Source of the DNA: Planctomycetota bacterium
GTDB lineage: Bacteria; Planctomycetota; UBA8108; SXIK01
Assembly: GCA_965223265.1 (NCBI GenBank)
Contig: OZ244999.1
Coordinates: forward strand, 1,984,001 to 2,048,000
Direction of reading: 5' to 3'
Length of the DNA stretch: 64,000 bases
Positions 1-64,000 of this stretch are shown here, in pieces. The first letter of the stretch is position 1. Each line of letters starts with the position of its first letter. The position numbers and the translations under genes were made by a program. Below the pieces are notes generated by a model. It was not told the origin of the DNA and made no database searches. It worked only from the letters and a program-made list of their open reading frames with translations.

Positions 1-1
1 A

Positions 2-481
2 CAGCGAAATGCCTGGTTCTGGCAGGAAGATCAGGTCTTGCCGCACGCGATCAGCAAGGACGTTTACCGAGAGATCCGCCACCAGGTCAAGGTCTCGACG
101 TTCCTGTTCCTCGCAACTGACGAGAATGAACTCCTCTACATGACGGACATACCGAGTCGATCACGACCGTTTCGAGTCATCAGCGCGCTTGTCGATACGG
201 ATTGGTACCCGGCCTCCTATCCGTGGCACTGCGTTCTGGAGCTCGATCGCGATGCGAGCGAGGTCACCATCGCCAAGGGCGAACCCCTCTGCCGTCTCTT
301 CACCGTACGACGAGACGATTACTTCGCGCGTGAAATGTCCCAGAGCGAGTTTGAGGACTTCTTCAACCGCACGCAGGAGTGGCTTGCCCGCTATGGTAAG
401 GGCGAGCACGAGGGGATGGTCGACATCACCGGCAATTACGTTAAACAGCAGCGACTGTCGCGTTTTTCCGTGATTTTGTAG
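2..481 (+). CDS. 5'-truncated hypothetical protein, DUF6065-like
   Basis: Frame is open from the window edge. Motifs 'ALVDTDWYP' and 'IAKGEPLCRLF' resemble DUF6065 proteins. Ends in TAG. Confidence 0.6.
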   Translation, partial: QRNAWFWQEDQVLPHAISKDVYREIRHQVKVSTFLFLATDENELLYMTDIPSRSRPFRVISALVDTDWYPASYPWHCVLELDRDASEVTIAKGEPLCRLFTVRRDDYFAREMSQSEFEDFFNRTQEWLARYGKGEHEGMVDITGNYVKQQRLSRFSVIL

Positions 482-516
482 CCACGAACTCGGTGTCACC
501 GTCGATGTGGGGGTGG

Positions 517-897
517 GCGAGTGCGAAAGTAGCAGGCACACTCCGTGTGCCGTCCGGTCTTGTATAGCGTGTGCGAGTGCGAGTGCGAAAGTAGCAGGCA
601 CACTCCGTGTGCCGTCCGGTCTTGTATAGCGTGTGCGAGTGCGAGTGCGAAAGTAGCAGGCACACTCCGTGTGCCGTCCGGTCTTGTATAGCGTGTGCGA
701 GTGCGAGTGCGAAAGTAGCAGGCACACTCCGTGTGCCGTCCGGTCTTGTATAGCGTGTGCGAGTGCGTGTGCGAAAGTAGCAGGCACACTCCGTGTGCCG
801 TCCGGTCTTGTATAGCGTGTGCGAGTGCGAGTGCGAAAGTAGCAGGCACACTCCGTGTGCCGTCCGGTCTTGTATAGCGTGTGCGAGTGCGTGTGCG
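517..897 (+). repeat. Tandem array of 6 x 62-bp units, each containing a GTAG-type REP palindrome
   Basis: AAAGTAG recurs at 526, 588, 650, 712, 774 and 836. Core is GTAG-CA-GGCACAC-TCC-GTGTGCC (7-bp hairpin). There are no unique spacers. Confidence 0.92.
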
Positions 898-966
898 TGG
901 GAGTGGGGAGTACTCCGCTTCTGACTCTGTATCCGTATGTACCTCTCTCTCTGTGTCCGTCTCTGT

Positions 967-1522
967 CCCCATTGTTGCAAAAGAGAAGCACTTTTAGGTC
1001 GTGCGCGTCTGCGTGGCCCGTGGGCTTGACCGTGGGCGTTCTGTCTCTGACTCCGTCTCCGTCTCTGCCTCTGACTCCGTCTCCGTCTCCGTCTCTGTCT
1101 GACTCTGATCGGCGTGTGCCAGACCGGACGACACACGGCACTGCCTGCTCCGTTGGACGGTCTTCCTTCGTTGACCTGGTTTCCTTTCGTTCAACTCTTG
1201 TTCTGATCTCTTGAATCTCGAACAGAAGCAAACGAAGATGAGGCAGAGAAGCGCCAGGCGCTTGAGGATCCACGCCCACGGGAACGGGAACGGCCGTCGC
1301 GCACGCCGACAGGGCCAGACGGCACACTCCGTGTGCTTGCTACGTTGAAGAGGCGCCCACGCCCACGGTCACGGTCACGGTCCACGGTCCACACGCACGC
1401 GCACGCAAACGCAAACGCAAACGCAAACGCAAACGCAAACGCAAACGCAAACGCAAACGCAAACGCAAACGCAAACGCAAACGCGCACGGCCTTGAAGCG
1501 CTTTTCTTTTGCAACAATGGGG
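967..1522. repeat. Segment bounded by a 48-bp imperfect inverted repeat (967-1014 / ~1475-1522), containing hexamer tracts and minus-strand REP copies
   Basis: CCCCATTGTTGCAAAAGAGAAGCACTTTTAGGTCGTGCGCGTCTGCGT versus the reverse complement of the right arm CCCCATTGTTGCAAAAGAAAAGCGCTTCAAGGCCGTGCGCGTTTGCGT (6 mismatches). Confidence 0.8.
1405..1482 (+). repeat. (GCAAAC)13 hexamer microsatellite
   Basis: Perfect hexamer run, directly visible. Confidence 0.95.
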
Positions 1523-1604
1523 TCTGCCTCCGTCTCCGTCTCCGCCTCTTCCGTTCCCCGGAGCGAACTCCTCCCAGCTCGAACGACCGCTCCCGGCTCG
1601 TTTC

Positions 1605-3857
1605 TCACCCCTTCTCAAACATCCGCTCGAGCCACTCGTACGCCTCGTATCGGGTGGCGTCTGGAAAGTCGTGCTCGCTGTCGGGATAACGCGCCGTCAG
1701 GGCTGCCGAGGCATCCTGGAGAGCGTAGACTCGGCGCGCGGCGTCGACCACCTTGCGGACGCCGGTGACATCGAAGTTGCTGTCGTGCTGCGGTGCGCAA
1801 ATGAAAAACGGACGCGGTGCGAGGGCGGCGACGAACTCGTAAAAGTCGAACGGCACTCGATCGGGGTTGTTGCCATAGACGTCGCGGATGCGCGGCATGT
1901 AGCGGTCGCTTGTCCAGCCCGCGAGTCGTCCTTCGTAGTAGTGATGGAAGGCGGTGAAGCCGCAGCTGGAGATCACAGCGCGAATCCTCTGGTCGAATAC
2001 CGCCGAGAAAATCGCATTGTGGCCGCCCAGCGAATGCCCGATGCAGCCGATGCGCCTGGGATTCACCTGGGGTAGGGACTCGAGCAGATCGATGGCCCTA
2101 ACGTTGTTCCAGATGGCCTTCATCGTACCGCTCGCGTAGCGTGTGTGGATGGAGCTCTGCTCGAAGTCGTACTCGTAGCTGCCGAACGACGGATAGTCGG
2201 GCACGAGACAGATGTATCCGCGTTCGGCAAGCTCGTGAGCGTAGTGAAGAGAGGGTCTGCCGCCGAGTCCTGCCGGTTCATCCTTGCCGAGTCGAACGGT
2301 TTGGTGCAGGCAAAGCATCGCTGCGTTGCGACGTCCTGCACGGAGTTTCTTCGGAAGCAGTAAGTACGCCGGCACGCGATCTCCCGACTCGGCGGCGAAA
2401 GTGATCGTGCGTCGAAGGTAGGTGCCAGCGTCGACTTCGGACGCGACCTGCACGTCGAGAGGTACGCGTCGCGTCGTTTCAGGGAACCGTCCCATCGCAC
2501 GTTGCGCACCCTCGAGCACGTGGGATCGCCGTCGACCCCAGTCGCGTGCGGTTCCGATGGTTTGGCGGGCACCGGCGGCATTCATCCAGACGGAGAGGTC
2601 GCTGTGATCGGGATAGAATGCCGCCATGGCGGGGCGAACCGGCGGCGCGGCGCGCGAGTTGGTCAGATTCTCGAGCCAGAAGAGGCCGCTTCGTCCCGGC
2701 GCGATGAGGTCGAGGTCGCCGTCGGCGTCGAGATCGACCGCCTTCGGATCGAGCCCAAAGCCGACGTCCGCACCGACTGAGATCGCCCGACGTCGCCATG
2801 TGGAACTGTCGGGAACGAACTCGTAGCTGTAGACGACCAACGGGTCGTAGGCGCCTGGATCTTTGCCGTCGTGAGCCATGTACCGCTTGCCCACGACAAT
2901 CTCGATCTTTCCATTGCCGTCGAGGTCTGCTGCCAGTGGTGCATGACCCTGAGACCAGCTGGAGTCGATCGTGTGATGATTCCAGCGGCGCGGGCGGCCG
3001 TCGCTCCTCTGCTCAAGCCAGTAGAGGCCAAAATCGTGTCCGCGTGCCCACACGATGTCTTGGTCGCCATCACCTTCAACGTCGAGCACCAAGATCGGAA
3101 TGCTCGCGGCACCGAGATCGAACTCTTCGTGCCAGAGCCATGCCCCTGTGTGCCGATCTCGGGGGGCTTGGAGCCACCCGAGAGGTGCGACGATGTCACC
3201 TCTGCCGTCGCCATTGATGTCTCCGAACCCGATTCCGTGGCCGTCTGCCTCCGACGGGAGGTCGTGTCGGGTCCAAGTGGCGCTCCCCTTCGCCGCTTCG
3301 ATGTCCCACCAAGCGACGAAACCGCGACCGTTTGGTAGCAGGTCGAGGTCGCCGTCGCCATCAACGTCGATCAGGCGACCAGTCTCCATCGCCCCGGGCC
3401 TATCGATGACGTGTTCACTCCAGGTGCCGAGTGTGGCGCCAGGGTGTTCGATCCAGGCGAGCTTGCGGCTACGGAAGTTTGCCGAGACGAAATCGGTCCA
3501 GCCGTCGCCGTTCAGGTCGATCGGCTGGTTGGAGTAGCCATCGAAACGTCCGCGAATCTCTTCAACCTTTCGGACGTGGTGGTGCTTCCACCGCGGCGCC
3601 TCGTACCAGTAGGCACCGGAGACGATGTCGAGCCGGCCATCGTGGTTGACGTCGATCGCGGCGCAGGCACTGAAGGTCGATTCGGCGTTGATCGTGTGTT
3701 TCTTGAAGCGAAGGTCTTCTGCGTTGGCATGCGGCCATCGCAAGACGGCGTCGAGCAGCAGCAAGGCCAGTAGCGGCACGATGGACACAGTACCGCGTCC
3801 ATATCTCTTGCGAACTCGTTCGAGCGGCCGGGGTCGCGAAAAAAAGCGTGTCGGCAT
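1605..3857 (-). CDS. Secreted FG-GAP/VCBS-repeat protein fused to an alpha/beta-hydrolase (esterase-like)
   Basis: Repeated D-x-[ND]-G-D-G-x-x-D motifs, a C-terminal GHSLGG nucleophile elbow and a hydrophobic signal segment. The true start may be slightly downstream. Confidence 0.85.
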   Translation of the reverse strand: MPTRFFSRPRPLERVRKRYGRGTVSIVPLLALLLLDAVLRWPHANAEDLRFKKHTINAESTFSACAAIDVNHDGRLDIVSGAYWYEAPRWKHHHVRKVEEIRGRFDGYSNQPIDLNGDGWTDFVSANFRSRKLAWIEHPGATLGTWSEHVIDRPGAMETGRLIDVDGDGDLDLLPNGRGFVAWWDIEAAKGSATWTRHDLPSEADGHGIGFGDINGDGRGDIVAPLGWLQAPRDRHTGAWLWHEEFDLGAASIPILVLDVEGDGDQDIVWARGHDFGLYWLEQRSDGRPRRWNHHTIDSSWSQGHAPLAADLDGNGKIEIVVGKRYMAHDGKDPGAYDPLVVYSYEFVPDSSTWRRRAISVGADVGFGLDPKAVDLDADGDLDLIAPGRSGLFWLENLTNSRAAPPVRPAMAAFYPDHSDLSVWMNAAGARQTIGTARDWGRRRSHVLEGAQRAMGRFPETTRRVPLDVQVASEVDAGTYLRRTITFAAESGDRVPAYLLLPKKLRAGRRNAAMLCLHQTVRLGKDEPAGLGGRPSLHYAHELAERGYICLVPDYPSFGSYEYDFEQSSIHTRYASGTMKAIWNNVRAIDLLESLPQVNPRRIGCIGHSLGGHNAIFSAVFDQRIRAVISSCGFTAFHHYYEGRLAGWTSDRYMPRIRDVYGNNPDRVPFDFYEFVAALAPRPFFICAPQHDSNFDVTGVRKVVDAARRVYALQDASAALTARYPDSEHDFPDATRYEAYEWLERMFEKG

Positions 3858-3993
3858 GGACGTCTCCGGACTCTGTGACTACAGCGGAACCTGAGCTTCA
3901 CTGTAGTGGCGAAAAATAGATGCTGATGGTTTCAGAAGCGCCTGTTAAGAAAAGAACGGCGGACAACGACCAGAGATAAGAAAGACGACGTCC

Positions 3994-5421
3994 ATGCTCA
4001 AGGAAAACTATCCATACTACCTTGGCGGCGAGCCGGTTTACGCCAACGAAGAACTCGAGGTGAGGGACAAATACAGCGGCACGCTGGCGACGCGTGTGGC
4101 GCTGGCCGACGACAGCGCGATTGACAGGGCCATCGGTCGAGCTGTCGCCGCAACCGAGGCGTGTGCGCGTCTGCGGGCACATCAGCGCCAGGCAGTCCTC
4201 GAGCATTGCGTGCGACGCTTCCAGGAACGGTTCGAGGAGCTGGCGGTCACGCTCTGCGTGGAGGCTGGCAAGCCCATCAAGGACAGTCGTGGTGAGGTCA
4301 GTCGCCTGATCGACACGTTTAAGATTGCGGCCGAGGAGGCGGTGCGGCTCAACGGCGAAGTCCTGGCGCTCGATCGGACGCCGCGCACGCAGAACTACTC
4401 GGGCATGTGGAAACGCGTTCCGGTCGGGCCGTGCTCTTTCATCTCGCCGTTTAACTTCCCGCTCAATTTGGCGGCTCACAAGGTTGCGCCGGCCCTGGCC
4501 GTTGGTTGTCCGTTCGTCCTGAAGCCTGCGAGCCTCACTCCTCTCGGTGCGCTGATCATCGGCGAGGTGCTGGCGGAGACTGATCTTCCCGACGGGGCGT
4601 TTTCCATTTTGCCCTGCCGTCGCGACGGCGCTCGCCTGTTCACGGAGGATGACCGTTTTAAGTTGCTGAGCTTCACGGGTTCGCCGACTGTCGGTTGGGA
4701 TTTGAAGGCGCGCGCCGGAAAGAAAAAAGTCGTCCTTGAGCTCGGGGGCAACGCTGCCTGCATCGTCGATGCAGACGCCGACCTTGACGACGCAGTAGAG
4801 CGGATTGTGTTTGGGGCCTTCTATCAATCTGGCCAAAGCTGCATCGGTGTGCAGCGTATTCTGATCCACGATGCGGTGTACGACCGATTGAAGACCAAGC
4901 TTGTAGCTGCGACGCAAGCGCTCAAGATGGGTGATCCCAAGGATCCGGAGACGTTCATTGGTCCACTGATTTCCGAGCGTGAGGCTGTCCGCCTCGAGAA
5001 TTGGATTCAAGCCTCCGTCGCGGCCGGCGGAGAACTCTTGTGCGGTGGCCACCGTGACGGCGCTATGCTCGAAGCGTCGCTTCTCGAAAGCGTGCCCAGC
5101 GACCAAGATCTCTGTACCAAAGAGGCCTTCGGTCCGGTCGCAGTTTTGTCGCGGTTTTCGGACTTCGACGCCGCACTCGACGAAGTGAACGATAGCGTCT
5201 TCGGGCTCCAAGCAGGCATCTTCACGCGCGACCTGTATCGTGCGCAGCGGGCTTGGGATCGCCTTGAGGTTGGCGGCGTCGTCATTGGCGACGTTCCATC
5301 TTGGCGTGCCGATGCGATGCCGTACGGTGGCGTCAAGGAAAGCGGTCTCGGGCGCGAAGGTATCCGCTGGGCGATCGAGGACATGACGGAAGTGCGCCTC
5401 TTGGTGATTCGGACGCCGTGA
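3994..5421 (+). CDS. Aldehyde dehydrogenase family protein
   Basis: PFNFP, LKPAS, FTGS, LELGGNA, GQSCI (catalytic Cys), EAFGP and PYGGVKESG motifs. Confidence 0.95.
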   Translation: MLKENYPYYLGGEPVYANEELEVRDKYSGTLATRVALADDSAIDRAIGRAVAATEACARLRAHQRQAVLEHCVRRFQERFEELAVTLCVEAGKPIKDSRGEVSRLIDTFKIAAEEAVRLNGEVLALDRTPRTQNYSGMWKRVPVGPCSFISPFNFPLNLAAHKVAPALAVGCPFVLKPASLTPLGALIIGEVLAETDLPDGAFSILPCRRDGARLFTEDDRFKLLSFTGSPTVGWDLKARAGKKKVVLELGGNAACIVDADADLDDAVERIVFGAFYQSGQSCIGVQRILIHDAVYDRLKTKLVAATQALKMGDPKDPETFIGPLISEREAVRLENWIQASVAAGGELLCGGHRDGAMLEASLLESVPSDQDLCTKEAFGPVAVLSRFSDFDAALDEVNDSVFGLQAGIFTRDLYRAQRAWDRLEVGGVVIGDVPSWRADAMPYGGVKESGLGREGIRWAIEDMTEVRLLVIRTP

Positions 5422-6407
5422 GTGTGTTTGGCATGACAGCGACTTCTCCGTGTTTCGGCATCCCGGGTCGCAGCTGTCGTCGCCGCAAGTCGCTTGCGGT
5501 TCTGGTGGCGCTAGCGATCACCGTCGCTCGAACCGACGCGATGCATGGACAGGAAGGCGGAATCGAGGTTTTCGCCGCGGAGACGCTTTTCGGGCAAGGG
5601 TGGAGACTTTCGGCCAGCCATCTTTACAAACGCAAGGGCAACGTCTTTCGGGGAGACCGGCACCAAAACGACCCTCTGGATCGCCTCTTCGAGGAGCAGC
5701 GCTTCGTTGCTGGCGTCGACTATGGCGTGCTCCCGGCGTTGACCCTTTCCTTGCTCGTCCCCACTGTCTACAAGTCACAGCGGCAACGGGTGAGCGGTGG
5801 TGGGCGAGAGCGTCTGGAATCTTTCGGCCTCGGCGACGTGGCGCTCTTGGGGAAGTATCGCGTGTTCAAGCGCGACTGGGAGCGTGGCGCGTTCCACCTG
5901 GCGGTTATCTCGGGGCTGGAGTTCCCCTCCGGCGACACTGACGCCGACGAGGATGGCGTCCGCTTGCCACCAGCGCTGCAGCCAGGTCTTGGGGCATGGA
6001 ACCCGGTGACGGCGCTTGCAGCGAACCTCGAGCTGGACCTTTTCCGCTTCGATGGCCTCTTCTTTTACAAGATCAACACTGAAGGAGCGCAGGACTTCGA
6101 AGCCGGCGACTTCATTGTTGTCGAGTTTGATGCCCACTATCGCTTCTTGCACACTCAGTACCCCGGGCCGACCGCAAGTGCCAAACTCGGCGTGCAGTGG
6201 CGTCACGAAATGCGCGACGAGTTGGATGGGCATCGCGTTCGTAACTCCGGTGCGGACGTCATCGCTCTGCGTCCGGGCGTGTCGTGGCATCCTTTGCCGC
6301 AAATCGACATCAGTGTCACACTGGACGTTCCGATCTATCGCTATGTCAGAGGCGAACAACTGGTGTTGGACGTGCGGACGTTCTTTGCAGTAGGCTTGCG
6401 ATTTTGA
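5418..6407 (+). CDS. Outer-membrane beta-barrel 'transporter' (Phenol_MetA_deg-like family)
   Basis: Signal peptide, 'GLGDVALLGKYR' and 'GLEFPSGD' motifs, amphipathic strands and a C-terminal Phe (VGLRF). Start is either GTG 5418 (GTGA overlap with the ALDH stop) or ATG 5433. Confidence 0.75.
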   Translation: MSVFGMTATSPCFGIPGRSCRRRKSLAVLVALAITVARTDAMHGQEGGIEVFAAETLFGQGWRLSASHLYKRKGNVFRGDRHQNDPLDRLFEEQRFVAGVDYGVLPALTLSLLVPTVYKSQRQRVSGGGRERLESFGLGDVALLGKYRVFKRDWERGAFHLAVISGLEFPSGDTDADEDGVRLPPALQPGLGAWNPVTALAANLELDLFRFDGLFFYKINTEGAQDFEAGDFIVVEFDAHYRFLHTQYPGPTASAKLGVQWRHEMRDELDGHRVRNSGADVIALRPGVSWHPLPQIDISVTLDVPIYRYVRGEQLVLDVRTFFAVGLRF

Positions 6408-6466
6408 GATCTTTGTAAGGTCTGAACGTTGCGCCGTCTATCGAAGGAACCACTCGAGGAGAGAGT

Positions 6467-7027
6467 ATGCTGAAAAGACGCGCAAGTGCCGCGGTTTGGG
6501 CAGCGGTCTATGTTTCCAGCCTCGTTGGCTGCATGACGGCATCCAATGAATTGCCGCCTGGTGTGCGTCCGTTTGCTGAGGTGACGCTTCTCTTCGAGAG
6601 CTGAATCTGAAACGACAAGGCCTTCGGTTTGGAGAAGGCCTTGCGGCGCCAGGCTGGTGCCGACACCGTGACGCTCGACACCCGCAAGGGGACTGCGACT
6701 TTTACGTACAACACGCCGCGCCAGATTGACTTTGGTTCGATTCAGCGCGCGGCTCACACGGCCGCCTACACGATCAAAAGGCTTGAGCTAAGTGTGCTCG
6801 GCCAGTTGACGAGCGCGGCGTGTGCTGCCTGTCAAAAGGATGTGCCGCACTTGAAGGTCGATCAGACGGGGCAACTCCTGGAAATCCGAGGCGACCTCAG
6901 TGGGGTTGCCACCGGCACCCGCGCCCGACTGCTCGGCCGCACCGGGAAATGGGGCCGCGACCGTTTTGGCGCGCTCAGACCGCGGCCACACGTTGTTCTC
7001 GACGTTGTAACCTTGACGGCGGAGTGA
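6467..7027 (+). CDS. HMA-fold lipoprotein, probable selenoprotein with two in-frame TGA (Sec46 and Sec48, U-I-U)
   Basis: RBS GAGGAG before ATG 6467 and lipobox LVGC. The frame reads EVTLLFES-TGA-I-TGA-NDKAFGLEKALRR and continues in frame into ORF 6629..7027, which has an HMA-like beta-alpha-beta-beta-alpha-beta pattern and a later CAAC. A hairpin follows the TGAs. Confidence 0.75.
6617..6642 (+). promoter_or_regulatory. Putative bacterial SECIS hairpin
   Basis: AAGGCCTTC-GGTTTGGA-GAAGGCCTT, a 9-bp stem with a G-starting loop 16 and 22 nt after the two TGA codons. Confidence 0.65.
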
Positions 7028-7129
7028 GGGCGGGCGCCAGGCGGTCGGCGCCTTTGCAGCAGCGAGAGAAGCGGCTCCGCTTCGCCTTTCCATACGGGCG
7101 TTCGCGCATCAGTCCCTTCGTGGTGCGAT

Positions 7130-7591
7130 CTATCGATGCGCTTTGTGACAACCGCGACACGACCGGCCGATCGCTGAGAGCGCCGACTTCGCTGCGGAGT
7201 GCTTGTTAGCGGTCGTCGCGGCCGCAAGCTTCTTGGTATCGGCGGCGTACTCCCGAACGTACTTCGACCAAGAGCCGCTGCTACCTTTCGCCGGCTGCGT
7301 GCGTGCCAGGGCCGTCGAGAGGTGGGCGACAACTGCAGCCTTGGCTCGCACTGCCGCCCACGACTTGTCGTCAGCAGGGCTCTTTGCCAGATCCTTCTTG
7401 AGCTGTTGGACAAGCCCGCCCTTGCCGTTGACCACGATCATAATGTCAGTCGCGGTCAGCGCGCCGCCGCGCTTTCCCTGAGCATCGAGGCTCGGAATCG
7501 TTGTGGATACTCGCCGCGGCGCGACGAGCGCCGCAGCGCTCAGCCCTACTGCAGTAGCTAAGATCCATAGCGCACAGCGACGAGGTGTCAT
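7130..7591 (-). CDS. Cytochrome c'-like (class II) single-heme protein
   Basis: Signal peptide, helical body, C-terminal CRGCH heme motif and RBS AAAGGAG. Confidence 0.85.
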   Translation of the reverse strand: MTPRRCALWILATAVGLSAAALVAPRRVSTTIPSLDAQGKRGGALTATDIMIVVNGKGGLVQQLKKDLAKSPADDKSWAAVRAKAAVVAHLSTALARTQPAKGSSGSWSKYVREYAADTKKLAAATTANKHSAAKSALSAIGRSCRGCHKAHR

Positions 7592-7615
7592 GTCGAGCTC
7601 TCCTTTTTCTTGGCG

Positions 7616-9061
7616 TCAGTCACCCTGCTTCGCAGCGCGATCGTTCTTGATCAGCCGCTCGACCGCCTGGTTGAGCTTTTCCGGGGAGAATCCCACGTGA
7701 TGGCGCACGACGCGCCCGCTGCGATCGACGAAGAAGTTGGTCGGGTAGAGAAGGACGCCGTATGTGTTGTCCGCGATCGCACCTCCCATAAGAAGAACTT
7801 TCTGCTTCAGTTTCATCTCGCTGACGAACTTGGCGATGGTTGGGCCAGGTTCGTCCCAACCGTTCACGGCGACAATCACAAGACCTTGGTCACGATACTT
7901 CTCTTGCAGTTTGCTGAGGTAGGGAGCCTCCCTACGACAGGGTCCTCACCCGTAGCCCCAAAAACTCAAGATGGCTGGTTTGTCTTTGGTCAACTCCTTG
8001 AAGCTGACTTCCTTGCCGTCGAGGTCCTTGAGCTTGAAGTCGGGAGCTTGCCGGCCAAGTACTTTAGCGAGCATCTTGCCGGCTTCGGTCGCCTCGAAGA
8101 AGGAGTGGAACGCTTCGAGACGCAGCTCGAGCACGTCAGACAGGATCGCCACCGGCGTCGCCTTCGCCTTGGCTGCGAAGGCGGTGACCGCTGCCTTGAT
8201 TTCCGCGGACGGTGGGCGTTTGTCGAACACTGCTAGGGTGTTATCGAATGCATCGACCACCGAACTCCACGATGGTTTGGTGGCGCCTTTGAGTGCACCG
8301 CCTGTGTCGCGTTTGAGCTCGATCGTTTGCGCCAGGACGATCGTTTGATCGTCGACGGTAACGTCCACGGCGAGCGAGCGCTTAAACGACTCAACCTCAC
8401 CAGTCTCGGGATGCAGTTCGTAGCGGGCGCTGTAACTTTTTAGTTTCGACGGATTCTCCTGCAGCTCGAACTTGCGCGCTTCGCCGTCGCCGTTACCGGC
8501 GTTGAGAGCCCGTTCGATCACACGGCCGCTGGAATCGACGGTCGTAACGAAGGGAAGCTTCAGCGTCGCTGCGTTGAGGACGTTCAGCTCTGCATCGCTC
8601 TCAAGCTGCATGCCCTTCGCGGGCACCTGGAACGCCGGCAAGAGCTCGATGGGAAAGAAGATGTTGAGACCATGTGTCTCCTCACCGAGCTCGTGCGCCA
8701 CCGGGCTCGAATCGTCGGGGGACAGCGAATAGCCGCCCGGCGATGTCTGGAGGCCGAAGTATTCAGTCGTGGCGTACTTTGTGCCCGCCTCATCATCGAT
8801 CAGGCGCGTGATTCGCACTGACGTCGGGGATCGCCCTTCAATCATGACGTGGGCGGCGTAGGGAGAAGACGATGTCTCGTCTCCGATCGTTTGCGACAAC
8901 ACGGTCTTGCCGGAATAAATGGCGACCATTCCAGGCGCGGGGGTGCCAGCGCCTGGTTCGCCCCAGATCGCATCCGGGCACGCGCCGAGAACGACGGCGA
9001 GCAGTCCAAGCCGGCTGAATGCGAGCCAGCGTCCGCCGCGGTGCAAGCAAAGAGGATTCAT
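7616..9061 (-). CDS. Exported TlpA/thioredoxin-like (redoxin) domain selenoprotein, UxxC (Sec372)
   Basis: ORFs 7946..9061 and 7616..7879 are one frame: APDFKLKDLDGKEVS...AILSFWGYG-TGA-GPCRREAPYLSKLQEKYRDQGLVIVAVN...YPTNFFVDRSGRV. The TGA occupies the first Cys of CxxC. Confidence 0.9.
7919..7935 (-). promoter_or_regulatory. Putative bacterial SECIS hairpin
   Basis: Minus strand GTAGGGA-GGC-TCCCTAC begins 10 nt after the in-frame TGA (7946-7948). Confidence 0.7.
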
Positions 9062-9332
9062 AAGCGCTCCAAGTTAAGTGGACATGAGCCGGCGAAGAAA
9101 CGCGAACGCGCAGCCTGTCCCGGGCTCATCGCAAGCGTTTGACTCTGGTGACGGGATAGCGTAGTCACTCTCACTACGGCAGGGGACGGGTGGCCGCGAG
9201 CGGCACGCCGTGCGCCCATCGGCGCCAAGAAGACCGGCCACCCAGTCTACCAAGCGAACGCGCATGGCGGTAGGATCGTTCCCTTCGGATCCTCGCTCGG
9301 CGGCGAGGACTCACCGAGCCGCCGAGCCATGC

Positions 9333-9373
9333 CACATTGGAGGTGGCACATTGGAGGTGGCACATTGGAGGTG
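9333..9373 (+). repeat. 3 x 14-bp tandem repeat CACATTGGAGGTGG, each copy containing a Shine-Dalgarno
   Basis: Copies at 9333, 9347 and 9361. The last GGAGGTG lies 7 nt before ATG 9381. Confidence 0.9.
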
Positions 9374-9380
9374 ACGCGGT

Positions 9381-10157
9381 ATGAAACGAGATACGGCAGC
9401 CGACCTCGTCGGCAAAGTGGCGCTGATCACCGGGGGCAGCCGCGGCATCGGGTTCGCGATCGCTAAGGGTTTCCTGGAGCGAGGCGCGCAGGTCGTGATC
9501 ACCTCGCGAAGCCACAACGGCATCCAGGCGGCGGTCACTAAGCTGAAGGATGTCGGCTTGACTCAAGTCGAAGGCGCCGTCGCGCACAGTGCCAATCCCG
9601 AGGCAGTCCAGCAGGCGTTTCAGGCGGCTGCATCGGCCTTTGGTCCGGTGCAGATCGTCGTCAACAACGCGGCGACCAATCCGATCATGAAGCCACTTGC
9701 CGACACGGAGCTCGAGGTTTTCGACAAGATCATTCAGACCAATCTGCGTGGTTATTTGGTGGTCTCTCAAGAGGCTGTCAAGCGTCTACGTGCAGCTCGC
9801 CTCGGTGGCTCCATCATTAACGTCTCCACCGTTGCGTCGATGCGTAGCTGGCCGGGTCTCGGCGCTTACAGCGTGAGCAAAGCCGCGGTGAACATGATGA
9901 CGCAGGTCCTCGCTGGCGAACTCGGGCCCGAGTCGATTCGGGTCAACGGCATTGCCCCTGGTCTCGTGCGGACGCGGTTCAGCGAGGCGCTTTGGGGCGA
10001 CTCCGAGGCGGAGGAGCGCGTGAAGCGAAAACTGCCGCTCAGGCGCATCGCCGAGGTGGAGGACATCGTCGGCGCCGCGATCTTTCTAGCTTCCGACGCG
10101 TCGTCCTACGTCACGGGTCAGACTCTTGTCGTTGACGGTGGAATGCTCGCGACCTAA
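9381..10157 (+). CDS. Short-chain dehydrogenase/reductase (classical SDR, DHRS4-like)
   Basis: TGGSRGIG, NNAATNP and YSVSK catalytic motifs. Confidence 0.95.
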   Translation: MKRDTAADLVGKVALITGGSRGIGFAIAKGFLERGAQVVITSRSHNGIQAAVTKLKDVGLTQVEGAVAHSANPEAVQQAFQAAASAFGPVQIVVNNAATNPIMKPLADTELEVFDKIIQTNLRGYLVVSQEAVKRLRAARLGGSIINVSTVASMRSWPGLGAYSVSKAAVNMMTQVLAGELGPESIRVNGIAPGLVRTRFSEALWGDSEAEERVKRKLPLRRIAEVEDIVGAAIFLASDASSYVTGQTLVVDGGMLAT

Positions 10158-10261
10158 TCGCCGAAAAGTCATGCTGCGGTGAAAAAAATCTTCGCGCTGT
10201 ATGTCGAGAATTCCTCAACAACCAGCGGGCGGGGCCTTAGAATACGCAGGAGAGAGATCAT

Positions 10262-11206
10262 TTGACGAGCCCTGCGAAATCCACGCTCGGAGGAATCATG
10301 CGTTCAGGAACGGTCAGCAGCATGCGCGTGTCACGTCGCCGGCCCTTCAGCGGCCGGAGCTTGGTGCTTACGATCGCAGCGGGGCTTTGGCTTCCCACCG
10401 CGTTTGTGATGGCGGAACCCCCACGACTTGGCCTCGGGGCGAGCGAACAAAACGTCGGCGAACTTTACGTGGACCGTGGTACCGATCACGCCGTCGAGTC
10501 GACGCCCGCACACCCGACTCACGGGTGGCACCCCTACTACAATCACTACGGCTACTACCCCTGGTACGCGATCCCGCGCACTTACCGCTACAAACGTTAT
10601 CCCGAAAACACCCGCACGGCGCGCACCCCTGACCTGCAGCTGCGTCCGTATGACCCGTACGCGTGGGTGCACGGCCTGCGTCTGCCAAAGGACGCGGCGC
10701 CGCTACCGCCTCCTCCCGATTGGCGCGGCTATGAAGGCGTTGTGGGCGCGGCCAAGCGCGAAGCCGGAGAGAACGCGTCGCTCGTCGGTGATGGGCGGGC
10801 GATCGAGCTCATGAAGAAGGCGAAATACAAGCAAGCCGGACGCTTGCTGGCAGCAGCCTTTCGCCGCGACGATCACCCGCGATATCCGCTTCTTCTGTCC
10901 GAGGTGTTTCTCGGGCTCGGCAAGACGGAGCACGCTGAGCTCCTTCTCGGCGTGGCGCTGGAGTCCGAGGACGTCGCTGCAGTGCTGCCGCGAAAGATCG
11001 CGGAGCATTTTCCGCCGAATGAATTCGAACGCATCGCGAGTGAGGTGACCTCGAAGAGCGGCGACACGCTGCTGGCAGCGTATCTTCTCGTTCACTCCCA
11101 AGCACCCGAAAAGGGATTGGATGCGCTCAAGAAGCTCTACGAGGCGGGCGACGTAAAGGCGGGGGTCCTCTACCGTCACTACCTGGGTCAAGTTTTTCGC
11201 GACTGA
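10262..11206 (+). CDS. Exported hypothetical protein with a Tyr/His-rich segment and helical (TPR-like) C-terminus
   Basis: Long ORF with a signal-like segment. Start is uncertain. Confidence 0.65.
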   Translation: MTSPAKSTLGGIMRSGTVSSMRVSRRRPFSGRSLVLTIAAGLWLPTAFVMAEPPRLGLGASEQNVGELYVDRGTDHAVESTPAHPTHGWHPYYNHYGYYPWYAIPRTYRYKRYPENTRTARTPDLQLRPYDPYAWVHGLRLPKDAAPLPPPPDWRGYEGVVGAAKREAGENASLVGDGRAIELMKKAKYKQAGRLLAAAFRRDDHPRYPLLLSEVFLGLGKTEHAELLLGVALESEDVAAVLPRKIAEHFPPNEFERIASEVTSKSGDTLLAAYLLVHSQAPEKGLDALKKLYEAGDVKAGVLYRHYLGQVFRD

Positions 11207-11339
11207 GCGCGGCGACAATTGAACCCAGGAACGCTTCGGAAGGTTCCGAACAGTTTGCGGGTCGTCTTCGTTCGTCGCAGCTTTCATCGGTAGCGGTGGG
11301 GACCTCTACGTTTCGATCGCTTTGGATGGAGGAGGAAAT

Positions 11340-13448
11340 ATGCGTGCGGCGTCGACTTTTCGCCTCGGGATGGGACTGATTGGTTGTGTTGTCGCACTCA
11401 CGGTTGTCGCGGCCCCCGTGGATTCGCGGCTCGAGCGCGCCAAAACGCTGAACGACGAGCACGCGTTTGATCCGCCCGCGACGCTCCAGGCCTGGGAGCG
11501 GCGTGCGGCACGCGTGCGTGAGCAGATCCTTGTCGCTGCGGGTCTGTGGCCTTTGCCTCCAGTGGCGTCCGTGAACGCCACCATCCACGGTCGCATCGAA
11601 CGGGACGCGTACAGCGTCGAGAAGGTTCTCGTCGAAAGCTTTCCTGGGTTTTACGTCACGGGCAACTTGTACCGTCCTCTGGCGCCATCCACGACGCCAC
11701 GGCCGGCAGTCTTGAGTCCGCACGGCCATTGGCCGAACGGGCGCTTCTACGAGCGCAGCGAAGAGGAGGCACAGGCCCAGATCGACGCTGGCAAGGAGAA
11801 GACCATGGCTGGCGCTCGGTACCCGCTGCAAGCCCGCTGCGCCATGCTCGCGCGGATGGGGTGCGTCGTCTTTCACTACGATATGGTGGGCTACGCCGAC
11901 AGCAAGCAGATCCCTCACGCCAAAGGATTCGAGGACGCGGAGGCCGGCCTGCGCCTGCAGAGCGCTTTCGGCCTGCAGCTCTATAACTCGATCCGCGCTT
12001 TCGATTTTCTTGCCTCGCTTGAGGGCGTTGATCCGCAGCGCATCGGCGTCACCGGTGCCAGCGGCGGTGGCACGCAGACGTTCTTTCTCGCCGGGATCGA
12101 CACGCGTCCGAAGGCGGCGTTTCCAGCCGTGATGGTGTCGACGGGAATGCAGGGCGGATGTGTCTGCGAGAACGCCCACCTGTTGCGAGTCGGTACCGGC
12201 AACGTCGAGTTCGCTGCCCTGGCCGCACCCAGACCGGTCAGCATGACTGGGGCGAACGATTGGACGATCGACATTGAGACCAAAGGGTTGCCCGAGCTGA
12301 AGGAACTGTATCGCCTCTACGACGCCGAGGAGCGAGTGGCGGCAAAGTGTTTCCCAGACTTCGAGCACAACTACAATCAGGTCAGCCGGGAGATCATGTA
12401 CGGCTGGTTCAACGAGCACCTGCAGCTCGGCTGGGAAGAGACGCCCGTCACGGAGGTCGTCTTCGAGCCGATCGCGCCGGCCGAGCTCTCGGTTTTCGAC
12501 GATGAGCATGCATTGCCTTCGGATGCTGTCGACGTTGAGAGGTTGCGTGAGCTGTGGACCGAGATGTCGACGGCGCAAATGCGTTCGCTCTCGCCGTCGG
12601 ACGCTGACGACTTTGTGAAGTACCAGCAAGTCCTTCGAGCCGCGCTGCGAGCGATCGTCGGTAGCGACTTGCCGGCGACTTCCGACGTTGATGTTGAGGC
12701 GACCGCACAGGCCGAGGTGGACGGGTTTCGTCTTGAGTGGCGTCGGCTCTCGCGCGCCGGTCGCCGCGATCAAGTCCCAGCTCTGTGGATCGAGCCGCCG
12801 ACTTGGGATGGGCGCGTCGTCGTCTGTGTCTCGGACCGCGGCCAGGGCGATTTCGCGCGTAGCGCCGGCGACGGCCGCTTGCAGGCGGTCGCCGCACGAG
12901 CGTTGACGCGCGGCGCCGCACTCTTGCTGGTCGACGTGTTGCTCACGGGGGAGTCGGCGACCGCAGCATCAGAGGCGCCACGGCTCCCTGTTGACACGAA
13001 GCGACACGAACGTTTCTCGGGGTACACCTATGGATACAACCGCACTCTCCTCGCAGAGCGTGTACACGACGTTCTCACCGCGGTCGCGCACGCGCGTGCG
13101 AACGAAACGACGCGTGCGGTTCACTTGATCGGTGCGGGAGAAGGTGGTCTTTGGTGCCTCTTGGCAACCGCGATCGCCAGCGATGCCATCGGCGCTGTCT
13201 TCGCCGAGCGGCCAAGCTTTCACTTTGCGGAGATCGCCGATGTCAACGACCCGCGCTTCTTCCCCGGCGGTCTCAAGTACGGCGATTGGGAAGCGTTCGC
13301 TGCGGCTTGTGCGCCCGTGCCGCTGTGGCTCGTCGGAGCAAGCACCGTTCCTGTCGCCGTCGACAACGCATACCGGGCGGCGGCCGCTGGAGCCGCCGAA
13401 ACGATGGCGCGTCTGTCACCCGAAACGATCGAACAGCTGCCGCAGTGA
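11340..13448 (+). CDS. Secreted acetylxylan-esterase-like alpha/beta hydrolase (two hydrolase-like domains)
   Basis: RBS GGAGGAGG, signal peptide, and PHGHW, YDMVGY, GASGGG and GGCVCE motifs. Confidence 0.88.
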   Translation: MRAASTFRLGMGLIGCVVALTVVAAPVDSRLERAKTLNDEHAFDPPATLQAWERRAARVREQILVAAGLWPLPPVASVNATIHGRIERDAYSVEKVLVESFPGFYVTGNLYRPLAPSTTPRPAVLSPHGHWPNGRFYERSEEEAQAQIDAGKEKTMAGARYPLQARCAMLARMGCVVFHYDMVGYADSKQIPHAKGFEDAEAGLRLQSAFGLQLYNSIRAFDFLASLEGVDPQRIGVTGASGGGTQTFFLAGIDTRPKAAFPAVMVSTGMQGGCVCENAHLLRVGTGNVEFAALAAPRPVSMTGANDWTIDIETKGLPELKELYRLYDAEERVAAKCFPDFEHNYNQVSREIMYGWFNEHLQLGWEETPVTEVVFEPIAPAELSVFDDEHALPSDAVDVERLRELWTEMSTAQMRSLSPSDADDFVKYQQVLRAALRAIVGSDLPATSDVDVEATAQAEVDGFRLEWRRLSRAGRRDQVPALWIEPPTWDGRVVVCVSDRGQGDFARSAGDGRLQAVAARALTRGAALLLVDVLLTGESATAASEAPRLPVDTKRHERFSGYTYGYNRTLLAERVHDVLTAVAHARANETTRAVHLIGAGEGGLWCLLATAIASDAIGAVFAERPSFHFAEIADVNDPRFFPGGLKYGDWEAFAAACAPVPLWLVGASTVPVAVDNAYRAAAAGAAETMARLSPETIEQLPQ

Positions 13449-13517
13449 ACGCCACGACACGCCACGACACGCCGCGACACGCCACGACACGCCGCGACAC
13501 GCCGCGACACGCCGCGA
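13449..13517 (+). repeat. ~7 x 10-bp tandem repeat ACGCC(A/G)CGAC
   Basis: Directly visible right after the stop codon. Confidence 0.9.
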
Positions 13518-13638
13518 TCACGGTGCCGCATCGCACGGCGCCTCTTTACGCTGCTGCGGAGCCGGGCTATAACGGTTGTTTCGATTTGTTGACAACCTAG
13601 CGCCTTTGCACCGTGGTCTTTTCAAGGAGCGTCTAACG

Positions 13639-16017
13639 ATGGCTACGACGTTGACGGTAAAGAATCCAGGTCCGACTGCACGAGTTCCGTTGCAACCGAT
13701 CACGCCGAGGGCCCAGGCGACGGCTGGTGCATTGCCAAGCTGCGCCGCGCGGCGGTCGACGCTGAGTTTGCTTCTGGTCGCTGTGCTGGTGTTGCCGGCG
13801 TCTCTTGACGCACAGAGTTTGTCAGTGATCAGCGGTGTGGAGGCGCAGCCTCTCAAGGCGCAGGCGCGCAGGATCGTGGAGGCGCTCGGATACGTTGGCA
13901 GTCCGATCTCGCCAGGGGACCAAACGCGACTGAAAGAGATCTTTGACGCACCTGACGACGAGAAGTCGAGTCAGGAAGTGCAAAAGATCCTGAACGCTTA
14001 TGTGGTCAATGCCGTCCACATCAATCCTGAGAGTCGTGTCAAGGTCGCAGCTGGCCCAGCGAAGCCGGAGCTTCTCATGCAGGGGTGGCGCACGTTCCTG
14101 GTTCGCGTGCACAACGAGGCCGGCGTGACAGCAGAGCTCCAGGTGGAGAGTCCGAACGCCGCGCCGCTCTACAAACGCTCAACCGGTTCGAAGGAACCGG
14201 AGATCACGATCAAACCTGGCGACGTCGGCAACCGCTGGATGGACATCGCGCTCTATACAGGACAGCCGCTACAGCCTCGACTTTCCGGCTTGCTGCTAGA
14301 GTACCGTATCGTTGAGATCTACGCGCGGGACTCGGGCAAGCGTGAAGCGAAGATCATGTACAACGTCGGTCAGGGGACGCAAGACATCGGGTTTCGCAAC
14401 GAGGTGGACATCCTGTTCGACTGCGTACCGTCGGTGGAGGTGATCCTCGACGTGCGCGACCACGATGGTTCGGAAACGATGGCATCGTTCGAGGTGCGCG
14501 ATCGTCGTGGCCGTTTGTATCCGGCGCCGTCACGCCGTTTGGCGCCAGACTTCTTCTTTCATCCACAGGTCTATCGTGCCACGGGCGAGTCGATTCACCT
14601 GCCGGCGGGGGAGTACGAAGTGATCTTCACCCGTGGCCCCGAATATTTGGTTTCAACGCGAACGATCGAAGTGCCGCCGAACGTCAAGTCGCACCGCGAG
14701 AAGTTCGATCTGGAGCGCTGGGTGCATCCATTGAAGCTCGGCTGGTTCAGCGGCGACCATCACGTCCACGGAGGCGGCTGTGCGCACTACGAGAGTCCGA
14801 CAGCGGGCGTTACGCCCAAGGATATGTTCCGGCATCAGCTCGGTGAGGATCTCAACATCGCCTGCGTGCTGACCTGGGGGCCATGCTGGTATTTCCAGAA
14901 GCAGTTTTTCGAAGGCCGGGTCAACGAGCACAGCACGGCGAATTACAAGATGCGCTATGACGTCGAGGTTTCTGGTTTTCCGTCCGACCACTCGGGCCAC
15001 CTTTCCCTCCTGCGTCTGAAGGAAGACGACTATCCCGGGACGACGCGCACGGAGCAGTGGCCGAGCTGGGATTTGCCGATTTTGACGTGGGCGAAGGAGC
15101 AGGGCGGTGTGGTCGGATTCTCGCATTCCGGGTGGGGGCTCGCGGTTGAAACTGATGAGCTGCCGAACTACGTCATTCCACCCTTTGACGGCATCGGTGC
15201 CAACGAGTTCATCGTCGACGTGGTCCACGGTGTCGTCGACTTTATCTCATCGGTCGACACGCCGTATGTCTGGGAGCTGAACATTTGGTACCACACGCTG
15301 AACTGTGGCTTCAGGACGCGGATCAGCGGCGAGACCGATTTTCCATGCATCTACGGCGACAAGGTGGGGCTCGGAAGAATCTACTGCAAGCTTGACGGCG
15401 AGTTGAACTTCGATAAGTTCTGTGACGCCATCCGCGAGGGGCGATCCTATGTTGGTGACGGATTGAGTCACCTGATCGACTTCTCGATCAACGGCGTCGA
15501 AATTGGCACGCGCGGCAGCGAGGTACACGTGGCGAAGCCCGGACGAGTGAAAGTCACAGCGAGGGTCGCTGCCTATTTAGATCAAACGGCGAATCCTGAC
15601 TTGAGCGAGGTGCCCTACAGCACGAAGCCCTACTGGCATATCGAGCGCGCCCGAATCAAGGGCGAGCGCAAGGTGCCACTTGAGATCGTCGTCAACGGAC
15701 AAGCGGTTGCGCGCCATGAGATCGTCGCTGACGGCAAGCTCCGCGACATGACCTTCGACGTGCCGATCGAGCGTTCGAGTTGGGTGGCGCTGCGCATTCT
15801 TCCAAGCTCGCACACCAATCCAATCTTCGTGCTGGTCGATGGCAAGCCGGTGCGTGCTTCGCGCCGCAGTGCAGACTGGTGTCTCAAATCGGTCGACCAG
15901 TGCTGGGAGCGGAAGCATCCGCGCATCCGAGAGTCGGAGCGCGACGCCGCGCGCAAGGCGTATGACGTGGCGCGGACTGCGTACAGAAAGATCCTGGCGG
16001 AATCGCATGCGGATTGA
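13639..16017 (+). CDS. CehA/McbA-family (PHP-like) metallohydrolase, secreted
   Basis: RBS AAGGAG before ATG 13639. GDHHVH, HSGWG and SGETDFPC motifs. Confidence 0.85.
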   Translation: MATTLTVKNPGPTARVPLQPITPRAQATAGALPSCAARRSTLSLLLVAVLVLPASLDAQSLSVISGVEAQPLKAQARRIVEALGYVGSPISPGDQTRLKEIFDAPDDEKSSQEVQKILNAYVVNAVHINPESRVKVAAGPAKPELLMQGWRTFLVRVHNEAGVTAELQVESPNAAPLYKRSTGSKEPEITIKPGDVGNRWMDIALYTGQPLQPRLSGLLLEYRIVEIYARDSGKREAKIMYNVGQGTQDIGFRNEVDILFDCVPSVEVILDVRDHDGSETMASFEVRDRRGRLYPAPSRRLAPDFFFHPQVYRATGESIHLPAGEYEVIFTRGPEYLVSTRTIEVPPNVKSHREKFDLERWVHPLKLGWFSGDHHVHGGGCAHYESPTAGVTPKDMFRHQLGEDLNIACVLTWGPCWYFQKQFFEGRVNEHSTANYKMRYDVEVSGFPSDHSGHLSLLRLKEDDYPGTTRTEQWPSWDLPILTWAKEQGGVVGFSHSGWGLAVETDELPNYVIPPFDGIGANEFIVDVVHGVVDFISSVDTPYVWELNIWYHTLNCGFRTRISGETDFPCIYGDKVGLGRIYCKLDGELNFDKFCDAIREGRSYVGDGLSHLIDFSINGVEIGTRGSEVHVAKPGRVKVTARVAAYLDQTANPDLSEVPYSTKPYWHIERARIKGERKVPLEIVVNGQAVARHEIVADGKLRDMTFDVPIERSSWVALRILPSSHTNPIFVLVDGKPVRASRRSADWCLKSVDQCWERKHPRIRESERDAARKAYDVARTAYRKILAESHAD

Positions 16018-16819
16018 CGCGCGTTCGAACGGGCTGCGCGACACGCCGGGCGCCGAGGCATCTGGGCGACTGGCGTGCCGCGTATCTCCATCGCCGCGAC
16101 GCTCTGCTTCGCGCGCGGCACCGCTGCCGCGCCTGTTGGCGCTGGCGGTGAGTGTGGCGGTGAGCGTCGGTTGTGAGGACGAGCGCGCCGCCGGTCTCAC
16201 CGGAAACGTCGTCGTCGACAGAGCGGCAGCAGAGATCGAGATCCACGCCGTGTTTCAGCGCGCGCCGGCCACGGAGGGTTCGTGGCATCTGCTCGTGCAG
16301 AAAGATGGTTCGATGGCACAGCAGGCCTGCTTCGTCACCGACGCCTCGCCGCAGCTGTTCTACGACAGTCTTCGCGGTTTGGCGTTCGAAGCGGCTAATA
16401 CGATCACCTGCGATAACATGGGAGATCTCAATGCCGCGACGCGGGGAGAACTCCTGGACTACTCCTTCGAGTGGGCGACAAGCGCTGGACGACGGAGCTT
16501 GGACGACCTCTTCGTCGAAGTCGTGCCCGAGTCGGAAGAGGCGGCTCGTGGGAAGCGCGGCATCGAAATGCGATTTGGCGGCAATCACACCGGTGAGGAC
16601 GAGGGGAGCCCGCCGTCGCACCGCAGCGGCTGCCTGGCCTGCCTCTATACTTGCTGCGCGGGAGTTACCTCAAATAGCCGTGCCAACTTGGCGACACTGC
16701 GCGCCGACGGCGACGTCCATCGCTACCGCATTCGCCCGGGCGTGAAGCTGGATGACGGCACCGTGGTGACGATCTTTGTGCGCCGCAAGCCTACTGGAGA
16801 AGACGCGCAACGTCGTTGA
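16007..16819 (+). CDS. YdjY-like lipoprotein with Cys cluster
   Basis: Lipobox VSVGC, 'EMRFGGN' and 'SGCLACLYTCCAGVTSN' resemble the YdjY GCxxCxxSC motif. Start overlaps the previous stop and is uncertain. Confidence 0.65.
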   Translation: MRIDARSNGLRDTPGAEASGRLACRVSPSPRRSASRAAPLPRLLALAVSVAVSVGCEDERAAGLTGNVVVDRAAAEIEIHAVFQRAPATEGSWHLLVQKDGSMAQQACFVTDASPQLFYDSLRGLAFEAANTITCDNMGDLNAATRGELLDYSFEWATSAGRRSLDDLFVEVVPESEEAARGKRGIEMRFGGNHTGEDEGSPPSHRSGCLACLYTCCAGVTSNSRANLATLRADGDVHRYRIRPGVKLDDGTVVTIFVRRKPTGEDAQRR

Positions 16820-18884
16820 AGGTGACGAAGATCGCGAGCGCCAGAATCAGCAGAAAAGCGATGTTGGTCGCCCACTCCTGGACGCGAATGTCGACCGGAC
16901 TGCCCTTGATTTTTTCGATCAACAGGAAGAGGAGATGTCCGCCGTCGAGGATAGGGAACGGAAGGAGATTGAACAGGCCCAAGTTGACGCTGATCAGCGC
17001 GATGAAGTAGAGCAGGAATCCGAAGTCGCGTTGCTCCGTGATCTTCGTCAGCACGTGCGTGATTCCGACCGGTCCGGTGAGGTTCTTCGCGGAGACATCC
17101 CTGCGGATGAGGCTCCGCAGCGTGAGGAAAACCCATTTCGAGACGACGTAGACGCGTCGCGCACCAAGGGTGAATGCCTCAAGCACGCCTGTTTTGATCA
17201 GTTTCTCTTTGGACATCCAGGCGACGCCGACGACGTCGGTTCGATGGCCGACCGTCAGCTGCGTCGATTCGGTGCTGCCGTCTGGCCTTCGCCACACGAC
17301 GTCGAGCTGATCGCCTGGCTTGTGCGATTGAACGACTTCGATGAGCTGTCTCCAACGCTCAAGGGTGACGTCGCCGAGGCGCACGATCACGTCACCTGCA
17401 CGGAGCCCGACAGACTCGGCCGCGCTCCCGACGGCTACGGCGGCGATCGGCGGGAACGTCTCCACGGCGATCTCGGTCAACAGTTTCGCTTGCGGCCGCG
17501 ACAGCTCGAGCTGCTGCGGCTCACTGCCGCGCAGGATGAGCAGCGCGAATGAGTCGACGTTTTCTCGCCCAATTTGGTCGGCCAAATCTGTAGCGCTGTA
17601 AACCGGCTGGCCGTTGATTGCGCTGATAGCGTCTGCGCTCTCGAGTCCGGCATCGCTCAACTGAGAGCCGTCACTCAATTCTGGAACAGCGAGCGGAAAC
17701 CTGTCCAAATGAAAGTCGTCGCCGAGGAGCCATTCGATCAGAGCGTGGACTTGAACAGTCAGCGAGGTGACCGTGCCGTCGAGGCGGGCGACCTCGAGAG
17801 TTGTCTCGACTTTGCCTGCCTGTTTGAGTGCCGCGAGTGTGAACCAGTCGAAGATCCGCTGCGGATTCCCGTCGAGGCCGACGATCTGGTCGCCAGGGAG
17901 AAAAAGCCCGGACTGGGCCGCCTCCGATCCAGGGCGAATCGCGCGAATGACGCTGTGGCCAGGGTGGATACCCAGTTGCGGTTCGTCGCTGTCGGTCTTC
18001 TGCGGTCGTGACGGAATTGTTATGCGCTGAAGCTCTCCGTCGCGTTCCACTTCGATTTCGAACGGACGGTTCGCCAGCTGCAGGCGAGTGAAGACATCGA
18101 AGCGCGTCGCAACCGGTAAGTCACGAAACTCTGTTCCGGCGATGGACAAAGACTTCAAGCGATCACCGTCTCGGAGGCCAGCCTGCGCGGCGATGCCTCC
18201 TTTCACCGGCTCAAGCTTGTCGTCGAACGGGGGGAGAAAACCCGCGGTGTTCATGCCGAGCGCTGGGTTCCAGCGCGGGCGCAGCGGCAACGTCGCGGTC
18301 TCCGGAGAGTCCTCGCGACCGCGCTCGACCTTGACGCTGAGCTCCTCGTCGACGTTGGTCGTCGCGATCTTGACTTGCATCTCCATATGCTCGATCACTC
18401 GGCTGCCGTCGATCTCGACGATGCGGTCGCCGGGAAGGAATCCTGACTCCCAGGCTGGCGATCCAGGCTGAACGCTACCGACTTCTGCCGCGGTGAAGCT
18501 CACTCCGAGCGCGAACGCGATCATGAAGAAGATGAATGCGGAGAGGATGTTCATGATGGCGCCGGCGGCAAACACGAGGGCTCGCGCGCTGACCGACTTC
18601 GAGGATAGCTCGTCGGGGTTGCCTTCGCGGTCGTCTGAAAGCAGGGTTTCGCCGGCCATTTTTACATAGCCGCCAAACGGGATCATGCCGATCACGTATT
18701 CGGTTTCACCGCGAGTGAACGAGAAGAGTCGAAGGTTCTTGCCGCGAATGGGAGGATCAAAACCGACGGCGAAACGTTCGACCCGCACCCCGACTTTCTT
18801 GGCCGCGAGAAAGTGGCCAGCCTCGTGGATGAAGATAATGACACCGATGGCGAGAAGTGCATAGATGATATAGAGGAGAGTCAT
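16791..18884 (-). CDS. rseP: RIP metalloprotease RseP with multiple PDZ domains
   Basis: HEAGH, GGYVKM and NLLPFPILDGG motifs. Directly downstream of dxr. Confidence 0.93.
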   Translation of the reverse strand: MTLLYIIYALLAIGVIIFIHEAGHFLAAKKVGVRVERFAVGFDPPIRGKNLRLFSFTRGETEYVIGMIPFGGYVKMAGETLLSDDREGNPDELSSKSVSARALVFAAGAIMNILSAFIFFMIAFALGVSFTAAEVGSVQPGSPAWESGFLPGDRIVEIDGSRVIEHMEMQVKIATTNVDEELSVKVERGREDSPETATLPLRPRWNPALGMNTAGFLPPFDDKLEPVKGGIAAQAGLRDGDRLKSLSIAGTEFRDLPVATRFDVFTRLQLANRPFEIEVERDGELQRITIPSRPQKTDSDEPQLGIHPGHSVIRAIRPGSEAAQSGLFLPGDQIVGLDGNPQRIFDWFTLAALKQAGKVETTLEVARLDGTVTSLTVQVHALIEWLLGDDFHLDRFPLAVPELSDGSQLSDAGLESADAISAINGQPVYSATDLADQIGRENVDSFALLILRGSEPQQLELSRPQAKLLTEIAVETFPPIAAVAVGSAAESVGLRAGDVIVRLGDVTLERWRQLIEVVQSHKPGDQLDVVWRRPDGSTESTQLTVGHRTDVVGVAWMSKEKLIKTGVLEAFTLGARRVYVVSKWVFLTLRSLIRRDVSAKNLTGPVGITHVLTKITEQRDFGFLLYFIALISVNLGLFNLLPFPILDGGHLLFLLIEKIKGSPVDIRVQEWATNIAFLLILALAIFVTFNDVARLLQ

Positions 18885-32610: not shown

Positions 32611-35052
32611 GTGACCCGTTCTCGCCGCGTCGGCTTCAGATCGCCCATGATTTCACGCCTGTTCACTCTTAGCTTTTCAGTGGCAGCTTTGCAGTTTTTG
32701 ACCGCGACGCTCGGGGCAGCCGAGAGAGTCGATTTCTCCAAGGCGCAAATCGCTAGCACTCCAGCCGGCGGTCCAGCCGCAGCAAAGGCGGTCATGGTAC
32801 TGCGACAAGAGATCGCCTCGCGGACAGGTCTCAAGCTCAAGATCACAACCGAATGGCCCGCGGGTAACGACCCAGTCATCGCCGTCGGTTTACGCGCCGA
32901 AGGCGCAAAGCTCGCAGGTCCTCTGGCCGCGAAGGTTGCGGCGCTTCCTGCACCTGGCGCCGAAGGGTTTCATCTGCTCATCAGCGCGCGTCCGCGCCCG
33001 GTGGCCGTGATCGCGGCGAGCGACGACCGAGGAGTCCTCTACGGGGTGGGTGCGCTTCTCCGTAAGCTCGACTGGTCGGAGGGATTTGTAGGTCTTCCTG
33101 CGGCCTTGGTCGTTACGAGTACGCCTGAATATCCTATGCGCGGGCATCAACTCGGCTATCGGCCGAAGACGAATGCCTACGACGCTTGGACGGCGGAGCA
33201 GTTCGATCAATATATCCGTGAGCTCGCTCTCTTCGGATCCAACAGTATCGAGCTCATACCGCCCGTCTCGGACGACGAACGGGTGAACGAGCACATGAAG
33301 CTCCCGGCTATGGAGATGATGGTGCGGATGACCGAGAGCATTCACTCCTACGGGCTCGACGTCTGGCTTTGGTATCCGAACGTCGGCGAAGACTACGAGA
33401 GCGAGAGCGGCATTGCGGCGGAGCTTGCCGAGCGTGAGGAAGTGTTCTCCAAGCTGAAGCGTGTGGACGCGCTCCTTGTCCCGGGTGGCGACCCCGGTGA
33501 GCTTCACCCCGACGTCTTCTTTCCGTTCATGGGCAAAGTCGGCGACATTCTTGAGCGTATCCATCCCGGCGCCAAGATCTGGGTGTCACCGCAGGCGTTT
33601 CAGCCGACGCGGGAGTGGCTCCGGTCGTTCTACGCGCACGCAAATGAAAAGCCGAAGTGGCTCGGAGGTGTTTCCTTCGCGCCGTGGGTGAAAACGTCGT
33701 TGCCCGAGATGCGCGCCGTTCTCGATCCGGAGCTGAAAATTCGGCGCTATCCCGACATCACACACAACCTCGCCTGCCAGTATCCGGTGCGCGACTGGGA
33801 CCTCGCCTTCGCACTGACGCTCCATCGCGAATCGTACAATCCGCGGCCGACGGCGTTGAAAACAGTTCACAACGCACTGCGTGAGTATGCGGCTGGCTCA
33901 ATCACCTACACCGAAGGGATCAGCGACGACGTCAACAAGTTCGTATGGGGCGACCAAGACTGGGACCCGAACCGCCCTGTGATCGAGACGCTGCGTGACT
34001 ATTGCCGCTTCTTCATCAACTCCGAGTACAGCGACCAGCTGGCTCACAGCTTCATGGCGCTTGAGCGCAACTGGGAAGGGCCGGTCGCCGCCAACGATCA
34101 GATCGACATCACCTTGCGCCAGTGGCGCAGCTTGGAGAAGATTCTGCCGATGGTGTCCAAGGAGCGTTACCGCTTTCAGATGGGACTTCTTCGCGCCTAC
34201 TACGACGCTTACATCCGCCGACGCCTGATCTACGAAACCGAGCTCGAGATGCGCGCTCAGGACGCGCTCCGCACGGCCGGTGACATCGGCGCCGCTCGTG
34301 CGGTCTCCAAGGCGCGCGAGGTCCTGGGTCGCGCCAAGTCGGAGCCTGTCGCCCCCGACTACCGCAAACGATGCGAAGAACTCGCCGACTCACTGTTCGA
34401 GAAGATCGGCTCGCAGCTCACGGTGGCACGGCACGGCGCACAGCATCGAACGCGCGGTGCATTCATGGACGGCATCGACGAGCCGTTGAACAACACCGAG
34501 TGGCTTGCGGACCAGTTCGACAAAGTCGACCAGCTCGCCGATGAGACGAGTCGCCTGCAAGCCATTGAACGTATTCTCGACAGAACGAATCCGGGGCCCG
34601 GCGGCTTTTACGACAACATGGGCGCCTACGGCAGCGAACGGCGGATCGTTCGTGCCACAACCTGGGAGAAGGACCCGGGTACTCTGTCGACTCCGCGGAT
34701 TGCCTACGGCTATCGCATCGATGAAGCGCGAGACCGCGGCATTCCACTAGCCTGGAAGAATCAGGCGGGCGTGATCTATGAGACGCCGCTTAAGTTTCAC
34801 TATGAGAACCTCGATCCTGAGGCTACCTACCTGGCTCGAATTGTCTACACCGGGAAGCGTGGCAAGCGCATTCGCCTTGTGGCGGACGAGAAGTTTCCCG
34901 TGCACGACGTCATCGAAACGTGGAACCCTCCAGTACGAGAGTTTCGTATTCCCGGAGGTGCGACCGAAGACGGCCGCCTGACCTTGACGTGGAGCTGCGG
35001 TGAAGGCGAGCGCGGCGCGCAGGTCTCGGAGATTTTCCTGATTCGCGAATGA
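32611..35052 (+). CDS. Large secreted hypothetical protein (possible glycoside-hydrolase-like fold)
   Basis: RBS AAGGAG with GTG start and signal peptide. 'DDRGVLYGVGALLR..P..PMRG' resembles the GH20/GH67 N-terminal domain. Confidence 0.75.
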   Translation: MTRSRRVGFRSPMISRLFTLSFSVAALQFLTATLGAAERVDFSKAQIASTPAGGPAAAKAVMVLRQEIASRTGLKLKITTEWPAGNDPVIAVGLRAEGAKLAGPLAAKVAALPAPGAEGFHLLISARPRPVAVIAASDDRGVLYGVGALLRKLDWSEGFVGLPAALVVTSTPEYPMRGHQLGYRPKTNAYDAWTAEQFDQYIRELALFGSNSIELIPPVSDDERVNEHMKLPAMEMMVRMTESIHSYGLDVWLWYPNVGEDYESESGIAAELAEREEVFSKLKRVDALLVPGGDPGELHPDVFFPFMGKVGDILERIHPGAKIWVSPQAFQPTREWLRSFYAHANEKPKWLGGVSFAPWVKTSLPEMRAVLDPELKIRRYPDITHNLACQYPVRDWDLAFALTLHRESYNPRPTALKTVHNALREYAAGSITYTEGISDDVNKFVWGDQDWDPNRPVIETLRDYCRFFINSEYSDQLAHSFMALERNWEGPVAANDQIDITLRQWRSLEKILPMVSKERYRFQMGLLRAYYDAYIRRRLIYETELEMRAQDALRTAGDIGAARAVSKAREVLGRAKSEPVAPDYRKRCEELADSLFEKIGSQLTVARHGAQHRTRGAFMDGIDEPLNNTEWLADQFDKVDQLADETSRLQAIERILDRTNPGPGGFYDNMGAYGSERRIVRATTWEKDPGTLSTPRIAYGYRIDEARDRGIPLAWKNQAGVIYETPLKFHYENLDPEATYLARIVYTGKRGKRIRLVADEKFPVHDVIETWNPPVREFRIPGGATEDGRLTLTWSCGEGERGAQVSEIFLIRE

Positions 35053-35065
35053 CGGCGCGGACAGA

Positions 35066-35237
35066 GTAGCGGGCACGCGCCGAGGCTGTGAGTGTTTTAG
35101 ACCTGCCGGTCACGGTCCACGGTCATCTCCGGTACGGTACACGGTGTATGCCTGCTACTCTAAACGCGTGCCGCCAGCACGACCGTGCGTTGCGCGTTCA
35201 CGTTTGAAAACTCACAGCCTCGCCGTGTGCTTGCTAC
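35066..35237. repeat. Cluster of GTAG-type REP copies (inverted pair plus one internal copy) between convergent genes
   Basis: + strand GTAGCGGGCACGCGCCGAGGCTGTGAGT (35066); - strand GTAGCAAGCACACGGCGAGGCTGTGAGT (35237 down); - strand GTAGCAGGCATACACCGTGTACC (35158 down). Confidence 0.75.
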
Positions 35238-35246
35238 CCTCGGCGC

Positions 35247-35828
35247 TCACCGCTTGATCCGCTCGAGAGGCGGCCACGCCGTGCGGAGTTCCTCGCGCGT
35301 GGAAAGCTCGAGCGGTGTGAAGCGCTGCGGCGGCAAGCGGCGCAGCGCGGCCTCGCGTTCGAGCGCATAGTAGCGGTTGTACTTCTGCTGCGCGGCGTGG
35401 ACCTCGCCGAGGGATACGGTCTCGATGTAGGTCTCCCAGCGTTCGTTGAATGCGTCGACGCGTCTCGAAAGTTCTTTGATAACGCGCCGGGCGTCGGCTC
35501 GACCTGCCGCAGAGCGTTTGAAGAACTTCGGTTCGCGGGTCAGGACCTCGAGCAGGCGCAGCACGGATGCAGGCAGCTGGGTACGTCGCTGCTGGAGCGC
35601 GAACGCGAGCCGCCCGGCGGGGAGCAGGCTCTCGAGACGTTTCGATCTTTCGCGACCGATGGTTGCGTGCAGTTTCGCCAACGCCGCCTCAACGGCTTGG
35701 GCGCGGCGCACGAAGGACGGTACGCCGATGACGGCAGCCCGAGCGAGACGCTCGTCGCGGATAAGCGACGTCACGATGCTCTCAGGTCCGACCTCGTTTG
35801 GCGGATCTGCCGCGCCGGGACTGGTCAC
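35247..35828 (-). CDS. Hypothetical helical protein
   Basis: RBS AAGGAG before GTG; protein-like composition ('YNRYYALEREAA'). Confidence 0.7.
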   Translation of the reverse strand: MTSPGAADPPNEVGPESIVTSLIRDERLARAAVIGVPSFVRRAQAVEAALAKLHATIGRERSKRLESLLPAGRLAFALQQRRTQLPASVLRLLEVLTREPKFFKRSAAGRADARRVIKELSRRVDAFNERWETYIETVSLGEVHAAQQKYNRYYALEREAALRRLPPQRFTPLELSTREELRTAWPPLERIKR

Positions 35829-36065
35829 GTTCTGCGTCTCCTTGTAGATGAATCGAGACGATCGGAAATGCCACGACGGTCCGAAAACCGGTAGTCGACA
35901 CCGCCGTGCGCGATTACACTATTGTCCTTCCATGACGCCGTGTGTGCACGGGTTTCCTCGATCATTGGCACCCACCTGATGGCGCGAAGAGGTCGACCGC
36001 TGCGTCGACGTGCGTGCACACGAGGCTATCCGCAACCTCACCCCGATCGACGAGAAAGGTGTGTT

Positions 36066-37994
36066 ATGACTGCCGTGACTCGCTCAGTTCGTTCCCTCTT
36101 CTTATTCCTCGCGTTCGCTTTCATCGCGGCACCTGCCGCTCGAGGCGAGAGTGAATTCAAGGCGATTTTCGATGGCAAGACACTCGACGGTTGGGCTGGC
36201 CTTGATGGCCTCTGGTCAGTGAAGGACGGCGCCATCGTCGGCAGCACGAAACCGAGCGGCCGCAAGGGGAATACGTTTCTCGTTTACGAGAAGGCTTTGA
36301 CGGACTTCGTCTTGCGGATCGAGTTCAAGCTCCTCGCCGGGAATTCGGGTGTGCAGTTCCGCAGTTCGCGCGTCGGCAATCCGGCCGACTACGTCATCAG
36401 CGGCTACCAAGCCGACATTGGCGAAAACTACTTCGGTTGTCTCTACGACGAAAAGCGTCGCGGCATGCTGCAGGAGACCGATCGAGCTTGGTTGGCGCCG
36501 TTTTTGAAGAAGGGCGAATGGAACAGCTACGAGATCCGTGCCCAAGGCAACAAGATCACTCTCGAAATCAACGGCCTGCAGACCGTCGAGTACATCGAAA
36601 AGGACGATTCGATGGCACGCACCGGATTGATTGCGCTGCAGCTTCACGGTGGCGGTCCGATGGAGGTCCATTTCCGTAATATCCAGTTGCAGGAGATCGC
36701 GAAGCCGAAGCTCCTCTACGTCACGACAGCGGCAGGATACGCGCATCGCTCGCGACCGCACTCGCGGGAGGTTTTGAAGAAACTGGGGATTGACTCCGGT
36801 CTCTTCGAGGCGACCACCACCGATACGACGGATCTGATCTCGCCGCAGGGGCTGAAGGACTTTGACGCCGTCATGTTCTACACCACCGGTGACCTCGCCC
36901 AGTTCCCGCTCAGCAAGGAGAACCGCGAATACTTGATCCAGTGGGTGAAGGATGGGCACGGCTTCATCGGCGTCCACAGCGCCACCGACACCTACAAGGA
37001 TTGGCAGCCGTTTTGGGAGATGATCGGCGGTAGCTTTCAGGCTCACCCGTGGAATGCGAACGACCCCGCCATCACGATCGACGTCGAAGATCCGTCGCAC
37101 CCCGCAGCGCTTGATGTGCCGTACGGCTGGAAGATCCAGGACGAAATCTACGAGTTCAAGAACTATGCCCGTAGCCGCCTGCACATCATTTTGAGCATGA
37201 ACCCGGAGTCGGCTGCAGGCAAAGGCTCACGACCCGATCGCGATTTCCCCATCGCGTGGTGCCGCGAATTCGGCAAGGGCAAGGTGTTCTACACCTCGCT
37301 CGGACACCGCTCGGACGTGTGGGATAACCCCATCTACCAGCGCCACTTGACGGGCGGCATCGGCTGGGCCCTCGGCGCGCCAGGTTATGAAGGCGATGCG
37401 ACGCCAGGGCTGGCGAAACCGTCGAATCAATTCGTGGCGCTGTTCGACGGCTCGTCGCTGAGTGGCTGGACGCCCAACGAGTATGAGAGGAAGGACACGG
37501 CGCGTTGGGTCATCAGTGACGAAGGTGTTGTCGTCGGACTGCCGACCGACGCGAAAAACGGCCACGGCCACCTCTTCAGTCCGCGGCAGTACGAAAACTT
37601 CCACTACAAGGCAGACATCAAGATCATCGACGGCGGCAACAGCGGCATGTACTTTCGCGCTAGCAAGGGTAAGCGCTGGCCGGACGGCTTCGAGGCGCAG
37701 ATCAACAGCACGCACGGCGATCCTGTGCGTTCAGGGAGTCTGTACCACATTCACAAGGTGTTTGAGCAAATGGCGAAGCCGAACGAGTGGTTCACCCAGG
37801 AGGTGATCGCGTACGGTGGTCACATCGTCATCCGCGTCAACGGCAAGCTCGCCACGAAGGTGAAGACACCGGTCGCGGGTCAAGAGGGTCTGGACTATCG
37901 CAAGGGCCACTTCGCCTTCCAGTTCCACGATCCGAAGTGCCACGTCGAGCTCCGCAACGTGATGGTGCGGGAGCTGCCGTCGCTGGAGAGGTAG
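36066..37994 (+). CDS. Secreted DUF1080 - ThuA-like - DUF1080 multidomain protein
   Basis: Two FDGxxLxGW / GNSG domains flank a ThuA-like domain (GFIGVHSATD, FYTSLGH). Confidence 0.92.
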   Translation: MTAVTRSVRSLFLFLAFAFIAAPAARGESEFKAIFDGKTLDGWAGLDGLWSVKDGAIVGSTKPSGRKGNTFLVYEKALTDFVLRIEFKLLAGNSGVQFRSSRVGNPADYVISGYQADIGENYFGCLYDEKRRGMLQETDRAWLAPFLKKGEWNSYEIRAQGNKITLEINGLQTVEYIEKDDSMARTGLIALQLHGGGPMEVHFRNIQLQEIAKPKLLYVTTAAGYAHRSRPHSREVLKKLGIDSGLFEATTTDTTDLISPQGLKDFDAVMFYTTGDLAQFPLSKENREYLIQWVKDGHGFIGVHSATDTYKDWQPFWEMIGGSFQAHPWNANDPAITIDVEDPSHPAALDVPYGWKIQDEIYEFKNYARSRLHIILSMNPESAAGKGSRPDRDFPIAWCREFGKGKVFYTSLGHRSDVWDNPIYQRHLTGGIGWALGAPGYEGDATPGLAKPSNQFVALFDGSSLSGWTPNEYERKDTARWVISDEGVVVGLPTDAKNGHGHLFSPRQYENFHYKADIKIIDGGNSGMYFRASKGKRWPDGFEAQINSTHGDPVRSGSLYHIHKVFEQMAKPNEWFTQEVIAYGGHIVIRVNGKLATKVKTPVAGQEGLDYRKGHFAFQFHDPKCHVELRNVMVRELPSLER

Positions 37995-38091
37995 GAGCGA
38001 GGCCCGCTGACACCGATCGCTTCTCCAAACCATCGCCGTGACTTTGCGATCGCTTGTCCGATGGGCGTGCAAAAAAAAACAGAGCTCGGTG

Positions 38092-38119
38092 TTGACTTCG
38101 CGCCGCGGGACGATATTCT
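38092..38119 (+). promoter_or_regulatory. Stable-RNA-type sigma70 promoter
   Basis: A-tract at 38071-38079, TTGACT-N16-TATTCT and a GC-rich discriminator. Confidence 0.65.
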
Positions 38120-38149
38120 TGCGGCCTCGATTCGCTGCGCTGATGCAGC

Positions 38150-38372
38150 GGTCTCCCCGACAATCGTCCACACAGTCGTTCACATACTGGGAGCTCAGCT
38201 CGTGAAGTCCAGTAAACCGCAAGTCTTGAATTTGATCTCGCGAATCAGCGCGTATGCCGCTGACGGTGCGCTGCGGCGAGCGGTTTATCGAGTGCTGTGC
38301 GAGTCGCGTCTCTTGCACGACGGCTTCGAACCCACCTCGAATCGCTTTGACGCGAGGGGTCCAACGGGGATG
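38150..38372 (+). ncRNA. Structured ncRNA, 6S-RNA-like candidate
   Basis: Lies between a promoter and a terminator. Nested pairings TCCCCG/CGGGGA, GGAGCT/GGCTTC, TCGTG/CACGA and TAAACCGC/GCGGTTTA. GGGAGC and ACCCACCT elements recall 6S RNAs. Confidence 0.5.
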
Positions 38373-38400
38373 TAACGTTTCACTGAGAAGAAGAAAACGC

Positions 38401-38437
38401 AAAGCCCCGGAGGTCACGCTTCCGGGGCTTTTTCTTT
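38401..38437 (+). terminator. Rho-independent terminator
   Basis: AAAGCCCCGGAG-GTCACG-CTTCCGGGGCTTT followed by a T-rich tail. Confidence 0.88.
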
Positions 38438-38658
38438 GGGCTTCGACGTGGCCTCTGGGGGACGGACAGGAGATTTCGTCCCATGAAAAGATAGCGTATC
38501 GCCGTCGTGTTTCGTCCGGTTTCGGATCGCAATGCCGAAACGGGTCGACGTCGAGCTTTTACGAGAGGCACGACGTCGGGTCGTCCGCCGGCGCACCGCG
38601 CTCTGCGCGTCTGCGTCCCGGGAGACGGTATCGCACGCCCGAGAACCAGGCTGAGGCC

Positions 38659-38731
38659 TGATCTGTAGCTCAGTTGGATAGAGCAGGTGACTGTAACCAC
38701 CGAGTCATGGGTTCAAATCCCATCAGATCCC
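38659..38731 (+). tRNA. Aberrant tRNA-like gene (pseudo-tRNA or tRNA mimic; GTA in loop)
   Basis: Intact D arm (GCTC/GAGC) and T arm (ATGGG-TTCAAAT-CCCAT); acceptor GATCTG/CAGATC with a 1:72 mismatch; 4-bp anticodon stem with 8-nt loop; no CCA. Confidence 0.75.
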
Positions 38732-38739
38732 CTCGACGG

Positions 38740-39145
38740 ATTGGACCTGCAAGGGTCCGCATTTTGGTCGGTCAGAAGCTCGAGGCTGAGTCGTTCAGTC
38801 GTGTTCTTTCGCACTGGGTAGTTGTCGTCGGAGCGCGACACCGTCGGTGGCTGGTTCCTCGGCCGCCACTCGGTCTCGGCTTTGTAGCGGGGCATCCCGA
38901 CGCGATCAAAGAAGCCGCCACCTGAGAGCTGCCAGCCGATGAGCTCGAAAGCTCAGCGATCTGGAAGGCTCCCCGGCCGCGGATCTCCCTGAGAGCGCTC
39001 GCACCTCGTTCCGCCGAAAAATGACCTCGCTTGTGAGGTCGCGACCGCGGGAACGATTTCCGCACGACTTCTGATCGGCTCTTTTGGAGCAGTTGTGAAG
39101 ATCAAGATCCATAGGAGGGTTCACTGGGAATCTTCCACAACCACC
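38740..39145 (+). ncRNA. Putative large multi-hairpin RNA / leader upstream of the slipin gene
   Basis: At least 7 consecutive stem-loops, including GGACCT-GCAA-GGGTCC and TGAGCT-CGAA-AGCTCA. No credible ORF. Confidence 0.55.
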
Positions 39146-39172
39146 ATCCACTCTGACGGAGGAACTGCAGCT

Positions 39173-40297
39173 ATGTTCCGTACTGTTCGAATCCGCGATC
39201 ATGAGCGCGGTCTGTGGTTCCGTAACGGGAACCTCCACCGCGTCCTCGCGAGCGGTCAATATCGTTTCCTGGCTCGCGCCCTATCGCTGCACAGCGACGA
39301 GGTCGAGATCTCCAACACGCTGGACGGTCGCTTCGATCACCCCATGCTCGACGTTCTGGTGAAGAGCGATGAACTGCGGAGTCTACTCGAGGTCGTGGAG
39401 CTGGCGGAGTCGGACCGCGCACTCGTCTGGACGGATGGCCGATTCAGTTCGATCCTCGGTCCGGGCCGGTACGCGTACTGGAAGGTGCACCGTAGCGTCG
39501 AGGTTGAGCGATTCTCGATCGATGATTTCTGGTTCCGGCATCCACAGCTCGATGCCATCCTGGGTCATCGAGAGAGTCTGAAGTATCTGACCTGCGTCGA
39601 CGTGAAGCCAGAAACTCAGACGTTTCTTCTCCGCGATGGCGATGCCTACGAGGAGCTGAGTCCTGGTCGACATGTCTACTGGAATGGTACAGCTCCGACC
39701 TTGGCGGTTAGCTTGGAGCGCCGTGAGCAATCTCTCGATGTCGCCGGCCAGGAGATCATGACGAGTGATAAGGTGACGCTGAGGGTGAACCTCTACGTCA
39801 CTCACCGCATCGTCGACGGTCGCGCGGCGCTACAAAACGTTCAGGACCACTCGGACGCGCTGTATCGTGAGGCGCAGCTAGCTTTGCGGGCGGCCGTGGG
39901 GCGACGTAAGCTCGATGCTCTCCTTGCCGACAAAGAGGTCTTGGTGCCTGAGATCCGAAAGGCTCTCGAGGCTCGAGCTTCCGAGTTCGGGGTGCAGATC
40001 GTGAGTGTCGGTCTCCGGGATGTGATCCTGCCCGGAGACATGAAGACGATCCTGAACCAGGTGATCGAGGCGGAGAAGAAGGCGCAAGCCAACCTCATCC
40101 GTCGTCGAGAGGAGACCGCTGCAGCGCGCAGTCAGGCGAACACCGCCAAGCTGATCGCAGACCACCCGACTCTTTTGCGTCTTCGCGAGCTTGAGATGCT
40201 CGGCGAATTGCTCGCCGGCACCCGTGCCACCTTTGTGCTCGGTTCCGGGGACATCGTCGAGCAGCTGCGTTCGCTCGTCGCTCGGGAAGCCGAGTGA
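39173..40297 (+). CDS. Slipin-family SPFH/band-7 domain protein
   Basis: RBS GGAGG. Repeated N-terminal '(L/P)G.Y' units, 'GQEIMTSDKVTLRVN', 'DVILPGDMK' and 'RRREETAAARSQANTAKL'. Confidence 0.92.
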   Translation: MFRTVRIRDHERGLWFRNGNLHRVLASGQYRFLARALSLHSDEVEISNTLDGRFDHPMLDVLVKSDELRSLLEVVELAESDRALVWTDGRFSSILGPGRYAYWKVHRSVEVERFSIDDFWFRHPQLDAILGHRESLKYLTCVDVKPETQTFLLRDGDAYEELSPGRHVYWNGTAPTLAVSLERREQSLDVAGQEIMTSDKVTLRVNLYVTHRIVDGRAALQNVQDHSDALYREAQLALRAAVGRRKLDALLADKEVLVPEIRKALEARASEFGVQIVSVGLRDVILPGDMKTILNQVIEAEKKAQANLIRRREETAAARSQANTAKLIADHPTLLRLRELEMLGELLAGTRATFVLGSGDIVEQLRSLVAREAE

Positions 40298-40326
40298 GGC
40301 ATGTCGTCCGCTGCTCTGGATCGTTT

Positions 40327-40358
40327 GGCCCCCTGCCCTCCTTGGGCGGGGGGCCTTT
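40327..40358 (+). terminator. GC-rich hairpin after the slipin gene
   Basis: GGCCCCCTGCCC-TCCTT-GGGCGGGGGGCC-TTT. Confidence 0.65.
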
Positions 40359-40361
40359 AGC

Positions 40362-40546
40362 TTAACAGCCCGCCTGAAAAAGTCATTCGGCCGAGAAACT
40401 AGCCTCTTCACGCCCAACTCGGCCGCGTCAATATCGCCATCAGAGTCAAAAAAGCGGGCCCGAAGATTGCCTCCGTTTGCCGCAGCCGATCTGGACGCGA
40501 AGAGACCAGTTTTCGACTCGAAGCACCTTTTTCAACAGGCTGTTAG
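40362..40546. mobile_element. Palindromic MITE, copy 1 (IS5-like ends)
   Basis: TTAA-CAGCCCGCCTGAAAAAG...CTTTTTCAACAGGCTG-TTAG; homologous to 49984-50167. Confidence 0.8.
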
Positions 40547-40672
40547 GCGTGGCACGCGCCGCGGCGGAGTTCGCTTGCTTGACCACAGGTTGAAGGAGCG
40601 GGCACTTCTCCAGCACGCCTCTGGGAGGTCGCGCTTTGAGGTGATCGCATCGGGCTCGCGCGTCCACCGTTG

Positions 40673-42526
40673 CTACAACGTTGGAAGCTCTGACTCGAGC
40701 TTAAACCGCCGCATGGCCTCGGGGTAGTCGAACGTTTGCCTCTCTTGTTTCCACCATTGCGTCCAACGATCGCGGAGCTTCTTCCAGTCGTCGTCGGACA
40801 GCTCGGGATGATAGCCAAAGTACTCTTGGGTCAGATGGTGTAGAGGCCGCATCCACATCGAGATCCCTGAACTCCGGTCGGGTTCAGTGTAACCCAAAAG
40901 TTGGATCAGGCCATCCAAACCGCGCCGGTCACCGCGAATAGCGAGTTGTTCGTAGGCCCACCATCGATAGAACTCGCGGAGCGACTCGTCCTCAGCGAAT
41001 CGCGACCATAAGGAAACAATGTCCTCTCTTTCGGAGTGTTCCAGCGCGCCCATTACGTCGTCAGCACAACGAGAAATCTCTGCGAGCTGTGCCAGGTAAT
41101 CGACGGATCGATCTGACTCCGTGATGGACAGCAGCGCGAGAAGCCTTTCGTTCGGGCATTCGGTTTTCGACTGCCTTCTCAGTTCGTCCGTTGCGGGAAG
41201 AGCTCGTAGAAGGGCGTCTGTGACGTTCTCGGGATCGCGCCGTGCCGCCCGGTTCATGGAAGCAGTCAACTGATCTTCGCAATCGTCGGAGTTCGAAAGG
41301 GCAGCAAACGCCTCGAAATCGAACGTTTCGAGTCTCCGTTCAAGCCACCTCGTTCCCAACTGACTGCCAAGCGTACGAGTCCAGCTGTCCCAATCAGCAT
41401 CTTCGCTGTCGCAGGGAGCGTTCCACGTGATGGCGTTGATCGTCTCTCGAGTTACGTCCAAGGGATCGTTTGAACGTTCGGTCCATGTGTCCTCTTCTTC
41501 CTCGTCTTCGCTTTCGTTTTCTGGCTCGTCCCCGTCCCGCTCGTCGTCGTCCTCCTCCTGCTCCTGCTCCTGCTCCTGCTCCGGGAGCGGTTTCGTCGAA
41601 AACGCGTGATGCCACTCGAGTGCGAGTGTCAGCGCCGATCGTGGCGCCGTCGCATCAAAGATCGCGAGCAGTCGAATCGCGACAGCCCGATTGTGGCCCT
41701 CGAGTTGTTCGACGGCCAGCCGCAGCGTTGGTTCCCATTCCGGCGAGCCAAGGCGATAGAAGGCGTGGGCCATCTCCGGCAGATCTTCGGCCGAAATCCT
41801 GTCTCGGAGTCCCACAAGAAGTTCAACGTCCGAGTCCTCACCAATCTCCCCGAGGACTTCGATCAGGAGGTGCACGCAAGGCGATTCCGCGTTTGCCGCC
41901 TGCAAAGCCTGTCGAACGGCATCTCTGAGGAGAGCTCTGTTTTCCTGCAGAGGAAACCGTGAGAACCCAACCGGTGTACGTCCCTCGAGAACGGGGTCGA
42001 TCCGAGACGACAGGCCATCCAGAACGATTGCCCCAAGACTATCACAGCTCCAATTCGGATCGCTCAATCGTCTTGATAGGAAGGGTAACGCGCTATCGCT
42101 TCCAATCTTGCCAAGTGTTGTCAGCACGCCGACGGTGAACAGCTCGGATTCGGGGTCATTTTTCATCATCGAAGACTCGGCGGCCGCGACGAGCGGAGCG
42201 ACTGCAGGCTCTCCGATCAACGCCAGAATTTCCATCGTCTCTGAGTCGAAGCTGTGAAAGACGTCGCGAATTGGCAGATCTTTCCACAGGTGCGCCACGA
42301 GATGAGAGGCGAATCGGTTTCCATCATTGATCAACGCGGCCTTGGCGTATCGATAACTTCGGTAGTTCGGGTCTTCGAGTCCTCCAGTCCGGTGCCTCAA
42401 ACGTTCAGCCAGACGCTCGAACGCACCGTTCTCTGTGGCGTTTGCGGAGACAGAACAAGACAGACCAGCGAGCGTCGAAAGACACATGACGCTCGGGAAT
42501 AGCACTTTCTTCAGTGCGTTGAACAT
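40673..42526 (-). CDS. Exported HEAT-repeat-like protein with acidic linker
   Basis: RBS AAGGAG and signal peptide/possible lipobox. Repeated 'LALIGEPAVAPLV', 'LGKIGSDSALPFL' and 'LGEIGEDSDVELL' units; E/D-rich tract. Confidence 0.75.
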   Translation of the reverse strand: MFNALKKVLFPSVMCLSTLAGLSCSVSANATENGAFERLAERLRHRTGGLEDPNYRSYRYAKAALINDGNRFASHLVAHLWKDLPIRDVFHSFDSETMEILALIGEPAVAPLVAAAESSMMKNDPESELFTVGVLTTLGKIGSDSALPFLSRRLSDPNWSCDSLGAIVLDGLSSRIDPVLEGRTPVGFSRFPLQENRALLRDAVRQALQAANAESPCVHLLIEVLGEIGEDSDVELLVGLRDRISAEDLPEMAHAFYRLGSPEWEPTLRLAVEQLEGHNRAVAIRLLAIFDATAPRSALTLALEWHHAFSTKPLPEQEQEQEQEEDDDERDGDEPENESEDEEEEDTWTERSNDPLDVTRETINAITWNAPCDSEDADWDSWTRTLGSQLGTRWLERRLETFDFEAFAALSNSDDCEDQLTASMNRAARRDPENVTDALLRALPATDELRRQSKTECPNERLLALLSITESDRSVDYLAQLAEISRCADDVMGALEHSEREDIVSLWSRFAEDESLREFYRWWAYEQLAIRGDRRGLDGLIQLLGYTEPDRSSGISMWMRPLHHLTQEYFGYHPELSDDDWKKLRDRWTQWWKQERQTFDYPEAMRRFKLESELPTL

Positions 42527-42712
42527 TCGCGGTCTCCTTGAGGAGCGCCCGATTTGCCGTCGTGGTGATCGCAGTGCCCGCAGGAAATCTCTTCGTCGCC
42601 GTTGGCGATCCTCTCCTCCGTCCGCCCCTCTTCTACTACAACCGCCGTTACTGAACCTCAACCGCGAGCGTTCGTTTCGGCTGGCGCGTCGCCCAAACGA
42701 ACTGTTTGTGTC

Positions 42713-44044
42713 TCACCGCGGTCTCGGAGCCCCGACCTCGACCACGAGTGGGGCAAGCATGGACTGCGCGCTCGTCGCGGCACTGACATGCGGTGGGAAC
42801 GGCACGAAGTGGAGCCCGTAGTGCAGGCGTTTCTCCTCCGCCTCAGTTGCCGGTGTGCCGCTTCGATACTCCCTCCACATCGCAAGGTCGCCCGCGCTGC
42901 CGGTCCGGATGCGATCGCTCGTGCTGCGGCCGAACTCATGCAGCCCCGCGGCAACACAGATTTCTTGGTCCATCAAGTGCACCCACCCCTCGGGCGTACC
43001 GAGGGTTCCACTGCCCGGCGAGCCGACCACAAACGGCGCGATTCCGTTCTGTGTACTGCGGAGGACTTGCCACTCGCCTTCGCCATCGCTGTTCGCCACG
43101 AGTTCGAATTGCCACCCCGGTCTCAGGGCCGCGTAGACGAGTGTTGTCGCGCCGAAATCCGCCATTGTCGGCTCGCCCTTGGCTTCGTTCCCAAGCGCCA
43201 GCGCTAGCTGCGTGCCGAGCTGCGCCACTCTGCCGCCGGGATCCTCCACCTGCCAGTTGACCTTCACCCAAGATTTCGTTGCCGGAAACTCCAGGGTCAC
43301 CCGCGACCGTACCCCCTCCAGGCGTCCTTCTCGTTCCTCCTTTTCGAACGTGAGTGCGATGGCAAGACGCCCTCGGCGTGCGACCCGTGCTGCGATCGGC
43401 TCTTCCCGATCGCCGTCGCTGAAGCGAAAGACACGCCCGTCACGGCTCATGAATTGCAGCCCGATGGCGCTGGGCTGCAGGTAGTCGTGCGATGGTGTTT
43501 TGAAGCGCCGCACGACGCCGCTGAGATCCTTTGCAACGGTCCACTCGAGATACGGCGCGTTGGTGATCACAAACGCGTCGTCCGTCTCCTCTAGCTCAAG
43601 TCCGCCTGAGCGCTCCGGCCCTGCCTCTACGCCGGCTCCGTACTTTACCGTCAGAGTCCGCTCTTCGTGCGGCCCCAAACTGATCGGGAAGTCCAGCCAC
43701 CACCGATCGGCGTCGCCGCTTTCTCGCTGTGGGCTAAACTGTGCTGCGATCGGACGCCCGTCGGAAAGTAGGCGAAACGGCGTCGTCGGTGTCACGGCGT
43801 GCGGCACCTTCAACTGCACGTGCACCGGATAACTAAAGCGTCGGATGCCGGCGGTCTCCCGCACGCGCAGCTCGATTTCGTCTCCTTGAGCGACTCCCAT
43901 CGAACACAAAAGAAGGAACATCAGGAGCGGGCGGGCACGCTCAATTCGCAGCTGAGCGCAGTGCTGCGGAAAGATCGCCGCGCGCCACGCGGCTCTCTTC
44001 GTGGTCGGCACGATGGCGTGCGGCAGACTTGGTGCGGTGGACAT
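42713..44044 (-). CDS. Secreted hypothetical protein
   Basis: Long ORF with a signal-like segment and beta-rich composition. Start is uncertain. Confidence 0.7.
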   Translation of the reverse strand: MSTAPSLPHAIVPTTKRAAWRAAIFPQHCAQLRIERARPLLMFLLLCSMGVAQGDEIELRVRETAGIRRFSYPVHVQLKVPHAVTPTTPFRLLSDGRPIAAQFSPQRESGDADRWWLDFPISLGPHEERTLTVKYGAGVEAGPERSGGLELEETDDAFVITNAPYLEWTVAKDLSGVVRRFKTPSHDYLQPSAIGLQFMSRDGRVFRFSDGDREEPIAARVARRGRLAIALTFEKEEREGRLEGVRSRVTLEFPATKSWVKVNWQVEDPGGRVAQLGTQLALALGNEAKGEPTMADFGATTLVYAALRPGWQFELVANSDGEGEWQVLRSTQNGIAPFVVGSPGSGTLGTPEGWVHLMDQEICVAAGLHEFGRSTSDRIRTGSAGDLAMWREYRSGTPATEAEEKRLHYGLHFVPFPPHVSAATSAQSMLAPLVVEVGAPRPR

Positions 44045-44195
44045 GACAGCAAGCTGAAATCCTGGTGGTCGTGAAGAATCTTCGGCGCAGGAAGCCGTGC
44101 GGACGCCGATCTAGCGCCGTAACATTTGAAGCCGTCGGCCGACAGACCCGCCGGCGACGCCGTTGCGATCGCATTGTACCCATGCAGACGTTAAG

Positions 44196-47069
44196 ATGCT
44201 CAGCGACATGGAACAGCGACCAAGCCAACCGCCACCGACGCCACCTGAGTCCACGCATTCGGCGCAGCCGGCCGCCGCGCAGCGCCCGAGACGTCGCCGC
44301 CGGGTCTGGCTCAAACTGGTCTTGGCCTTGGTCATCGCACTTGCGATCGCGATCGCGTTTTTGCCGGCGCTCGCATCCAAGTTCGCCAAGGGTCCGATCG
44401 TCTCCAGTCTCAGCGAACGCCTTCAGGCCCCTGTCGCAGTTGAGAGCTTGGAGCTGTCGTGGGGCGGCGAGCAGCGCGTTCAAGCGGCGGTCATCGGAGC
44501 GCCCAGTGGCTTCCCTCAAAATGAGGAGTTTCTCCGGTTCCGCCATGCGACTCTCCGCAGCGGTCTCTTCGGGCTGCTTTTTGGATCGAGTCCGATCACC
44601 TTGGAGGTGGAAGAGCCGCTAGTCAATATCGTCCGGCGCAGCGACGGCAAGTTCAACTTCGAGGCGTTCATCGCTGCGAGCGACGACCAGGATGGGAGGG
44701 AAAAGGAAACGCGACCCGACGGCGACAAAGAGTCGTCAGAGCCTCCACCGCAGCATCCAGATTCGCAGGACGCGGACTCTTTCGCACGTGACGTCGTATT
44801 CTCGCTCAAGGGAGGCACGGTCGACTATCGCGACGATCATCTCGGCACGACGGCTCGACTCGATGCGATGGAGCTCGCCCTGACGAAAACTGCGCATCAG
44901 ATCAACTGCGTCTTCTCTGCGACGTCGCGCGCTCGTGAAGGCGCTCAGCCCGGCACCGTCAAAGCGCAGTTGGCCGTCGACGACATCGAGTCACTTCGTG
45001 CGCGCGGCGCCGCGGATGTCAGTGGGATCGCCGTCGACGCCTCCGTTCGCAACTTCGATCTGCGTCCGTACCGCGGGCTTCTGGAGAAATTTGCGAGTGT
45101 GAATTCGCCACCGGAGCCGGTAGACCTCACGATCGATGCGTCCAGCGGCCGTGATTTCCTTCGGCTCACCGCCAAGGCGGACGTCGGCTTCGCTACACTC
45201 AACGAACTATCCATACGCCTGCCAACGGGAGTGGGCGACCACTCCGAAGCCGGCGCTGGAGTCGAGCAGACACCTGAAGGCGAGCTGCAGGAACTTGCGA
45301 TCAGCGCCGATTACTCACTTTCCCTGGCGCCGCTGCTCGACTTTCTACGACCCATGCACGCAAGTCTGGCGTCCGCCGAGCTCAGCGGTAGCGCCGCAGG
45401 AAACCTGAAGCTCTCGGCGCCCTATTCTCTGCAGCAGCTTCTGCGCGGTGACAAGCCGGCACTGCGATCAACACTACACTTCGAGGCGCAAGACATCGAG
45501 GCCAGTTGGTCGCCACAAGAGATGTCGGCGCGCGCCGCCGACGCTGCCTCCGAGTCCGAATCTGACTCCGACTCCGTATCCGTGTCTGACTCCGTCTCCG
45601 CCTCTGTATCCGACTCCGCCTCTGTATCCGACTCCGACTCTGTCTCTGCCTCCGCCTCTGTATCCGTATCTGACTCTGCACCTGTATCCGCCACTGCCAC
45701 TGCCTCCGCCTCCACCCCCGAGCCTCCGAAACCAGCGTCGTCATCACCACTGCACGCGCCTCTCCGCTTCGTCGAAAAAAAGATCGTCTGCGATCTCGAA
45801 GCCGACCTCAGCGCCGCGTTCGACAGCATCCACATCTCCAAGCTGAACCTCAGCAGCGACGTCGTCAACCTGAGCGCCAATGGATCGATCCAGCCCGCCG
45901 GCGGTGCGCGAGCGGTCGACCTCCAGGCGGCGGGCTCGCTCCAGCTGGCGACTCTGGCGGCTTCGTTTGCGGAGCGACTTCCCGCCGGATTCAAGATTTC
46001 GCCGGCCACGCGGCTTGCGGTCGATGGTGCTCGGCTCTCTGGAGTGTTGGACCCGGAGAAATGGCGAGAGACCCTCGCAGCGCAGCTCCAGTTGACCCTC
46101 GGCGGCGACGTCAGCTACTACGCTAACAAGGTGAGCGCGCTCAAGAGCGACGTTCAGCTCGAGCGCGGCGCGCTGCATCTGACGGAGACGTCGATCGCCG
46201 CCAACGGCGGCGCGATCACTCTCGAACAGTTCATTCTCGACACCGCGTCGAAGCCGGCGACCTACAAAGCCGCCTTCAGTGCCCGCGATGTCGGGCTGAC
46301 CTATGACATGACTGCGCTTTTGGCCTATGCGTTGCCGTTTCTCTCCCTCGAAAGCCGGGAGAACTCGAACGTCGCCGGGCGCGTGGCCGCGAAGTTGTCG
46401 ATCTCTGGCCGCGGCTTCAGTCTTGAGGACCTGCAGGAGCACCTCACGGGTAGCGGCGAGATCAGTGTCGCGGACGCCACGCTGGCGGGCTCGAAGTTTT
46501 TCGCCGAACTTGGCCGTGCCATCGGTGGGCTGTCCGAGATCTCTGTGTTCAAGGAGTTCGGGTCAAAGTTCGATCTTGCCGGCGGCAAGCTGTCCGCGTC
46601 GCGCGTTGCACTGACTCCGGCGGCTGGCAGCAAGGTGCGCAACCTCGGCCTTACCGGAACCACGTGGTTCGACGGCCGCCTCGACTACGGCGTCGATCTT
46701 GCCGCGCTGCACGAGACCATCGGCGATAAGAAAATACGCCGCATTCTCGAGGATGCGCAGAGCATTCTCGGCGGCAATCTCGCCCCGCTTAAGCTGCGCG
46801 GCACGCTGCAGAAGCCGCAGCTCACCCTTGACGTCGGTGGCAGCACGCGCGGCGGTGGGCTGCTCGATCAACTGCCGGGCATTCTCGGCGATCGAAATGG
46901 TCGCCGGAAGCCGAAGGCCCAGGACACCCAGGACGCCGACAGAGCGCGAACGCCTGAGGGTGAACGTCAAGGCGATGACGCCCTCATCGACGACGTGCGC
47001 GGGCTGATCGATCTCTTCAAGAAGAGGAAGAAGAGGCGCCGAGAGTCGCCGTCGGAGCCCGAGAAGTAG
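44196..47069 (+). CDS. AsmA-like / DUF748-type membrane-anchored protein
   Basis: N-terminal TM anchor, 'VNIVRRSDGKFNF', a C-terminal AsmA-like region ('LRGTLQKPQL') and an internal S/D/V/A low-complexity tract. Confidence 0.75.
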   Translation: MLSDMEQRPSQPPPTPPESTHSAQPAAAQRPRRRRRVWLKLVLALVIALAIAIAFLPALASKFAKGPIVSSLSERLQAPVAVESLELSWGGEQRVQAAVIGAPSGFPQNEEFLRFRHATLRSGLFGLLFGSSPITLEVEEPLVNIVRRSDGKFNFEAFIAASDDQDGREKETRPDGDKESSEPPPQHPDSQDADSFARDVVFSLKGGTVDYRDDHLGTTARLDAMELALTKTAHQINCVFSATSRAREGAQPGTVKAQLAVDDIESLRARGAADVSGIAVDASVRNFDLRPYRGLLEKFASVNSPPEPVDLTIDASSGRDFLRLTAKADVGFATLNELSIRLPTGVGDHSEAGAGVEQTPEGELQELAISADYSLSLAPLLDFLRPMHASLASAELSGSAAGNLKLSAPYSLQQLLRGDKPALRSTLHFEAQDIEASWSPQEMSARAADAASESESDSDSVSVSDSVSASVSDSASVSDSDSVSASASVSVSDSAPVSATATASASTPEPPKPASSSPLHAPLRFVEKKIVCDLEADLSAAFDSIHISKLNLSSDVVNLSANGSIQPAGGARAVDLQAAGSLQLATLAASFAERLPAGFKISPATRLAVDGARLSGVLDPEKWRETLAAQLQLTLGGDVSYYANKVSALKSDVQLERGALHLTETSIAANGGAITLEQFILDTASKPATYKAAFSARDVGLTYDMTALLAYALPFLSLESRENSNVAGRVAAKLSISGRGFSLEDLQEHLTGSGEISVADATLAGSKFFAELGRAIGGLSEISVFKEFGSKFDLAGGKLSASRVALTPAAGSKVRNLGLTGTTWFDGRLDYGVDLAALHETIGDKKIRRILEDAQSILGGNLAPLKLRGTLQKPQLTLDVGGSTRGGGLLDQLPGILGDRNGRRKPKAQDTQDADRARTPEGERQGDDALIDDVRGLIDLFKKRKKRRRESPSEPEK
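45548..45716 (+). repeat. In-frame degenerate hexamer tract TC(C/T)G(A/T/C)N encoding Ser-X dipeptides
   Basis: TCCGAGTCCGAATCTGACTCCGACTCCGTATCC... translates as SESESDSDSVSVSDS... Confidence 0.85.
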
Positions 47070-47227
47070 TTCTTCACTCCGATAGCCCACGACTGCCGAT
47101 TGTGGTAAGTTGAAATCTGCGGGCCTGGTCCGCAACGACCGAGCAGCAGATCGAGGAGTTTGCGTGTCGACGGCCGATGCCTCGCCGTGTTCTCGCTCTG
47201 AGGTCAAAGGGCGCGCGGAGAGAACGA

Positions 47228-49969
47228 GTGAAGCCCGATTCCTTTCGTCGCATGAGCGAGTTGTTCGAGGCGGCTCGACGTCTCGAACCAGAAGCCCGCG
47301 CCGCGTTTCTTGCCGAGGCTTGCGGCGACGACGCCGCGCTGCGCGACGAGGTGGAAAACCTCCTGGCGCGACACTCGTCGTCCGGACTCTTGGGTGAGAC
47401 CGACGTGGAGCAGCGCGGAGCGGATTTGCGCTTCGCGGCGGCCGCAGAACTCGGAGCCGATGCACCTGAGCGCCTCGGACCCTACCGCATCTTGGAGGTC
47501 TTGGGCGAGGGGGGGATGGGGATTGTCTACTACGCCGAGCAGACGTCGCCCGTCCGTCGTCGCGTCGCGGTCAAAGCGATCAAGCTTGGCATGGACACCA
47601 AGGAAGTGTTGGCGCGCTTCGAGGCCGAGCGCCAGGCGCTGGCTCTCATGAACCACCCGAGCATCGCTCAAGTGTACGACGCCGGGCATTCCGGCGATGG
47701 ACGTCCCTACTTCGTCATGGAGTATGTCGCCGGGACTCCGCTGAACACTTACTGCGACCGAAATCGACTCGGTGTTCGCGAGCGGATTGAGCTGATCATT
47801 CAAGTCTGTCATGGCGTCCAGCACGCCCATCACCGCGGCATCCTGCACCGCGACCTTAAGCCGTCCAACGTTCTCGTCGCCGCGCCAGACGATCGTCCCG
47901 TCGCTAAGATCATCGATTTTGGCGTCGCGAAGGCGACCAACCAGCAGTTGACCGAGCGGACGCTCTACACCGAGTTCGGCCGCGCTGTCGGGACGCCGGC
48001 CTACATGAGTCCTGAGATGACCGAGCTCTCCGCCGAGCAGGTGGACCACCGTGCCGACGTCTACTCGATGGGGGTCATACTCTACGAGCTGCTCGTTGGA
48101 CAGTTGCCACACGACTGGGAAACACTGCAAAAGGTCTCCTACGACGAGATGTTGCGACATGTGCGCGACGAGGAACCCGCGACCCCAAGCACGCGGTGGA
48201 CACAGTTCGATCGCAGGCAGACCGAAGAGCTCGCCGCAGCCCGTCAGGCGGACTCGACACAAATCACAAAGCAGCTGCGGGGCGACCTCGACTGGATCAC
48301 AATGCGTGCACTCGAGAAGGACCGTCGGAGGCGTTATCAGACCGCCGCTGAGATGGCTGCAGACCTCACACGCTTCCTTCACGGTGAGCCGGTCGAGGCT
48401 CGTCCTCCGAGTGCTGCGTATCGAGTACGAAAGTTCGTGCGGAGGCATCGGGCGCTAGTCGTTGGAACCGCGGCGGTCTTCATCGCGCTTCTTGCCGGGC
48501 TGATCGTCAGTCTCGTGTTTTTCGTTCGCGCGCATCGGAGCGCCGAAGAGGCGCGGCAGCGCACAGCCCAAGTTCTCCAGCTTTCGGACATTCAGCGATT
48601 GGCTGACTATCGGCGCGAAATGGCAGACCTTTGGCCTGCGCATGCGCGTATGGTGGGAGCGATGGAAAAGTGGCTGGCGAACTCCCGCGCACTGTCCTCG
48701 CGTCTTGCGGACCATCGCCAGCAAGTCGACGAGCTCCGACGTTTGGCCGCGAGCGAGGGCGATCGTTGGCAGTTCGATTCCACGGAGAACCAGTGGTGGC
48801 ACGACAATCTCGCTACGCTAGTCGACGATTTGAGCCAATTCGCAGATCCTGTTCACGGCGCCATCACCGAGGTCGAACGCAGACTCGAATTTGCACGCAC
48901 GATCGAGCAGCGATCGATTTCGGACTACCGGGCCGAGTGGAGCGAAGCGAGGAAGTCGATTGCGGCGGAAGGATCGCCGTATGCGAGGCTCGATCTCGCC
49001 CCGCAGCTCGGGCTCGTGCCGTTGGGACAAGATCCCGTCACGGGGTTTTGGGAGTTTGGGCACCTGCAGACTGGGGCGGTGCCGCGCCGTGGCGACCAAG
49101 GTGAGCTACTGTTGACGCCAGAGACGGGGCTTGTGTTCGTGCTGATCCCTGGCGGTCGCTTTCGCATGGGCGCGGTGGCGGCGGCCGAGCCAAAGCCTGA
49201 GACGAATTCGACCACCGCGAATGGCGCGGACAACATCGATCCCGATGCCGAGATGAAGGAAGGGCCGGTGCATGAAGTGGAGCTGGCTCCGTTCTTTATG
49301 TCGAAATATGAGATGACTCAAGCTCAATGGTTGCGCGTGGCTGGCGGCAACCCGAGCGTCTATGACCTCGAGAAGACCATCGGCTCCAAGAAACACAGCC
49401 CTCTCCATCCGGTCGAGAATGTGAGCTGGAATGAATGCGAGACAATCTTCCACCGGCTCGAATTGCAGCTGCCTACTGAGGCGCAGTGGGAGTACGCCGC
49501 GCGTGCAGGCACCAGCACGGTGTGGTGGACGGGAGACGATCCAGCATCACTTGCTGGCGCGGCCAACCTCGCAGACGCGTACGCACGCGATCACAACGGT
49601 CCACGTAGCTGGATCTACGAGGCTTGGAGCGACGGTTACTTGGCGCACGCGCCTGCGAACAAGTCGAAACCAAATCCCTTCGGTCTTCACGGTATGCTCG
49701 GAAATGTTAAAGAGTGGTGCCGCGATCAACATGGCGATTACGCTCAACCGGTGGCGCCACGAACCGGCGAACGCCAGGCGGAGTCGGACACGCGCATCCT
49801 GCGTGGCGGCAGTTATGACATGAACGCACGTCGAGCTCGCGTGGCTTTCCGAGGGCGTGGCCGACCAGAGCTCCGCAGTCCGAACCTTGGAGTGCGGCCT
49901 GTGCGCGTGATGTTTGTTCCCGGCGACTCGATCGAAACGGAAGCAAGCGCAAACGACATGGAAAACTGA
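47228..49969 (+). CDS. Ser/Thr protein kinase fused to an FGE-sulfatase (SUMF1-like) domain
   Basis: GEGGMG, VAVK, HRDLKPSN, DFG and GTPAYMSPE; a TM segment; LPTEAQWEYAARAG and MLGNVKEW. Confidence 0.95.
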   Translation: MKPDSFRRMSELFEAARRLEPEARAAFLAEACGDDAALRDEVENLLARHSSSGLLGETDVEQRGADLRFAAAAELGADAPERLGPYRILEVLGEGGMGIVYYAEQTSPVRRRVAVKAIKLGMDTKEVLARFEAERQALALMNHPSIAQVYDAGHSGDGRPYFVMEYVAGTPLNTYCDRNRLGVRERIELIIQVCHGVQHAHHRGILHRDLKPSNVLVAAPDDRPVAKIIDFGVAKATNQQLTERTLYTEFGRAVGTPAYMSPEMTELSAEQVDHRADVYSMGVILYELLVGQLPHDWETLQKVSYDEMLRHVRDEEPATPSTRWTQFDRRQTEELAAARQADSTQITKQLRGDLDWITMRALEKDRRRRYQTAAEMAADLTRFLHGEPVEARPPSAAYRVRKFVRRHRALVVGTAAVFIALLAGLIVSLVFFVRAHRSAEEARQRTAQVLQLSDIQRLADYRREMADLWPAHARMVGAMEKWLANSRALSSRLADHRQQVDELRRLAASEGDRWQFDSTENQWWHDNLATLVDDLSQFADPVHGAITEVERRLEFARTIEQRSISDYRAEWSEARKSIAAEGSPYARLDLAPQLGLVPLGQDPVTGFWEFGHLQTGAVPRRGDQGELLLTPETGLVFVLIPGGRFRMGAVAAAEPKPETNSTTANGADNIDPDAEMKEGPVHEVELAPFFMSKYEMTQAQWLRVAGGNPSVYDLEKTIGSKKHSPLHPVENVSWNECETIFHRLELQLPTEAQWEYAARAGTSTVWWTGDDPASLAGAANLADAYARDHNGPRSWIYEAWSDGYLAHAPANKSKPNPFGLHGMLGNVKEWCRDQHGDYAQPVAPRTGERQAESDTRILRGGSYDMNARRARVAFRGRGRPELRSPNLGVRPVRVMFVPGDSIETEASANDMEN

Positions 49970-49983
49970 GGCTCGGAGTTAAC

Positions 49984-50167
49984 TTAACAGCCCGTTGAAA
50001 AAGTCATTCGGCCGAGAAACCGGCCTCTTCACGCCCAGACGGGCCGCGTCAATACTCGCCGTATACCTTATAGAAGAGGGCTCGGAGATTACCTGCGTTT
50101 GCCGCGGCCGATCTGGACGCGAAGAGACCAGTTTTCGGCTCGAAGCACTTTTTCAACAGGCTGTTAA
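49984..50167. mobile_element. Palindromic MITE, copy 2 (TTAA duplication)
   Basis: TTAA-CAGCCCGTTGAAAAAGT...ACTTTTTCAACAGGCTG-TTAA; the arms pair over about 70 bp. Confidence 0.85.
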
Positions 50168-50338
50168 GTTAAGTTAAAGGATCTCCACGCGATGCGGATT
50201 TTTCCAATCGGAAGGACTTTTTGGGCGAGCCGTTGAACACGCTGTTGGCTCAGCAGTACCATCGTTGTGGGTGTCGTCCTTCGACGGGCGTTCACCCTAC
50301 TTTCTTTTATCCGAGTGCGTGAAGATCGAGGTACTCCC

Positions 50339-51370
50339 ATGAAGTTCTTGCTGCCGGCATTCGTCCTGGGCGTCGGTTTCGTCTTCCCAGGGAAAATCGT
50401 CGCCGCACCGATCAACTGCGGTGAACCGGTGCCGGTCAGTCTGTTCGGCACAGAGACCACGGAGTTCACGTTCTCCGGCAACGCCGGTGATCGCATCTTA
50501 TTCAATCTACTGCCGGAGGACGGCAGCGCCTCGATCGAAACGCCCGCTGTCGATCTCCTGGCGAGCGTCTCCGGGGACCCAGTCGTTCTCGGCGGACAAG
50601 GACTGTCCGTCGCCGAATTGCCCACCACAGGGGAGTATAAGTTCGTCGCTCGAAACCCATTCCCGGAAGCTGAGTGCTGCGTCGATTCGGAGCTCAATCT
50701 CGACTGGCTAGGTCCGAGTGAGTCGCAGTGCGCGGACGCTGCTCTCACCTTCGGGGAAAATCTTGTCGCCGAAGTAGGGGCGGTCGAGGAGGATCTCTAC
50801 AATTTCGTCGGCAGCGCAGGCGATACGTTTTCGCTCACCGTGACGCGCGAGCCTGAGTCGACGTTTGGCACCACGGTTCAGTACGAGCTCTACGGACCCG
50901 ATGTTGCCGGATCACTCATTCAGGGGACCGTCCCTGTTTCCAACTCGCAATCGACGAGCGTCATGGACGATCTCGACCTTCCGGTGAGCGGGACTTACAC
51001 GCTTCGGATCCGCGTCGCCGAGCCGTTCGAGACGCCTCAGAACGTCGCGTACGTACTTTTCACTCAGCTCACCGCGCCGACCACACTCTTTCAGCGTGGA
51101 GACATCGATTTCAGTGGTGATCACGATATCAGTGACGCGATCAACAGTTTGAACTTTCAGTTCCTCGGCACGTTCGAGCCGCTCTGTCGCGACGCGCTCG
51201 ATCTCAACGACAGCGGCGACATCGACATCTCCGATCCGGTGCTGAGTCTCCTCTTTCTCTTTGTCGGCGGCGTCACGGTCGCGGAGCCTTTTTCTGAGTG
51301 CGGACCGGATACGACGCCAGACGCGCCTGTCGAACTGACGTGCGACTCCTTCCCAATTTGTAACTCGTAG
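50339..51370 (+). CDS. Secreted protein with PPC-like beta domains and C-terminal dockerin-like domain
   Basis: Signal peptide, two 'F.G.AGD' units and 'FQRGDIDFSGDHDISD...DLNDSGDIDISDP'. Confidence 0.8.
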   Translation: MKFLLPAFVLGVGFVFPGKIVAAPINCGEPVPVSLFGTETTEFTFSGNAGDRILFNLLPEDGSASIETPAVDLLASVSGDPVVLGGQGLSVAELPTTGEYKFVARNPFPEAECCVDSELNLDWLGPSESQCADAALTFGENLVAEVGAVEEDLYNFVGSAGDTFSLTVTREPESTFGTTVQYELYGPDVAGSLIQGTVPVSNSQSTSVMDDLDLPVSGTYTLRIRVAEPFETPQNVAYVLFTQLTAPTTLFQRGDIDFSGDHDISDAINSLNFQFLGTFEPLCRDALDLNDSGDIDISDPVLSLLFLFVGGVTVAEPFSECGPDTTPDAPVELTCDSFPICNS

Positions 51371-51426
51371 CAGTCGACCCGTGCGGATCGCGCTGAGCGT
51401 GGAGCGGGCACTTCGGCTCGTCGACT

Positions 51427-52812
51427 TCAGCCACGGCGCAACTTGCCTCTCCATGAAAGCCAGCCGCGTCGCTTCATCATGTCGAGGTGGACTGCCGCCA
51501 GGATCACCAGACCGAAAACGACTTTTTGCGAGTGGCTCTCGATGCCCACGAGGTTCATGCCGTTTCGTATCACCGCAATGATGAAAGCTCCGATCAGCGT
51601 CCCGAGGACCCGCCCTTCGCCGCCCATGAGGCTCGTGCCACCGACGACCACGGCGGCGATGACGTAGAGCTCATACATGAGTCCGTAGGTCGGTGAGCCA
51701 CTCTCGAGCTGAGACGCGGTCACTACGCCGCCGAGGCCGGCCAGAAGTCCGGAGACGGTGTAGACGAGGAGGAGGACTTTCTTGACGGGTACGCCTGAAA
51801 GCCGTGCGGCTTCGCGATTTCCGCCGACAGCATAGATGTGTCGCCCGACGACTGTACGTGTCATGACAACGTGGGCCGCAGCGTAAAGTAGAAGCATCAG
51901 CAAGACTGAGTTTGGAATCCGGATCGCGTCGGAGCTGCGGCTGAGCCAGCCGAATGAACTCGGAATCTCGTGCACCGATTGGCTCTGTGTCAGCCAGTAG
52001 GCGGTCCCGCTCGCTACAAGCATCATGGCGAGTGTGACGATGAAGGGAGGAATGCCGACGATGATGTTGAATCCTGAGAAGCCACCGACGAGACCGCAGA
52101 TGCCGACAGCGCCAAGGCAAGAGAGCGTCATCCCGAGAGGAGTCGCGGCCTCTGCACCAGCGAACTCGCGCATGAACAGCGTCGCGAGCACCGCCGACAG
52201 AGCGATCAAGCTGCCAACGGAGAGGTCGATTCCCCCGGTGATAATCACCGCGGTCATGCCGATCGCGATCATGGCGATCACTGCGATTTGGTCCGCAACG
52301 TTTCTGAGGTTGGAGACGGTCAAGAAGTCAGGCCACACGTAGGTCGGAGGCGTTTTCACAGCAACGGACTTGAGTTTGGGGAAGCTCGAGCCAAGTCGCT
52401 CAACGAACGGCAGATTGGCCGTCTGGTGCGTGCACGCCAGTATGTCGGGCGGCGTGTCAGCGGAAGCCAGGCGCGAGAACGCGTCGCGTAGATCGCTCGG
52501 GTCCCCTTGGACAACTGCGAGCAGAGTGACGTCTGTCTCTTCGAGCTGCGTCGTGAGCGCTGCCAAAAACTCAGCCTCTTCACTACCGGGGCGCCCGACG
52601 GCAAGAACGCGCGCTTGTGGCGTCTCCTTGACGATGGCGGCTGTTAGCTCCGTACCGGCCGCAGTTCCGGTGGGGTGCTGTTCCTTGACGGTAGCGAAAC
52701 AGAAGAGCGCGCACAAAAAAACGAGCACGCCCGCCATACTGTAGTCAGAAAAGAAGCGGGCGAAGAGAGTGCGCATACCTACTTTCGAGACGGTTTCGTG
52801 TGAGCGTTTCAT
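51427..52812 (-). CDS. Monosaccharide (ribose-type) ABC transporter permease with inserted soluble domain
   Basis: GGIDLSVGS, IPPFIVTL, GGNREAARLSG and AVVVGGTSLMGGEG motifs. ATGA overlap with the ATPase stop. Confidence 0.9.
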   Translation of the reverse strand: MKRSHETVSKVGMRTLFARFFSDYSMAGVLVFLCALFCFATVKEQHPTGTAAGTELTAAIVKETPQARVLAVGRPGSEEAEFLAALTTQLEETDVTLLAVVQGDPSDLRDAFSRLASADTPPDILACTHQTANLPFVERLGSSFPKLKSVAVKTPPTYVWPDFLTVSNLRNVADQIAVIAMIAIGMTAVIITGGIDLSVGSLIALSAVLATLFMREFAGAEAATPLGMTLSCLGAVGICGLVGGFSGFNIIVGIPPFIVTLAMMLVASGTAYWLTQSQSVHEIPSSFGWLSRSSDAIRIPNSVLLMLLLYAAAHVVMTRTVVGRHIYAVGGNREAARLSGVPVKKVLLLVYTVSGLLAGLGGVVTASQLESGSPTYGLMYELYVIAAVVVGGTSLMGGEGRVLGTLIGAFIIAVIRNGMNLVGIESHSQKVVFGLVILAAVHLDMMKRRGWLSWRGKLRRG

Positions 52813-54326
52813 TGCACCGCGAGTCGCATGATGTCTTCTTGAGTTGCATGCTCGACGTCGGAGATTTCGCCGCAAACGCGTCCATCATGCATGACGATGA
52901 TCCGGTCTGCCATGCCGAGGACTTCCGGCAGTTCCGAACTCACCATCACGATCGCTTTCCCCTGCGCTGCAAGCTCATTGATGAGCAAGTAGATCTCGTA
53001 CTTCGCTCCGATGTCGATGCCGCGAGTCGGTTCATCGAAGAGGAGCACCTCACAGTTTCTCTCCAGCCACTTCGCCAGGACGACCTTCTGCTGATTTCCT
53101 CCCGACAAGTCTCGCGCGTATTGGTCGACGTGCGAGACACGAAGTTGAAGGCTATCGATGAAACGGTTGAGACGGTTTCTCTCCTGTCGTTCCGAAACGA
53201 AGCCGAGGTGCGAGAGCTGTTTAAGATTCGGTAGACCAAAATTCTCACGCACTGACTGCGTCAGCACCAATCCGCTGGCTTTGCGATCCTCGGTGAGCAG
53301 GCAGATACCGCTACGGATTGCGTCGCGCGGATTCGAAATCGACAGACGCCTCCCGTCAAGCTCCACGCTGCCACCGCGGCGGCGATCTGCTCCAAAGATT
53401 AGGCGCAGGGTCTCCGTGCGACCTGATCCGACGAGACCTGTGAGCGCCACGACTTCACCTCGTCGTACGGAAAAAGAGACACCGTACACCTGATCGCCTT
53501 CAAGATCTGAGACGACGAACCGGCGTTCGCCGATAGGGCACGATTCCTTCGGAAACTCGTTTTCGAGCCGACGCCCGACCATGGCTTCGATCAAGCCGTC
53601 GCGCGTCACATCTTCGATCGCCTCCGTGCTGACATGCGCGCCATCGCGAAGCACCATGACACGGTCGGCCACGGCAAAAATCTCATCGAGGCGATGGCTG
53701 ATATAGATGATTCCGATTCCTTGAGACCGCAGCTCACGCATCATTTCGAAGAGATGTTCCACTTCCTGTGACGTGAGCGTCGCACTCGGCTCATCCATCA
53801 CCAGTATGCGAGCGTCAAGGGCGAGCGCTTTCGCAATCTCGACGATTTGTTGCTGCGCAACGGTCAACTCTCCGCAACGAGCATCTGGATCAATGGCAAC
53901 GCCAATACGATCGAAGAGTTTGCACGCGCGGCGGTGCTGCTCTCGTCGCCGCACGAATCCGACGGTGGCGTCTTCGTGGCCGAGAAAGATGTTGTCGGTA
54001 ACGGTGAGTGACGGAACCAGGTTGAACTCCTGGTAGATCACGGCGACGCCTGCTCGTAGCGCGTCGGCGGGAGTCGAGACTCCCGGGTCTTTTCCATCGA
54101 TGCGGATGCAGCCACCGTCAGGTCGGTGGGCACCGGCGAGCACTTTGATCAGTGTGCTCTTGCCAGCGCCGTTTTCTCCGAGCAACGCAAGAATTTCTCC
54201 CGGCCGTAGCTCCAGATCGACGCCCCTGAGAGCCTTCACTCCCGGAAATGCCTTCTCGATGCGCCTCATGCTGAGGAGCGGAGGTGCTGGGGCTTCATGC
54301 GGGTTGGTTGCCGCGGCGCTGGTCAT
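52809..54326 (-). CDS. Sugar ABC transporter ATP-binding protein (RbsA-like)
   Basis: GENGAGKST, DEPSATL, LSGGNQQK and DEPTRGID motifs. Confidence 0.96.
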   Translation of the reverse strand: MTSAAATNPHEAPAPPLLSMRRIEKAFPGVKALRGVDLELRPGEILALLGENGAGKSTLIKVLAGAHRPDGGCIRIDGKDPGVSTPADALRAGVAVIYQEFNLVPSLTVTDNIFLGHEDATVGFVRRREQHRRACKLFDRIGVAIDPDARCGELTVAQQQIVEIAKALALDARILVMDEPSATLTSQEVEHLFEMMRELRSQGIGIIYISHRLDEIFAVADRVMVLRDGAHVSTEAIEDVTRDGLIEAMVGRRLENEFPKESCPIGERRFVVSDLEGDQVYGVSFSVRRGEVVALTGLVGSGRTETLRLIFGADRRRGGSVELDGRRLSISNPRDAIRSGICLLTEDRKASGLVLTQSVRENFGLPNLKQLSHLGFVSERQERNRLNRFIDSLQLRVSHVDQYARDLSGGNQQKVVLAKWLERNCEVLLFDEPTRGIDIGAKYEIYLLINELAAQGKAIVMVSSELPEVLGMADRIIVMHDGRVCGEISDVEHATQEDIMRLAVQ

Positions 54327-54383
54327 CCCTACGGATTGTCGTCGTGGTTCACGAGGCTCGATCCTCCACCAGAATGCTTGCAG

Positions 54384-55361
54384 TTACTGCAGCGACGGGT
54401 CTTTGTCGGCGTCGGACTTGCGGTAGAGAGTCGTTGGGATGTCGTATTCGGACTCGACGGGTTGGCCGTCCAGATACCGTAGAATGGCCGTCGCGGTGCG
54501 CTGCCCCATCTCGTCAGGATGTTGGATGGGGTCAGCGTAGATTCGACCGTCTTTGATCGCTTGTTTACCCTCGGGCTGGCCGTCGAAACCGACGACCACG
54601 ATCTGCTCGGACTTGCCGGCACTTTCGATCGCGCGACACGCGCCGATCGCAGCGGGGTCGTTGATCGCGAAGAGTCCAGTGAGATCAGGAAACTTCTGTA
54701 CCGCGTCTTGTGCAGCGCTGAAGCCTTGTTCGGGGGTGCCGCCGCACGGCAGTTCAACCACGATCTCGATTTTGCCGCCGCGTTCGCTCGTGTTGTGAGC
54801 TTCGATAACTTCCTTAAAGCCACGCTCGCGCTCGATGCAGGACTCGACCACGTCGTAGTCGAGAAGGGCCACTTTGCCCCCCGTCTCGCCGAGCGCTTCG
54901 ACCATCGCGTCGCCCGCTAGTTTGCCGCCGCCGTAGTTGTCGCTGCCGACGTGAGCGACGACCTTCGCTTCTGGGTCGAGACAGCGGATGTCGACAGTGA
55001 AAACAGGTATCCCTGCCTTGTTGGCGTCTACGATAGCTGGACCGATGGCAGCTGAGTCGCGCGGGTTGACGACGATGGCAACGACGTTCTTGACGATGAA
55101 GTCTTTGAACTGATCACGCTGCTTGGCGACGTCTTCTTCGCCGCTTTGTAGGTCAATCGTGTACCCGTGCTGCCTCAACTCCTGTTCGAGATTTTCGGCG
55201 ATCACCATAAAAAATGGGTTCGTCAGGTTTTGGAGTGTGACACCGACGACCCCTTTGTTCTTCGTTTCCGTTGCCTGCCCTCCATTGCCCTCGTCAGAAC
55301 CGCAACCTACACAACACATCACGAGCAGCGAACATGAGAAAATCGCGCGGTGCAACACCAC
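54384..55361 (-). CDS. Sugar ABC transporter substrate-binding lipoprotein (RbsB-like)
   Basis: Lipobox VGC, NPFF, GIPVFTVD, SDNYGGG, ND and GFDG motifs. Confidence 0.93.
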   Translation of the reverse strand: MVLHRAIFSCSLLVMCCVGCGSDEGNGGQATETKNKGVVGVTLQNLTNPFFMVIAENLEQELRQHGYTIDLQSGEEDVAKQRDQFKDFIVKNVVAIVVNPRDSAAIGPAIVDANKAGIPVFTVDIRCLDPEAKVVAHVGSDNYGGGKLAGDAMVEALGETGGKVALLDYDVVESCIERERGFKEVIEAHNTSERGGKIEIVVELPCGGTPEQGFSAAQDAVQKFPDLTGLFAINDPAAIGACRAIESAGKSEQIVVVGFDGQPEGKQAIKDGRIYADPIQHPDEMGQRTATAILRYLDGQPVESEYDIPTTLYRKSDADKDPSLQ

Positions 55362-55521
55362 CGTTATTCCTCCGACAAGGGGCTATCACGATACCAGCTA
55401 TGGTGCTCACTCTATCAAAACCTGCGCGTCGCTGTCCATCGACGCCTGTCGCGGCTGGCGATCTCCGTATCCGCCGGGAGCGGGCTTGACTCGCAACACC
55501 CTCTGAGCAAGACTTCGAGGC

Positions 55522-58011
55522 ATGAATTTCGAGGAATCTAGAGTGCCGACTGACCGGCTGCGACAGACGTGTGACCCGGCTTTGTTCAGCGCTCACTCTA
55601 CTGCCGACATGGAGCCACTCGCTGGTGTGCTTGGGCAAGAGCGCGCTGTCCGTTCGATCGAGTTCGGACTCGATATCTCGAGTTCTGGATTCAATCTCTT
55701 CATCGCCGGGGAGCCTGGCACCGGGCGCACGACGATCCTTATGGACATTCTTAGACGGCGAGCTCAGACGCTACCGACGCCTGACGATGTCGTTTTTGTC
55801 CACAACTTTGAGAATCCCGACACGCCTCGTGTCATGCGTTTGCCACCGAAACAGGGTGCGAGATTCGTTCGACGCATGTCTGAGACAGTCGACGAGTTAC
55901 AAAAGCAGATTGCGCGTGCCTTAGAAAGTAAGGAGTATCGCGAACAGGCGCGGGTCTCGTCGGAGCGCAATCAAGAGCTGAAGAAGCAGCGTCTCGACGC
56001 GCTGACGCAAGCTGCGGCGACAGATTCCGTCGACATCAAGGCGACTCCCGAAGGGTTTCAGCCAATCCCCCTCGATCGCAGCGGGAAACCTTTCACCGAA
56101 GTTGCGTACAAGCAGTTGGATGACGCCGGGCGCAAGGCTTTGCAAGAACGCCTGGAAAAGGTACAGGGGCTCATTCGCGAGTTTGTCGCGGAGGTGAAAC
56201 AGATCGATCGGAGCCACAAGGCGGAGTTGAAGGCGCTCGATCGTCGCGTCGTGACGGCTGTTCTCGAGGATGTGCTGCTTGACCTTCGCCAAGAGTTTGC
56301 GGCGCACTCGGACGTCTTGCGCTATCTCGACGCGGTCGAGTCAGACGTGCTCGATCACCTCGACGATTTTCGACAAACGGAGCCGCCGGTCGCTGTGGTG
56401 CCGGGTTTGACGTTGCCTACACGTGAACCCGATCTGACGCGCTATTCGGTGAATCTTGTCGTCGACAACTCGAGCGTCGAAGGCGCTCCGGTCGTGCTCG
56501 AGACGAATCCCACCTATGGAAACCTCGTCGGACGCATCGAGCGCCGCGCTCAGTTGGGGACGCTTGTGACCGACTTCACGATGATCCGTGCCGGCGCGCT
56601 TGCCAAGGCGAACGGCGGGTTTCTTGTCGTTGACGTCGAAGATCTCCTTGGGGCGCCTCATTCCTACCAAGCCCTCAAGCACGTTCTGAAAGACCGGGTT
56701 CTCGCAATCGAAGACCTTGGTGAGCGACTCGGGCTGCTGGCGACGCAGTCACTCCGTCCGCAGCCGATCCACCTCGACCTCAAGATTTGCCTGACGGGGA
56801 AGCCACTCTACTACCACGCGCTCTTCGCCCAGGACGCCGACTTTCGCGCTAGCTTCAAGGTGAAGGCGGACTTTGACTCTGACACCGAACGTTCAGACGA
56901 AGCGATCCGAGGCTTTGGTTCACTGGTCGCTCGGTTGGTGAACGAAGAGGGCTTGCTACCCTTCGATCGTACGGCCCTTGCAGCCCTTGTCGACGAGAGC
57001 TCGCGGCTCGTCGAAGATCAGAACAAGCTGTCTCTCGCCTTTGGTCAGATCAACGATCTCGTTCGAGAGGTGGGATACTGGGCCAAGAAGGATGGCGGCG
57101 ATCACGCCGCGGCAGCCGACGTCGAACGCGCTGTGAAGGAGCGGGACTTTCGCTCCAGTCTTGCCAGCGAACGCGTGCAAGAGCTGATCGAGCGGGATGT
57201 CCTCATGGTCGACACCAGCACCGCGACGGTGGGTCAGATCAACGGCCTAGCCGTGCATCAGTTGGGCGACTATCGTTTTGGGCGTCCGAGTCGCATTACG
57301 GCGAGTGTGCGCGTGGGAACCGAAGGCGTCATCAACATCGAGCGGCGCGTGAGTCTGTCCCATAGCTCGCACGACAAGGGTGTCCTGATCCTCGTCGGAT
57401 TCGTTGGTGCACGTTTCGCCATGGAGCGCCCGTTGGCCTTGTCCGCGTCGATCACATTCGAGCAATCCTACGGCGAGATTGCAGGCGATTCGGCTTCGAC
57501 GACCGAGCTTTATGTACTCCTTTCGGCGCTTTCTGGACTGCCGATTCGACAAGGCGTCGCCGTGACCGGATCCGTCAATCAGCGTGGGGAGGTGCAGGCA
57601 ATTGGCGGCGTGAACCACAAGATCGAGGGGTTTTTCGACCTGTGCGCCGCGCGCGGCTTGACCGGAGACCAGGGTGTTCTTATTCCGGTGCAAAACGTCC
57701 AACACTTGATGTTGCGACGTGACGTCGTCGACGCGGTGAAAGCCGGCCAGTTCAGTGTCTGGGCGATCGATCATGTCGACCGCGGCATGGAAGTACTCAC
57801 AGGGGTCGAAGCCGGAGTCCAGGACGATGGAGGGAACTGGACGCCAGGTTCGGTCAACGATCTCGTGGCGCGCCGTTTCCGAGATCTGAGCGACCGACTG
57901 CTGGGGGCGAGCGGCGCCGAGTCACACTCGGGCCCGGATATCATCCTGCCGAGCGACGTCGGTTGGGTGGACGCTCCGCCGCCGACGCCGCCAGGGCCGC
58001 CCCCGGCGTAA
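55522..58011 (+). CDS. Lon-like protease (LonC/YcbZ-type AAA-like domain plus S16 protease domain)
   Basis: GQERA, GEPGTGRTT, GALAKANGG, GDSAS (Ser) and GGVNHKIEGF (Lys). Confidence 0.92.
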   Translation: MNFEESRVPTDRLRQTCDPALFSAHSTADMEPLAGVLGQERAVRSIEFGLDISSSGFNLFIAGEPGTGRTTILMDILRRRAQTLPTPDDVVFVHNFENPDTPRVMRLPPKQGARFVRRMSETVDELQKQIARALESKEYREQARVSSERNQELKKQRLDALTQAAATDSVDIKATPEGFQPIPLDRSGKPFTEVAYKQLDDAGRKALQERLEKVQGLIREFVAEVKQIDRSHKAELKALDRRVVTAVLEDVLLDLRQEFAAHSDVLRYLDAVESDVLDHLDDFRQTEPPVAVVPGLTLPTREPDLTRYSVNLVVDNSSVEGAPVVLETNPTYGNLVGRIERRAQLGTLVTDFTMIRAGALAKANGGFLVVDVEDLLGAPHSYQALKHVLKDRVLAIEDLGERLGLLATQSLRPQPIHLDLKICLTGKPLYYHALFAQDADFRASFKVKADFDSDTERSDEAIRGFGSLVARLVNEEGLLPFDRTALAALVDESSRLVEDQNKLSLAFGQINDLVREVGYWAKKDGGDHAAAADVERAVKERDFRSSLASERVQELIERDVLMVDTSTATVGQINGLAVHQLGDYRFGRPSRITASVRVGTEGVINIERRVSLSHSSHDKGVLILVGFVGARFAMERPLALSASITFEQSYGEIAGDSASTTELYVLLSALSGLPIRQGVAVTGSVNQRGEVQAIGGVNHKIEGFFDLCAARGLTGDQGVLIPVQNVQHLMLRRDVVDAVKAGQFSVWAIDHVDRGMEVLTGVEAGVQDDGGNWTPGSVNDLVARRFRDLSDRLLGASGAESHSGPDIILPSDVGWVDAPPPTPPGPPPA

Positions 58012-58015
58012 CGTC

Positions 58016-58188
58016 GACAGAGGCAGAGGCGGAGGCAGATGCAGAGTGCTGGTACGCCCACACCCACGCACACGCCCACGCCCACGCAAACGCAAACGCA
58101 AACGCAAACGCAAACGCACACGCACACGCTCACACCCACGCCCACGCCCACGCCCATGCCCACGCCCACGCCCACGCTCACGCCCACC
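58016..58188 (+). repeat. Hexamer repeat tract (CACGCC / GCAAAC / GAGGCA types)
   Basis: Directly visible; includes (GCAAAC)5 at 58086-58115. Confidence 0.9.
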
Positions 58189-58413
58189 GGTGCGGCCGCG
58201 GCGATCGAGCCTAACGTAGAGGAGAGCTCTTCTGCCCCGTGCGTGCGGCGGCGGTTTTGTCGATCGTAACCAAACGAGAGACGGCCTCAAGGGTACCCTC
58301 GCTGCGCTCGGCGCTTCGCGCCCTTGACCCCGTCTCTCGGTCGGTTGTCGGTAGTGAAACGCCGCCGCGTCGGGCGTCGGCGACAGTTCACTCAACCGTT
58401 ACCGGAGTCACTC

Positions 58414-58737
58414 ATGGGCTTTCTCGCTTTGGATCACACTTTTGTCATCGTTCGTCAGCTGCGCCCGCTTGTCTCGAGCGTTCGTCGTCACGACTCGAAG
58501 CTGGCCGCTCAGCTGCGCGACGCAGGCTCTTCTCTGGCGCTCAGTTTGGGCGAAGGCAATCGACGCGAGGGGCGTGACCGCGGGCATCTTTGGCGCATCG
58601 CTTCGGGCAGCGCTGAAGAGGTGTGCACGGCACTTCGGGTTGCTGAAGCTCGGGGCTACATCGATGCATCGCACACCGCTGCGGTACTCGCGGACATCGA
58701 TGCGCTGCAGGCGATGCTCTGGAAGCTGACGCACTGA
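58414..58737 (+). CDS. Four-helix-bundle protein (23S rRNA IVP / bAvd-like family)
   Basis: GGAG RBS. 'LAAQLRDAGSSLALSLGEG...RIASGSAEEVCTALRVA...GY' matches the family pattern QL.RA..S...N.AEG...IA.GS..E. Confidence 0.88.
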   Translation: MGFLALDHTFVIVRQLRPLVSSVRRHDSKLAAQLRDAGSSLALSLGEGNRREGRDRGHLWRIASGSAEEVCTALRVAEARGYIDASHTAAVLADIDALQAMLWKLTH

Positions 58738-58780
58738 CGCAGGAGCCTCGGGCCCGCCGTGCACGTGGCGGGCTTGAGAC

Positions 58781-58838
58781 AGAGGCGCGCGCCCACGGTC
58801 ACCGTCACCCAGGCCCACGCCCACGCCCACGCAAACGC
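58781..58838 (+). repeat. Hexamer repeat tract downstream of the four-helix-bundle gene
   Basis: AGAGGCGCGCGCCCACGGTCACCGTCACCCAGGCCCACGCCCACGCCCACGCAAACGC, similar to 1349-1410. Confidence 0.8.
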
Positions 58839-58966
58839 CTCGTCTCGCCGGCGCCCTCGGTCCAAGCCCAATCCGGCCGAACGGACGGTCCGAGCCCAAG
58901 CGCGCAGCTCCCACTCCGTCCGCTCGTTCCTGCGCGAACGCGAATGACCTTGCCCTCGATCTCCCC

Positions 58967-61939
58967 TTAGTCTGACGTCAGACGCTCCTCGAAGAGCACG
59001 TTCCCGTCCACCGAGTGATGTCGGAATGTGAGCGATGCGGCGGTGTCGTCTTCTTCCACGGTGGCCGAGAGGAAGCCGCCGACGACGTTCAGGTAGCGGT
59101 GGTACTCTTTAACGAAGTTCTCTTGCTTCCAGCCGCCGGCGTGCGCGTCGCTGGCCGGGCCGCAGGAGAATTCGAGGAGGCCATTGGCGGGATCTCGAGA
59201 CACGTACTGCCAGTGACGGTCGCCGCAGACGACCACCGTGTTTCGCTGCTGGGCGAGGAACGCGCGGATCTCATCCCCCTCGTGCTGGAAGGCCGCGTTG
59301 GAGTGGTTGTCGCGTTTGGCCGAGCGGTCAGGACCGACGATAGGGGTGGCGCTGATCAGGACGCGGAACGTCGCGTTTGAGGCAGCGAGAGATCGCTTCA
59401 ACCACTCTTTTTGCTCGGCTCCCCAAATGGTCTTTTGAGGGCCGTCTGGGTCGCCGTTCGGACTGCGAAAGTCTCGTCCTTCGACCAACCACACCTGCAG
59501 ATGCTTTCCCCAGCGCCGTGTGCGGAACGTGGACTCTCCCATCGGTACCTGTTCGCGAAACAGCGCCAGTCCTTGCTCGAAGGTGAACTCGAACATGTTG
59601 TCACGCTGCATACCGGGCCAGCAGTCGTTTTGCCAGGTGTCGTGGTCGTCCTTGATGAAGTAGCTGGCGACTTGTCGATGGAAGTTGACATTCGACGGCA
59701 GCCCGTACGTCCGCTGCCAATGATACCGCGCCAGTGGCAGCGACTTCGCGAGACGGTCGTAGTAGACGATATCACCGGTGTGTACGAAAAAGCTTGGGTC
59801 GAGCTGCAGGATACTGTTGTAGATTTTGAAGCCGTCAGCGCAGTCTCGGTCTTTGTATGCTTGGCCGGTCGACACAGCGAAGACCACCCTGGTGGGAGCA
59901 TCGGCTGCCGGCGCTGTGCAGAATCTCCCAGACAGCGATTGGCCCGGTTGACCGCTGTCTGCGTCGCGCGCCTCGACACGCACCAGGTACTTCGTTCCCG
60001 GGGTTAGACCGTCCAACTCGAACTGGTGGGTGAAGTCACGACGTGGGTCGACGGGCTGCCAGGACGTGGTCTGCCAGCTGGGATTGGCACTGTTGGCCGC
60101 GTATTGGACGCGGACTTCTCCTGGCATCCCAGGCGCGGCGTTGCGGAGGTCACGGGCGTCAGTTCCAACGCGGTACTGAATACGCTCGACCCGCCGGCGC
60201 TTTTCGTTGCGATTCGGGTCGTCCGCCGCAAACACAATGTCGACGGCCGGGGCGGTCGCGGGGTTGCGCTTAGCGCGCTGTGTCAGGCGTGTCCAGATGA
60301 TCGCGGAGTTTGATCCGACTTCGCCGACCTTGAAGCCAGTGGCTTGAAACGGAGCGGGTCCAAAGAGTTCGGTGTCGAAGTTCAACTCGCTTCGGTCCGC
60401 CCACTCGAACCAAAGCTTCTTGAGCTTCTCAACGCGCTCCGGGAAACGAGCCGCGAGGTCGTTCGTCTCTGTGGCGTCGGACTCGAGGTTGTAGAGTTCC
60501 CATCGACGCACCAGTTTGTCCCAGACAATCTTCCACGCGCCGCGCCGCAGCGCTCGGTTTCCACCCCATGCCCAGGCGAGGAAGTCGGGCGCAGGTCTTG
60601 AACCGCCGACTAGAATCGGCGCCAGGCTTCGGCCTTCGAACGGCAATATGGCTTCGCCATCTACCTCTGTCGGCAATTCGACCGCCGCTAGCTCCGTGAG
60701 CGTCGGTCCGATGTCGATGATGTGCCCAACTTCACGCGTCATGCTCCCCGCTTTGATGCGAGCCGGCCAGCGAACGATGAACGGGGTGCGCACGCCGCCC
60801 TCGTTCACCCAACTCTTGTAGCGGCGAAACGGTGTGTTCTGCGCCCAGCCCCACGCTGGGCCGACGGCTACGTAGTCGTCGACCGGCCCTGGGTTGCGCT
60901 CGGCAGGGTCTCGTCCGCCAGGTTCCTCGGCGCAGCCTCCATTGTCGGATAGAAACATGACGATCGTGTTATCGCGCAGGCCTGTTTCGTCGAGCGCCGC
61001 GAGCAGTCGCCCGATGTTTTGGTCCATGGAGTCGATCATCGCAGCGTACACCGCCATGCGCAGGTCCTCAAAGTCCTGCTCCGCACTCTCCCACGGATAG
61101 GATCGTGAGTCTGTTTCCGAGAGTGGGTGCGTTTCTTGATCGATCAGCCCCATGGCGAGCTGTCGTTCGTATCGCTGTCGCCGCAGCTCGTTCCAACCGC
61201 CCCGGTACTTGCCTCTGTATTTGGCGATATCAGCGGGGCGTGCGTGGAGTGGGTAGTGCGGCGCGGTGTAGCAGAGATGCAGAAAAAACGGTCGCTTCTG
61301 ACGCGCGAAGCGACGCAGAGATGTGATCGCCGCGTCTGTGAACGCGTCGGTCGTGTAGTAGTCGGCTGGGAAACTGAAGATGCGTCGATCATTCTCTGCG
61401 AAGTAACGAACACGACCGCCCTTGTAGTGTGGATCCGGCCGACCCGGATCAAAGAAATTGCAGCCGCCATCGAGCAGGCCGTAGTAGGAGTCGAAGCCGC
61501 GATAAAACGGATGCGCGACGTGGGTGCGTCCGAGGTGCCACTTGCCACTGAGCGCTGTTTGATAGTCACGTGGTTTCAGCATTTCGCCCAGCGTCAGCAT
61601 GTTCTTTCTCAGCAGCCCTCCTTTGCCGCGACGTGGGTAGAGGCCGGTGACGAGGGAGGCACGCGTCGTCGTGCACTTGGCATTGTTGTAAAACTGCGTG
61701 AAACGCAGACCGTCCCGGGCAAGTGAGTCGATGTGTGGTGTCGCGATCTCGCTTCCGTAGCAGCCGATGTCCGACCAGCCCATGTCGTCACAGAGGATCA
61801 GGATGACGTTTGGTGGTTGCTCTTGCGCGCCGCCCGTGGGCTGCGGCGTCGCGGAAAAAACGTCTAGTGTGGCGGCGATCCAGATCAACGATAGGACCGC
61901 TATGAAAAGAACGACAGGAGGCATCGACGCCAATCGCAT
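58967..61939 (-). CDS. Arylsulfatase fused to a PhoD-like alkaline phosphatase domain
   Basis: DDMG, CTTTRASL, GKWHLG, PHYPLH and SDNG (sulfatase); TGDIVYYD, DDHD and GDRH (PhoD). Confidence 0.92.
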   Translation of the reverse strand: MRLASMPPVVLFIAVLSLIWIAATLDVFSATPQPTGGAQEQPPNVILILCDDMGWSDIGCYGSEIATPHIDSLARDGLRFTQFYNNAKCTTTRASLVTGLYPRRGKGGLLRKNMLTLGEMLKPRDYQTALSGKWHLGRTHVAHPFYRGFDSYYGLLDGGCNFFDPGRPDPHYKGGRVRYFAENDRRIFSFPADYYTTDAFTDAAITSLRRFARQKRPFFLHLCYTAPHYPLHARPADIAKYRGKYRGGWNELRRQRYERQLAMGLIDQETHPLSETDSRSYPWESAEQDFEDLRMAVYAAMIDSMDQNIGRLLAALDETGLRDNTIVMFLSDNGGCAEEPGGRDPAERNPGPVDDYVAVGPAWGWAQNTPFRRYKSWVNEGGVRTPFIVRWPARIKAGSMTREVGHIIDIGPTLTELAAVELPTEVDGEAILPFEGRSLAPILVGGSRPAPDFLAWAWGGNRALRRGAWKIVWDKLVRRWELYNLESDATETNDLAARFPERVEKLKKLWFEWADRSELNFDTELFGPAPFQATGFKVGEVGSNSAIIWTRLTQRAKRNPATAPAVDIVFAADDPNRNEKRRRVERIQYRVGTDARDLRNAAPGMPGEVRVQYAANSANPSWQTTSWQPVDPRRDFTHQFELDGLTPGTKYLVRVEARDADSGQPGQSLSGRFCTAPAADAPTRVVFAVSTGQAYKDRDCADGFKIYNSILQLDPSFFVHTGDIVYYDRLAKSLPLARYHWQRTYGLPSNVNFHRQVASYFIKDDHDTWQNDCWPGMQRDNMFEFTFEQGLALFREQVPMGESTFRTRRWGKHLQVWLVEGRDFRSPNGDPDGPQKTIWGAEQKEWLKRSLAASNATFRVLISATPIVGPDRSAKRDNHSNAAFQHEGDEIRAFLAQQRNTVVVCGDRHWQYVSRDPANGLLEFSCGPASDAHAGGWKQENFVKEYHRYLNVVGGFLSATVEEDDTAASLTFRHHSVDGNVLFEERLTSD

Positions 61940-62354
61940 AGTGGCTCCTTGCTGAGCAATCGATGGAAGGATGAGATATTGACTCCGATGCCTCGCGACA
62001 AGAGTTTCTTTGTCGGCGTTGGATTCGAGGCAGCGTGGATACAGGAACGAGACGTGCCGCGCAGCCGCGCGACCTGGTTGGCGTTCGAAGTCGGCTCGGG
62101 TGGGTCTCCAACGCGAGCTCCTCAGAGGATCGGAGCGACCGCACCGATCACGATAGTCAGGGTTTCACCTTGCGTCAACACGACGCGGGCTTCCCAGGCG
62201 CATGATGATGATGCCCGGCGATCCGTGTCCTGCCATCGTGCGCGTCTCTCCAGGCTCTTCGCCCCTGGTCAGTCGCGAGGCGAATGCAGGCGCGCACACG
62301 TTGCCGTGTTCGCCTGCCGATTTCCTATCGCAGAGATAGGTCACTCAGCAGGGG

Positions 62355-62888
62355 CTAGCCCCAGGTCACGACGTGAACTGCGAACGTGCCTTCAATCTCA
62401 CGCTCGTCGATGACGTCTCGGACGCGGAGGCGCACTCGTCCGGAGAGCGTCAAGTCGCCATCCCTACCAGCGTACTTTCCTGTAAGGCGTTCAGGACGCA
62501 GTTCGCCGCCGATGACTTCGAGAACCCGTTCCGATCCGGGAAGGCGGAGGGCCCCCAGCTTCGGCTCGTGCGGATCGCCGCCTTGCGGCCGCAACTCCAT
62601 AGCGTGTCCGATGACCTTCTTCCACTCGGCGCCATATCCGACCCGGACGGAAGGCAGCTCGCCGACGAGTGTGACCCCTTCACCGACAACCTCAAAGTCT
62701 TCGACGGTCGTCTCGTCGTCGTAGAGAAACAGATTGAGCACTTCGAGCTTGAACTCGACTTCTGTGCCGTCGACATCGAGCTTCAAGATCCATGGTGGCG
62801 GCGCGGAGCTCGCGACGCCACCGCAACCCGCAGCCGACAACAGCCAGACGGCGAGAAGAATCCTCTGCGTCGATCCGTTCATACCCAC
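62355..62888 (-). CDS. Hypothetical lipoprotein
   Basis: Signal peptide with AAGC lipobox; GGAGG upstream. Confidence 0.65.
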   Translation of the reverse strand: MGMNGSTQRILLAVWLLSAAGCGGVASSAPPPWILKLDVDGTEVEFKLEVLNLFLYDDETTVEDFEVVGEGVTLVGELPSVRVGYGAEWKKVIGHAMELRPQGGDPHEPKLGALRLPGSERVLEVIGGELRPERLTGKYAGRDGDLTLSGRVRLRVRDVIDEREIEGTFAVHVVTWG

Positions 62889-63211
62889 GTCTCAATTCCT
62901 CCGCTAACAGTTCTATCCTCTCCGTTCGGCTTTCGAAGGCGTCAAACATTTGTGGGCAGGGATGGGCATGATTACCGGAGCGCGGCCTCTGGCAACCGTA
63001 CCGAACGCTTCCGTCGATGCCGCGCGCCGGCGCTGTGTCGACGCCTTGTGCCGTTGCGCCCTACCGCTGCGCCCTACCACTGCGCCGTGCCGCTGTCTCG
63101 AGGCGGACCTTCGTGACGGCTCCTCGCGTCACGGCTCCAAGCGCGAACGTGACCCGACGCACAGAGGTCGCCACGGCAGGCTCGCCGTCCGCGGCTGCGT
63201 TTCCTTCAAGG

Positions 63212-63240
63212 TTGACGGCGTCATCGGGCGATTTTACAAT
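63212..63240 (+). promoter_or_regulatory. Putative sigma70 promoter
   Basis: TTGACG-N17-TACAAT in a long non-coding stretch. Confidence 0.5.
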
Positions 63241-64000
63241 GTGCAGCGCGGATCTTAGGGTTTAGCGAAAGCCCGCCGCGCTCCAAGTTTGGCCAGGTTG
63301 ACGTTCATTCTGGCCATTTCAAGTGTTGTTGATTAAAGACCTTAAGAGAATGTCTTTCGGCGTGCGCAAGAGGATTTGTCGTTCCCGTTCGAGCCGGCTG
63401 GTAGGCGTCGTTTTCGGCGTCATCGCGGTGAGTTCGCAGATCGACTTTGGCACTTTTTCGCGCACGGTTTGCGAGACCTCAACGTTTTCGAAGAGGGCGG
63501 TGTCTGAGAAGGCGGCTTCCGAAGTAGCTCCAGCGAGCGCTTGCGGGGTGTCGTCGTCGGGGCATCGCGACGGCGGTCAGGTCGGTCCGTGGGTTTTGCG
63601 TTCGGCGACCGTGCGCCTGGAGGCTCAGACTCCGGGGGCACGTAGCGTACGCAACGGCGCGCGGGTCGCGACGGCGGCCACGGAAGAGAGAGTGTGGAAG
63701 TGTTTTACACAGAAAGAACTTTGTTCACTAGGTTCACTATTCGTCTCTAGGATTTTACAGATCGCGAACAGCGAGGAACGCAGTGCGCTCGAGATCCTAC
63801 AAGGTCCGGGCCGCTTTCCCCGCAGGTTCCGCGGGCGTTACGGGCGACCAGGCCCGTTGGCGTCGCGCGGCACCGATTTCGTCTATGAACGTCAATTAAC
63901 GGAACCTCTCCATCGCCGACTGAATCGAGGCGATCGTCGCCGGTTCCACTCCCGCCGTGACTTGCTCCCTGCGACGCGCCGCGAGGGCGCGTCTGATTTG

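Follow-up and report, generated by a model that had tools for sequence, protein, structure and literature searches.

Within the window, by which we mean the whole 64,000-nucleotide stretch of DNA that was analyzed, a gene for an outer-membrane beta-barrel protein is followed on the same strand by a frame that runs through two TGA codons, and a further selenoprotein gene lies on the opposite strand (Table 1). The first-pass annotation had read from the sequence a ribosome-binding site, an ATG, an LVGC lipobox and two in-frame TGAs. All of these elements are present, the frame stays open to its terminal stop, and the read-through peptide, ...EVTLLFES-U-I-U-NDKAFGLEKALRR..., is as it had been written there. 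The leader MLKRRASAAVWAAVYVSSLVGC places L-V-G-C at residues 19-22, with the codon of the lipobox Cys at 6530-6532, and conforms to the pattern [LVI][ASTVI][GAS]C at the end of the signal peptide. A strict lipobox pattern fits 27 of the 34 distinct orthologue sequences with enough upstream sequence, and in the remaining seven visual inspection shows a Cys at the corresponding position; in the relatives, this Cys stands 21-28 residues ahead of Sec46, behind a hydrophobic stretch. The longest ORF of the barrel gene begins at TTG 5301, ATG 5433 is its likely start, and the mature N-terminus should lie near QEGGIEVF (from 5550). A promoter and terminator scan of positions 5000-7700 returned nothing useful.

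Table 1. Features of the locus, in window coordinates.
Feature	Positions	Strand	Basis
Outer-membrane beta-barrel gene, PF13557 (Phenol_MetA_deg / COG4313-type channel)	5433-6407	+	Pfam, E 3.3e-13, 50.7 bits against a cut-off of 22
Purine-rich Shine-Dalgarno-like GAGGAGAGAG, just 5′ of ATG 6467	6456-6465	+	Direct reading of the sequence
Putative selenoprotein gene, 186 codons and terminal TGA stop (7025-7027)	6467-7027	+	Sequence; same architecture in orthologues
Lipoprotein signal peptide, lipobox L-V-G-C (Cys22)	6467-6532	+	Sequence
HMA-like ferredoxin-fold domain, residues about 36-108	6572-6790	+	AF2, Foldseek, VIA-align
UGA-1, codon 46 (Sec46), Met/Leu place of canonical G-M-x-C-x-x-C	6602-6604	+	Alignment
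UGA-2, codon 48 (Sec48), first-Cys place of canonical CxxC	6608-6610	+	Alignment
Hairpin H1, perfect 10-bp stem (6616-6625/6634-6643), 8-nt loop GGUUUGGA	6616-6643	+	Folding
Hairpin H2, 8-bp G+C-rich stem (6644-6651/6655-6662), GGC triloop, abuts H1	6644-6662	+	Folding, covariation
C-terminal OB-like beta-barrel domain, residues about 106-186	6782-7024	+	AF2 strands
Second selenoprotein gene, TlpA/ResA-like thioredoxin-fold lipoprotein, in-frame TGA 7946-7948 (FWGYG-U-GPC)	7616-9061	-	Translation, Pfam

Translation table 11 cuts the gene in two. The two TGAs could be taken for true stops that separate a 45-aa leader ORF from an independent 132-aa protein with its start at TTG 6629, or for the marks of a pseudogene or a sequencing error. 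Exactly these two ORFs are obtained under table 11, and the short form corresponds to the public gene calls: as the first-pass annotation had foreseen, gene callers truncate the gene, and of its 96 relatives in a library of 1.84 billion representative proteins, 87 start past the TGAs, at query residue 52 or beyond. In the public records, each named copy bears the annotation "hypothetical protein," and a word-index protein search returned only the window's own truncated call of 128 aa. However, the short form lacks both the first strand (beta1) of the predicted fold and an export signal, and the contigs of four public DNA runs, which come from two samples of one study and are possibly the source of the window DNA itself, match the window at both TGAs with no alternative letter. 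Moreover, the frame, the lipoprotein leader and both TGAs are kept in more than 30 species at 31-55% identity, which is not expected of a pseudogene.

The conservation of the two TGAs, which the first-pass annotation had claimed and proposed to check by homologue search, held throughout. The protein search found homologues in 15 of 60 relatives, at 24-50% identity, and all 15 matches carried exactly two in-frame TGAs. Fourteen of them read [S/T/A]-U-I-U-N-D-x-A-F-G, and the fifteenth is a UxxU paralogue with T-U-P-I-U. Two TGAs were again present in each of the 16 matches at E <= 1e-12 (G000 included) from 400 genomes sampled evenly across the phylum. A scan for the DNA pattern gave 34 matches, three of which (L034, L038 and L063) are due to chance and have no homologous frame. 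That both TGAs are kept in every homologue from the protein search shows the window gene's read-through arrangement to be more than chance. Altogether, 36 distinct gene sequences of the family were gathered from the loci. Across the 31 aligned family members (alignment A4), UGA-1 and UGA-2 are each invariant, as are Asn49 and Asp50 directly after them. The terminal stop of 34 complete distinct genes varies freely (TGA in 16, TAG in 11 and TAA in 7), whereas neither TAA nor TAG ever occurs at internal codons 46 and 48 of the orthologues. Therefore, these organisms use TGA as an ordinary stop, and it is fixed only at the two internal positions. These comparisons make genuine termination at codons 46 and 48, or a defective gene, most improbable, and from them we conclude that positions 6467-7027 very probably hold a real, mis-annotated gene with two selenocysteines one residue apart.

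The genome itself is equipped for selenocysteine insertion. Looking for selA, selB, selC and selD, as had been advised at the outset, we found all four above their cut-offs: SelA at 474 bits, SelB at 68 bits, SelD at 309 bits and a tRNA-Sec at 70.3 bits with anticodon tca, which ARAGORN also calls tRNA-SeC. SelA is present in 57 of the 60 relatives, all 15 carriers of the gene among them. In addition, 4 of the 24 AhpC-TSA-type genes of the same genome have one in-frame TGA at the place of the redox Cys. These observations bear on the idea that reassignment or near-cognate suppression places a standard amino acid (Trp, Cys or Gly) at the UGAs, with no selenocysteine involved. Nothing specific speaks for this idea, apart from Gly and Ser at the corresponding positions of one relative (P0026), and its probability is next to nil given that TGA ends the window gene, 16 of 34 orthologues and neighboring genes, that the genome has the complete Sec machinery together with other TGA-at-Cys genes, and that conserved hairpins lie directly 3′ of the UGAs. 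A genome-wide code change that would make TGA a sense codon was also considered and rejected, because TGA, TAG and TAA are interchangeable as terminal stops and TGA ends both the gene and its neighbor.

A hairpin downstream of the UGAs had been described as a 9-bp stem at 6617-6642. It is present but slightly larger, with a perfect stem of 10 bp (H1), starting 11 nt past UGA-1 and 5 nt past UGA-2. The proposal of a single SECIS hairpin just 3′ of the UGAs was correct as to a conserved hairpin at that place, but the family in fact has two adjacent conserved hairpins, H1 and H2. The 71-nt stretch that contains both folds at -33.2 kcal/mol (z = -3.85), and none of 200 shuffles folds as well. For H1, 87% of the cells pair across 30 sequences, 3 of 10 pairs are altered on both sides, and the MFE lies between -8.7 and -17.3 kcal/mol in all 30. 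For H2, 91.3% of the cells pair across the 36 distinct sequences, compared with 26-49% in slid controls; 5 of 8 pairs are altered on both sides, and the covariation score is reached by none of 500 shuffles, a shuffle-based figure that overstates the support since the related sequences are not independent. The position of H2 is common to the family and to the UxxU/CxxU paralogues. The bSECIS criteria given in the consulted portion of PMC13188914 ask for a loop of 3-9 nt, a stem of 4-16 bp, a G in the first two loop positions, a UGA-to-loop distance of 16-37 nt and an MFE <= -7.5 kcal/mol. By this standard, H1 suits UGA-1 (21 nt to the loop) and is borderline for UGA-2, where 15 nt is one nucleotide short (14-18 nt over the 30 sequences). 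H2 agrees in loop, stem and energy in 30 of 30 sequences, but its distances of 41 and 47 nt lie outside the range. Because the spacing of both departs from the rule, neither hairpin is a textbook bSECIS for both codons. An Rfam search around the UGAs gave no relevant match at E <= 10. The TlpA/ResA-like neighbor has a 7-bp hairpin with a GGC loop 17 nt past its own UGA, and the loop type of H2 is the same as that of this SECIS.

As the first-pass annotation had anticipated, structure prediction pointed to an HMA fold. The AlphaFold2 model (pLDDT 89.2, pTM 0.80) shows a beta-alpha-beta-beta-alpha-beta fold followed by an OB-like barrel; in the former, beta1 (37-43) leads through the Sec loop (44-48) into alpha1 (49-63), followed by beta2 (67-71), beta3 (76-81), alpha2 (89-98) and beta4 (from 103). 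All top Foldseek matches are HMA domains that cover the whole target, with TM scores by target of 0.7-0.8 and a best E of only 1.2e-3, and the top 12 VIA-align rows are likewise HMA domains, with middling Z scores of 6.8-7.8 and an rmsd of 1.9-2.3 A over 65-73 residues. The likeness in sequence is faint. Pfam HMA (PF00403) scores 18.7 bits, under its gathering cut-off of 24.8, and covers profile positions 17-61 only; an HMA match at E <= 0.01 was obtained for only 5 of the 21 members of alignment A1, mainly canonical CxxC/UxxU forms, and the family profile found only weak HMA matches among PDB sequences (best E 0.022). The canonical G-M-x-C-x-x-C is absent, and S-U-I-U-N-D-K stands in its place. 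The alignments bear out the placement proposed earlier, in which Sec48 takes the position of the first Cys, Sec46 that of the Met and Lys51 that of the second Cys, so that a chalcogen ligand is kept only at the first-Cys place. The OB-like domain resembles the OB folds of PriB, SSB, CcmE and RPA (VIA-align Z about 6, middling). It contains a CAAC (Cys119, 6821-6823; Cys122, 6830-6832) that had been suggested as a possible second site; a CxxC occurs in only 19 of 31 family members and is therefore not a defining second site. Taken together, the gene product is very probably a real double-Sec HMA-fold lipoprotein.

Relatives that lack the TGAs offer a further view of the motif. Seven of them span it. 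The Sec48 column holds Cys in four (P0065, P0089, P0095 and P0099) and the Sec46 column in one (P0065), whose motif C-N-C-K-D-C has the form CxCxxC; the other three show the canonical C-P-F-C, aligned to Sec48 and Lys51. In one locus, L072, the codon that corresponds exactly to Lys51 is a third TGA, which gives a triple-Sec variant, U-x-U-N-D-U. UxxU and CxxU paralogues also exist, and the first Sec of the UxxU paralogues aligns with Sec48; a search of the window's own genome with query P0004 found no UxxU paralogue, and metagenomes scanned for DNA encoding the CxCxxC relative P0065 yielded no match. Homologues with residues other than Cys at these positions, which the first-pass annotation had named as a sign against selenocysteine, do occur: 3 of the 7 non-TGA relatives have neither Cys nor Sec at the motif (P0026, G/S; P0097, P/Y; P0015, P/D), which indicates that the site is dispensable in some lineages, but they are a small minority compared with the more than 30 TGA-TGA orthologues. 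Among the relatives found, no close Cys-for-Sec orthologue was seen, and the Cys forms are distant, at about 20-28% identity. The classical Sec/Cys test consequently leans on distant relatives, and this pattern hints that selenium is not replaceable by sulfur here. Selenocysteine without Cys replacement is unusual for bacterial selenoproteins.

The most constant neighbor of the gene is the barrel gene, which lies directly upstream on the same strand in 15 of 15 loci in one comparison and in 29 of 29 loci in another; the 26 barrel orthologues examined have signal peptides and a C-terminal ...RF. A complex prediction of the barrel with the part of the lipoprotein after the TGAs, which used table-11 pieces only, scored 0.27 against a mark of 0.34 and speaks neither for nor against a complex. 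The TlpA/ResA-like neighbor matches AhpC-TSA (74 bits) and Redoxin (72 bits), and ResA at 92 bits, below its cut-off. A cytochrome c'-like gene also adjoins in the window. We rejected the possibility that the double-TGA gene forms a conserved operon with the thioredoxin-like selenoprotein gene and the cytochrome c'-like gene, since neither is adjacent in other loci.

What the two selenols do is approached from the fold, the motif and these neighbors. We put the chance that the lipoprotein has a soft-metal-binding role at about even. Alternatively, the double-Sec protein may be real while U-x-U serves as a redox selenol/diselenide couple, as proposed for UxxU selenoproteins, in a periplasmic oxidoreductase or a peroxide or chalcogen scavenger. 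Redox proteins make up most prokaryotic selenoproteins according to the consulted portion of PMC13188914, the second metal ligand of the HMA loop (Cys2) is lost, and a Sec-containing TlpA-like reductase gene and the cytochrome c'-like gene adjoin in the window. However, the fold is of the metallochaperone type and not that of thioredoxin, the two neighbors are not kept in other loci, and in L072 and P0065 the very position of the canonical metal ligand is taken by a third Sec or Cys; the invariant Asn-Asp past the Secs also suggests additional ligands. We consider the redox couple rather unlikely. Another proposal is that the protein traffics selenium, tellurium or sulfur species, holding selenide or Se(0) between the selenols for outer-membrane uptake in selenium-poor water. 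All carriers are Sec users, the record titles are mostly of aquatic or marine metagenome bins, and the cassette joins a channel to a binding protein, but neither selD nor any other gene of selenium metabolism is linked to the loci, and this purely inferential proposal has no precedent that we found in the literature. Selenium traffic thus appears distinctly unlikely.

Returning to metal binding, we provide a putative mechanism. The gene would be expressed as an exported 186-residue lipoprotein composed of a divergent, MerP/CopZ-like HMA domain and, C-terminal to it, an OB-like beta-barrel, and UGA codons 46 and 48 would be decoded as selenocysteine by the cell's own SelA/SelB/SelC/SelD system. 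Decoding may be steered by a compound signal, the adjacent conserved hairpins H1 and H2 just downstream. In this model, H1 would fold as a compact spacer, and the ribosome would partly melt it on moving the 6 nt from UGA-1 to UGA-2, so that a SelB-binding hairpin would stay within reach for both codons. The two selenols would lie in the beta1-alpha1 loop, the place of metal binding in HMA proteins, and the U-x-U-N-D loop might bind with high affinity a soft, selenophilic ion, for example Cu(I), Hg(II), Cd(II) or Ag(I). Together with the PF13557 outer-membrane channel, its putative partner, the lipoprotein may either capture the soft ion from the channel or hand the ion over. More tentatively, we speculate that the whole constitutes an obligately selenium-dependent metal/selenium capture system of aquatic Planctomycetota, in which an HMA-OB lipoprotein with two Secs (or three, as in L072) works with a COG4313-type channel, and in which UGAs 6-15 nt apart are served by a new compound SECIS whose meltable proximal hairpin keeps the SelB-binding hairpin in register.

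With 96 clusters in the library of 1.84 billion proteins, this widespread, missed selenoprotein family extends the sparsely described selenoproteome of the phylum. Two UGAs (once three) within 6-15 nt, followed by twin conserved hairpins, provide a natural test of the SelB/SECIS spacing rules and of consecutive Sec insertion. The family also indicates that the metal site of the HMA fold, classically CxxC, can shift its register to U-x-U-N-D, and the constant presence of a COG4313-type channel gene beside the family suggests that a soft metal or metalloid has an unrecognized route across the outer membrane.

The family is common to dozens of Planctomycetota and is absent from current selenoprotein catalogues. 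A 2026 list of 119 prokaryotic selenoprotein families has no fitting entry, and in a literature search no HMA lipoprotein with a U-x-U motif came to light; Table S9 of PMC4807772 (candidates, two Planctomycetes) and BSepDB, which lay outside the comparison, might list it. The only bacterial UxU motif that this search found in print is that of a rhodanese-related sulfurtransferase from the Olavius delta-1 symbiont, reported as a single new form in the consulted portion of PMC1976440. As far as that portion describes it, the rhodanese shares with the window gene two UGA codons 6 nt apart and presumably one downstream signal, but its fold and chemistry are unrelated, and the window motif is invariant across a whole family. 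In eukaryotes, the Sec-rich C-terminal region of SELENOP and the UxxU selenoproteins have close-set Secs, UxU included, that are implicated in heavy-metal binding (PMC11818150, in the portion consulted). In contrast to the window gene, these eukaryotic proteins depend on 3′-UTR SECIS elements, and they have another fold and no homology to the window protein.

Closer in structure are the HMA proteins proper. MerP is periplasmic, as is predicted for the window protein. MerP, CopZ and Atx1 (PF00403) share with it the beta-alpha-beta-beta-alpha-beta fold and a ligand loop between beta1 and alpha1, whereas the window protein has selenium for sulfur, a C-terminal OB-like domain and a lipid anchor. 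No NCBIfam model was matched above its cut-off. The sole match, NF045683 (MerT_CopZ_Se), a MerT/CopZ fusion-like heavy-metal transport selenoprotein that contains a CopZ-like HMA module, scored 13.7 bits (E 0.032) against a cut-off of 375; only its HMA part matches (profile positions 163-225 of 235), and the window protein lacks the MerT membrane domain. A parallel in kind is NF041115 (UxxU_metal_bind), a "metal-binding (seleno)protein" family with an HMA-type domain and two selenocysteines at the metal loop, known by prediction only. This model, with a cut-off of 95 bits, does not match the window protein even at E <= 10; it matches 4 of the 21 members of alignment A1, none of the UxU type, and the UxxU paralogues L030 and L073-L075 match it weakly (22.5 bits). 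Compared with NF041115, the window motif is U-x-U, shifted by two residues and with the second canonical ligand lost, and the window protein adds a lipoprotein leader, an OB-like domain and an outer-membrane barrel partner.

The window gene very probably is a genuine double-selenocysteine gene. Its sequence agreed with the first-pass annotation, with an ATG preceded by a purine-rich stretch, a lipoprotein leader of 22 codons ending in a lipobox (L-V-G-C), two in-frame TGAs separated by a single codon (ATC), and a frame open up to the terminal TGA. As predicted there for standard gene callers, table 11 truncated the gene into ORFs of 45 aa and 132 aa. Neither TGA showed another letter in contigs assembled from four public DNA runs, which cover two samples of a single study that may be the source of the window DNA. 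Around 6590-6664, assembly contigs of two runs (X2, X3) ended at about 6590-6627, with short high-depth pieces. Additionally, a 1353-nt contig of another organism matched 6599-6664 with 3 differences and diverged afterwards; therefore, the UGA-hairpin stretch is near-identical in DNA between different organisms of one sample.

Coordinates of the features discussed
Feature	Position	Strand	Remarks
Window gene	6467-7027	+	ATG 6467; terminal TGA 7025-7027
UGA-1 (Sec46)	6602-6604	+	in-frame TGA
UGA-2 (Sec48)	6608-6610	+	in-frame TGA
Hairpin H1	6616-6625/6634-6643	+	perfect 10-bp stem
Hairpin H2	6644-6651/6655-6662	+	8-bp stem, loop GGC
Exported 153-aa protein	7130-7591	-	C-terminal C-R-G-C-H-K-A-H; cytochrome c' match sub-threshold (24.6 vs 26.5 bits)
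Second missed selenoprotein gene	7616-9061	-	481-residue TlpA/ResA-like thioredoxin-fold lipoprotein; TGA 7946-7948 in FWGYG-U-GPC, from translation; table 11 ORFs 7946-9061 and 7616-7879
Three-TGA family member (L072)	25-387 (own contig)	+	U-T-U-N-D-U

Both TGAs proved to be conserved. When 60 related genomes were searched in six frames at the protein level, 15 yielded a homologue; each of these 15 matches has two in-frame TGAs, neither more nor fewer, with identities of 24-50%. After a lipoprotein-type leader, 14 of the 15 translated homologues read [S/T/A]-U-I-U-N-D-x-A-F-G-[L/M]; the other (L030) read G-G-V-T-U-P-I-U, placing UxxU where the canonical motif has CxxC. Among 400 genomes sampled evenly from the phylum, 21 gave a match, with two TGAs in 16/16 matches with E <= 1e-12, the window's own genome included. 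Its weaker matches comprised U-T-U (L071), G-U-S-U-N-Q (L077), U-T-U-N-D-U with three TGAs (L072), the UxxU paralogues L073-L075 and one C-P-I-U (L076). Together with L030, these paralogues form a lipoprotein family in which G-G-[IV]-T-U-P-x-U occupies the canonical HMA site, L076 being the one Cys-x-x-Sec member. In L072, whose contig begins just upstream and leaves the leader outside, the third TGA occupies the exact place of the second canonical Cys.

A DNA motif pattern scanned in one genome per GTDB species matched 34 places (31 family members and 3 chance matches), and by title the true matches all come from Planctomycetota or unclassified bins, with a single contig under the name Glaciecola as the exception. 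This 8.7-kb contig (L045), from the gammaproteobacterial bin of a Glaciecola sp. MAG, carries a complete barrel and U-I-U lipoprotein cassette; the nearest relatives of the cassette (L051, L056) are in Planctomycetota or unclassified bins, which points to mis-binning or horizontal transfer. Among the 36 distinct U-x-U gene sequences gathered, the terminal stop was TGA in 16, TAG in 11 and TAA in 7, and 2 sequences were cut off at a locus end. TGA thus serves these organisms as a normal stop that can be swapped for another, and only at the two internal positions is it fixed. Sec46, Sec48, Asn49, Asp50, Ala52, Gly54, Arg61 and Ala99 were invariant in 31 U-x-U members. The later CAAC, suggested earlier as a possible second site, is present (Cys119/Cys122), but CxxC was kept in only 19 of the 31 and thus does not define the family.

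Relatives without TGA showed that the site can be lost. A library of 1.84 billion proteins held 96 relatives, 87 of which start at query residue 52 or later and are thus truncated gene calls. Nine extend further upstream, including the window's own 45-aa piece and an unrelated repeat protein (P0094). Among the remaining seven, which span the motif, four carry Cys in the column of Sec48; non-Cys residues at both Sec places, named in the first-pass annotation as counting against selenocysteine, occur in three (P0026 G/S, P0097 P/Y, P0015 P/D). No close Cys-for-Sec orthologue was present among the 29 library matches with E <= 1e-10, where the two non-self matches spanning the motif (P0015, P0026) have other residues. 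The full-length relative P0026 (188 aa) reads F-E-S-G-I-S-S-D-Q-A-F-G-L, with Gly and Ser at the two Sec places and the flanks kept, and may stem from a lineage in which Sec decoding was lost.

The window's genome encodes tRNA-Sec (70.3 bits; SeC with anticodon tca by ARAGORN), SelA, SelB and SelD, all over their cut-offs. SelA was found in 57 of the 60 relatives, including all 15 carriers; the required machinery is present but has no discriminating power. One in-frame TGA was seen in 4 of 24 AhpC-TSA-type matches of this genome (TGA-at-Cys genes), among them the second selenoprotein gene in the window, where a hairpin of 7 bp closed by a GGC triloop lies 17 nt past the UGA. Outside the window, three further AhpC-TSA/GPx-type genes (L084, L095, L099) each have a single in-frame TGA where the redox Cys would stand (VYGDT-U-PVC, NWATW-U-GPC and VASK-U-GLT).

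On the window protein, Pfam gave a sub-threshold HMA match (18.7 vs 24.8 bits) and NCBIfam a faint match to the MerT/CopZ selenoprotein model alone. From an 82-row alignment, AlphaFold2 produced a confident model (pLDDT 89.2, pTM 0.80) ordered as beta1 (37-43), a loop with both Sec (44-48), alpha1 (49-63), beta2, beta3, alpha2 and beta4, followed by a second, all-beta domain. The HMA fold proposed from sequence was recovered from the predicted structure: the top Foldseek matches were all HMA domains (CopA, PacS, ZiaA, CopP, Ccc2a, Atx1, MerP, CopZ; TM by target 0.7-0.8, rmsd 1.9-3.0 A, best E just 1.2e-3), and HMA domains took rows 1-12 of an exhaustive VIA-align search (Z 6.8-7.8), in which residues 103-186 resembled OB folds at a Z of about 6, middling by the tool's own grading. 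The proposed register also held. In a 21-sequence alignment, Sec48 falls in the first-Cys column of G-[LM]-[AS]-C-P-F-C relatives, also that of the first Sec of the UxxU paralogues, Sec46 falls in the Met/Leu column and Lys51 in the second-Cys column; a HMMER profile alignment to CopA gave the same register. All three places are Cys in the library relative P0065 (C-N-C-K-D-C) and Sec in L072.

Only one neighbour was conserved: a gene for a PF13557 (COG4313-type) outer-membrane barrel, which lies immediately upstream in the same orientation in 15/15 and 29/29 loci; L030 has a related barrel gene upstream (27% identity). The barrel protein starts with a signal peptide, its mature N-terminus is conserved, and it ends in ...R-F. 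Channels of the COG4313 type are barrels of 12 strands with a presumed role in the uptake of hydrophobic molecules. The thioredoxin-like selenoprotein and cytochrome c'-like genes were rejected as conserved partners, since they adjoin the window copy but are not kept as neighbours elsewhere; the 153-aa protein gene lies between the two selenoprotein genes, a position not conserved in other loci. Given the metallochaperone fold, the Secs at the ligand-loop position, the invariance of Asn-Asp and the third ligand of L072 and P0065, we give about even chances to a lipoprotein that binds a soft metal or metalloid and acts with the outer-membrane channel. A diselenide redox role for the Sec pair seems unlikely, and trafficking of selenium by the protein is more improbable still.

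The hairpin noted earlier directly after the UGAs is present but larger than the 9 bp described, with GGUUUGGA as the loop of H1, and H2 follows immediately. With a folding energy of -33.2 kcal/mol (z = -3.85), the 71-nt hairpin stretch was equalled by 0 of 200 shuffles. Across 30 distinct 84-nt regions, H1 paired in 87% of cells and H2 in 90%, with 3/10 and 5/8 pairs changed on both sides, slid controls paired in 31-45%, and 0/500 shuffles reached the observed covariation score, figures that are support and not proof because, for the loci taken from the DNA motif scan, the alignment's 5' half is partly fixed by the search pattern, and kin are non-independent. Against the bSECIS model, as set out in PMC13188914, H1 fits UGA-1, from which its loop is 21 nt away; for UGA-2 this distance is 15 nt in the window and ranges over 14-18 nt in the set, a borderline fit. 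H2 has a suitable loop, stem and energy in 30/30 sequences, but its distances from the UGAs are 41 and 47 nt. The H2 position (codons 60-65) is common to the UxU family and the UxxU/CxxU paralogues, whose own counterpart of H1 differs in sequence and register. Over all subfamilies (36 distinct sequences), H2 paired in 91.3% of cells vs 26-49% when slid, with 5/8 pairs changed on both sides. The three lowest H1 pairs are weakly conserved. We speculate that H1 and H2 form a compound SECIS: folded H1 would bring H2 near the ribosome, and the lowest three pairs of H1 could open during the 6-nt step of the ribosome to UGA-2, which would keep a SelB-binding hairpin within reach for both codons.

An HMA U-x-U entry was absent from the table of 119 prokaryotic selenoprotein families in a 2026 review (PMC13188914), and no model of NCBIfam release 20 reached the window protein. 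One published bacterial UxU motif is on record, that of a rhodanese-related protein (PMC1976440), and we found nothing closer in the literature, leaving aside Supplementary Table S9 of PMC4807772 and BSepDB. H2 (7-8-bp stem, G-G-[C/U] triloop) resembles the hairpin of the neighbouring thioredoxin-like selenoprotein gene. The window gene belongs to the known HMA-type selenoproteins, as a variant with an unusual twin-hairpin decoding region.
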